A stretch of DNA of 64,000 nucleotides, from positions 62,001 through 126,000 of the forward strand of contig JBEWZL010000162.1 in the NCBI GenBank assembly GCA_045837725.1, read 5' to 3'. The stretch comes from Vermamoeba vermiformis (lineage: Eukaryota). Position numbers and translations under genes: made by a program. Shown piece after piece: positions 1 to 64,000 of the stretch (position 1 is the first letter of the stretch; each line of letters begins with the position of its first letter). The notes beneath the pieces were generated by a model. That model did no database searches. It was given only the letters and a program-made list of their open reading frames with translations, and was not told the origin of the DNA.

Positions 1-3000
1 AATAAGTTTTTTCTCGTCTTTTTGTGCTTTCGGAACATCTTGAGCATTATTTCTTTGACTTCTTGAATATTCCGTCGATTTCTGCCAACATATTTTTTTT
101 GAGTTGTAACGAATCCGCTAAATAATTCTACTTGATGCTCCATAATTGTCTGTATTCGATCTAAATATGGATTCAATGGCACATAGAATTCTTCAATCAA
201 TTCGATTTTCTCGCAAAACAAGTCTTTCAAAGCCAACAGCATAAAAGCGACATTTTGCATCGCTTGAACGGTTCTGCCTAAATTTTTCCGCCTTTGAGGA
301 CTCACTAACTCTTGTCTAGCTTCTTTTAATAGCCGAGATTGATTCACCGTGTTGAAATTTAGCTGAGCTATTCTTCGTCCAAGTTCCTCTTCTTTCTGTC
401 GGTATTCATGGACTTGCATGCCTTGAACAATAATATTACACGCTTCTTTTAACGACTGTTGTAATGAATCTCGTAGTCGATGCAAGGCTAGGGACGGATA
501 TATAAGAGACCCTAAGAAGGCGATAATGATTCCTATAAAAACAGTTAGATCTCGTTCGTTCGAAACTTTCAGCCTCGTAAGCAACGTACCAAAAATGATC
601 ACCAGCGATCGTGCAATAGCGTAATAAATATCTGCTGAAGTAAAAGGGTATTGCGAGTAAACTACAATCTGATAGGTCAAATTCGCAACAATCCTAAAAA
701 ATGGATTAGCAATCCAAATTTACCATAAAAGGAAATTTGAATGAATAATATTACGTACAATGAATATGGTCTATCATAAGCTGTACTATGTTGCAAATAA
801 GTCGCTGAGAAGTAGAATAGGAAACCGAAAGTATAGACGATGGCAAGTCCTTCAGGATAAACCAGGGACGCTAGGTAGACCGTGAGCTCTCCAAATAAAG
901 CACCAATTACTGATCCTAGAATACGTTCAATCGATCTATAATGAATTTAGTAAATATCCAATAAAAAACTTGTTCGGATTTACCTTTGCCAAGTGGATCC
1001 AACCGACGGCATTAAGACTACTGCGACAGTAAATACCGCCCATACTCCGCGAATGTATCGCGGGTAATCGCTTAACTGTCTATTCACAAAGATCATAATC
1101 ACCGAGACTATGCCGAGTAAGATCGGCAAACGAATGACGTAAGCCATTGAGATCTTGTTGTTAATGAACTGAGGAGCTGTTTTTTTAAGCTGTGCTCGTT
1201 CTTTGGATTTGCTAACGAATATACCTATGCTCAAATCGTTAAATAAAGCTTGCGAAACTCGGATTTGGATTTGGACTTACTTTTTGCGAAATGTACGACG
1301 GTATTGTACAGATCTTTAACAGGTTTAGCGAAAAAATATGCTAGTGTTGATCCATAGCCCCATGAAGAGTCGCTGTGAATTCTCGCGTTCAGTTCGAAAA
1401 TTTTGTGGTCGATCTTGTACAATTTCTCAGGCAAGTTAACCAGACGCCAAATATAGAAGTTAACACGTGATGCTTCTTTTGTAGGAGCCAATTTGATGTT
1501 ACCACCTTCATCCTCGTCTCGTGGCTTCAATGTTTCTTGAAGTTCGAACTTGATCCTGTTGCTAAGTTCGACCAACCTATGCAACAGTTGTTAATTATTT
1601 CCTTTTAAGGAAATTTTGTAAACTTACTTCTGCTGGCTAGCACATGCTTTTTCAGCATTTCCAAGCTCGACATTGACGTGTCTTCGGTTTTGAAAGTCGT
1701 GCAAAAACACCCTCTCGGCGCGGGTCTCAATTACTTTCATTCGCTTTTCAATCTAAAAAAATATTTAATAAGAACATATAAAAGACAAAATGGATTCGTC
1801 GAGGACTATTAAACCCGCGTATCATACCTCTTGGGACATTTCATTGAGTAATGGAATGATGACCCATATTCTGTTTGCAATACGTGTGTCAATCGCACCT
1901 TCGAACATTAAATGCATCGTGAGCATGTGACGCAGTAACATTTCAGTGTTGAGAAGAATGTTGCTTTCAATTTCTCGCAGCTCCGGTGACGCCCAACTAA
2001 ATGACGATAAAAAGTTAGATACCAATAAAGAAATTAACGAAGCTTCGCATAGAACGTAATGGTAATAATAATATGCGTTTTCAATTGAAATGGAATAGCT
2101 ACTTACAGCTCAAGCTTGATCTGATCTCGGATTCGGTTCATTCGTAAAATCTTTCGTCCGACGACTTTGTGCCACTTATCTGATTTGATTTCATATTTAA
2201 TTGCGAGATCTAAATAGAAGAGTTAAATTTCGTTCGCAAATTCGAAACAGATCCAACTTACCTTCAGCTTCTTCGCCAAGTTTACCAGCAGCTTCTTGTA
2301 CTCTAGTGTCAAATATGTTTCTCATCTTCGCCAGCAGTTTGCGCGCCGAGTTGATTGCCTGCGACACTTCGTTGTGCATGCGAACTGTGTACCGTGCTGG
2401 ATACAACATTGAGACCAGCATCGCTAAAATGCCTAGAAATCATTATTAATAATATTATTATTATTCATCGTATTATTATAGATGTGCGAGTCTTAATTGA
2501 AAATGGATCGTAGTAAAATTTGCGGTTTTACGGCACTTACTCGCAAACAACAGGGCAATGAATGCTTGGACGGGAGGAGCCATATAATAGTTGTCATAGA
2601 TGCCAGCAGGCAACTCGCTCCTATAGTCGTTGGTGATATCGTAGTACGGCGCATATGAGAACAACAACACCGTGCCCATCATGAAGCCACAGACACGAAT
2701 GACTGGCAGTCCGAGGGCCAATGTCGGGTCATAAAGGCCAATGCAGAAGGCTACTCCAAAGATGGCAATCATATAAACCGCTACAGCTATCCAAACTGAG
2801 TATAACGTAGCGGGAAATAATGCCAAGTTGATGATTAGTGCTAAGATATTGGCGCGTATTTGACTGGACACGAAATTCATCGTTCCGCTCAAAACATTCG
2901 AAAAACAAAGCGCGTAGCCGGCCATAAGCGAAACCCTATCGATAAATTTTCGTATTAACAAGAGAAGGCAGTGTTACTAAGCAGAAATCACGATCTAGGC

Positions 3001-3333
3001 GGGTAAAAAAAATAAAATACGGAATTTCGTTTCCGTGGATCCCGCTAAGGACGAATTTTAACTATAAACGCGCTTAAAAATATAATGATCGTAATATTAC
3101 GAACTTACCATATAGACATGAGAGGTTGAAACACGACAGACATTTCTGGTACAAAAAAGAAAATAGTGCCAATTGTAATTCCAATTGCTGTTCGTAGACT
3201 CGTCATTAAACGAGTTTCAGACAATATTAATTTGCCTAATCTAATTTTTCCACGCTTATAAATCCTATAAATGACATAATTAGCATTATTCCTAGCTTCT
3301 ACGAGAAATAGCCTGCAGATCTTACCTTGTCAT
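1..3333 (-). CDS. Multi-pass membrane protein, FUSC/aromatic acid exporter (ArAE/ALMT-like) family, copy 1; 3' end runs off the window
   Basis: ATG ACA AG|gtaag at 3333. Multi-exon. Contains the FUSC_2-like motif RGVWAVFTVAVVLMPSVGSTWQR-SIERILGSVIGA and two TM clusters separated by helical regions. Colinear paralog at 5259-8657. Confidence 0.75.
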
Positions 3334-4615
3334 CGTGTAAATCGGATTATTGTACAATTGGATACATATGGTAGCGGTAAATAATATATAATCGATTTAG
3401 AAAATATAAAGACGCGATAAAGCGGCATGACGGGATGCAGTTTTCAACCAAATTCCAAAAGAATTTTTCGGAGCGGCCATCAAAGGAAATAATAACCGTT
3501 GATCATGTGAATATTACTAATCACCGCAGAAAATAAAGACTGATTTGGGCGCCGAAAAGTAGCTTTCGATATTTTTGTAAGATTTTTTCTGATCTGCTAC
3601 AAATTGTTAAATAATATTTTATCCGTGTAAAAATACAAAATTATTTGGTTGCATTACTGTAAAAGATTATTACAAACAAGCCAGAATTAGGTAAAATGTG
3701 GCTTAATTAACTGTAGTACCGAACACGCCGTACTCCCTCGTTTGTCGTTTATACAACGTACCATGTTTTAAGTGTTCACATTCATGTAATAACTGATTTT
3801 CGTGCGTTGTTGCATCTTGATCAGGAACAGTTCACAAATAACATTTTGCTCGTGGCGGGCACTTCTCATTCTTGCAAACAACCAAAACTATCAACAATAT
3901 GTAGTACGATGATAGTTCAAGCGAAAGCAACCTATTCCGCCACCGCAGAAGACCGGTCTAATTTGGCGCCCACTGAGATCTGAGATTGAAGTAGGTAATT
4001 TTGCACGAGATGAATTATATAATGACATGCAATCACGTGGCGAATTTATAGCAAAGAAGTAATCAGTTTAGTTTGGAATGATTTAATAATTTTTGCAATC
4101 CGATCCAGGATTTTTCCTTCGAAGCAAATCAAAAATTCAACATTTCCTTGCCGGATCTTACTAATTTAATTTGAATTGGACGAGCGATGGATGACAGTAG
4201 ATTGCGCTGAACCTAATCAAAATATCTTCTCGCTGCGGGCCATAGCCAATCAAACAGACTTCTGAGCAGCGCAAACACGCATATCATTTTGAAAACGTAT
4301 TAATCTCTGCGCCCAAGAAATCTATGCGATGTGCTGTCGACGCAGTAAATATTGCTAGTACTCGATCGTTATTTACGGCGGCTAATAGGCATCATACAGC
4401 AATTAAACACTACCTGCAACAAGCGCATTATCTTAATTAACGCCAAAAACACCAGCTTGTACTCATCAGCATGGTAGGATCCATTTACGACGCACAAATT
4501 ATCTTTTTTTTGTTGAGATATTTCATATTAAGTAAGCTCAAAAATTGAGTTATATTTGTACATTAATGCAAATACTTCCAAACGTTAAAAATATATTGCA
4601 ATACAACGCAGCAGG

Positions 4616-4820
4616 AAAAACATCAACCCCCAAACGGCGAACTACTGAACTTTGTCCGAAGAACCCAGAAGATTCGACCGGGCGAGGAGGGGGCCGAGGA
4701 ACCTCCAGGCGGCGAGGCGATGGGCTGGCCATTCCAAGAGGAGATCTGGGTCAGGACCCTGCTTTATCGGTTTTCACCAAATATTTTACGGCCGCCCGCA
4801 GTTCGGCGACGGTGGCGTTA
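4616..4820 (-). ncRNA. Candidate structured non-coding RNA (~200 nt, family unknown)
   Basis: GC-rich island in an AT-rich intergenic region. The minus strand folds by eye into a long imperfect terminal helix, an internal GACCCAGA/UCUGGGUU helix and a GAAA-capped hairpin, followed by TTTTT. Confidence 0.35.
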
Positions 4821-5258
4821 TTAATAAAATTATATGGGGAAGAAATAAAGAAGAAAATTTGTCGAAAGGAGAGCCAAGGGCCAAATTCAAACAATTAAAT
4901 TGAACGAAATAAAGGAAGGATAGTAGTTTTTGGTATTGTATTCTAGAAGAAGAAATAATAAATTTTGATTTTCCTATTGTAAGCTGAGTTTATTGTTTTG
5001 TGAAATAATAAAGGTTGGTATTTTTGAGAAAATCATCAACAACAACATCACAAAGGTCTGGGATATCTAACATTTGTGGAAGATCCATCTGATGTACAAA
5101 CCTGGTACTGTGAGAAGGGTACATCATAACGGATCTGCAACAAACGTCAGCATGACAGGCCTTCAGTGTCGCAAAAGTATTTGCCAGGGCATCACTATTA
5201 GTTGTCACCTTTAACTCTGGTGATTTGATGTGCTTGGTACATAATCATTTGCTGTTCG

Positions 5259-8200
5259 CTACTGTATAAAGGGAGAATAATTTAACACCAATATTGTATT
5301 GCTTTCATATGATAAAGCAATCAACATCTCCCAACTGATGAGCAGATCTCGAAGAACAAATAAGTAAGAATGAAACTGGACCATCTGTGGCTGAAATGAA
5401 TAAATGAGTCTCTTCTGTAATAAGTTTTTTCTCGTCTTTTTGTGCTTGCGGAACATCTTGAGCATGATTTCTTTGACTTCTTGAATGTTCCGACGATTTC
5501 TGCCAACATATTTTTTCTGCGTTGTAACAAACTTGCTGAATAACTCTACTTGGTGTTGAACGATCTGCTGTATTTGATTCAAGTATGGGTTCAATGGCAC
5601 GTAGAACTCGTCAATCAACTCAATTTTCTCGCAAAACAAGTCCTTCAAAGCCAACAGCATAAAAGCGACATTTTGCATCGCTTTCACTGTTCTAGCCAAG
5701 TTTTTCCGCCGGCCAAAACCTATTAGTTCTTGTCTAGCTTCTTTTAATAGCCTTAATTGCTCTACCGTGTTGAAATTAAGTTGATCTATTCTTCTCTGAA
5801 GTTCTTCATTCTTTTGCTTGTATTCTCGCACTTGCATGCCTTGCACGATAATACTGCATGCCTCTTTTAACGACTTTTCTAGCGATGCTCGCAAAAAAGT
5901 CAACGACAGTGACGGATATATCAGTGAGCCAAGAAAGGCAATTATAATTCCTATGAATAAAGTGTCAGGAAATTTTCGAATCTGGTCGAAGGTGAATTAA
6001 GCTTACCAAATATGACTACTAATGATCGCGCTATAGCAAAATAAATATCTGCCGATACGAATGGATACTGGGCATAGACGACAGTTTGGTACGTTAAATT
6101 CGCTACGATTCTGATCATTCGGAAATTAGCTAATATTTTCTCAGCATTATTGCTACTTACAATGAATAAGGCCTATCATATGCGGTGCTGTGCTGCAAAT
6201 AAGTTGCCAGGAAATAGTACAAAAATCCGAAAGTGAAGGCAATGGTCAAGCCATCATAAGGAGCCACTGATGCGACATAGACCGTAAATTCGGCAAAAAT
6301 AGCTCCGATGAGCGATCCTATGATACGTTCAAACGATCTAGAAATTGACCAATCAGCGACGAGCAATAAAATCTCGTTGGTATCTCGACGTACCTTTGCC
6401 AAGTTGCTCCAACGGATGGCATTAATACTACAGCAACTGTATATATAGCCCATACTCCTCTAATGTATCGTGGATACTCCGTCAGTTGCCGATTAACGAG
6501 AATAATGACTACGGAGACGATGCCGAGAATGATCGGCAAACGGATCACGTAAGACCACGAAATCTTGTTACGAACGAACTCACGAGATGTTCGCTTTAAC
6601 ATTTCGCGTTCTTTTGATTTTCTAACGAAAAGACCTTTAGAAAACCTTAGTTAGACTTGATTGGATTCGGATGCAGATCTTGACTTACTTCGCAGGAAAT
6701 GTTTCGTAGAATACACCAAGTCTATAAATGGCTTTTGAAAGAAGTACGCCATAGAAGACCAATATTTCCATGAACGATCGCTGCGGATCTTGGTGCTGAG
6801 CTCGGAAATTTTGTGGTCGATCTGGTACAGCTTGTCCGGCAAATTAACCAGGCGCCAAATATAGAAGTTAACACGTGATGCTTCTTTAGTCGGAGCTAAC
6901 TTGATTGCGCCTTCACCCTCGCCACGGGGCTTGAGAGTTTTTTGAAGTTCAAACTTGATCCGATCACCAAGTTCATTCAACCTTTGCAACGTTAGTAATT
7001 ATTTCCTTTTAAGGAAATTTCACGAACTTACTTCTTTTGGCTAGCACATGCTCTTTCAGCGTTTCCGAGCTCAATATCGACATGTCTCTTGTTTTGAAAG
7101 CCATGCAAAAATACCCTTTCAGCGCGTCTCTCGATCACCTTCATTTGCCGCTCAATCTAATTAAAGGACCTAATTAATACTGGCAACGATATTAAAAGTA
7201 TATTATGCCTTACCTCGAAAGACATTTCGTTGAGCAGTGGAAAGATGACCCATATTCTCGTTGCAATACGCGTGTCAATCGCACCTTCGAACACCAAGTG
7301 CATCGTGAGCATATGACGCAGTAACATTTCAGTGTTGAGAAGAATGTTGCTTTCAATCTCTCGCAACTCCGGTGACACCCAACTAAACGATGATAATAGT
7401 AAGATATTTGAAGTATGTGCTAGGTGATCGGATACAAATGACTGGTAACTTACAGTTCCGATTTAATATGATCACGTATCTTATTCATACGGACAATCTT
7501 TCGTCCAACAACTTTGTGCCACTTATCAGATTCTATCTCAAATTTGATCGCCAAATCTACCGCACAGCGTTAGGTCCACCGACCAATTAAGTCTTTGCCT
7601 TGCTTACCTTCAGCTTCTTCGCCGAGTTTTCCAGCTGCCTCTTGTACTCTCGTGTCAAATATTTTCCTCATCGTGGCGAGTAACTTGCGCGAGGCATTTA
7701 TTGCCTGCGAGACCTCGTTGTGCATTTTAACGGTGTATCGCATTGGGTAAAGCATTGATACTACCATACTAATAAGACCTGTAAAATATTAAAGTTAAAC
7801 ACGTAATTTCTACGCTGAATCGATCGATAAATCTCCTTTCATTTAATAATGCCGATAATAGCTCCGTGTGGACATGACTTACTTGCAAATAATAGTACCA
7901 TAAACGCTTGAATAGGTGGAGACATATAGAAGTTATCGTAAATGCCATCCGGCAACTCGCTTCTGAAGTCATTGGTGATGTTGTAGTACGGTAAATATGA
8001 AAATAACAGTGCCGTGCCAATCATAAATCCACAGACGCGTAGCACTGGAAGAATAGGACCTAGTACCGGGTCGTAAAGGCCTATAACAAGTGCTACGAAA
8101 AATATGGCGATCATATAACTCGCTACGGCTATCCAAACTGAGTATAGGGTGACCGGAAATAATGCCAAATTAACTAATAATGTTATTACGTTGGCATGTA

Positions 8201-8657
8201 TTTGACTGGAGATGAAATTCATCGTGCCGACCAGATCGTTCGAAAAGCAAAGAGCGTTGCCAGCCATTAGCGGAACCCTATGAAAGATTCATCGTATTAT
8301 TACAATGATTATAGAACTCGCGTAATTTGAGTAATAAAAATAAGATTTGAAATTTCGGTTTGTTATGGATCCGCAGTAACTTTGCTACCCAATGCACATT
8401 TCTTAAAAATTTCGTGAGTAAACTACTTAATTATGACTTACCAAATAGCCATGAGAGGTTGAAACACGACAGACATTTCTGGTACAAAAAAGAAAATCGA
8501 TCCGATGGTAATTCCAATCGCCGTTCGTAGACTCGTCATTAAACGAGTTTCAGACAATATTAATTTGCCTAATCTAATTTTTCCACGCTTATAAATCCTA
8601 TAAATGACAGTATTGATCAGCTTTGTTCCAGTTAAATTTGCGATCTTACCTTGCCAT
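5259..8657 (-). CDS. FUSC/ArAE-type membrane protein, copy 2 (tandem paralog)
   Basis: ATG GCA AG|gtaag at 8657. Same exon structure as copy 1. First in-frame stop (TAG) is at 5259, but the true 3' end could extend toward ~5180 or 4990. Confidence 0.75.
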
Positions 8658-9082
8658 CGTAACTATCCGTATATAAATAATACAAGTGAATACATATGTT
8701 TGCAATTGTAATAAGTGAATATAACTGCAGGATTTACTCACCGGCCAAAATTCTGTGCGGATTCAGTTTTCAATCAATTTTCAATAAAAATTTCTCGAGT
8801 TAACTAACAAAAGAATAAAAAATTCTTCTCTACGGTTGTAATTTTTTCTGGTTCGAATTAGAGGCGTGGAGTAACAATCCATTTTTACTCGAGTAATCAA
8901 GATCAAATCTACCGAGCTAGAGGCCATCTTCGACTGCTTAAGTTGCTTCTAAGTGCATTCTAGGATATTATATCCTATTTAACGAGAGATTGTTGCACGT
9001 CATTTCATGTACGTAAGAAAATGAAATAAATCGTTTCTTTTGGGCACTTCACACAAGCCAGCCAGTCCGCAAATAAGGTAGT

Positions 9083-10700
9083 TTATTCATTTACAAGTTG
9101 ATACCGTCGCTCTCTATTAAGCGCATTTGTTACTCTTGCGTACACGCTTTCTGGCAAAATACTGCTGATCAGCACAAGCACTGCCAATCCTACGCACAGC
9201 CAAGCAAATGCATCGCCAATATAATCGTATACTGTAAATACTCGACGAGGAGCATCAGGTAGTATCATTGAATAAGTGCTATGATAGTCATCAGGATAAA
9301 AACTGATCCACTTTCCGTCTGGTGTAAACACGCCTGAATATCCATCAGACGAGCAGCGAATCAATGTAAATCCGTGCTCGATGCTTCTAACTGCGTTGAT
9401 ACGAGCATGATACTCCCCAATAGCACCCCACGTGTCCGAGGGTTGAACGAGGTACTGTGCGGATCTGGGTGTGGTCGCGATGTACTGCGGGAAATCCAAG
9501 TCGAAGCAAATAGCCGTTGAGATGCTTCCGATGTTTGTATCGGCCACGAAGATCTCGCCAGGGCCAGGCACAACTGAATCCTCGACTCCAGGCACCGGAT
9601 GTCGCTTTTTGTACGAATACTTCAGCTCGCCATTGTGATCGATCAAAGCGGCCCAATTGAAGTTATCTATATTAGTACTATATGCTGTTACTATTGACAC
9701 GTTGTACTTCTTGGCAAGTTGCTGCATGTTCGTCATACTTCCATTATATACCGTCGTACTTAACTCGCTCCAAACGATCAAAGAGTACGTTGGATCCGCC
9801 TTCAAAAATTGTTCGGTCGTCTCATAGTCTCCGCTCAATAAACATCCTACTTTGTGCTGATTCATAGAGGTCCTACCGTTCTCATGTTGATAGAAATTTC
9901 CGGTCGATAGAGTCGTTTGTAAAGATCCGCAAGTCGTGGCAAGTATGAAGGTGACCACGATGACTTTCATCAATAAATTCTTTTGTGGCGCTCGATTTTC
10001 ATCGCTCCAAAGCACGATAAATATTCCCATGCCCGCCCACGATAATATGAAGCTAATGCCTGATATGCCAAAGAAAGCTGCAAACATGATTATGGCTCGC
10101 ACATCCACTTGTGAGTACGCGGGATGTGGAAAGTCTCCAATCGGCAAAACCATCGGTAATAGGAACCAAAATGCTGTATATAATATTGGCAGTAACGTTG
10201 ATAGTGCTACGAACTTCCAGCCAGTTGTGTAAGACTTGAAAAGTCGCCAAAGCCGGTATGACGGGATGTAGACTAAAACGTGTTGTAAAAGGCCGAGCAC
10301 AGCAGCAATCCCGAGAACTACAACCGGGCTATTATCTGAAGGGAAGGAGTATGCGTAGCCTAATGTGTAGCCGAGCGCCAGTGCGATCCAAACGATCAAA
10401 AACTTCAAAATCGTCCAAAGCCAATAATTAATTGCTCTATTTCTTCTATGTAAAAGCAGTTGAATAAGGGGTATCTGTAGAAATGCTAAAAAGGGAAAAG
10501 AGCCGTTGAGGCCAAATCCAAATCCAGTCGAAATAAAAATTCCAATAAACAACCCAAGTATTGCGAATATTTCATATACTATTCTTCCACGATGACTAGC
10601 GGGCTCTAAATAAATTAAATGAATTAATGAGGGCTCATCCATTATTGGCTTGCTCAACGTCCTTACTCTTTTCCACAAAGCTTAAATCCATGTCCAACAT
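9083..10700 (-). CDS. Apolipoprotein N-acyltransferase (Lnt)-like protein: multi-TM domain plus CN-hydrolase (nitrilase) domain
   Basis: N-terminal TM helices with a YSQ motif. Nitrilase triad E (VWSE), K (YKKRHP), C (ICFD), then RSIEHG and a C-terminal TM with YDYIGDAF. Probable single 5' intron ~10607-10666 giving MLDMDLSFVEKKPASH. Confidence 0.85.
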
Positions 10701-10970
10701 CTGAGCATTATATTACTGTAAATAGTTGCAAAAAACTAATCGACCGCTGTTGTGGTGCGGATTTGAATTGAATTCAATAAATAAAAACGCTGAACTTCAG
10801 AGGAACCTCGACAAATTAGTGAGCCAAATGGTATTTTATAGATTAGTAGTCGTATAAGGAGGCTCTTGTCCCGTTCGCACGGAGCATAAGAGTTCAATTT
10901 CGATCTACAGCATTTTTTTGTGTTTTTTTTCTATCAGTTTTTTAGCGTTAAAGACCACAAGAGCAAAACA

Positions 10971-13117
10971 ATGGCAGGAGTGCAACAACAATTGACCCAA
11001 ATTGCGGGTATTGCCGATCAAAAGGCTCAAAGTGATGCTTACAAGCAACTTTTGGGCACTATTCAAAACAATGCCGCTGATCTTAAAACTTTCCTTCAAC
11101 ACAGTAAGGATCTCGCTTGCGTTGCCTAGAATTTGGTTAATAGATATTAATATAATATTTTTATAATATTAGTGGCCAGCGACGATACTCCTTTGGTCAC
11201 TTCTCGTCAAATCTTGGTAGATTATGCAACTCAAATTGCATCCTTACCAGCTGACTCCTTCAAAGAAGTCGCTACCTTCGCATTAGAGAAGCTTCAACCT
11301 CGTATTGTAGCCTTCGAAGAACAAGTTTCTATGATTAGAGAACGATTGGCAACTATTTATGAGAAGGAAGAAGATTCAAAGAAAGCAGCTCAAGTTTTGA
11401 TTGGTATTCCTCTTGAAGGTCAACGGTATGTTTATTTAAATGATTAATATTAATTATTCACTATTATTGAGCCACAAATAATAATTATTTTGAATTTTAT
11501 TCTATTTGGAAAAAATCAAGACTTACCCTTGACGTAAATTTATTTGCTCAATAATTAATTTGGCACATATAATAATCGTATTTACAATTTTACATGGCTC
11601 AGGATAAATTTTGAACCGAATCTGACGATTTTATTTTAGCGTTTTGACTCCAGATTACAAAACAAGCATTTACGTTAAAATTGCTACGTTGTTGATTGAT
11701 GCCGACGAGCACGTAGAAGCTGAACGATACTTGAACAAAGCTGCTGCTATCATTTCAAAATGCAAAGACCCTATGCTCCAACTCAAATACAAGGTAAGAT
11801 CTGCTTCAAATAATGTTAAAATTGGTTGCATTATGCATCATAATTACTTTTCTTCAATTTTACTTAATTTACCGCTTCAAATGAATTTTTCTGAGGCTAA
11901 ATCTGACTCGCGACCTTAAACGGTTTCGAAATCTGCTCTTGTAAATATTTCTCGAGTATATCAATAACACTAATATTACAGGCTTGCTTCGCACAAATTT
12001 TGGACTTCAAGCGAAAGTTCTACGAAGCCGCTTTGCACTACTACCAATTGTCTCAAATGGTCAACGAGGCTGAACAATTGCCCGCCTTAGAATCTGCTGC
12101 TATTTGCTCTATTTTGGCCTCCGCTGGTCCTCAACGGTAAGTTGATGCTTAATAAGGCTAAGCGACAATTACTAAATAAGGGAACACGATCCCACATCCA
12201 AAGCTTTTAAGCAGCGAAGCTGTTGAAATTAAATACATCTGCCGCATTTATAATATATTCGTGGCGATTATTTTGCTGACAGATTTTTCGCTTAGATCAC
12301 GTTTGTTGGCCACTTTGTACAAAGACGAACGAACTTCGAAGATTGCTGCCTTCCCTATTCTCGAGAAGATGTAAGTCCTCATTAATATTAGTTGTGCATA
12401 AATACAATCAAAGCAATACCGTAGAAACAAATTACATAATTAGCTTTGACATCTTGTTAACGACAATGTTTGCTGCTGGATGCCGCCGTTTGTTTGGGCA
12501 AACGTTTTAACCTCATTCAATTCAAATAGGTTCTTGGATCGAATTATCCGAAAGACAGAAGTCGACAAGTTCAACGAGATGTTGGAAGAACATCAAACTG
12601 CCATCACTTCTGACGGCTTCAAGGTCAACGAACGTGCCATCATCGAGCACAACATGCTTGCCGCTAGCAAGGTCTACAATAACATTACCTTCACCGAGTT
12701 GGGTTCTTTGTTGAATATTGACGCCGAGAAGGTAATTAAGCCGTTTTTGTAGCGAGATTTTGAGACCTTTCAATTATGCGTTGGCACGTGAACGGATCTA
12801 ATGGAGATTTTACTTGTAGGCTGAGAAGATTGCTGCCAAGATGATTGCTGAAGAGCGTATGACTGGTACTATCGATCAGACTAAGGGCACTATCTTCTTC
12901 GAGCGAGGTAAGAATTTTTGTTCGGGTTTGATCCGCATACTTTGATGGAAAATTTTCAGTTATATTTTTGAATGTATGGGCCCGTTATTAATATAGATCC
13001 ATTACAGAGGAAGGCAATACCTTGAACAAGTGGGATATGCACATTAAGAACGCTTGCGCTGTTGTCAATAACGTGTTGGATGTGCTCTCTGTCAAGCACC
13101 CTGAATTGATCAAGTAG
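10971..13117 (+). CDS. CSN4: COP9 signalosome subunit 4
   Basis: Motifs [37 protein letters not shown] and [21 protein letters not shown] (PCI domain). Eight introns. TAG at 13115-13117. Confidence 0.95.
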
Positions 13118-13290
13118 AACTCTTGTTGTATTAATTTTATAAACTTTTGATGTTTCTTTACACCAACTTAGCCTTACGATCATAATCTGCAGCTCGTGAA
13201 CTTCATTAACAATGAAAAAGTAGGATCACGTTAAGTTTTCTTGAAGTTGTATTTACAATTTATTACAAGGAATAGTATTTTTTCATAGTG

Positions 13291-13704
13291 TTATTTACGA
13301 CCACTTTCAATCTTTTTGTTTTGGTTTGACTGCTGCGTGTTAGCTTCAGGTTCCGATGAACGAGCTTTTAAAAACGATTAGTCGAGCATCCAGTTTATTG
13401 TGCAATTAAAACTATTATTTAACGTGATAATGTACTTACTCGAACGTAGATAATATGCGGCAAGCATTACTACTCCTACACCAGCCCTAAAATTAATTAT
13501 TAATATTTTCAAAATTGCGTCACCAGTGGCTAAAAGCATATTTAATCGATATTCAGCATTAAAAATACTACAAATTGCAAGATAAATATCGAAGTTAATT
13601 TTGAAGGCGACACAAAACTGATCTCACCATCCGTAAGAATTTGCACGACCAAACCATTGCCAGAACTCTTTACGAGTCATCGGCTGAAATTTCTTATTAT
13701 CCAT
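13291..13704 (-). CDS. 65-aa single-TM microprotein (3 exons; absent from the ORF track)
   Basis: Splices in frame to MDNKKFQPMTRKEFWQWFGRANSYGWAGVGVVMLAAYYLRSTRSSEPEANTQQSNQNKKIESGRK* using gtgaga and gtaagt donors. Confidence 0.65.
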
Positions 13705-13882
13705 TGCTATTATTAAGCTCTTTTGTGGTTACAACCAGAGTGACGTTCATTGAAAATCGATTCAATTTCGTTTCAGCTAAAAGCAGCAAACTTTTGTTAT
13801 GTACACCATAACAAAGGCACTTAAAACAGTCACCAGCACTAATAAACCATTATTATTAAGGCTCATTAAATCCGCGAAGCTA

Positions 13883-16487
13883 ATGGGTAATACTGTAAGT
13901 CTTCACCACTTAAACAAGATCGAAGCCCAAGAACGATGGGCTTCAATAATATATATGAAAGTTAATTATTATAGAAATTAATGGTAACATTTAGGGAGGA
14001 AAGCATAAAATATCAGCGGATGTAGAGCACGATGGAAATGTTGTTCTCCCGTGCAATCCCAAATGGACGATCAACGTTGACGGCGAGGTAATAAATTTTA
14101 ATTATAATTTTACAGAATATATTCAGCAATAATTGACCAATTGTAATCATAGAAAGTCTCTTTCTGGAGCCAAGTCGAGAAAACTCTGTCCCAAAAAATT
14201 GAAAACGAAGAACAATTAGTGGTACGTAGTTACATACTTATGCTCGTATTATTACGCTCCTAAATATCTTATTTATAATTTATTGAATACGTAACTTGAA
14301 TTTCCATTTACCTGAGTTCAATTCAGAAAACGCTAGAAACCCTGTATTCGAAGACTTTATACGATGGATTGAAATATTTCTTTAAAAAAGTCGCTAAAGA
14401 GTACGTATCATCTCTACAACCGCAGATCTGACTTCTGAAGACCAAGATCTTCTTTAGCTAACAACACTAATACTGTTTAGCGACGAAAAAGAGCGCTTTT
14501 TCAACCACACATTGCCTGCAATGCAGAAGCTAGTGTTAAAAATGCCGCAATTGGGTAAGTTAAGATTTGACTTTTTGGTTGGATCTGCCCAACGTTGTGG
14601 CAACACGTGTTGATTAAATGAACGAGTATTAATACTTGATTGTTTGCAGTACCTTCTCCTTTACCACTGTTACTTGATGGCGTCAACAAAGAGATCACAT
14701 TGAGGTACGTCAAATTTTCTGCTTAAACAAACCCACACAAAGTTTCAATCGAGCGAATTTATCACTGAATCCGAATTACATCTTGAACGTTTAATTACGA
14801 ACAATTATTTCGTGGTCGGTGAGTTGTGTGATTTTTTCTTCCGTTGACAGGAAGTAGTGTGGCAAGTAGTGACTCGAGCACGAAGCCGCAATGCGTCTCG
14901 GGCACGACCACACTAACAAGAATGCACCGCTTCCCGTCCGATCAGCGAAGTTAAGCTTGTTCAGGCCTTCTTAGTACTGGGGTAGGAGACTACCTGGGAA
15001 TCGGAGGTGTTGTGCTCTTTCTCTTTTTTTGCTTTTTACTGCCCCTTGGCCCGCGACCTTTTTCTCCGTTACGAATTTAAAGAACCAGATCCCACATGTT
15101 TTTTGTAAATCAAGCTTGTTACTGATTTTTGTTGCAGCCAAGAGGCCGTATCGTGCTTAGTGGCAGGAGGGTTTTTCAGCTTGTATCCCGTGCAGCGCTA
15201 TGAAAAACACGAGCACTTCCCATCACTGAACTTCAGAGAGATGTTTTTGCCGTCAATGGATGGCACGTACGGCACACAACAGATCGGAAAACTACGGTGC
15301 TTCTTGAACTACTTTGATCGTGTTACTACCGAAGGTAATCGATTCATCAAATCAATTTCCAAATAAGGAAATGTATTAATTCTTTTTCGTGCCAGTGCCG
15401 ACCGGTCAAATTACTTTCCGTCGTCAAACTTGCAAAGAATACCCTGATTGGTCAAATTCAACCAAGCCAATCAAAAATCTCACCGTTGATGCTAAGAAAG
15501 TCATCGAGGATGCTCACGTAAGTTGTGTATCCGCTTCACTTTTCGAACTAACCAACCACACTAGGGTGCACTTCAAGCCGATTTTGCTAATAAATATGTT
15601 GGCGGTGGCACTCTCGAACGAGTAAGCAATACTTCGCATCTTTTCCTAATTAGGCAAGTAAGCGTTGACAGTCACAACTTAGGGCTGCGTGCAAGAAGAA
15701 ATAAGATTCGCTATTTGTCCTGAATTGACAGCGTCAATGTTGTTCTGCGAAGTGATGGGTCCTAACGACGCTATTATTATGATTGGCGCTGAGCAGTACT
15801 CGACTTATCGCGGATACGGCCAAACATTTACCTTTAATGGAAACCACGTCGAAACTGCTGAACGGTAAAAAATCATTTCGCACTATGAATAGCTTTAGAT
15901 CTGACCCAATTTATTAGCGACGAGAAGAATAGAAGAAAAATTGAAGTGGTCGCAATGGATGGTAATTTTATTACAATATAATTAATGCCAAGCTGAATTT
16001 TCAACTAACAATTTTTTTAGCGCTGGATTTCCGAAGCGTGACGATGAGTCAATATTCAGAGGCCGGTATCAATAGAGAATTGAACAAGGCCTATGTCTCG
16101 TTCATGTCTGAACAGGAGGCCCCTAGCCCAGTCGCCACGGGTAATTGGGGCTGTGGTGTATTTAAAGGAGACGCGCCGTTGAAGGCGATAATACAGCTCA
16201 TCGCGGCATCTCAAGGTACAACAAAAATTCTCGGAATTTTTTTCTTAATTTTGACAATTTGCTATTCAGCTGTGGTTTAATACTTACATTACTAATTTAA
16301 TTGTATAGCTAATCGAGATACGTTGTACTTTTCGTTCAATCGTGAAGATGTCAGTGAACCGCTGATCGAGTTCCATAAGCTCTTGATGGAGAATAAAGTA
16401 ACCGTGGGACAATTATATAGCGCGATATTGAAGGTCGATGGCTACAAAGATTTCTACGCGAGACTGAAAAGCAAATTGGAAAAATAA
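13883..16487 (+). CDS. PARG: Poly(ADP-ribose) glycohydrolase
   Basis: Spliced catalytic loop [29 protein letters not shown] (GGG-x-QEE). Also YSTYRGYG, RELNKAY and VATGNWGCGVFKGD. TAA at 16485-16487. Confidence 0.95.
14900..15018 (+). rRNA. 5S ribosomal RNA gene, inside PARG intron 14705-15137
   Basis: ~119 nt, GGGCACGACC...GTTGTGCTCT, with a closing helix I. Conserved CCCGTCCGATC, GAAGTTAAGC (box A) and TTAGTACTGGGGTAGGAGACTACCTGGGAA (box C region). Confidence 0.95.
15018..15030 (+). terminator. RNA polymerase III oligo-T terminator of the 5S gene
   Basis: TTTCTC followed by T7 at 15024-15030, immediately downstream of the 5S 3' end. Confidence 0.8.
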
Positions 16488-16582
16488 TTTTGTAATTTAA
16501 CGAGAGATCCGGATGAGTAAATAGACGTTGATGATTTTAACAATTGTTCTCATATATAATACATTAGATATTAATATTTTTG

Positions 16583-17244
16583 TTATTCTGAAGGCACTAT
16601 AATATCACCAGCTTCTATTGACCGAATAACTTCGAGCGGATCTAGTCCGTGGACAGTTATTCCAACTATACTTTTAGCGGTGCCTAATATCTCTTTCACT
16701 GTGCCTTGAAATGTTGCAGCCAATGAATTTGGTCGCAGGATTCGTGCGATCTGGTACAGATCCTCCAAAGAAACATTTCCTGTATGAGGCCCTGCATTGT
16801 GCGACCGTTTGCCTTCTTTAATAGCTTTTACTAACAACATTGATGCCGTAGGTATGAGGCTTATAGTCAAATTCCTTCCGGTGACTGTCATTCTGACACA
16901 AATCCGCGTTCTTTGCGGTAAACCAAATTCGTTGCCAACTTTATCTATCTCTTCAACGACTCTTTTAGGCGACTTTAATATTAAATGACCATTGAATTAG
17001 TGTATAATATGCCGCGAAACGAAAAAAAAAGAATAAATTACGAAATAAATCCCAAAAATTCATATTTAATTTTAACAACGACTCACCAGTCCCATCGGAC
17101 CTACAACTGCGGCTAAAGGGCCAGTAACTCCAATTCCAACTTTATGCTTTAAAGTAACTGGCGAGTGTCAAAATTAAATCAACCACTGAACAGTAGGAGA
17201 GAATTACCTTCTCGAGTAGCGTTTGGGTCATACTTGGGTGGCAT
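16583..17244 (-). CDS. RPL12: Divergent cytosolic-type 60S ribosomal protein uL11 (RPL12-like)
   Basis: Three exons: MPPKYDPN..., GPMGLSPKRV, and HTGNVSLEDLYQIARILRPNSLAATFQGTVKEILGTAKS. Confidence 0.85.
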
Positions 17245-17498
17245 TTGTGTTGCAGTTATCCAAAAAGAAATGGGAACCGAAACTTTTGCTACTTTCCGAC
17301 CCTTTTCCTAGTGCAATCTACCAGGGTAACACAAAAAATGTCGTGTCGTGTCAAAAATGTCATTATCGACAATGTACTGGCTGGGTAAGTTTCGTAACAG
17401 GTAAAGCGAAGAAGCAAAAGAGTTCTCTAATACCGAGTAAGATAATTAAAAATAGTTTTATATGAAGAAACAAAGCTTTTTACAAGTTAATAAATTAA

Positions 17499-20400
17499 TT
17501 AATTAGAGGAATCGCTCTCTGATGACTCTTCGGACGAACCAGATTGATTGGATCCGCTTTGCGATTTCTCGTTGCTGCTGGATGCAGATCCGCTGTTCAG
17601 TGAACGCTCATTGCTGTCATCAGAACCGCTTTGAGAGCTGTTCGTCTGACTCGCCGGAGGATTGTTCTTCGCTCTCTTCTGATGAGCCAGATGAGCCAGA
17701 TGAAGATTCTTCGTTGTCAATCTTGATCTCCTTCAATTCAACGTTGTTGCCATTATCTTCACCGTCTCCTTTGCCTAATTAGGAAATATTAGAATATTTT
17801 CACTGGTACTTTGTTTGAGCTGTTTGCTTACCAGCACGAGCCAAAACATCAGCCATTTCACCGTCAACTTCAGTATCGGTAATCTTCAAGAAGACTTCTT
17901 CCAAAGCTAAAGAAAAAAATGGACGAGTTAGATATTGTTTAAAAGCGTGTGAAAAATTGACGTGCGAAAACTTACTAGTATTTGAAATACCCCAATCGAG
18001 AATGTGCAACCGCTCTTTGTTGTCTTCAATAGCTCTGAACAACTTGTGCAATTCAATGTCAGACTTGGGTGCTTCGTATTTAGCAGTGCCTGCGAGAGTG
18101 TTGATCAACTTAGCACGCGGCACGATGCCCAGCAAGAACTGGCGTGCTTGTTCTTCGTATTCAACAGGAGTGGTCAAGACGATCTTAAAAGCTTGGCCCC
18201 ATCGAGTCTTCAACTCAGCTGACGGTCCAACGGCCTTCAATTTACCACCAACGAAGATACCGAGACGATCACACAAGGCCTCAGCTTCTTCCATAGAGTG
18301 GGTAGTCAACATCTGCAAGTCAAAATAAGCATTGATACTTGCTAACATTATCGCCTATGACTTACCATAGAGCAGTGCTTCTTGTAGTTAATGACAGTTT
18401 CCCACAATTGACGACGAGAAGCAGGATCCAAACCACTATTGAGCGATGTATTAGTGAGTTACTATCTGATAATAAACATTGATAGTATTATACTTACGTA
18501 GTAGGCTCGTCCAAAAGAACGACTTTAGGGTTACCAATCAAAGCAACAGCAACACAAAGACGGCGCTAAGGCACAAAGTGTCAGATCCACAAAAATTTTA
18601 CTGGTCATTCGTATTGACTTACCTTCATACCACCAGAGTATTGTCTAGACAATTTTTTGCGAGCACGCCACAAGTTGACTTGTTCGAGCCAGTAGCGCAC
18701 TTGTTGCTTCAATTCTTTACCAGTCAAATTCTTCAATCGGCCGTAGAACTCCAAATGTTCAGGGCCAGTCAAATCGTCCCACAAAACGTTGTCTTGAGGG
18801 CAGACACCTGTATACACATTTTCATTAGATTTGGAATGAATTGATTGGCAGATCCGGTCTGTAAACTTACCCATCTGCAAGTGGATCTCATCCATTTGGT
18901 TGCGGATATCCAATCCACGGATCAAGGCGTAACCCTTAGTAGGTCTCAAGTAACCGCACAACATGTTGATAGTGGTACTTTTACCAGCACTACAAAAGAG
19001 ATAAGAAAATTGCGGATGCAGCACAATCGGTTGACTTACCCGTTAGGACCCAAGAAACCGAAGCATTCGCCTTCATTGATACCCATAGTCAAGTTATTTA
19101 CGGCCACTTTCTTAGGCATACCGTTGACACCCTATTCAAGCCGTTAGTGGATCTGCTCGGATGAGGATCGAGGTAGAAAAGTACTTACAGGATAGACCTT
19201 TCTCAACTCACGGACTTTAATGGCAATGTTGGGATCGTCGTCGCTAACACCGTTCAAACGAGTACGCTCCTTGCTAACGTCAGCAGCCTCTTCTGGGATG
19301 TCACCAGTTGAGTCGTCTTTGCGGATGCACCTCATCTTCTTCGGCAAGAAGAACAACGGATGTTGCTTAACACCAGGACCAATAGGGATAACCAACTCGA
19401 AGTAGATAGCGATCAACATAAATACAGCCCACTAAGTATGGAAAGTTAGTTTGTGAAAACTTTGTTGCGGATGTGGCTTTTGACACGTACCTCGACTGTC
19501 AAGAAATAGTAGACCAAGTCCATTCGATAGAGAGAATCAGTCATCTCGGCAATAGTCATACCAGGACCGTTGAATGAGACGGCTCGAGTCAAGGCATAGA
19601 GACCACGGTAGAATGCAAACGGTGGTATGACCATGATACCTAGCTGCGTCGATTCAGGCGTTTCAGTGGAGGCGAAGTAAGGTTGAATCAATTGCACAGC
19701 CAGTAGACCTATCAAGAACACATAGACGTATCCGACAACTATAATGACATGCGTTAGTCATGTTCGACTTCCAAACCGCCACACAAATGATTAAAATTAC
19801 AATGTAATTATCGTATTATAATTTCCCGTGTCAGTGAAAGAAGCTTACCGATAGCTGTGCTCGAGCGCGTGAAAAACACGGACAACAAGAATGCTGTCGC
19901 CATCAGCGTGTGGCCCCATATAAAGAATAGGAAGAAAATCGGGAAGAAGTTGTTGACGCTGAAGAATCTGAAGCCCATAGCAGCAGCGATACCAATGATC
20001 AAGAACGTCGTGACAAGGTAGATCAAATAGTAAAATATGTATTGCACGAGCCAATACACGGGTGTCTTCAAACCCATCTAGTTTGGCACGCGTTAGATCC
20101 GTTCTATTGTTTAGTTATAGGCTCTAATACGTACCATCTTCATGATCTCGCGGAGCTTGTTTTCTTTTTCGAAGACCATGCCGGACATAATGACTGGCAA
20201 GGACAAATGGAAGATGTAAATGTACAGTTGAGCTAAGATTAAAAACATGGTTAGATCAGATCCAAATAGCCAAAAAATGCTTATTTTAAGGAGTACTTAC
20301 GTCCAATAATACTAATAAGATCGAAATCGTTCTTAGTACGAGGAGTAGGGAAGTTCTTGGTACCGTCTGAAATTGCCATATTTAGTAATTGAAAAATTTT

Positions 20401-22005
20401 AAAATTTCTTCATTATGATTATGATGTTCATACATGAATAGTACTTACAGTTAGTATAAGAAGTCAAGTTTTGGTTCGGCGAGAAAGTCTTCCAAACAGC
20501 GTTGGTAATGAGACCCATCAAGGCCATCAGATCTCGACCTCGTGTAAGGGTCATGTTGTACATCAAGCCGTAGATGACTTGCTTTGAAGACAAGCTGACA
20601 GTACGGAAATCGTAACCTATTAATCATATTAATATCAGATCAAAATATTTCAGAATTTCAAAGTATTTTTGGATCCGGATTTGTAACGGAAATATTTACG
20701 GTCAATATAAGGCGGTTAGTAAATATATTTATGCTTACCGGCTACGTAAGGTCCACGCTTGGCCCAGTCCTCAAAGAAGATATCGTCCATAGCTGTTTTG
20801 CTATCTTCTTGCTGCATCTCGGGGAACACGAAAAACGGCTCGCTGAAACAAAACGATTGCGTGTTGCCTTGACGCAAGTTGGTGTTTCCCTTAAATGCCT
20901 AGTATAACACGACACAATTAATTGCTTGCGTTAAAGTCGAGATTAAGAATTTGAGACTTACTGGCAAAAAGCTGACGGATGTAGTCATGTTGCCTAACAA
21001 TCCTTGGCCGGTGACATTAGGACTCACATAGTCATCCGGCACATCTAAATTATTCGGATTTGGTAGCCCGGCTATAATAATCGAGTTAGTAATGCAAAGA
21101 TAGGTAACTTCGGAAGCGAATCCGAAAAAACGATCGGGTCAAATCTAATCTGCTCAATCACTAAGGATGATTTTAGGAAGCTACTAGTAGTGACTATACT
21201 TACCAAATATACCCACATCCGCATTCCCGTTGTCTGCGTATAAAAATAGACCAGTCGTGGATTGAGGCGACTGGAAATCATCCGAGCACTTCGTAGTATT
21301 CGTGCGAGGCAGCCTAATAGTTTGATCCGTTAGTTAAGCGTTCGGAATACGAAATATTAAGCAAAGAATCACTAAAAAGGGAAAATACAAAGTAAATCTC
21401 GTTAAACTAATGTGATCCGCTCCGTAATCCTTGAAAATCTTCGTATATCTTTGCTATACTTACAATAGTGATGCGGGTTGTAATGCAGGTCGTTTAATAG
21501 CTTCAGTGTATTCACCAGAGCTATCTCGGATGAAGCTCGTGACCAGCTGTTGAATCAAGAACAAAACAAATAACTGCGATAAAAATGTAATTAGCATTAA
21601 GGAATAATATCAATAAAGAATAAGATAAAAATAAGACATTTCGGTTGTAATTTAAAATTGACAACGGTTAGCAGATCCATCCGAAGAAAATTGGTTAAAT
21701 TTCAACTTCTGCAATCTAAAAACGCTTATACATCATAATAATACTTACCAATACTAACGGGAACAATATTTGACAAATATTGGTCTTAATTTGACGTCGC
21801 TATAATGAAAAATATTAGATCAGCACATGTCGGACTAACGTAATTATTTAAATTCCGAAGTAATTAATTATTATTTAATTGATTAGTATTCGCTTACTTG
21901 ATAAGTCCATTGCTTCTTAAACAGAGCAGTAAATTGATTTTTGAACGAGTAAGTAATTAGCTTTGAGCCTTGTGGGGCATTGACGTTGATCCTTGAATTT
22001 TGCAT
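17499..22005 (-). CDS. ABCA-family half transporter (TMD-NBD) with acidic Ser-rich tail
   Basis: N-terminal QFTALFKKQWTYQRR, MGLK..YW, Walker A GPNGAGKST, GVCPQD, signature YSGGMKRRL, DEPT and TTHSMEEA, then LEEVF. One +1 frameshift near 17640 in the tail. Confidence 0.92.
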
Positions 22006-22415
22006 TTGCGGATAGGACAAATTACAATATCGTAATTAATGTCTGGTGTTGGCGGAGACTTGATCTGAAACCGCCTTGCACTCTACAAAATTCAAAACAA
22101 AATAAATAGATTCAGCTGCTGTGGTGGCCAAAAAGCTGTCTTATCGGCTTAATTGCGTCGCGTGAGCTCTTAGTTTGGTAATCAGCTCTATCGTGGTCAC
22201 CGTCGCGCGCTGTGTTAACCAAAAACGCCTCAATTATTTCCATTTTTAAACAAAAAAAATTCCTACGGAAATAATTTTCTTACGGAGATAGGTTTTTGTG
22301 ATCGGTGTTACGCTCGCGAGACAATTAGCAACGTTCTTAATCCAGTGACAACTACAAATTGTTCCGAAAACGATCAATTTAGTTCAATTCGGTCAATTAC
22401 GAGCACAGATCTGAA
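22006..22415. promoter_or_regulatory. Putative bidirectional promoter of the ABCA pair
   Basis: 410 bp between divergent ATGs at 22005 (-) and 22416 (+). Positional inference only. Confidence 0.5.
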
Positions 22416-25400
22416 ATGGCGAAACATAACGTTTGCGCGCAGGCCTTTCGAGACCGTGCGCGTCAATCTTCGCTGTTGCTCAAGAAGAACCTTATTTTAA
22501 TGGTACGTAGACTTTCCGACGTGATTTAAGGGCATTTACTAAACGGGATGCAGCAAAAATTGAATTACGTTGGAAAATTAATTTAATTTCAATATTCCTT
22601 GAACTGACCGTTCGTAGGTTCGTAACAAAAAGGCGTCAATTATCCAAATTCTTGTGCCGATAGGATTTATAGCCGTTGTAAGTCGATTTAGACCTAGATG
22701 AAGTTCAAATTACCCCCAATATTGATTAATTTACCTGTAGTTATTTTTATTACAATTTGCCAACCAAGAAAATGATAGAAGATCGGTAGACAGACGATAT
22801 AGTAAGTTTTGAATTTCGGATTCGTTACAACGTCATACACAAAAGACACCAAGCGGTTACGTAACAACTATTAATACTAAAATTTACAATTATTTTAGCC
22901 CGAAATTCTTCGGATCAGCCTATCGTGCCTATTCCCCGTTGCAATAAATTCCCCGACAAGGATGTCTGTTACACTTTGGCTTATACAAACTCACGCGATA
23001 AGAATGTGCAGCTCATTATGGAACAAGTAAGCCCAATAATATCATATTTACATAGGCGTATTATATTACCTTGTGAAACGTAAAATGTGTCGCGCGCCAG
23101 ATTCACTAACGATTATTTCGCGAGCAGATCAAGTACGATAATGAAATACCCGACGAAGAGGTGATAACATTCATAAGCGAGTCGCAATCTAATGTATTCT
23201 TATTGAATAATCCGAACATGACGACTGCTGGTACGTGGATTTGCTTCGAAAAAATTCATTATCAATTCTAAGTGCTTCAAATTTAGTGTATCATATTACC
23301 CTCGATTACGGATGTGACTCTATATCGTCAGCTTACGCTAGGGAGGTTTGCTTCGGTCAAGAGTACGTCATCATGATTTTGTAGCGGAGCTCAGATCTGA
23401 CTTTGAATTTAATAGGCATGATTTGGATGAGATCCGAGGCATGCGATATGTGTTGCAATATAACAATACGTTCACTGGCTACAAAGGCACATTTGTCGAT
23501 CCATTCCCTGTCGTAGCTCTGCCTTTCTTACGCGCACTCGATCGAGCAGTTTGTAAGTCGGACAACTTATTCCTATACTCCTAGATACTCATATTGCATA
23601 TAGTCTGGCTTTTCGGTCGCGTAGAGTACGAAGTGGTGTTACTTCCCTTCCCACATCCAACTTTGGCTACGACCGACGTGATTGGTACTGTTGGTCCTTA
23701 CTTTTTCTTCGGCGCATTGATGTTCAATTTTGTTATTCAAATTGGGCAAATTGTAACGGAGAACGAGTTCAAACTACGAGAAAGCATGAAAGTCATGGGT
23801 CTCAGAGTAAGTTATTACCAAATAAGGAAATCTCGAGCAAGTCACGCGATGAGATTAATCGTTCCAAAAATAGGACTTTTCGTTCTGGTTCACCTGGCTA
23901 GTGACTAACATCATTATGAACACGATCTCCGTGCTCATCTTGATCTGCGCCGGATTACTCTTCCAATTCCCTTTCTTCCTCAAAAACGATTTCCCGCTCT
24001 ACTTGATCCACTTCTTTTTGTTCGGTTTGTCCATGGTCCCTGCAGCCCTATTCGTAGCTACATTGATCAAGTCTGCTTCTACGTCAAGTAAGTAATACAA
24101 CGGAGTTTCATTGGTCGCGCGATGTACTGTATTGTTGTCGTCGTGGGAAATTTCATAATCATTCATGAACGACATTTCTGATATTTCCTATTATAGCCTC
24201 CCTCGGCTTCATTATTTTCTTGGTCGGATCGATTATCCAAGTTGCAGCAGGCCAGATTTATCGTGAAGAAGTCAACTTGGGATGGCGAGTGGTCTTCTCT
24301 TTCTTCCCATTTGCAGTTTTCTCCAAGGGTTTGAGTGACTTGGGCCGATACGCACGTGACGACAAGAACGGCATGAGATGGGAAGAACGAGCGGATTATG
24401 GATTCTTCCCTCTGTCGGAACAATGGAACTGGTACGGCATTGACATTGGCATCTACATTGTCTTGACTTGGTTCTTCGACGCCGTGTTGTACTTGAAGCT
24501 CAAGCCTTGGTTCATGTTCACTAGATCTTATTGGGTCGGCGCCAAGAAGAAATCCGTGCAAAAGGTAACTTTTGGCAACGAAAATTCTCCACGCTAGCAT
24601 TTCAAACCCTAACGAATATGTGTGCAGGCGAGTGCTGATGACGATGCAGCTATTGAGTTGCTCGAGAGTGTCAAAGACGTCGATGTGCGTGAAGAAGAGG
24701 ACATGATCAAGTCAGGTCAGGTCAGCGACAAGGCTGCCGTTGTGTTGAACAGACTCGTCAAGACTTACCAAAAGAAGTCATGTGGCTGCTGTCCTACAGC
24801 TGGTGGCATCTTCCGTGCAGTCAAAGGCACTTACTTGACCATGTAAGTATCGCTCAAATACGTTCAGTTGCACGAACACTTTTACTCATGTTTTGTTCGT
24901 AGTGACGAAGGCAATTTGCTCGTGTTGTTGGGTCACAACGGAGCAGGCAAGACCACCACTATCGGCATGCTGACTGGTCTGTTGTCACCCACTGCCGGTG
25001 ACGCGTTGATCTTCGGCAACTCTATCATCAGCGGCATGGACGAGATCCGTAAAGTGATGGGTGTTTGCCCTCAATACGACGTATTGTGGAACCAATTGAC
25101 CGGTCGCGAACACTTGGAATTGTTTGCTGCTTTGAAGGAAGTCAGCAGAGGCCAACTTGAACGCGAAGTCGTAGAGCGTTTGACCGACGTTGACTTGCTC
25201 AAGGCTCAAGATATTCCTTCGGGCAATTATTCCGGTGGTATGAAACGACGTCTGTCAGTCGCTATTGCCTTAATTGGTAATCCCAAGATTGTGTTCTTGG
25301 ACGAGCCAACTACGGGCATGGATCCAGTCTCAAGGTATGACACGGTGTCATTTGCCTCGGAATTTCACGATATTAACATTTCCTTTTATAGACGTAAAGT

Positions 25401-27529
25401 TTGGAATTTGATCGAGCGTGTCAAGCGAGGTCGTGTGACACTTTTGACCACTCACTCGATGGAAGAAGCTGACATCTTGGGCGACAAAATTGCCATCATG
25501 AAGGACGGTTACATCGCTGCGGTTGGTACCAACTTGCGTCTCAAAAACAAGTTCGGCACTGGTTACTCCGTTACAATTCTTTCTGAAGCCGAGAAGACTC
25601 AAGCTGTCCGAGAATTCGTGGAAAAAGAATTCGCTGAACGAGTCGCTAATGACGCCAACAATAAGAAAGAGTCAATTGTTGACGGTGTGGAAGAAGAACA
25701 GTTCTCATTGATGAGTGAAATGCCTGGTGTTTTGGAGTACAAGATTCCTTCGCGCTATGCGGACACGATGTCTGATTTCTTCGAAAACGTTGAAGGCCGC
25801 AGAAAAGAATTCGGCATTCACGACGTGCAGCTCAGTTTGACTACTTTGGAAGACGTAAGTATAGCCACAAAATGATGATGATATAGGTCTTATTAACCAT
25901 ATCTGCATTAGGTCTTCTTGCGTGTGGCTCATCAAGATGAATTCAAAGAGAAGCCAATTCGCAAGTACAAAACTAACTTCACGACTCAATTCGCTTTGCT
26001 CGGTGTTGCCATGGCTGTCATGTTAGCTGCTGCTATCATCTCTAGCCGGTGTTCTGATGCCAATCCCCATCCCCATTAATCAAGCCGTTGTAAGTATCAA
26101 GCGACATAACCTCATCCCATCGATACTAATGTGCTCTGTTAGGCTCCTGCTCGTGCGGCTGAACCACGAATGTACGTTCCTGCCGGCACTTGGAGTTCGA
26201 CTTTGTATCCTTCTGGAGTCCTCGTTGGAGACGTACTTTACGACTCCGCGGTGATATCGCTACAAACGACAGCGATATCGAACATTGTGGTGCTCGAAGG
26301 CGATGGCGAGGCTGACACGTGGACAGTAGTTCAGACCTTCAATGACACCGTGCCTGTCACCTTCTTTAACTACATTCAGTTGACGATCGCCAATCTCACT
26401 GAAGACACGCCTTACACTGTCGTAGTCTACTCTTCGAACGACACTTCGCTGCACAGTGGCGCCACTCGTTTCAGAACGGCTTTGGATCCTGGTAAGTCAA
26501 TCGACTATTGATGACAAGTAGACACCAAAAACTAATATTTTAATACAGCCCGTGGTGTTGACAATAACCCGCGCAAGATCACTTTTGGAGCTTCATGCTG
26601 CTTGGGTCGTACTAACGCTCCGTTTGACTCGCTCCGATACGCTGCCAATGAGACCTTTGATTTCTTCATGTTGTTGGGTAACATGGCCTACTGTGACAAC
26701 GCTCAAAGCCCGCAACAATTTGCTGCTCGCTGGAACACGACTATGACCACTGAAGGATTCTTAGAGTTGGCCCGTTCGACCAGTTTCATCGCTACTTGGG
26801 ACGACCAAGAAATATTCGAGCAATGGAACTACGTCATTTACGACCCCAAGATCAGCGCTAGCTTTGCCTCCTCAAGTCTTAGCCAGCATTCCTCAACTCG
26901 TCCAGCTCGGCACTCAGACCTTCAGAAACAACATGCCGCAACGCAAGGGCCCGAATGACGGCATCTACAGATCGATTCAGTGGGGTGAAGTCATTGAGAT
27001 CTTCGTGCTTGATGTGCGCACCAATAGAACCAACGTGACAATGATTGCACAAGATCAAATGGACTGGTTGAAGTCAGGCTTGTTAAACAGCAATGCCGTG
27101 TTCAAGATCATCATGACATCGAACGCGTTCAGCAAATTGAACGGAATGCTTGGCAAGTTCACTGCGCCGTTCAGATGGGACGGATATGAAGCACAACAAA
27201 CTGAAGTGCTCGATCACGTGCACAACAATAACATTACTGGTGTGCTGTGGATCGCGGGAGGTCTGCAGTTTGGCATGTTTGCACACTTGGACAAGAACAA
27301 CACGGTCGGATGGAATTACTACGAAGTTGGTGTAGGTCCCTCTGGCTCTCAAATCAATACTTACTTGCGCTTGAATCCGTTCGTGAGCATCGATGCGGAT
27401 CAGATGGAGTTGGTATTTGACACTTGGACTTACACCAAGTTCGAGGCAGATCCAGTCTCACGAAACATGACAATTTCATTTGTCGATGATTCAGGCATAA
27501 CAATCGATTCTAAAGTTATAACGCTGTAA
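22416..27529 (+). CDS. ABCA half transporter, apparently fused via an extra TM helix to a degenerate PhoD-family phosphatase domain
   Basis: The ABCA part has LLLKKNL, GHNGAGKTT, YSGGMKRRL, DEPTTG and TTLEDVF. It is followed by a hydrophobic helix and PhoD-like motifs TRFRTA, FGASC, LLGNMAY, TWDDQE, LDVR and RWDGY. The fusion requires removing one base at ~26041 and one at ~26863. Confidence 0.75.
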
Positions 27530-27742
27530 ATTTAAATATTTATTATGTAATCAAATAAATGTAATTATCAAAGGTTATTCAACGAAGGCAGATTTTTGCC
27601 GACGATTTTTTGCGGTTGTGCTGAACTCCGAATGAGTTGGATATTTGATACCGAATCTAAGCTACTGATAACACGCACCATACGTCTAAATAACCTGGTG
27701 CGCTCATCATAACAACAATTAATTACTTTGGCTTGTGATCGG

Positions 27743-29668
27743 ATGGAAAAGGTTGACAAGGTTGGTAGCAGCGTTATAATTAATTTGCAAATAGTTACTT
27801 AAATTAATATGTACGTTTTGTTTTACTAGGAACACGATTTCTTGTTCGATCTGCCGCCCGAATTAACGGATTTAATATTTTCTTACCTATCCCATTCAAA
27901 ATGGAAATTTTACATGCGAAGAGTTTGCAAAAAATGGTTGAACTGGGTCAATATTACTGATTTTACACTTGGATTGGTATTTGGTCACGAGCTGAACGAG
28001 ATCACAGAGTGGTTTTCAAAATACCAAACTTCATTCGGCTTGAATTTTGCCAAAGCTTCGATACATAATATTGGAACTGATCAATATGCGCCATTAACAG
28101 CATTGTCAAACTTAACTTCATTGATAATTGCGAACAAAAATCAAGCCGTGACGGATGGCAAAGATCCAACTTTTCTTGCAACTATGACAAACTTGGAACA
28201 ACTAGACATTCATATGGTATCCACAGCAACCATAACATCATTAACGAATCTTAAGAAACTAGCAACGGGTGTATTCACTATCAAAGACTATTATGGGGAC
28301 GAACAAATTTTGGACGAAGAGATCAAGCTGAATCTGCCTTTTTTAGAATCTGCAAGCTTTCACGCAATCAATCCGAGGGATCTACCTCCATTAATAAGCG
28401 ATAGTTCTAGATTGACACATTTATCTCTGTATCGATACAAGAATATTCAAAAAACATATTTGGATCAGTTAACAAACTTGAAGACACTCCAGATCAGCGC
28501 ACAAAAAATTTATAGTTTGACCGAGGATTATAAATATTATCACACGATGTTGATCAAACTCGATAGATCATTACCTAGTTTAGAATCATTGACGCTGATT
28601 CAATCGACGAATACAGATCTTACAATTTTAGATACAATGCTCAAATTGACGTACTTAGAAATCAATCCAAATACCTACGTAAAGAATAGCACATTGATGT
28701 ACTTTAAGGATGTAGAGCTATTAACAAATTTGCGAGTACTGAAGTTGCGAGAAGTCGATCACGATCTGGATCTCAGCAGATTAAAGCAGCTTTCATCACT
28801 TCACCTATTTAAACAATTGAAATCCGGATTTGCATTCGATAGAACTTTAGGAAGCGTCAGTATCGATAAATTGAAGGAATTGACGGTGCAAAATTTGGAT
28901 CAGGATCAATCAGTTTCACCAATTTCCAAATTTAGTAATGTGATGAATTTGGATATATCATTCAGTACAACGGGCGTAGCGAAATATATTGTAGATTTAT
29001 CGCCAATAATGACATTAACGAATTTAACGAGGCTTTCAATTCATTGTGGCATCTTCGGGTCTCTTAATATCACCATCAACGGAATTTCTAAATTAGGAAA
29101 TTCTTTACGAACGTTGTCTATCTTCAATCGCACTGGCGAAATATCAGAAGGACTGGAAGAATTGAAGTGTTTGAAGCATTTGAACAGCTTGGAAGTTGTT
29201 AGCCTAGCCAATGACTTGGACATTCGCGGCATAAGTGCACTGGAATCGTTGAAAATTAATGCGAATAATTTCAACTTCAACAAAGAAGACTTGAAATACC
29301 TCACACACCTGTCATTAGAAATGCCGTTACAAAATTGGAGTGATTTAAATCACATGACCTCATTAGAGTCATTTGAACTACGTATAATCCCATTAGAACA
29401 GCCTGAAGCACTGTTAGAATTGACGGCGTTGAAGAATTTGAAAACTGTATTATTACCGAATTCAACGTGGCATGATAATTTAACAAAATTATCGCAATTG
29501 CATACATTTAACTTATGTAAGTCGAGAATATTTAATAGTCGTATTAATACTCACTACTAAACTAATGTTTTAGACGGACTTAATTCGATACCGTATAGCA
29601 CTGACAAGTTGCGCGAGAAAATTCCGTTGTATACGGAGTATAGGAACCCAACACCAGTATTCATGTAA
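27743..29668 (+). CDS. F-box / leucine-rich-repeat protein
   Basis: MEKVDK|EHDFLFDLPPELTDLIFSYL...RRVCKKW (F-box), followed by many LxxLxxL repeats. A short last exon ends in TAA at 29666-29668. Confidence 0.85.
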
Positions 29669-29861
29669 AAAGACAGTAAAATTGTTGAATTTTAATCAAT
29701 CGCCGTTTTTACCCAACGAGGCGCTTCCTGCGAAGAATTTTAAATCAATAGCCTCTTTTACCAAACGAGGCGCTTCATGTAAAAAAAAACAACAGTAAAC
29801 TTGTTGAATTTTAACTCAATAGCCTCTTTTAGCCAACAAGGAGCTTCATGCGAATAATTTT
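29660..29861. repeat. Imperfect tandem repeat: three ~45-bp cores with alternating long and short linkers
   Basis: Core gaattttaa(n)tcaatagcctcttttaccaaacgaggcgcttc(a/c)tg occurs three times. Linkers alternate taaaa..cagtaaa.ttgtt and cgaa. Confidence 0.85.
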
Positions 29862-30027
29862 CTCGACTAATTATTTGTTCATATTGCGACGTCGTTCCTT
29901 CGATCGCCATTCCCCTGCAATGCCAATTAAAGATCGAACTTAATTAAACGCATCAAAAGACAATTTTATTCGAACTGTTGTTTGGTACTAAATCCGCAAG
30001 GAATGACATTTCACTATTTTCGTGACG

Positions 30028-31163
30028 ATGAGCAACAGTATGGCAGAATCAAATAAAAACTTATTGATTATTGGAATTACCGGTCGATTAGGTACGCAAT
30101 ATGCATAATATCCTTGGAGTTGTATCGCTAATGCCTGGTTAAGGATCGTACATGGTTCCTTTGCTGAAGGATAGAAATATTAGAGCAAAATTGTTAGTAA
30201 GAGATATAAGAAGAGCCAAAGAGAAATATCCAGATTTGAACGAAAGTAAGCAAGATCTTGATTTTTGAAAATAATATCTTGCAAATTATTTACACAAGCA
30301 AAAATAATCATTGCCTTGCTCTAACGTCAAGTACTCATGCCTACGACAGCAATATAATTTAATGAATGGCTATTTATTGAATACTAACCTGAATTGCGTC
30401 CAGATTTCGAGTTTGTTAGTGGAGATGTGACAAACAAAGAGAGCCTTCACGCAGCCTTTAAGGACGTTACGCAAGTCATTTGTTTGCAAGGTCCCACGAA
30501 CTATTTATTTCGGCTCTAATAAGTCTTATGACTGCGATTATGTTGGTATCAAAAATATTATTGACGAATTGAAAGACCAAAATACAAAAACGAACAAATT
30601 TGATAAAATAGTCGTTGTATCCTCTATCGGTGTTGAAAACAAATGGTAAGAAGTTGACGGATCAGGCAAAGGCACGAGACTAATGTTCCCAAACCATTTT
30701 TAGGAAGTCTATCTTCCTCAACTTGTCGCTTGGAAACTACGGAAAATGGAAAAAAGCAGGCGAAGATTACATTAAACAGAGCGGCTTAGATTACGTTATC
30801 GTTAGACCAGGTAAAACCCGAATCTAACTTCGGATCTTGTTTCTCATTCTAATCATGCAATTTCTAGGCATGTTAACGAATGAAAGTCATACCGGACATG
30901 TTACTTTAGGCCAAGGTGATACTTTTTGGTGGAAACGAACAACAAGAGGCGATATTGCTTTAACATGTCTTGAAGTACGTTGACCTTAAGTGTTTCAGCA
31001 CTGATAAGTAAAACAAGAACTAATGTTACATTTATATCATTAGGCAATGGCGCAAAAGAATTTCCGCAACGTCACGTTCGAAATGCTCACAGATCCGAAT
31101 CCGCAGTCATCCGTCTTCGATTGGTCTGCGCACTTCGGCAAACTGGTTAAAGATGCAAAATAA
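30028..31163 (+). CDS. NAD(P)-binding Rossmann protein, atypical SDR (NAD_binding_10/NmrA-like); absent from the ORF track
   Basis: Spliced motifs IIGITGRLG, VSGDVT, VVVSSIG, WKKAGEDYIKQSGLDYVIVRPG and RGDIA. One +1 frameshift at ~30510. Confidence 0.85.
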
Positions 31164-31324
31164 GGCACAACTTTCTCCCACGATCGAGTTTATTGTATAT
31201 ACAGGGATCTTATATGAAAAGAAACAAACTTTATAAAACTATTAAATACAAGTGGGTTTTTGTAACGGATCCTCGGTGAGATTGAACGCTACAAATTAAT
31301 ACAAAACGCCAATAAATAAGTATC

Positions 31325-33099
31325 TTACTTCGTTTCGGAACTATTACTGCTATTACTGCTCATTAGCGGGCCTTGATCCGACCCAAGGATCGGATTAGAT
31401 GCGTTACTCAACATTAAACTGTCTCGTCCTGTGAAGTCGCTCGGCTCCTTCAAGCCAATATTGTTCTTGTTGATGTACTTCAGCAAGTTTCTCGCTGACC
31501 AGATCAAGTAGTCGTCGTCAATGACTTCAATACCATCGACGAGCATTTCGAGCAGATCCGTCACTTTGTATTTCATCTCCATCGGCTGATCTGCGTATGA
31601 AATAGTAACTGTGAACTCGCCGGGACCACTGTCAGTAAAAGCAATTCCCAAAGACGCTTGGCTATAAAAACAATTGTTAGCATGAAAGATCTCGCGACAA
31701 GGTCTGAAAACTGATTCAAAGTTCTATTTCTAGTAATATGCATACCTAAACTCTGGTATCTTCGTGTCTATAATTAAGTTTTCTTTAAGTAAGTCTTCAA
31801 ATTTGACTTCGAATTTTTGTCCCGCTCGTTGCGACTTGCGAATTGACTTTCTATTAATAGAATTATATTAATAAGGCTTGCTATATACTCTAAAATTAAA
31901 TGGAGCCATATGGCATATACTATTGAGTGCATTGGTATTATTTTTGTAATTCGTACCTCTTTTGAACGCTGATCGCGTAACGGCGCTTCCAAGTTGGCAA
32001 GAAATTAACCTCTTTAGTCAATGCCTGCATTTCTGGATCTACTTTTCCGAGCACTCTTTCAAGGCGCTCTTTCAAAGATAGCAATGTGTTCTCGCAGAGT
32101 TGTTTCCAGATGCTTTCGTCTCGTTCAGCTCTGAAGATAAAAATGTTAATATAGAGTAATTATGATGAGTAAAAGACGATACTTCGATAATATGTTACTA
32201 AATTTGCTCATAATTCAATTTCTCTATATTTACAGTATTTAAATTGAATTTTTTGGGTTTGCTCTATTAAACTAGAAACAAGAATTGTGTTCATAACAAA
32301 AGAAATTAAATATAATCATAAATATGTGCAGTACTTACAGGTTCCAAGCTTTACAAACAAGACTGCAGTTCAGCAGATCTTGGGAATCCAACATTGAAAA
32401 AATTCGTACGAGAACTTTCTTGGGCAGAACGATCTTCTTAGGCGCATCGAACCTCCATCGACCACTAGCAGTCAAGTCGTAACTGCTATGACCTTTCATC
32501 ATTTGTCTGCGGCGAATTTCTCGAAGCTTGGATACGATCTTGGCTTCTGGTGTTTGAGCGCTTTTGCCGCTTGCAAATTGACCAGCAGTAGCGGTCTTAG
32601 CATGACCGTTAGTTGCCTCATCGGCAGGGAAGTCAACAGTCTTGATTATCAATTTTCTGTGCGACGAGCGCTTTGGGATCTGGATGAGCTTATCGCCGCT
32701 TTTGTCGTCGTGGATGCGGCCATTAGGCACTGCCAAGAACTGGCCTGTGTTTTCCTTTGGTTCGGGTTTAACCTCTCGTCGAGAAATCCGAGGAGATCTG
32801 GCGCCAATAGGCTCGTCGAGTTCGTTTCTTGGTTTGTTCGAGGGAGATGCAGGCGAGATCGTCTTAAATGAGGCAAATTCTCTCTTCTTAACAGGCGTTT
32901 CTTCTTCCTCTAATGATTTCCGCGAGTTCTTAAGTTCTGTAGCTGGCTGTTGTTGTTGAACTTCGATCTTCGCATCGGCTGGTTCATCTGCATCTGGATT
33001 TGCTTCATCCTTCTTCTTCTTGCTCTTCTTAATCGTAAGAGTATCTGTTGATTTGCTCCTAATGTTGAATAGCTTCTTTAGTGACGATAACTTCGACAT
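31325..33099 (-). CDS. F-box protein with an IQGAP/RasGAP_C-like C-terminal domain
   Basis: Disordered basic N-terminus, then F-box LPKKVLVRIFSMLDSQDLLNCSLVCKAWN. C-terminus FEDLLKENLIIDTKIP...IAFTDSGPGEFTV...DLLEM...NLLKYINK. Confidence 0.75.
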
Positions 33100-33706
33100 G
33101 GCTTAAAGTAAGTTGTTGCGGATTTGTTTTGATTGAGTTGAGGGCCTAATACAGCTTGTTACTTTACGGAACAATATACAAGTTTATGCGCAAGGGATTA
33201 TACGCGCTAATTTAGATTATTATTTGAACCTTTTGAGGTGGCGCTGTGGCTTTAAGAAATGAAAATGAAATTGAGGCGAAAAATAGTTTCCTTAATTCTC
33301 ATCTTTTCATAAAAAATCGACGTACATCGAAGAAAATTGCATACATTTTTGTTTTTTCGCTCGCGATGATTGAGCAAAAACTAATAAATTATGAAATTTC
33401 CGCAAAACTACACTACATTTTCGGTGATATTTTTCTGAAAGCATCATTATGAAACGAACATTGCTGTGTAAATTATCATGTTGAACAGTTATTCCGTCAA
33501 TATATTGAATTTAGAATGCTATCTTGCAACTTGCTGGTAATCCGGATGCTAATCCCCAAAAAACTTTCCAGTTGGAAGGTTACAATTTCAAGTCACGTAT
33601 AGCTGCTCCACAACGACGGTAATTTTACGTATTTATCTTATATTAAACTTACCTTTTTCTATATTAGTTAAGGCTTTGAAAATTATCGTTGAACATTGCG
33701 AGTCCA

Positions 33707-34602
33707 TTAATTTGACGAAGAGGCGCTCGAAGGATCGATCTTATCAGCAGGTACCATAACCGTGGCCTTGCCTATTAATTATTTTGTTATTAAATGGTTG
33801 CACAATGGTTCCAAGTTCTGATCCGGTTTGCTGTTTTTAGGAAGTAGTATTTTTGGAAAATGGGTTTGTGTTCGTTTCGACGAAGATATTCTCGATGATA
33901 TAGGAATATACGACAAGTATACCTTCAATAACGAGCTCGCCATGTTGGTTATAGCAATTTGTTTCAAATTCGGCGATCTTCTTTTTCAGCGTGAGCAACG
34001 TGACGCGAGCGGTAACGGTGTCATTAATAAATACAGGCTTCTTGAACTGGAGATCTTGACTATAAGAATCATAATTAAATTAAATTACTAGCTTATTTGT
34101 GGACAAAACTGAAACTTACTTCAGGTAGATAGAGCCGGGACCAGGGAGGTTAGTGCCTGCCACTGCGGAAATCAACGACGCAGATAAAAATCCGTGCACT
34201 ATTTTCTTGCCGAATTTCGTCTTGCTTGCGTATTCAGAGGACAGATGCACGGGATTAGTGTCAAGCGATAGATTCGCGAAGCTTTGGACCTAAGAGAAGC
34301 ACAATAATTATTTAAAAGTATTTACATGAGGTACGACATCATTAATGGCAGCTAGGTGAGATTTAATTGCAATTATTCTGATTCAACTCAAAAAAATCTT
34401 TTTTTGAACTTACATCGTCTTCATTAAATTGTTTTGATATTTGCGCCCAATGACCAACTTTAATATAACCTCCTCTATACTCATTATTAATATCCGGCTT
34501 GGTTGATAAAGCCCGCGCAAATTTGTTGTTGATCGTTTTACGCGATCTGACACTCGTTCTGACGAGATTGTTTAATATTGATGTTTTAACGATAGTGTTC
34601 AT
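33707..34602 (-). CDS. MaoC/PhaJ-like (R)-hydratase (hot-dog fold), probably mitochondrial
   Basis: Motifs FANLSLDTNPVH, FGKKIVHG, LPGPGSIY, FKKPVFINDTV and VIEGKATVMVP. Arg/Ser/Thr-rich presequence-like N-terminus. Confidence 0.88.
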
Positions 34603-34826
34603 TATATTTCTTAAAGTTAAAAGAAAAACAAGCGCGGGTAAGGTCACGCGGACTGCAATTATTCTCCGAGAGATTTTCGCCCAAAATCACTTTTGATAAT
34701 TCCAATTATTTTTTTAACTCAGTGACTTGTCAAAGCCTCAACTGAATAACACTTGTTGCTAGTTGACCAAATATTAGCAAAAGATATATGATTTTTTAGT
34801 TTATTCAGCTATTTTATGCGGCTTGA

Positions 34827-37344
34827 ATGTCCTGGAGCAATATCGGCAATCCGAGCCAGGATCCAGTCACAACGAATTTTCCTAATTCAGTAGGCCTTCA
34901 AACAACACACAGCACATTTAACCTACCACCGATACAAATCCCAGCAACTCCAACGACACCAGCTCTTCCGTCAATCCCAACAATTCCGTCATTTGAACAA
35001 ATACTCGCCTCAACACTTCAACATAATAATTTACAGCACAATAATTTTTTGCCGTCATTTTCAACATTAATACCGCAATTACCGCCCCAAGCGATGAATC
35101 CCTACGATTCGAGATCGTACCCCAGCAGCACTGCTACTGCTTGGGCGAGACCCTATGGCATTGCGTATACGCCAGCACCACAAAGGACCACTACTCAAAC
35201 GTCTCCGAGCAACAGCAGCAGTTCGCAATATTATTCCGTCATTCCTGCAAAGCGCGTGCATCCCGAAACTAACAGAAGTGACCGACACTCGAGCGATGAT
35301 CGATATTCGAATGGAGATTATAGCTCTCGACACTCTTCATCACGAGGAAGTTCTTCAAGTGACAGAAATCACTATGACTCGTCAAAAAGACATCGATCTG
35401 GATCTGAGAGATCAAGCACCTCGTCATTGCGACCTTCATCTTCAAATTATTCCTCGAGTAGCTCTCATAGCAGCCGACGGAGCGATTATGGTCATTCAAG
35501 CAGTAGCAGTCGTACTTCAAGCTCATATGGTTCACACGGGTCGTCGAGATCTTCATCCAGTCAATCACGTAATTCCAATGTTATTCCGCCATTACCTCCA
35601 GTACCACCAGCAGTCAAGTCTCAAGGTGTTCTTAGCAATGTCAATGGTAGAGTGACTATCGATAGATTCCAAGAATATGCACGATTAGTAGGATCTTATC
35701 CATACGTGCGCGATCTACTTCACGATGTCCCATCGCAATTTGAATTATCGAGTAAGTAATGCATATAAGAATAATATGTATTATATGATTAATTAATATG
35801 TGGTCGTTAATATTTTAAATTGATTTTCTGATTTTTAACAATATTTTCTTGGTAGACGAGCCAGCTTATCAGGCAATTTTCGAACTTTCACCGCCGAGTG
35901 GATTCCAAAGGTGTGTAACTCAATAATGGATTTATTCATATTGCAATCAACTGACCGCTTTAATTAAGGCTTCTCGTAAAGCGAGTTTCGATAGATCTAC
36001 CAGAAGAGGTTTACAGCAAAATTAAAAGCAATCATCAGCTGCGCATTCACATGCGAACTTTTGTATTGAAAAGCGATACAACAGAACATTCATGGCCGCA
36101 ATGTAAGTGTCACTCTTTTCAAACATAATGCGCGGATCTAGTGGACTAGAGGCTAATTTTTCTATTAATAGCAACGCAACTCATGGTCAATAATAATGTA
36201 ATCACTATTGTCTCGAAGGCTAATGACAAAAAGCTGCAAGATCTCCCCGCAGATATTACACCGTATTGCAGACCAGGTCTCAACTTTATCGACTTCACTT
36301 CGTATCCGCAAGAGGTATGAATTTATTTGCAAATGCTTTAATCGTGCGAATTCGATTCTAATTACAAGTTTTATATAGCACCATGTAGCAGCTGTTCAAG
36401 TAGTTCGGTTAATTCCAGCGGAAGAGTTGTTTAATAAGAAGAAAGAAGACGTTCAGAGCTACGACGCAATGTTTCAAAAAGTTTTGGATTTCTTTCACGC
36501 AGGAGACTCAGAGATCGCAGCGACAAAGACTAAAGTCTCCTTGATCGATTCATTAAGTCTGCAAAAGATCCAGTATCCAGCACGTGCCTCGACTTGCCTG
36601 CCACACTTACAATGTTTTGACCTTTACTCGTACATTATGGCGAACTACAAGATGGGCAAGTGGCAATGTCCCGTGTGCTCGAAGAAAGCTGTCTACAAGA
36701 ACTTGTTCGTGGATTCCTACACGCAACGAATTTTGACCGAACTAGCGGAACAACAGAAGTTGAGTAACACCCGGGAAGTTGAAATTCATCCTGATGGCAC
36801 GTGGAATCGAGTGGACGAAGACCAGAAAAAGCGATTTGAAAGTGTCAAACTCGATGATTTCAAGAGTTCTGACGCGCACTCGTCACCTTCGAAGTCATCC
36901 GGAGCGAAGAAAAATAACGTGATTCAAGTGATCAATTTGGACAGTGATGACGAAGACGAGGACAATAGTTACAGCGCACCGGTGCAGTCAAACGCGAATA
37001 ATAACATTACTGCGCCTGTTATCAAAGACGAGTTTAGCAACGGATCTGCCAACCAGTCTAATTACAACAACGCGCTTGATGATATTGCTTCAGTAGCCAC
37101 TCAGGAGCTAAGGCCTATTATGCAAGAGCCGTCGTATAATAATGAAGATGTGCATAATAGCAGTGGAGATTTTGCGATAGATCTGAACGCACCGGATCTC
37201 GATTATTTTGATTTTGGCGTTGATCAAGCGTCCTCATATCAAAATAATAATACGTTAAATACTAGTCATTATGTAAATACTTCTCCTACGCCAAGTAGGA
37301 CCGGGGCCAATCACGAACCGATAATAATTCTTGACGACGATTAA
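34827..37344 (+). CDS. Siz/PIAS-type SUMO E3 ligase (SP-RING/zf-MIZ)
   Basis: PARASTCLPHLQCFD...WQCPVC. SIM-like VINLDSDDEDE and terminal IIILDDD. Low-complexity Ser/Arg N-terminus. Confidence 0.88.
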
Positions 37345-37499
37345 CTTATTGAAACAACGATCCTGTAAATAGGAATAATGTAAATATACGTGTACTATAC
37401 AATTAAACATGAAAAATATTGTGGCTCATGATTGAATCCAACTTGCAATTGAGTCGATGAATGACACTCGGAAGTCTCCGTATTTATTAAAACAAATAT

Positions 37500-37908
37500 T
37501 TAATGCTTGGGTTCAGAAGTAAAGATGATAATAAAAAGGATTATAAAAAAGATTGCAACGCCGGCACTTCCCAAAGCTTTCTTTTTAAAGTATTTTTTGG
37601 ATGCGCATTCATCGCACACTCTTGTTTTATTAAGAGTTTGCGCCTCCAATTTTCCTTTGGGCGCCATAAAGAGTGGCTCGGCAACATGGCTTCTTGCAGA
37701 TGGAGCATTATTTTTGTCAGTAAGTGCATTGAGGACTAGAGCACTCTTTGGTCCCGAAGCTCTTCAGCAGGAGCATGCGGGCTAAAGAAAAAGACGGCGA
37801 GATTCCAAACTGCTTGATGACTTGAGTATGAGTCGTGCAACAGGACTGTCTGCAAACAGAGCAGACATGATACCCGTTAGAATTGCGACACACGCGGCAC
37901 CTTCCCAT
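37500..37908 (-). pseudogene. Cys-rich zinc-finger plus C-terminal TM gene; either disrupted or spliced into a shorter form
   Basis: MGRCRVC...CSVCRQSCCTTH, then CTY*QK*CSICKKPCC in the same frame, then after a frame change VCDECA...AGVAIFFIILFIIIF. Confidence 0.45.
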
Positions 37909-38044
37909 GTTGGCTTCTATTAGGATAGTGTGATAATTGAATTGAATTGAAAATTTTTCGTTTAAGAATTAGACGATTGAGTAAAGTTATAAAGCAAGAA
38001 TTGTGAATAAAGTCGGCATTAATCCGATTGGCTGATGAATTTAC

Positions 38045-39077
38045 TTATTGAAACAAAGCTTCGTTTGACGGGCTGTTGTTTTCTTCAAAGAGCTCACCGT
38101 TTGCTTGACACAGTTCCTGAGGCACGCCGAGAGCTTGAATAAACATAAACAATTCCATGCCACGAGTCATTCCGGGAGGCATTTGTCCGAGTGGAATGTT
38201 ATTGGTGTTGAAAGATACTCTGGTACCAGCCAATAGCGAAAGTACCGCATCCAGAGTCGGATAATAAAGTGTCATGAATTCGCCGTCTTCAGTGTATGTA
38301 GCAGCACATAACTATACAAAAAACGTATTCAGCGTGAGTGATACGGAAAAAATTTAATTTTCAGTTTAATAATAAAGATAAATATATGGAAGCGGCAATA
38401 AAAGATTTTTTGTTAGGTGGATGTAATACTTACTGCCCACGAATTGGTGGCGTAACTCTTCACGAAGTACCTTACGACTGGATGTCGTTCCGGTTGGAAC
38501 GGATTGACATTTCCAACGTCCATATGTTCCATGCGCACTTCTACTATAGCAGAGCTAGGTCCAACGAGAATAAACTCCGAGGCAAACGCTTGCAACTCAG
38601 CTAGCTCGTTCTCGTCCGCATCCAGCGGTGTCGCCAAGTTCTGGTGCTCATAGGCAACAGCACTATTAGGATTGATGTTCTTTCGATAGGCAGTTAGAGT
38701 GTTAGCAGAGGGAGCGGGACCAAAATCGAAAAATTGCAGCGTTGCGGGATCAACTCTGGTGGCTTGGTTTAGGCTTTGTAAATACGCAACTCGGGCCTGG
38801 AGTGGCTTGTCGGTTTGAGTTAGTGTTGGATTAACGAAGTTGCTCGGGCCAGTGTAGAATCTGTGCGTTGTAATGGCGGCATCCAAGGTTCCCGCTTAAA
38901 AATTTGAATCAGTAAACTGCACAAATAAATTCCAAATAATGATTATTTACCATTGTATAAGTTTCTGAACCATGTTTGAAGAAAGAGGCGCTTAAAATCG
39001 CTCTCAGTACCCTAAAAGATTTTTTAGTAAATAAATCGGAAGCAGCGAACAACACTTACGTTAGCTTGTTGGGCCAT
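38045..39077 (-). CDS. Hypothetical protein (4 exons, no recognised domain)
   Basis: ATG GCC CAA CAA GCT AAC|gtaagt. Exons splice in frame through ORFs 38413-38886 and 38045-38275. Confidence 0.7.
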
Positions 39078-39413
39078 TGTTAAGGTTGGTATGTGCTTTA
39101 GTTTTAGTGGTTTTTAATAATAAAATGTCAAATCTCATTTTATGTGTTTCGTTCGTGTCAAGATGAGAAAAATATCTCTTGGAAACGCTTGTATCTTTAG
39201 GACCACGAAAGATTGCACGACTGTTCTTGTGATCGACAGCTCACTAATCATTTATTGGCGCCGAAATTATGGAAGTGACGGCAAAGGCGATATTTATTTT
39301 TTGAGAAAGAACGAGGATTAAAAACGCCACGCAATTCACCCACGAAAATTTGCATAGGGTGAACACGAATACTTTCGTGCAAATTAATTATGATCGTTTC
39401 GGCGTGCATTTAA

Positions 39414-41968
39414 ATGGAGGAAGTTCATCATCAGGAAACAACGGCAGAAAAGCTGTGGAAGTACAACACTGCCACACAAGCAAACTGGAAAATCAACTGT
39501 ATGATTTAATTCTAATTTATTACCAACATATTATTGATTTAATGGTAATTTATGCTTAATCAAGCTTTTTTTTCTGATTGATCTTCCAGATGCCGACGAG
39601 GAGCTCTACGGTCTGATTTTTGAAGCATTAGCAGCTAACACTCGTGTAAAAAAATTGAAAATTCTTTGTAATTGGGCAGGTGGAATTAAGAATGAAACCT
39701 TGTTCAAACTCGCAGATGCGATCGAAAGAAATAATTCGTTAGAATGCTTATCCTTGCACAGTAAGTAGCAGACTAAATTTGACTTCAATCATAACATATT
39801 TTAGAATTATTAGAAGATACATCGCAGGGTATTGCTGCTGTTTTAACGGCATTTGCGAATAAACCAAAAATTAAGCGCTTAGATTTTGGTAAGTAAAGCT
39901 TATTAATTGATTACTTTATATATATGAGTTATTAATGACGCTGTTTTAGAATTTCAAGAGGAAGTAACGCCGCTTGAATGGGATGCTTTGCTTAATTTTT
40001 TGCGAGCACATCCGCACCTACAGCGTCTTTCACTGCACAACGTTAATTTGACCGAGGAACAGACACTACAGCTAATTCAAACACTTAAAGAATATACAGC
40101 GCTTAAATACCTGGATTTAAGAGGTATTTTTTCATTATTTTTGGAACGCACATGCATTTGAAAGATATTTCTAACGATTATATCGTAATTAATACGTATT
40201 ATTTTCATTATAATATATTATATTATCATTTATTAAGCTGAATTGAGCAGATCAACCGAACGAGGAAACGATTGTCTCTGAGATTATGCAAAACACTATC
40301 AGTCTCAGCTTTATAATACCCAATTCTACCTCATTATCTGAAACAAAGCAAGAAAAAGTACGACATCAGCAAATGAATAGCATTGATTACCTTAAACAAC
40401 CTTCCGAACCGATTTTAATGCCAGATCTGACCGGCGAACCAACAATCAAACAGCTTTCAAACGATATATTACGAGTGATATTATGGCAGCTTAGTATCAA
40501 GTCCGTAGTAGCATTCAGAAAAGTTGACAAACAATTCTACAAGTTCACAAAAGACAACTCATTTTGGCGTGGATATTATACGACACATTTCTATAATATC
40601 CCTTATGATGTGTTGTTATTAACAGATTTGACTTATGGACTCAAACTTGTAACAGCGGATCTGACATGTGACATATTTAGAACATTTCCTTTTTGGGAAG
40701 AGATATTTATCAATTCTTTTCTTACTCGAAAGATAAGTCCTGCCGAGTACCCGGTTCAGCTCGGATTGCCTTTTATGGAAATAGTATATCGAACGTATCC
40801 TCAGTTGATTGGAACAGCCATTTCATCGGATTCGTTTGACGTACTGCCACCAGACCGAAAAATTTTCAAGTACAAAGACAGTCCTTATACCCAAACATGG
40901 TTTTTATTGTACGTCCATGGTTCACCAACTATGGCCTATCACTTAGGATTCGAAAAACTGGCGGACGGTCAATACAACGGAATTTTATTCAGAACACCGG
41001 ATTTTCCTGCAGGGTGGAGGGAAAGGTTTAAACACGCCGAATACATCTTTGACTGGTTTGCAGCGAAAAATGAAGCAGAATTTTCTCAGAAAATGAAGAA
41101 ATTATGCGAACCGTTCTTGGCTGCACGAGAGCAGACGAACGTATATACACCAAATCAGAATAGTAAAATATCAGAACTGCTACAAAGTTGCATTAACGAG
41201 CGCAAAGAAGCAATATCAGCAATCAATAACACAATAGAATTAGCAGCAAAGAATTTTTGCAACAGTCACGAACGCAACTTTGCAAACCCTAACCCTCGTT
41301 CAGAATTTGTTCAGCACGTAGAAAATTTAGTGAAGAAGTTCAAAGAGTTTACGGAGAGCTCGGAATCAGAAGTAGATCGATTGCATCAGAATATACCACC
41401 GAGATCGTCCTTCAACGAAAAATATTGGGACGGTCGGAAATTTCACAATTTTCACACGCATAGCTGGGAGTATAAAGACGAAAATACGAAGAAAATCAAG
41501 CAACCAAAGAATATTTTAATGAAGCAAAGAAAGACATCAAAATCAGTTCCAATAGCAGCCGTAATGAAATTCTACCGTGTCGTGCTCAACTTCATTTTGA
41601 TGCCTGTCTTACGAACATTTTGGCTAGCTGACATTGATCATCCAGACTACGAGATAGCAATGTTCTCGCGTTGTCAAGAAAGTTCGTTACCTTTGTATCG
41701 TCACCTCTACTATTCGAATCAATACGTTCCTTTCAGCGACGTTTCAATTGGTAAGGCACACCCTGCACAATGGCCAATGATCGCAATTGGCTTGGCACAG
41801 CAACTATTACCGCTAATGATTCCTGTGGCGAATGAATTAATGGACGGACATTCATTAGCGAGTACTCATAATGAAAGTATTTATCGCAAGTTGATTGACG
41901 TGTTGGATCTGATTCCCATAATTCCGTCAAGTGTCAAAATTTTCTTGCAAACGATCAATAATAAATAA
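39414..41968 (+). CDS. RNI-like LRR plus internal F-box protein
   Basis: Short exons with LRRs (NNSLECLSL, LQRLSLHN, LKYLDL), then a large exon with F-box LSNDILRVILWQLSIKSVVAFRKVDKQFY...DNSFW. Confidence 0.7.
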
Positions 41969-41975
41969 CTACGAT

Positions 41976-44900
41976 TTATTTTCTCGTTTTTCTTCGCTTA
42001 TTACTAGCAGAGCTATTTTCAGTCTGCTCGGTTGATTCTACTTGCTCGAACTTTCTTTTTGCATTTCTTGTTGAACGACGAGGTCTGTCGGTCAGTTCTT
42101 GCTCCTCATCAGCTGACTCTTCTTCTTCTGTTGTTATTAATCTGATTATTGTATTGTTGCTCTTCGTAATCCGGTTGAATAATCAATTCTTGATGTGCAT
42201 CAAGTTCTAGCGCATTGCCAACTTCAAACGAGACCGGTTTGAACATTATTCTGTGGAACTCAGTTAAATAATATTAAATAATATTATAGCTGCAAATTTC
42301 AGTCGAAATAATTAGCATTTGCTTTTATGTGTAAATTTCATTGGGTTTTCTTGAGTAGACGGTATTAAAAATTTTAGGTTTGAAAAGATTCAAACGTACC
42401 TGTAGCCCCTTGGTAGCACAATATTTCGTTCGTCATTTGGAGTTGCTAGTGCAAATACAGCAAATCGGTTGTAAAAAGCAGGCGCGCCCGAGAAAGCGAA
42501 CTGTTTTTGGTGGCCATGGTTGAGCACGTCTGCTCAAATCTTCAATCTCTGGTACTCCCTTGTAAATCAAATTGCTATCTTTGTCCAGCAATAATAGTTG
42601 GTCGAATTTGGGATATTCATTATATTTGAACTTAATCGTGCGCCACGTATTTGCTTTTGGATCCGAGTTGAACGCATCCACTTCGTAGAAAATCTCGCTA
42701 TTTTCTTTAATATTCTTCATTTTCTTACGAATGTTTTCCAATTTGGCTGTTTTTGTCGGTATATCAACACGTGACACCTATATAAACAATTGTTAGTCGA
42801 GTCTAGGGCATTTCCTTATTAGGAAAGGCGATTTTAGTGAAATTTACCATGTAATCCTTCGTTTGATTCTGTTCAGTGAAAAAATCGATTCCGTTTCTGG
42901 CCAGTTTCATACGAACTTCAAACAATCGACCTTGGCGGTGATAATATTTTTCCTTTTTTGTCATATGCTTCAAATCTAACGCGCAAAAAAATTAAAAAAA
43001 ATTATGCTATATATGGTAATAAGTTGTTAATTAATTACCAGCGCCTAAAGAATTCTTCAAATAATCTTCGTACTGTACGTCTTCGCGCAAAATTGCAGCA
43101 GCCAATGCATTAGCCAAGTGTTCGTCCCTAATATTGAAATGGTTCTTAGAATTTTCGATTCGTAATGAAACAAAAAGTACTTTTTTGCAGGATCAACGAG
43201 CGGCAAAATTAGTTGGACGACAGCGATCAATCGATCCTTAAAATCGATTATAGGATCACTAGTGTACTTGACATGTATATTCTTCCGCGGAATTACTTCC
43301 AATAACGGGCCACCTGAGCAGAATTGTTAGGCAGTATTTTTTATGTAATTATTTCTAGTTTTCAAAACCTGATCCAGGCCAATTTCTCGTACTTTTTAAT
43401 TAAGGGACGACGTGATTTAATATTTTTCCTAATAATTAATGCGGAAACTTGGTCGGAATTTCGACAAAGAATGTAGTGTTTGAGTTTTTAGTAATTAATG
43501 TACATTTTAATGTATTTTTTGCTGTTTTTTGTCTTTTTTGCTGTGGTATCTCATGTAAATCTCCCAGCCAAGAGCTGCAAAGACCAACAGCATGCCAAAG
43601 AATGTGCGTCCCAATCCTTTTAAATAATTAAATAAAAAGAAAAACTCACCGTTATTTTGCCACTTGTCTCGCTGATTTTCTATCAACAATTCCGCCAACT
43701 CAAGCGCTGTACTTCGACACGCTACAACAACTATAGGATGACTGTTAATTAGTGGTTTAATTAATGAATGGTTTAACATACGTGCAGGAGTGGTAGCATC
43801 GTCTCCGTAATCATCGCCAATCACAGTATTTTTATCATAGTCGATTCCCTAGCATAAAATTAGCGGTTATAGCGTTGGCCCAAATCGTTGAAATTAATTT
43901 CCCGACCGGCCAGATCTTGGTAAGAATTTCAAAATCACCAACCGGGTTTGAATCGGGATAACTAACCAATAGGGTCAAAATGTAATATATTATACTACTA
44001 CCTACCTGCGCCAATAACCATTTGAATCCTTCAACTCTACGTTTGATTTCTTGTTCGACATTTTTGTTACCATGGTGCTGGATTCGACACATATGATGAA
44101 TTAATGAGCATTGAATGGTGTTATTAAATGCTATTCGTTCGGGTAAATCTCTATGGACATCGGCACCCAATTTCACCAGAAGATCCGCCGTCCTGATCTA
44201 AAAGTCAGAAATTGAATTAATGATGCGCATATTAATGAGTGCTTACGAAATATGGTTATTGAGAAGTGCGGCTAGTAACGGGGAATAATGCGTTTGATAA
44301 AAGAATTCTTGGTTGACGTCACATCCAACTTTGGTCAGCCAAATATTCAACGCAATCATTGTAACCTTTTCATTGAATCAGTTTATAAAAAATTTAATTA
44401 ATTCATAATGTTAATACCGAAATAACAGCACTGGCCTAGCGGATTGCCGAAGAGGGAGGGGTTGCCGTTTACGCTCGTTAATTCGCAGAATAATTTTCGC
44501 TCTTCATGCCAATATTTAATCTTGTAAATTAAGGTAAGAAGGAAATATATAAATAACTTATAATTACCTCAGCTAAGTTGCCTTGAAGTATGCCGGCTAC
44601 AAGCAAGAATCGTTTCTTATAATTCTGCGGATCGTTTTCATTCGTGTAAAATGGGGCTAAAAATAATCTATCTTCGCTGGTTAAAGAGGCACCTTTATCG
44701 TCGGCAAAATTATCAGCATGATGACTGATTAGCAACTCAACCTGAATTTTAAAAATTAAATCACTTTTAAAACAAAGTTTTTGATTAGAGACGTACGGCT
44801 TTGGCGTCTCGCTGCTGGGCTGCAATATTTATTAGAGTAATGTGCCGACACCAGCCGATTTTATAATCCCAAGTGTTAGGGTTTGGCTCTAATAGAAATT

Positions 44901-45023
44901 ATTAGAAAAATCAAAGGATCAAGAAGCCGTACTATTTTCAATCAAATATGATTCCAATCCTGCATAATCTCGCTCTTCAATTAGTTTCTTCAAATTTAAC
45001 ACGTGTCGTTCAATTTCGTCCAT
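41976..45023 (-). CDS. Ankyrin-like repeat protein with uncharacterised C-terminal domain, copy A
   Basis: MDEIERHVLNLKKLIEERDYAGL, ankyrin-like DLLVKLGADV, conserved SEIFYE...LLLDK...YKGVPEIEDL...LPKGY. Ends NKRRKTRK*. Confidence 0.75.
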
Positions 45024-45176
45024 TGTGTTGTCCTAAATGAAAAAGATTTGGTTCCGTGAGCCCCAGAAAAAACCCACGTGCTTTCTTTCGGTGAATACGC
45101 TTTTTGGGATTAATTTTTATTAAAACTAAAATTAGTGTTGCGTCTTGTTACGCCTCTGTCATTGATCAAAGCAAGC

Positions 45177-46807
45177 TCAGATCTTTGAAAACAAGATCAA
45201 GGCAACAGTAAGCAATAATGATATTCCACTTAAGGATATTACGGAGCTGCTACTAACAGTCTTTCCCGAAGGAGAAGTGGTCGTAGTCGTTGGAGGACGA
45301 GGACATGTCAGCGTTGAAGTGCACGTGACACTTGGAGACAATGCACGATTGAACTCGAATGTTACTGACAGCGAGTAGTCGTCGACACCAGCACCCGTTA
45401 TTGACGCGTCCGTTGTGTATACGTCGCATTGATCGTTGATTGAGTATGCATTCGATGATGACACGTCAACTTGACACGATGACACTTGTTGATTGAGACA
45501 CGTGGCGTTGATCGGTTGAGCGACGCAAAGTGGCACTGTGTAGAATTGATAGCCAAAAAAGCTGCCAGCTGTCGTCACCAACGTCAAAACCAAACTGTCA
45601 TCAGACACGGCCAGCACATTAGCGAGGACACCAATGTCAGGTGTTGAAATCTTTGCAACAAAAGTCCACGTGTTGTTGCGTCGTTGAACAACGATAGCTC
45701 TGCCAATTGGGGTACTAATTGTGACAGTGCCGCGCTTGCTCGTTTGGTCTGCAGTTTGATAAGGGAACTCCGAAGACCAGTGTGTCCGCGTTAAGTACTG
45801 CAAATGAGTCGTAGCCGAGATTGGGATCAGCGCCAGTAAGGCCGACTTGCGCGGCTGTGATGACTTGAGGTGTTTGCCAGACATTGTTGACCTTCGAAAC
45901 GAACACGAGGACGCCGGGAACAGTGGAGGTTTGGTAGGTGGTGACTGGGTACGAAAAGACAAGGGTGTCAATGCCATTGAAGTATAAGTTGAATGGTTGT
46001 ACGCCGTCAATTGGAGAGTTGAACAAAAAGCTGTCAGTTTGCTTCCACGATCCGTCTTGTTGACGCGAGTAGATAAACACGTATGATGAAGTATTGAGCC
46101 AAATAATGTAGTTGTCGTCTATAACGTACGAATTGAACGGAAATCCACGGAGAGTGATGTTCTCGGCGTACAAATCCAGGACCTTCAGACCAAGTCAAAT
46201 CCGTTTCGTTGAGCATTAATGAATTGAAACTAGAAGTCGAAACATCAAATCGAACTAGCGTATTGTCTGATAGAAGGGCTGGTGCATAATCGGTCGGCTC
46301 GATAGTAGTATTACTAACGACGTTATCGTTCGCATCCAAGTTGAAAAGTGTAACTCCACGAGAATGCCAGCCGCCCATCCATTTGCCATTATTAAGAGCC
46401 GTATATGGGATCGATGTGGTTCCAAAACCAGGGCCGACAGCTACTTTCTTGTATCCTGCAGGGCTTTCTCTGAAAACGAACCAAGCGCCAGATGTGCTGC
46501 TCTCGACATCCGTCAAACCAACCGTCACAATTGTGCCCTTATGAGAGCTAACTGGTATGAAGGTAGAGGTAGACCAGACGAATGTTTCTGAGTTATTAAC
46601 TGGCCGCAAGTGCTGAAAATTAATAAATCAATTAATTTTAAATTAAAACTAATTTATATCAGCGAGAAATATTATTTATTCTATTGCCAGGACACTGTTA
46701 ATGAGAAAAAAACGTATATATCCTGTAAAAAAAAAGCCTACCAGAAGATCCGTTGCTGAAACTACTGCAACGACCAAAACCAAACCAAACACTATTTTCT
46801 TCAACAT
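45177..46807 (-). CDS. Secreted, probably GPI-anchored surface protein with beta-rich (propeller/FG-GAP-like) repeats
   Basis: Signal peptide MLKKIVFGLVLVVAVVSA, one intron, Thr/Ser stalk and hydrophobic C-terminus. Two +1 frameshifts at ~46177 and ~45764. Confidence 0.7.
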
Positions 46808-47087
46808 TCCAATTAAAGTTTGTGTTTGCACGATTGTGCGGCTCAATAAATGCGGTAAGTTGCATTTTGCAACTTTTTTGGTGACAATTTGACACTCTAC
46901 CAGGGCCGAAGAAAAAGCGGGATTGGTTAGCTTCAAAATACGCATGGGCAAGGTTCGTCTAAAAAGCCATGACAATGCCTCTAGTCATGACGCCGATGCC
47001 GTAGCAAAGACAATTAATTGCGCGTAGAAATGTCAGCAATTTGGATCCTCGTTGTTTTGCCGTTGTTACCTTAAAAAGATAGATGGT

Positions 47088-49744
47088 TTATTTTCTCGTT
47101 TTTCTGCGCTTATTGCTCGTAGTTTGCTCTTCATTAGTGGCTACTTGATCAATTGTGCGCTTTGATGTTCTCGCTGAACGACGAGTTCTGCCACTGTCTT
47201 CTGACTCTTCATCTTCATTTAACTCAACATCTTTTTTCTTATTTTCTCCTCGTGTTGAACGACGGCGAGGTCTGTCATCACCTTCAACGTCGTCAAATCG
47301 ATCAGCGTTTTTGCTCTCATTGCTGCTAGTGTTCGGATTGTACATGATTCTGCATCGAATTAATAAATAAACCGTTTTATAAAATTTCCTAATATGGTGT
47401 CTATTTCAATTTAATAAGCATATAATATTTTTGTTATACTGAATTGAGATTATTAATGAGGGATGGATTATTCAAAAACGGACCTGTAACCCTTGGGCAA
47501 GACCAGATGTCGCTCGTCAAATTTGGTCACTTGCGCAAATACGGCAAATCTGGTGAAAAAAGGCAGGATCGCTCTTAAAAGCTGTGGTCATTTCACCAGG
47601 TTTTGACTGTCAGATCCAGCACCAAGTCTTCGATTTCTGGTACACCTTTGTATACCTTGCCATTGTATTTGTCGAGCAATAATATTTTGGTCGTTTTAAC
47701 ATAACTAATGTAATTACGCTCGATTCTGGCCCAATGTTCGTAGTCTTTTGGATCCGTATTCTTAGCTTCAATCTCGTAAAATATCTCGGCTGATTTTGGA
47801 ATAATATTCTTCATTTGCCTTCGTACGCCTTCAATAATGGCCGTTTTTCCCGCTAGTTCTACTCGAGTGAGCTAATTATAAATTTTTTTTTTAAGTGATC
47901 CGTACACCTGATATTGTAAACTACGTTTCTTACTGTGTATCCATGAGCCTCGTTTTGTTCGGTGAAAATATCAACACCGTTGCGAGCTAATTTCAAGCGA
48001 GAAGCAAATGATCGACCTTCGCTAATTGCGTACTTGTGCTTTTTGGTCACATTTTTTAAATCTATTTTACCAACCACCCGTCAGTGCCTATTCGCACTAA
48101 TTTGCAATTGTAATCTACCTACCAGCCCCTAAAGTGTCACGGTAATATCGCTCGAGCGTGTCATTTTGATACAAAATTGCCGCAGCTAGCGCATTGCCCA
48201 AATGTTCGTCCCTAATAACATCATTAATATGAAGTACTGTCGAAATAAAAAATAATGTTTTTAACGTACTTCCTCTCGGGATTAACCAATGGCATTATCA
48301 ATTTAACGAGAGCGAATGTTTTCTCTGGAGTACTGGTGAACACTCCACCCAGCGGAATTACTTCCAATAAAGGTCCTCCTATACATAATATTCGGATTAA
48401 TATAGCACTCAACATTCAACTTCAATCTCGCGGCATTTGCGACGTACCGTGATTCATCCATTTTTCTCGTTGATCACCGTGATTTAGGAGTAATTCGGCT
48501 AATTCGTAAGTTTTACTGCATGCAATAACGACTGCAAAAGCGTTAATTTTTTTCAATTGTCATTACTAAGAAATTATTGTTAGGAAAGATCCGTTACTTA
48601 CGTGACGGAGCATCATCGAAATTGGTATTGTAGTCATCACGAATGGTCGTATTTTTATCAAAATCAATGCCCTAATAGCGGTAAATAATTATTATCGTTG
48701 TTATAAATGGATTACTATTTGAAGAAGGCAAGCTGACTTGTTTCAAAGCCCATTTCAGTCCTTCAATTCTGTTCTTGATATCGTCCTCAGTGAGTCCAAA
48801 AAAGGAATTCATATGCACAAGGTGATGTATTAAAGATCGCTTAGTAGTTGATTGGTATGTAAGCGGGTCACTAATTTCTCGATCCGGATTCGCTCCGAGT
48901 TTGAGCAATAGATCAGCAGTACTAAACAATTTAATAAGCCAAAAATGAAATTTCGTACGAATCTTACGTAATATGACCATTGCATAATGCTGCTTTTAAC
49001 GGCGTGGTCCGGTTAAGTTCCTCGTTAACGTCACATCCAACTTTGTCCACTAAATACTCCACGCAGTCATTATAGCCTTCCAAAACCATTATTAATACAG
49101 TTTAAATAGACTATTAGGCTGTATTTAAATTACCAGCACTGCTTGAATAGATCAGAGGAGTCATAGTTGTGTCACGAGTGAATGCGCTGGCGAATTTGAC
49201 GAGCAGATCTCGTTCTTCGTGCCAATATTTCAACTAATATAATGAGACATTAATTAATTACATGCGAAAAATTTTGAATTTTACGTTTGAGGGCTTACTT
49301 CCGCTAGGCTACCGCGGAAAATACTATATTTAACTAAAAGCTGTCTGTTAAAGGATAGACGATCGTTTTCATCGTTGTAAAACGAAGCCAAATATAGCCT
49401 ATCATCGGTCGTTAACGATATGCCCTTGTCATCGAGAAAGTTGTCGGCAGAATGGTGGATCAGTAACTCGATCTGAAAAAATTAATTAAATTCAATTAAT
49501 TGTAGAAAATAAATCCTTACCGCCCTTGCATCGCGCAATTTTGTAGCAATATTTATTAACGTAATGGCAGTGCACGATCGAAGTTTCTCTTGCCAAGAAT
49601 TCGGATTAGGCCCTTCAAAAGATCTAATTCAGCAAAACACCGCAACGACAATCATTCGTTACTATTGGCAATTAAATATGCCTCCAGGCCAGCGTAATTC
49701 TTTTCTTCGATTAACTTTTGCAAATTTCTTGCGTGTTGCTCCAT
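47088..49744 (-). CDS. Ankyrin-like family, copy B
   Basis: MEQHARNLQKLIEEKNYAGLEAYL. Same exon pattern and motifs as copy A. Ends NKRRKTRK*. Confidence 0.75.
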
Positions 49745-49779
49745 AGAGGATGTGACAAAAATATTAAAGTTTGTTTACA

Positions 49780-52400
49780 ATGAACGAAGCACTACAACAC
49801 GCAAGTAACTTGCAAAAGTTAATAGAAGAAAAGAATTATGCCGGATTAGACGCTTATTTAACGGAGAATAGTTCGTTGGAATCATAAACAGGTGTTAAGA
49901 CTCGATCTAATCAGTATTTTCGATAGGACCAAAGGATATTTTCTTGCATTATTGCCAACACCAAATTAACTTAATTAATATCGCCGTTAAACTTCGAGAT
50001 AGCAACGCTGTAAGAAAACTATTTTCTTTTAATCCTTATTAATTCTAGTAAATTGTTAGATCGAAGTGCTAATTAAGCATGGTGCGAATTCTCTCTTAGA
50101 CGATCGCGGAGAATCGTTAACAAGCGATGATAGAATATTTTTAGCGCAATTTTACAGTGACCAAAATGATCCCGCGGCTTACCACAGGCGCGTATTAATT
50201 AGCCATGCTTTATTGCGAGGCAGTCTTAAAGAAGTAAGTTTCGTATTAATAAATATGCTATTATTCATTAATAACCCGCCTAAAGCTCAGATACTGGCAC
50301 GAAGAACGAGAATACTTGCTAAGCGCCGAAAAACAACAAGTGATGTACATAAGCGGGAACAATTTTTTAGGCTATACATGCTCCGCTGGTAAGTATATCA
50401 ATATAATCTCGAAGATCTTTAATTAATTGATTTTCGGAGGTTACAATGATTGCGTGGAATATTTGGTGACCAAAGTTGGAAGTGACGTTAATGCTCAATT
50501 TTTCTTCAAACAAAGTAACAGCACTCCACTGAAAGCAGCTCTTTGTAATAGTAAAATAGAGTACGTCCCCTCGGGATCCACAAGATATATAAGGTAAAAT
50601 TCTTATAATTACCTTATTTGTAGTACGGCGGAATTATTGGTCAAACTTGGCGCTGACGTTCACTTGGAATTTGACGATCAAGTCCCATCGCGCAATTCTG
50701 TCATCAAGAGATCATTAATACAACACTTGGCGAGAGTACATCCTCTGGGCATCCAAGCCGAGGACGAAATTAAAGGCCGAATTGAAGGTCTGAGATGGGC
50801 GTTAAAAATGGTTCGTATTAATTCCTAAATTTAAACTTACTAGTAATTCCCAGTTACTAAAAGTTTGAGTTTTGCGATATTTTAATAATTTGAAAAATAA
50901 TCTAATTTATTATTTTTATAGGGCTCAGACGATCTTAATACTTCGTTTATTAGCGACGATTACTCATTCGAAGGAACTCATTTTCTTCCTAATGCTCCCG
51001 CACGTGAGTCTCGTCCTTTAAAAATTGATAATACGTAACTAATTTTGTTTTAACCTTGAAGTTGTTCTTGCCTGTTTGAGCAAAGCACCGGAGTTTGTTG
51101 CGTTACTTCTCGAATTTCAGGAAGAACGATGGATTAATCACGGTAAGTCAGAAAAAATATTGCATATTAATGCTTAGTATATACTAATAAAAGTTGCATT
51201 AATTAGGAGGACCGTTATTGGAAGTCATTCCGATGGTACATCATTACAAAATTAGCCAGGAACGACTCACTGCCCTGATAGAATTGATATTGCCGCTTGT
51301 TGATCCTCAAAAAAAGTACGTTTTAAGTCTTCAGTCTAAAAAATAACTAATTCAAACTAACGAATGAATTTCGATAGAGAAGAGCATTTTGGCAATGCAC
51401 TTGCAGCGGCAATTTTGAACGAAGATGAAATGTACGAAGATTATCTACGGAACACTCTTGGAGCTGGTAAGAAATTACTCCATTGGTTATTCGGTGAAAG
51501 GCTAACCAAGCACTAGACTTAACGAATGTCACAAAGAAAGATAAATACTCCCCTCGTCAAGCAAGATTATTCAAGACGCGAATGAAACTCGCAAGAGATG
51601 GCGTCGATTGTTTTATTGAAGACTATGAAGCTAAGGAATACGTTGTAAGTAGCATATACTTTTGTATACTATTTATGGTATTCTAACGCATACTTGCAAA
51701 GCTTGCTCGAGTGGATATACCAACAAAAACGGCTAGCATTGGCAGCATAAGAAAGAAAATGAAAAATATTAAAGGAGATAGCGAGATTTTCTACGAAATG
51801 GATGCGTGGATTACGGATGCAGAGGGCTATAATAATATTTGGAAGCAGTTTAAACATCCGCACTTGGAGTCACTTCGTCCAATAAGCCCGATCTTGCTAT
51901 TGGACAAATCGACCAACAAGATATACAAAGGAGTGCCGCCCATTGAAGATTTGGCGTTGGATAAAACTCACCCTGGTCAAATGATCATACCGTTTGTGCA
52001 TACCGTCGAAACGATTTTTCAAGAAAGATTTGCCGTGTTTGCCCAAGCAATGCAAGAACATGACGACGAGAAGAAAATTTCTTTGCCGAAGGGTTACAGG
52101 TGCGATGGCAATTGTAATAACAATTGACTAACCGCATATTCAGAATTATATTCAAACCTGTGTCTTTTGAAGTTGCAACGAAAGCTATGCAAGAATTTCA
52201 CAACGAGATCAAAGCGCATAATGACATTGCTGAAAAACCGCAAGAAATGAAGCACGAAGATGATCCTGAGGAGGATCAAGCTGGGTGGTGGCAGACCTAG
52301 TCGTCGTGCAGCACGAACAGCGAAGAGAAAGATCGGACTAGTTGACTCCGATAACGACGAACAAAATGCGAGTAACAAGCGCAGAAAAACGAAGAAATAA
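49780..52400 (+). CDS. Ankyrin-like family, copy C
   Basis: MNEALQHASNLQKLIEEKNYAGLDAYL. Same motifs as copies A and B. Ends SNKRRKTKK*. Confidence 0.75.
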
Positions 52401-52611
52401 CTGAGTCACACACGCTCACGTAGATAAATCAACATAACGAAACTAACGATCAGAATCTGAACTCAAACAGTCAAACCTTCGTTTATTTATATGCAGAATG
52501 AGTGCATGCGTTTGTTACTTAATAAAGCTTATTCTCGTGTCCATTACTTGCTTGTATCCGCTCAACTTCGTAACAGAACGACTATTGGCTTAATCCGATA
52601 TGATATTATAT

Positions 52612-53452
52612 TTACAGTATACTACACCATCGAGAGGGTTCTGCCGGAGCAGGGTTTGGGAGTGAAACAGGTTTTGGCACATCCAAGGGACCAGCGTCCT
52701 CAATCTCGGAAACCAATACCTTCATCGCCTCGCCAATGCCAATATTTAGCTTTGCACTAGTTTCAAAATAAGAAATTCCCGCATGCTGAGCAAATTCTTT
52801 GGCTTCTTCGGTTGACATTTCTCTTCGATCGGCTAGATCTACTTTGGTTCCGACGAGAATGGTTCGAACGTTTGTTGGAGCACTCTTTGATATCTCTTGA
52901 AGCCACTTATTAGCTCTAACAAACGATTGTCTGTCGGTCAAATCAAAGCAGAGGATGAGGCCACTGGCTCCTCGGTAAGCCATTGGTGCAAGTGCTATAA
53001 ATCTAATTTATTTTTGTTAATAGTCAATATATTGGTTATATTGTTTAACAAATAATAGATTCGAAGTTTAGAACCAAACGCAATTTCAAATAAAAAAAAA
53101 ACCTGTCATAAATCATAATTAATTCCAATTACCTTTCTCTTCCTGCAGTATCCCATATTTCTAATTTAATTTCTGTTATATTGTCTTTTAATTTAGTAAT
53201 TTTAGTTCGCTAAAGCAAGATTAATACCGCAAAAAAAAGTTTGACACATCCACCAAGCACTTACGAAAGCTGCACCAATCGTTAAGTCTTCTTCTCCATA
53301 TGAGTCATCAAGGTATCGCTTTAAAAAGCATGTCTTTCCCACGCCAGAATCACCAATAACTACGATCTGATTTGAATATTAAGTTGGTGGATGAGGCCAA
53401 ATAGAGTGGTAATTACTTTGACCGAAGGGGGTGACGGCTTTTGTCTGCTCAT
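52612..53452 (-). CDS. Rab-like small GTPase with atypical switch II
   Basis: GDSGVGKT, TIGAAF, IWDTAGRERF, YRGA, GTKVD and ETSAK. C-terminal CSIL. Confidence 0.9.
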
Positions 53453-53514
53453 TGCTTACAACGTGTTAAACGAAGAAAATAAACATTTTTTTGCGACGGC
53501 AGACTTTATTTTCG

Positions 53515-53829
53515 TTAATCGTGGGTCAGACCCTGATAGGCCAGATAACCTACAAAAATTCCAAAACCAAGTGTTGCAGAAAGTAGTAGCACTACAATTA
53601 ATATTAGAATTCCAGAGCATGCTCGAGGCTGATTATCGGGATGGCACTCGTGACAAACAGCCTTTCCTTCTAATGAGATTGTTGAATGCGTAGAACATAG
53701 TGAATGATTGCAAAGGGCACATTTTCCTAAGACCATTTCGTCGCAATATGCTGTGTAGCAGACGGCTGGATCCGGTGCTGGGGTTTCCAAATCAACAATA
53801 ACCTCGTCTAATTGTTGACCTTGATTCAT
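53515..53829 (-). CDS. Small Cys/His zinc-finger protein with C-terminal TM (tail-anchored)
   Basis: CYTAYC...CALCNHSLCSTH...VCHEC followed by GILILIVVLLLSATLGFGIFVGYLAY. Confidence 0.7.
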   Translation of the reverse strand: MNQGQQLDEVIVDLETPAPDPAVCYTAYCDEMVLGKCALCNHSLCSTHSTISLEGKAVCHECHPDNQPRACSGILILIVVLLLSATLGFGIFVGYLAYQGLTHD

Positions 53830-54135
53830 TTGTACAAACTTTTGTGTATATTGTTGTGTTATTTTGATGATTCGCAATTTAAAGGTGCCGGCAATTAGCC
53901 ACAAATTTCCATTTTTCAATTTAAATTACCCGGTGATTGTTAAAATTGCAATTCAATTCTGATTCGTTATAACATGTTTCCATAGTAATCGGTTTCTCCG
54001 GTACTATAACACTGAAGTTTTGAGTACTTGTTGTCAAAGGGCCGCAGGATCCATTGATTTCTGAAATTCCATTTGTCCGGGATTTTCCATTGCTCCGTCA
54101 TGACGGCTCTAGAATTCTTAACGCCAAAAGGAGCT

Positions 54136-54963
54136 TTATTGCATTTTTTTAAGCTTCTTCAACGTTGTATCTATAGGCTCGAAGTTTGGCAGCCACCGCG
54201 AGTATTTCGTTGACGTGTAAAACGACCTTACGAACGATAAACGTTAGATGATGTTGAAAAGCACCTTTATGTTATAGTAATCATACTTAAACGGCAGTGC
54301 TAGGCAGTGCAAATGTAAGTGATCTACCGAGTTGAACGGCGGGCGATGGAATCCAAAACTGTACGCTTTAAATTAGACTACAATCATGCGATAAAATAAT
54401 ATTACCGTTGCTTATGACCAGGAGCATGTTTTTCTAAAATTTCTGAGCCTTTATTGCGCATCCGAGAGACTGAAAAGAAATGTTAATATTTTGACCAATC
54501 ACCTGCACGTGCCTCGACATACTCAGTTCATAATGATGTGCTTTCAAGTCATATACAGATGTTATATGTTCTTTGCTGAGTGCTAGATAGTGCTGGTGAG
54601 CACGCGGGAGTTTATCTTTTACAATCAAGATCTCGTCATCCTAATTGGCCAAAAAAAATTATAAAAATTATTTTACGTCATAATATTTAGTTATAAATAC
54701 ATTTTAACGACTAAGTCTTATTTTATCGGATTGGGACGGGAGGTGTGGACGGGTACTACCTCGTATAATACTTCAGTACGCTTAGCTCTTTGTTCATATT
54801 TACAAAATTTACAAGGTAATTTGGCTCGCTTTCTTTGGGAATGATACTTCTTGCCGATCCGCGCCGCTGACCAACCTAGCAGGACTACCAAGACTACAAG
54901 CCACGAATATTGTGCCGTAGATAGAGTATTATTTTCATTTGAGTCGTTGTCTTTATCGTGCAT
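54136..54963 (-). CDS. HINT3: HINT3-like histidine triad nucleotide-binding protein with N-terminal TM
   Basis: Spliced CKFC, DKLPRAHQHYL and FGFHRPPFNSVDHLHLHCL. N-terminal WLVVLVVLLGWSA. Confidence 0.85.
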
Positions 54964-55027
54964 GACGTTGCAAAAATAACAATAGTATTTAATTTCGCTG
55001 CGTGGCACTGAACCGCAAGAATTTTTA

Positions 55028-56733
55028 TTAACTTTTCTTATTACATTCAGCAATATGCTTTTTAAGCGCAGGTATCGTGGCTTGTTTCGCTCCGCATCTG
55101 TTGCACTTGAGATCGCGTTGCAAAATCTGCTCGTAATGTTCTTTATCGAACTAAAACAACTCATTAATTACCTAATCGATATAATTTATTCCTAATAATC
55201 TAAAGAAAACGTACCGAAATGGAGCCCTTTTGTTTTAACTGCTTCAAAAACTCATCTGCATCGATGAAGAACTCAGTTGCGAACGAATTCCAATGTTTTT
55301 TGTTTTTTAGGCACTCTGAATCAAAATCTATTCGAACAAAAGAAGAAATTAGCAAGGAGAACGAGAAGTAGAGCTGATCTCGGATGGTGTGTCTCGAGTG
55401 CCATACCTTGGCTTATAAGGTGCATATGAAGCTGTTTCATACTAGGAACTGCATGAAATCCAATTTTAAATGTTAGCGTCGGGTGTTGCTTCTTAAACCT
55501 AAAGCAGATCCGGATGAGGATCAGATATTCGCGTCGTAACGTTTGGTTTTACCTTTCAACCAGTCCTTTGCCAATCTTAATAACATTTTCTACTATTGGA
55601 ATACTATCTTTGTTTAAATCTGCAAAGGTCGGTATTAACTGTCGCGGCATAACCAGCATGTGAATTTTTGCTTTCGGATACACGTCTAGAAAATTATTTA
55701 GACATCATATATTGGTATTTAAAACTAATATACTTACCGTACATAGCAATAACTTTGTCGTTAGTGAAATAGATTTGGTCTGGAAAGTTTTCTGGATGCG
55801 TGCAGTACGGAATTAACGCGCTGTTCCAACCACCGCCAGCTTTAGGCGCGGGAGATTTCTTTTCAGATTTTTGTTCGACTGCTTTGTCCCCTTTACTCTT
55901 CATTAGAACGTCAAAAGCACCTGTAACGAAACCTTTGGGATCAGATCTTGTTTCGAGCTCCTGAAAGGCACGCACCTTTTGGCTTAGTTTCAATAACCTT
56001 GATTTTAGGACTAATCTCGGTGTCATTATCGCTGCTAGATATGTTATCTGATTTGACGCTTTGCTTTTGTTGGTGTTGATCTACGACTTTTTGCTTTTTG
56101 ACAGGCGGTGCCTCGTCTGATTTTTCTTCAATTTCTTCAAACTTGCGCTTCTTATCTTGTGCACTTTGTTGCACAGACTTCGCATTATTGTTGTTACTTG
56201 AAGCCTTACAAACGAGAGTAAGTCTCGGAATGGATTTGCACGGAAGCTTTCCAGCTTTACTTACTTGGGCTTTGCTACTAATTTGGACACGATAAGGATA
56301 CAGGTCTACTAATATGTTCAAGATATCGCCACTCTTTAATAACGCTGTTTTGCCTTGTTCCAGGCTCTCGATCTCTTGACTGCCGGCGCGGATGACAAAA
56401 CTCGGATTTTTGCCCATCTAGAGTAGATTTAAGTAAATATAAATTTATATGTAATATTTATATTCAAAAGCACTTACTTGGGTGACCTTAAGAGCTGGTT
56501 TGTTCGACACTTCAAGAAGCACTCAAATTAATTAATTACTGTTAGTCCCATTTTAACTAAAATAATTACGAAAAAAATAATACAGATCAATATTAATTAT
56601 TACCTTGATTACGGCTGCATCTCTTGTCCGTGATCCCTTCAAACCCTCTGCCAATGGTATTTTGCCCAAATTTAAGCGGAATAGCCTCCCCACTATTTAA
56701 GTCTACCAAAGTAACTGATATATCACTTTGCAT
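55028..56733 (-). CDS. APTX: Aprataxin (FHA-HIT-zinc finger)
   Basis: FHA IGRG...ITDKRCSRNQ, HIT DVYPKAKIHMLV...GFHAVPSMKQLHMHLISQDFDS, KNKKHWNSF and zinc finger CNRC...LKKHIAEC. Confidence 0.93.
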
Positions 56734-57077
56734 GGTGTTTATCTGCGTGTGAATGCAATAGAAAATGGCGGGAAAAATTGCAGCTATCATTATTTATTAT
56801 TTCTGCGAATTGGAGCAACAACACAAGACGAAGCTGACGATGTAAATCCGATCGAATATTTCTCGAAAAATTATCTATTCCATAATTAATTGGTACGTAA
56901 CGTTTTACGAAAGATCTCGGATGCGAATCCGGTTTTCAGATGCGTGCAATAATCAATTTTAACATGAATATTGTGACTAAAAAATCAGCCATTTAGATAA
57001 CTGCTATTTTTTTAAATTTAAACATGCACCAAAGCTAAATTATTTTTTTTATCGTTAGAAATATTTCTATTTTCGCG

Positions 57078-60000
57078 ATGGGCGACAAAGAAGAGCCTAA
57101 CGAAGACTTCGAATTGCCTTCGCAAATGCTATTCAGTCAAATGCAAAGGTATTTCGATAATCAGTATCAAAATCAAGTCGAGCAAAGAGTCAAGGAAGCG
57201 GACGATGACGAAATGGCTTACGTCAAAACGCCGCCGCACAATGATGATGAAACTACAGAAGATAATATATTTAATGAAATTATCGATGAAGATACAACTG
57301 ATGGCGAGCAACCAGATCAGAGATCCGATCAACACGACACGATCCCAAAACCTCGAGAATCTCCGCCACTTTTTCTTGTAAATAATAACCCCATCGAAAA
57401 TATGCCGGAAAACACATTGGAACAAGCAACGGGATCAGGTCATTTATACCAAAGTCCCGTGACTACGCAACAACTAATGCACGATATCAACATCAATACA
57501 ATTGATAATCTGTCGCCAATTCCGTCAAAAGAAAACGCAACAAGCAATAATGTAAATAATGCAGCAAACGCAATCGAAAATGACGCAGAAATGGACGAGA
57601 TTATGGCGTTTATTGAAAATAACAAAGCTGCTGACGCGCAGATAGTCAACGTGCCAGAAATAGATCTCGATTTAGATCCCGACCAGTTCGTAGAGCTAAT
57701 GAAAGATAAACTCGCGGACGTGCCTCTCGATCAAGTTCAGATCCAGCTCGAAGAAATTCTCAGTCAAAAATCCACATCAACACCACCTGTAAATAATGTA
57801 CATATCACCACCAACCCCAATATTGACAAAGTAGAAGAGAAGAGTTCGAGCTCTCAAAAGGAATCTAATGCGCCAGTGATCATGACATCAACACCGCCTG
57901 CGATGAAAACTCCGTCACAAAGCGACGTGTCCTTCTCAACGAACGACAAGAGCTCTACACCTGACCAGCCATTATCAACAACTCCGATAGTTCAGAAAAT
58001 CGATACGTTCGTGCAATCTCAAATACCTGTGCCCGAGAACAACATCGTGCTTCCGTACAAATTGAACGACGAACAATTGAAGGCCGTGCAATCGCCATTG
58101 AATATTCCGCTGATGATTGCCGCTGGCCCTGGTTCTGGTACGATAAGATAGCTATGAACGACATTAACGAGGCTAATTTATCGCACAGGAAAAACATTGA
58201 CTTTGGTCTGTCGCATCGTACACATGCTGTCCAATAGTATCTCGTCTAATTCTATTGTGGCCATCACTTTCACGCGAAAAGCGGCGAATGAAATGAGAGA
58301 TCGAATTGAACGAGTTTCAAAATCACTGAATATTCAAACGACTTTGGGCTTGACGATTTGCACTTTTCATCAGTTTTGCTTGAAGATTCTGCGGCTTCAT
58401 TCGCATTTACTAACGAGCGACTTGAAAAAATTCGAAGTCTATACACGGAGGAAGCAAGAAGACGTGTTGTTGAAGTGCTTTACCGAGTGGAACAATCGAA
58501 GCAACTCACAGTCACAAACTTCACAAGGCTCACAAGATCAGCAACCGTGAGTATCAGATCCATATACGAATCAATATGATTTTAACGTTTGAGTACAGTT
58601 TCGAGTTCAAGATTCCTGACGGCGGAGGTGACGACCACAAGAAACTTATCCGAAGCTGCTTCACGCTGATTCGCAAAATCAAAGCTAACCCGTGCAACCC
58701 TGAAAAGATCGCGAACCCGTTCTTTCGTTTCATTTATCTCGTAAGCCTCGTGCAACTTAATCCGTTGTATTCAGTATTAACGTGTTGATAAGAAATACAA
58801 CGAGATTATGAATGCCGCGGGAGGCATAGATTTCAACGACTTTATCTCCAAGACTGTAGAATTGTTCTCGAAGTACCCCGAAGTCCTGCACAAGTATCAA
58901 ACGATCTATCAGCAGGTCCTCGTTGATGAATTTCAAGACATTAGCTCGATGCAGTGGGAGCTCTTAAAGCTATTGTCAGGTCAATCTGGGCAAATTACAG
59001 TAGTGGGAGACGTCGATCAGGTACAGCTACTAAAACTTTCTCAGGGGATTTTAAACTTACTATTACTATTTGCAGAGTATTTACAGCTTCAGAGGTGCAA
59101 CTGTAAAAAACTTCGAGCACTTCAATAATCAGTTTCCAAAGAAAATATTGATCAGGCTGAACCAAAACTACCGCAGCACAAAAAGCGTAAGTTACTCGTT
59201 ATTTTTAACGTTAATAGCGGAAACTAATTGTTCCGAAGATTCTACAATGTGCCTCAGAATTGATCAAGAACAATACCGAACGGCCAAATTCAACTTCGAT
59301 GTACACGGACAACGAACACGGAAAGAGAATTATATGGGTGTTGAGCAAGACCCCCCGCGAAGAGATCATAAATATCCTAGATATCGTTCAACAAAAGAAG
59401 GACCAAGAAGGATTCAAACTTCGAGACATTGCAATCTTGTACAGAAATCGGTACATCGGCAAAGCTTTCGAACCAGAGCTACGCAGGCGGTACGTGACAC
59501 TGTCACTTTGAAAGGCTGACAATTAATTGACATTTTAATCATAGGAAGCTGAGCTTTGGTTTGAACGGAAAAGTCTCATTTTACCATTACTCCGAAGTCC
59601 TTGACATACTTGCGTATCTACGACTGATTATCGACGAAAATGATGACGCGTAAGTAACCTTAGATAACGATCTATCCATATTAAGATTGGTTGGTAGTGC
59701 CTTCAAGAGAATATTCAACGTGCCAACGCGAGGTCTTGGTACTAAAACACTGAAGACGGTTGAAAAAACAGCTGCAATGCGTAACATTTCGCTATTCAAA
59801 GCTGCCAAGAAAGTGTTAGAGTATAACGCTGACGTCAAAAACCAGCAACAACGAGGACTCAAGCTCCTAATTGGCCTGTTAGATAAGATTAGAACCAATA
59901 CAGACTTCGAGAAGAAATCGTTAAGCGACATCATCAAGCTTGTTATCGAAAGGACGAAGTACCAAAACTATCTTTGGAAGCTCGCAGATGATAGGAACAG

Positions 60001-61584
60001 AAACAAAGAGAACGGACTTACCGACGAAGAGTACGAGTATTACTATCTTAAAATCATTATTCTAACATAATATTACTAGCGATGCACTCGACGGAATTGA
60101 CGAAGAGCATTTGACCGATGATTTTGATGACGAAGAGATGCCGCAGGAAAAGAACGGAGTTGAGCCAGTAGAAATGAAAAACTTGTCGCGATTGATCCAA
60201 GAGGCAAATATCTTCGTTCAAGAGTACTACAAATGGAAGACCAGTTACCGGGGTCAACAGCAACAAGACGACAGTGAAAACAACGACTTAGGTCAGTGAT
60301 TGCCTTCGCTGTATTTCAATACCAAACTAACCAATGCTTCAGATGAGTCATTCGATGGCTTTAAACCAGCTGAAAAGACGGAGACCTTTAAAATGCTCAA
60401 ACTATTCTTGACGCAAGTCAGCTACGACGTCAAAGAGAGCGATGAAAAGGACCAATTAACGCTGAGCACCATTCATCAATCAAAGGGCTTGGAGTGGCCA
60501 ATAGGTATGCCTACTATATTTGGTATTAGTTGTAACTAACTCATACATAGTTATTTTGGTGCACGTGAACGAAGGTTACTTGCCCTCAAAACACTTCGGC
60601 GAGAAAATTGCGATGAATAGTTCACAAGAAGGCGTTTCAAAATCGCTCGGAGAAGATGAATTTGCAATGATCGAAGAGGAGCGGAGACTTTGCTACGTTG
60701 CAATGACCCGCGCTGAGCAACAGCTTATTCTAAGCACATTTGCCGAAGAAAACGGCTTGAAATCGCTTTCGTCGAGGTTTCTGGAAGAAATTCCGAAAGA
60801 ACAGTGCGAGTTCGTCAATAAGATACCTAAAGAAAAGTCTCCCGTGCAAATCAAGCAGAAGAACAGCACCATCAACGCAAGCGCTAACAATACAAATGTA
60901 AATATCAATGAGCCACCAAAACCAGCGATTCATTTCAAGAAGATCGAAGTCGAGCAGTTACCGCCTATGTTGCGCCCTCAAAACATCAGTCCGACCAAGA
61001 CCACAAGCACCACCACCCCGTCCAAAGTATCACCACCGAGACGTAAATCCCCGACAACAAATGTACAGTCGCCGTTGTCGCACTTACCGAGCAGACAAAA
61101 GAAGGCAAAACGATCAGGTACAGCGAAGAAAAAGATTGACTTTTCGAGGCACAACGAGTTCACTTCCGCGAGAGAGGTCTCAGAAGACTCATCCGACAAT
61201 TACTTTGAGAGCGAAGATAAAGACAAAGACCCTGATGAGATTAAAGAAGACGATGAGGACGAAGGAAACACGGAGCAACAAACTGAATCAGGACCAACTG
61301 TTGATGACCTGGCTGCCATGATTGAATCGGAAGACTCCGCGTCTTCTATCAACCTCCAACAATCTCCCAAGAAGTTCCAACCGCCAGCGAAAGAAGCTGC
61401 AGCCCCAGTCGGGTTATCGAAGCTGATGGACTCCCGCGTGAGGTCACCAGGGCTACGTAGAACGAATAAACGAAGGCACAGTACTGGCACCGCTGAAATT
61501 CAGAAGGCGGAGGAATTTGAATCGCCGTTGAAGAAGCAGAAGACCTCACTAGGTCATTCCGCTAGTGTAAATAAAGATCGCTAG
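57078..61584 (+). CDS. UvrD/PcrA/Srs2-family 3'-5' DNA helicase with long disordered termini
   Basis: Motifs AGPGSGKT, TFTRKAANEM, VDEFQD, VGDVDQSIYSFRGA, NYRST, TIHQSKGLEW and EERRLCYVAMTRA. Confidence 0.93.
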
Positions 61585-61734
61585 GATCGAGTTAAACTAA
61601 TAATTTGTTGTGCAACCTACATTGGACTTTCTAATGGATATATTCACGACAAAAGAAAGGGCGGGAGATTGCTAAGTTATTTTTTTGTGGCGTTGCGCAT
61701 CCAAAATTTTTATAAAACATGATACAATACCACA

Positions 61735-64000
61735 ATGGACCACAATCTAAAAGCTAATTCGCAGAAAAGAAAACGGGATAGCAATGAGGTGCCGAATAAA
61801 AAACGAAAAATCGCGGATGAAGGGTAGGAAGTCAGTTAAAAAATTCCCTAAAATAAAATTAATTAATGCGTATTCATTAGAATTAGAGTAACGAATATTT
61901 CAGACAAAAATACACGCGTAGAAGAACATAAGAAATTTTCGATTGATCCCAACGTGCGCTATTTGAACTACGAAGGTACGCCTCTTCCTTCGAAGGAGAA
62001 GCCAATCTAACAGTTATTAGGCGCAGGAATTATCCGTTCGCCGGATTTTTTTACTGGAGCAAAGGCTCCGTTATTGACTCACCTTAACATCAGCCGTAAT
62101 GAACTATCTGCAAAACAGTGCGAGGAGCTTGGTGTATTAATAGCTAACTGCAGACAGCTCGAATTATTTAACGCTCGATGTACGAGTATAATGCAGCAAT
62201 TATGACTGATAACACTATTATTATCAGCGATGGGAAAATCCGATTTGAAAGGTTTATTGCCGCAATTGAAATTCCTCAAACGGCTGAAAATACTTGATCT
62301 CAGTGGTAAGTACCACCGTGTAATTAGCTTATTTGAATTAATTCAGGCACCAAGGCTATGAGTTTGACGAAGACGCTATGCAACTTTTTGCTGATTCTAT
62401 TTGTGAATGCCGAAACTTAGAGCACTTGGGTTTATCTGAAAGTCTCCGAGTGGTTGGCTTCAAGAAATTAGTTGCCACGGTATCAAAGTGCCACTCGTTG
62501 AAATACTTGGACTTATCAAAAAGTAAGAGAATACCTATGTTAAAACTGGTGTAACCATTTTTCAGACAAAACCAATCTATGGCTTGACGAACAACTCTAT
62601 GATATCGAGTTTTTACTGACGCATAACTCTTTGGAAGACTTGGATCTGTCATGTATGATTTCTTTAGTTAACAAAATTACTAACAGTCGGAACAGACAAT
62701 GGTTTCACCAACAATGACATCAATTATCTTGCCAAAGCCTTTTCAGAATCTCAACACAGGGCACTGGGGCTCGATGGCAATAGCTTTAACAACGATGGCT
62801 TGGATCAGTTGTTTGATGCCATAGAGTACAACAATTACATTAAGACTTTGAATGTGGATCGTAAGACTATTGCCAATACCTGTCAATCGATTGAATAGGC
62901 TGCCTGACCAGTTCACAGGTATCCCTTTCACTGCTGAAGGATTGGAAATAACCCTCAAAAAGCTACAAAAAAATACATCATTGTGCACGCTACGCATTCT
63001 TTGTAAGTGAACTTCCAGTATCTTTTGTTATTATTATTATTATTAATATTACTTTTCATAGTACCAAGAGGAGTGGAATCGTTGTATGAAGTAATCGAAG
63101 ACTGCATGGATTTAAATTTAAAGCGAACGCATTTTGCAAACGGACATGACGAAGTATCGTTATCAACCAAGCTCAAAATTAGCGAATTGAACCACCAAAT
63201 TGATAGTGAAAATCTTCAGCTACGAAAAAAAGGGGAACGTCTCGAGCAACTCACAAGTTGGAAGTGGCAATATGAGCTACAGCAAAAAAACTGGGAAAAA
63301 CACATGAAAGAGCCCATTAGCTCCTGGAATCACAACACAGTCGAAGAATTTATGAAGGAGATTATGTTGGGTGATTTTGCGCAATATTTCAAAGAGCATG
63401 AAGATTTTAACGGCCAAATGCTGTTACGGATGAACTCTCTTTATCTACACAAAGCTGGTCTAACGTTTGAGCAATCTAAGCGACTTCAAGCATCCCTTTT
63501 CTTGATTCACAACTTTCAAAAGCTGACTAATCCACCACACGTTTTTGAATGGACGAACGATGAAGTCTTGAATTGGCTCAAAGAGAAGAACCTTGGAGAT
63601 TTGAAAGAGTATTTTAAGATATCGCCTCAGGTAAACAACTAACGATAAATTTAAATTAGCGTACTTACTGGATTGTAGTACCTGATAACGGGAAAAGAGC
63701 TGCTGTTCTTGGATAACTACGATTTGATCGATACTTTGCTCTTGGACCCGAAACAAGCAGCGATGGTAGAAGTAGCGATTCAAAGCCTACAGCAAAGTCT
63801 TATCAAGCGCAAAGTCCCTGACCACTTCAAATGTCCGATCACATATGAAGTAATGAAAGACCCTGTGATAGCCAGCGATGGACACACGTACGAACGAAAA
63901 GCCATTGAAGAGTGGTTGCAAAATCACGATCGCTCGCCACTCACAAACGAAAAGCTGCAAGATAAGAAAGTATATCCGTGTCTCTACTTGAAGACCAGCA
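61735..64000 (+). CDS. LRR, coiled coil, two SAM and U-box E3 ligase (3' end truncated by the window)
   Basis: RNI-like LRR exons, SAM-like WNHNTVEEFM and WTNDEVLNWL, and U-box PDHFKCPITYEVMKDPVIASDGHTYERKAIEEWL...SPLTNE. Confidence 0.85.

Follow-up and report, generated by a model that had tools for sequence, protein, structure and literature searches.

Scattered 5S rRNA genes are described for Neurospora crassa, Schizosaccharomyces pombe and Acanthamoeba castellanii (excerpt of PMC1635290). In the 64-kb stretch of DNA analysed here (the window), a 5S gene lies in an intron of a gene for poly(ADP-ribose) glycohydrolase (PARG). Like the 5S genes of those three organisms, its family consists of many single copies with unrelated flanks, relics among them, and no tandem neighbour was found; unlike those families, for which no account of intronic members came up in a literature search, the copies that can be traced here lie in sense in introns, behind an upstream core that is not a TATA box and is complementary to the start of the 5S. 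Introns also house other Pol III genes: in Caenorhabditis elegans, 44% of the tRNA genes are intronic, as chance predicts (excerpt of PMC4999229). The resemblance to these tRNAs lies in the nesting of Pol III genes in spliced Pol II introns, much of which chance explains, and in the possibility that host transcription modulates the nested gene; the differences are that the nested gene here encodes an rRNA and not a tRNA, and that 56% of the worm genes are in sense, against 4/4 copies here, of which one was selected and one is biased (excerpt of PMC4999229). The dicistrons of Yarrowia lipolytica likewise have the 5S near a tRNA, and a TFIIIA-free maturation from a leadered precursor is conceivable for both. 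However, in Yarrowia the tRNA lies 4–7 nt upstream and no terminator intervenes, an arrangement absent from the window and from a second locus, L001, where the tRNA–5S gap is 256 nt and contains a T-run (excerpt of PMC2566860). Haloferax has a tRNA-like 5S leader (cited in the excerpt of PMC2566860), whereas the leader described here folds onto the 5S 5' strand.

A literature search that included few subscription journals returned no published account of intronic 5S genes or of intronic members of dispersed 5S families. As far as that search reaches, the recurrent lodging of dispersed 5S genes in introns and their upstream motif are unreported. Intron-encoded snoRNAs are transcribed in sense from enlarged introns of unrelated hosts, and the 5S copies share this placement; unlike snoRNAs, they gave no C/D or H/ACA match, carry a Pol III terminator and a box A, and their processing from introns is putative. 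The reading we prefer, at a probability of roughly 0.6, is that autonomous Pol III genes (5S and tRNA) lodge and turn over in the introns of a compact genome and that the motif is an upstream promoter element.

The PARG host gene and its sixth intron

The host is, on its sequence, an intact-looking PARG gene with the following features.

13883..16488, + strand: PARG gene, 13 exons, 450 aa (open 13-exon model)
13883-13894, 13995-14087, 14153-14221, 14327-14400, 14481-14554, 14650-14704, 15138-15334, + strand: PARG exons 1-7
15396-15517, 15565-15621, 15683-15864, 15918-15961, 16021-16215, 16309-16488, + strand: PARG exons 8-13
14705..15137, + strand: PARG intron 6, 433 nt, GTACGT...TTGCAG, phase 2
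15122, + strand: candidate branch point CTGAT of intron 6

The exons matched PF20811 (helical) and PF05028 (macro) in profile order; exon 5 corresponded to profile positions 4–27 and exon 7 to positions 47–107, the gap between them equalling the length of exon 6. The catalytic motif of the PARG domain, GGG-x6-QEE, was present. The gene model aligned gap-free to P0128, with 413 of 450 residues identical; this protein comes from 2-kb JGI/Logan contigs and matched solved PARG structures (E 1.6e-87). The closest named homologues were from animals (approximately 40% identity), and the best EukProt match reached 47%. All 12 introns were GT..AG in the gene model, 11 of them 47–105 nt long.

The window was compared with four of the 24 sequencing runs listed: X2 (DNA contigs of another strain, with 8–22 differences per 400 nt), X4 (contigs, presumably of RNA), X5, and X21 (raw RNA reads from a strain approximately 90% alike). 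A 1012-nt X4 contig omitted exactly the 433 nt, from GT to AG, at the intron 6 junction, and 11 of the 12 PARG introns were skipped in X4 contigs; spliced PARG transcripts thus exist in this run, and the transcriptional interference and the release of 5S from the excised intron that the first-pass annotation raised are hypothetical. The raw X21 reads supported downstream PARG junctions and gave none over that of intron 6. The host intron was therefore spliced around the 5S gene with the host frame intact, as in a nested intronic gene. The first-pass annotation, made from the letters of the window, had proposed a junction at 14704/15138 with an in-frame join EITLS/QEAVSC across an intron several times longer than its neighbours: the transcript-type X4 contig makes this junction, P0128 reads EITLSQEAVSC, and the other 11 introns fall far short of 433 nt.

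Misassembly of the 5S insertion is unlikely, and we regard it as very improbable that the assembly joined a collapsed 5S repeat to the PARG intron by mistake. Two X2 contigs run from 14500 (exon 5) through the leader into the 5S gene, to 14917/14918, and another from 15001 (5S end) through the trailer to 15440. They penetrate the 5S by just 18–19 letters on each side, short of the 31 letters of the bridging rule, and none of the pieces listed covers the whole 5S with both flanks. However, contig ends inside the 5S are expected, since a collapsed repeat breaks contigs, and the transcript contig omits exactly 433 nt relative to the window. The X4 junction and the X2 contigs entering both 5S ends uphold the earlier claim of a real, intact 5S gene in a spliced Pol II intron.

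The 12-nt first exon (window 13883-13997) gives PARG the N-terminus MGNTGG (MGNAGG in P0128), which we take to be a possible N-myristoylation signal. A ribosomal protein L11-family gene (window 16500-17000, - strand) converges on the 3' end of PARG, leaving hardly any spacer between the two.

The 5S gene and its dispersed family

The 5S gene and the elements around it are as follows.

14832..14837, + strand: T6 run preceding the leader; the L001 and L002 leaders likewise have T-rich runs shortly before them
14863..14899, + strand: 37-nt leader, consisting of the core CAAGTAGTGAC, a variable middle and TC directly before the 5S
14900..15018, + strand: full-length 5S rRNA gene (RF00001 match), 119/119 identical to the L001 copy
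14949-14963, + strand: 5S box A
14979-14996, + strand: 5S box C
after 15006, + strand: possible cryptic splice donor in the 5S (X4 contig)
15024..15037, + strand: Pol III-type terminator, T7 (15024-15030), GC, T5 (15033-15037)

RF00001 matched over the whole model (1–120), in sense to PARG, with 104.7 bits (gathering threshold 38) and all five helices, and helix I was closed in the minimum free energy (MFE) fold. X5 showed 0 differences over 14897-15020. The T7 run lies six nt past the 5S 3' end. The match at 14900-15018 was unique in the 64-kb window, both at gathering level and at E<=1 in a permissive Rfam scan, so no tandem 5S is present there; ARAGORN found no tRNA in the window. Judged against the consensus excerpted from PMC3369914, which may not fit the host lineage, box A agreed at 6/6 constrained positions, box C at 10/12, and the intermediate element at 1/3 at its canonical place (nt 67–72). 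The two box C deviations, A85 and U92, could pair with each other, and a match to the intermediate element at nt 71–76 is too short to count. There was no TATA at -45..-15 of the 5S. The earlier description of an intact, same-strand gene with paired ends, a T7 terminator and no tandem copy thus holds, as does its box A; its box C agrees with the consensus in part. The T6 run could be an insulating terminator or the relic of an upstream Pol III gene.

Sequencing depth indicated many more copies. The 5S bin in X2 had a depth of 288,213 against 306–1,141 in 27 bins away from it, and the 5S contig of X5 had 314 against 2–8 for the other X5 pieces listed; depths are not copy numbers, and we read the family size as an order of magnitude, approximately 10^2 (roughly a hundred to a few hundred copies). 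The sequence was common to 15–16 X2 contigs back to approximately 14864, upstream of which they differed, and the downstream flanks diverged behind 15036-15038 (20 of 43 loose ends listed). This combination of many copies, unrelated flanks and no local tandem copy defines a dispersed family, beside which a tandem array may exist elsewhere in the genome; the deep 5S coverage, the many distinct flanks and copies at other loci bear out this part of the first-pass annotation.

An exact 26-mer scan of metagenome_contigs returned two loci, L001 and L002; the 5S and leader patterns had no match in viral_contigs or genome_contigs.

L001 388-461, - strand (that of the peptidase host): tRNA-Ile(AAT) in the putative L001 intron, 256 nt upstream of the 5S, with its own T-run
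L002 1226-1369: tandem-duplicated leader (first copy ending after GGGCAC), then a 5S truncated at approximately nt 52

At L001, a 5S identical to the window copy (119/119) and the tRNA-Ile(AAT) lie in sense, 3' of a GTAAGT donor that ends an M24 peptidase exon at profile position 96 of 208; no more M24 match was found before the contig ends, 569 nt on. At L002, a truncated 5S (48/52, then unrelated) lies in sense, 3' of a GTAAGC donor ending a PIP5K exon at profile position 188 of 288; it is, to judge from its letters, a decayed insertion. In neither case was a further exon recognised before the contig ends, and we infer that both copies are intronic.

Searched against proteins, the 5' frame over the 5S had four matches and the frame over its 3' half none among 55 candidates. 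P0126 and P0127 carry the exact 5S; P0124 (labelled dandelion) and P0125 (labelled diatom scaffold) were the 5S of other organisms and were dropped. P0127 starts SND1-like (residues 2–46, E 0.005); at codon 130 its residues are consistent with a GTAAGT donor, and the 5S follows approximately 185 nt further on. These protein letters suggest a third sense-intronic copy, found via a sense read-through frame and hence biased toward sense. P0126 reads first through two tRNA-like stretches that are compatible with a B box, then through a T-run, and last through leader and 5S.

The 5S was thus in sense to its host in 4/4 readable copies (window, L001, L002 and P0127; one selected, one biased). A crude gene model of the window, for which PARG itself was part of the training set and in which 15% overlapped between the two strands, assigned 62% to exons, 26% to introns and 12% to intergenic space. 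Sense-intronic positions then make up approximately 1/3 of the non-exonic space, so that finding both unbiased loci sense-intronic has p ~0.12, and a placement bias is suggestive only.

The leader motif and the presumed transcription of the 5S copies

The core at 14863-14875 is a conserved upstream motif missing from the first-pass annotation. It was invariant in 4/4 DNA leader copies and occurred once without mismatch in the 64-kb window; other leader matches in the window were three at two mismatches, against 1.3 expected. The distance from core to 5S was 37 nt in the window, 38 nt at L002 and 36–37 nt in P0126/P0127, and an X21 loose end also had the motif 36–38 nt before the 5S; L001, with 80 nt, is the exception. 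The most plausible role of the motif is that of a Pol III upstream promoter element. Several other identities for the leader were rejected: it lacks the CUGANGA core of a hammerhead (by eye), across copies it does not fit an A or B box (TRGYnnAnnnG / GWTCRAnnC, by eye, as excerpted from PMC2566860), it matched no Rfam family and no C/D or H/ACA RNA, and the copies have no common fold ending before G1 that would make a tRNA-like tRNase Z substrate.

At 3/3 DNA loci the core complements 5S nt -2..10, always in the same register, and its best partner among the 108 12-mers of the 5S is nt 1–12. With the leader attached, 5S nt 1–6 pair with it (P 0.8–0.9) until the 3' strand appears. These pairings speak for a reading that we hold to be improbable, in which sense introns would be the intended home of the family and the 5S would be intron-encoded and matured from the Pol II pre-mRNA or the excised intron, TFIIIA being partly or wholly dispensable. 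The leader, folded on 5S nt 1–10 as an anti-helix-I hairpin, would mark the 5' cut or time the folding. Its fixed ends and variable middle (37, 38 and 80 nt) are the pattern of a hairpin. The sixth pair alternates: the window and P0126 have G-C there, L002 and an X21 loose end have A-U, and P0127 is compatible with a change making its one mismatch a C-G pair. In L001, however, the sixth pair is broken and the MFE fold shifts with the chosen boundaries. Leader hairpins were no more stable than shuffles (z -0.34, +0.82 and -0.63), the leader–5S duplex compared with shuffles gave p values of 0.19, 0.28 and 0.013, and 8% of random 34-mers paired as well as the window leader. Nor does the leader show a hammerhead core.

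The placement of the copies bears on the same reading, since both DNA loci from the unbiased scan, plus P0127, are in sense and 3' of a donor; the number is tiny, however, the p of ~0.12 comes from a crude null, and P0127 is biased. In another X4 contig, 135 letters of upstream sequence and the 5S as far as 15006 are followed by an unrelated stop-free 30-mer. Such a join would result from a cryptic AG|GT splice into a host exon, or from a truncated 5S copy. Eukaryotes do mature leadered 5S RNAs, as from the Yarrowia tRNA-5S and yeast RPR1-5S transcripts (excerpt of PMC2566860). Against an origin from the intron stand the retained canonical T7 terminator and box A, and the weak expression of PARG (170 reads placed of 13 million, many on the 5S), a poor source for rRNA. 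We would give little credence to the view that most copies are sense-intronic and matured from spliced introns under the guidance of leader pairing with the first ten bases. If true, it would mean that a eukaryotic rRNA is made through snoRNA-like biogenesis, possibly without TFIIIA.

RNA reads on the 5S region came from both strands equally, no transcript start or end peak was assignable to the PARG-intron 5S, and flank-bearing reads ran beyond the leader (median 49 and 76 letters); for these three reasons transcription is not assigned to the PARG copy. Two X21 reads with an A19 tail after 15019 hint that RNA of the 5S sequence ends there.

The PARG copy could also be a silent or weak passenger, recently copied or gene-converted and muted by Pol II traffic while other copies supply the 5S, which we consider rather unlikely, if less so than maturation from the intron. 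Its leader deviates from the family majority at 14874, 14878, 14886 and 14892, a decayed intronic copy exists at L002 (48/52, then unrelated), the visible part of intron 6 in a relative has no 5S, and same-strand intronic tRNAs of C. elegans have lower Pol III occupancy (excerpt of PMC4999229). In contrast, the 5S has the same sequence as a copy at an unrelated locus, although the flanking PARG sequence varies by several percent from strain to strain; both haplotype-like X2 contigs run into the PARG copy, and terminator and box A are intact.

In the relative, intron 6 is seen through P0001 and P0002, called ORFs that extend 261 and 204 nt into it before exon 7; in the window the 5S end lies 119 nt ahead of the acceptor. 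Back-translated and aligned to the 5S over these 204–261 nt, P0001 and P0002 scored 17.6 and 14.7, within the shuffle range, against 82 for P0126 and P0127. P0002 has 10 consecutive residues in common with the second tRNA-like stretch of P0126 (residues 79–88), and its letters allow a complete T-arm with a T-run behind it; P0001 is a further altered version. The last 204–261 nt of the relative's intron thus appear to contain a tRNA-like element and no intact 5S; a 5S may lie nearer the 5' end of that intron. The T-arm element could be the remains of a tRNA or a short repeat derived from one; its 5' part differs between the loci (the P0001/P0002 N-termini and P0126). The first-pass suggestion that 5S genes are mobile in this lineage receives indirect backing from this intron and from the truncated L002 copy.

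Under the preferred reading of autonomous Pol III genes, the 5S would be kept as dispersed single copies, each a cassette of upstream motif, 5S and T-run, and cassettes and tRNA genes would settle wherever tolerated. They would lodge in introns because the tolerated space in a compact, intron-rich genome is largely intron. The PARG-intron copy would act as an autonomous Pol III unit with a box A and a lineage-variant box C, the motif at -37 replacing a TATA-type upstream element, transcription starting after a pyrimidine and stopping at T7, and splicing would remove the 5S together with its intron from the PARG pre-mRNA as waste. Pol III transcription of the PARG copy and turnover of the copies are presumed here: copies would be born, homogenised and lost, leaving different Pol III passengers in the same intron of sister lineages.

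This reading is supported by the mostly fixed motif spacing, the pyrimidine before +1, the box A, the T7 run and the company of tRNAs; the tRNA-Ile with its own T-run in the L001 intron indicates that ordinary Pol III genes occupy the same places. Further support comes from the multi-copy, dispersed family with 119/119 identity to L001 and 0 differences in X5, and from a non-exonic space that is mostly intron in the crude model (26% against 12% intergenic). It is weakened by the sense orientation of 4/4 readable hosts, where chance predicts half, by the unassigned transcript start and end, and by the departure of box C and the intermediate element from consensus. It is also weakened by L001, where the motif lies 43 nt further off from a perfect 5S, which a fixed-distance promoter should not tolerate, and where the core outdoes 99.4% of random 16-mers in pairing with the 5' end of the 5S (a post hoc test).

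At the least, these observations describe a protist in which dispersed 5S genes and tRNA genes reside in, and turn over within, the introns of ordinary genes, a natural test of Pol II and Pol III coexistence on one strand and of 5S copy movement. The invariant motif offers a handle, be it a new type of upstream element for Pol III or a hairpin for processing; the latter would be a new kind of exception to the rule that in eukaryotes the primary transcript of 5S is made by Pol III.

Other features of the window

Repeats were seen elsewhere in the window. Positions 1-8700 hold a tandem gene duplication with a period of approximately 5.4 kb and blocks 72–94% identical, and positions 42500-52400 hold three related gene copies, two direct and one inverted. 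A 52-nt repeat occurs three times at 29686-29857 (77–85% alike). An inverted repeat at 49661-49872 has 78-nt arms, 82% complementary and 56 nt apart; with a weak, sub-threshold match to a miRNA family, it is MITE-like or a hairpin RNA.
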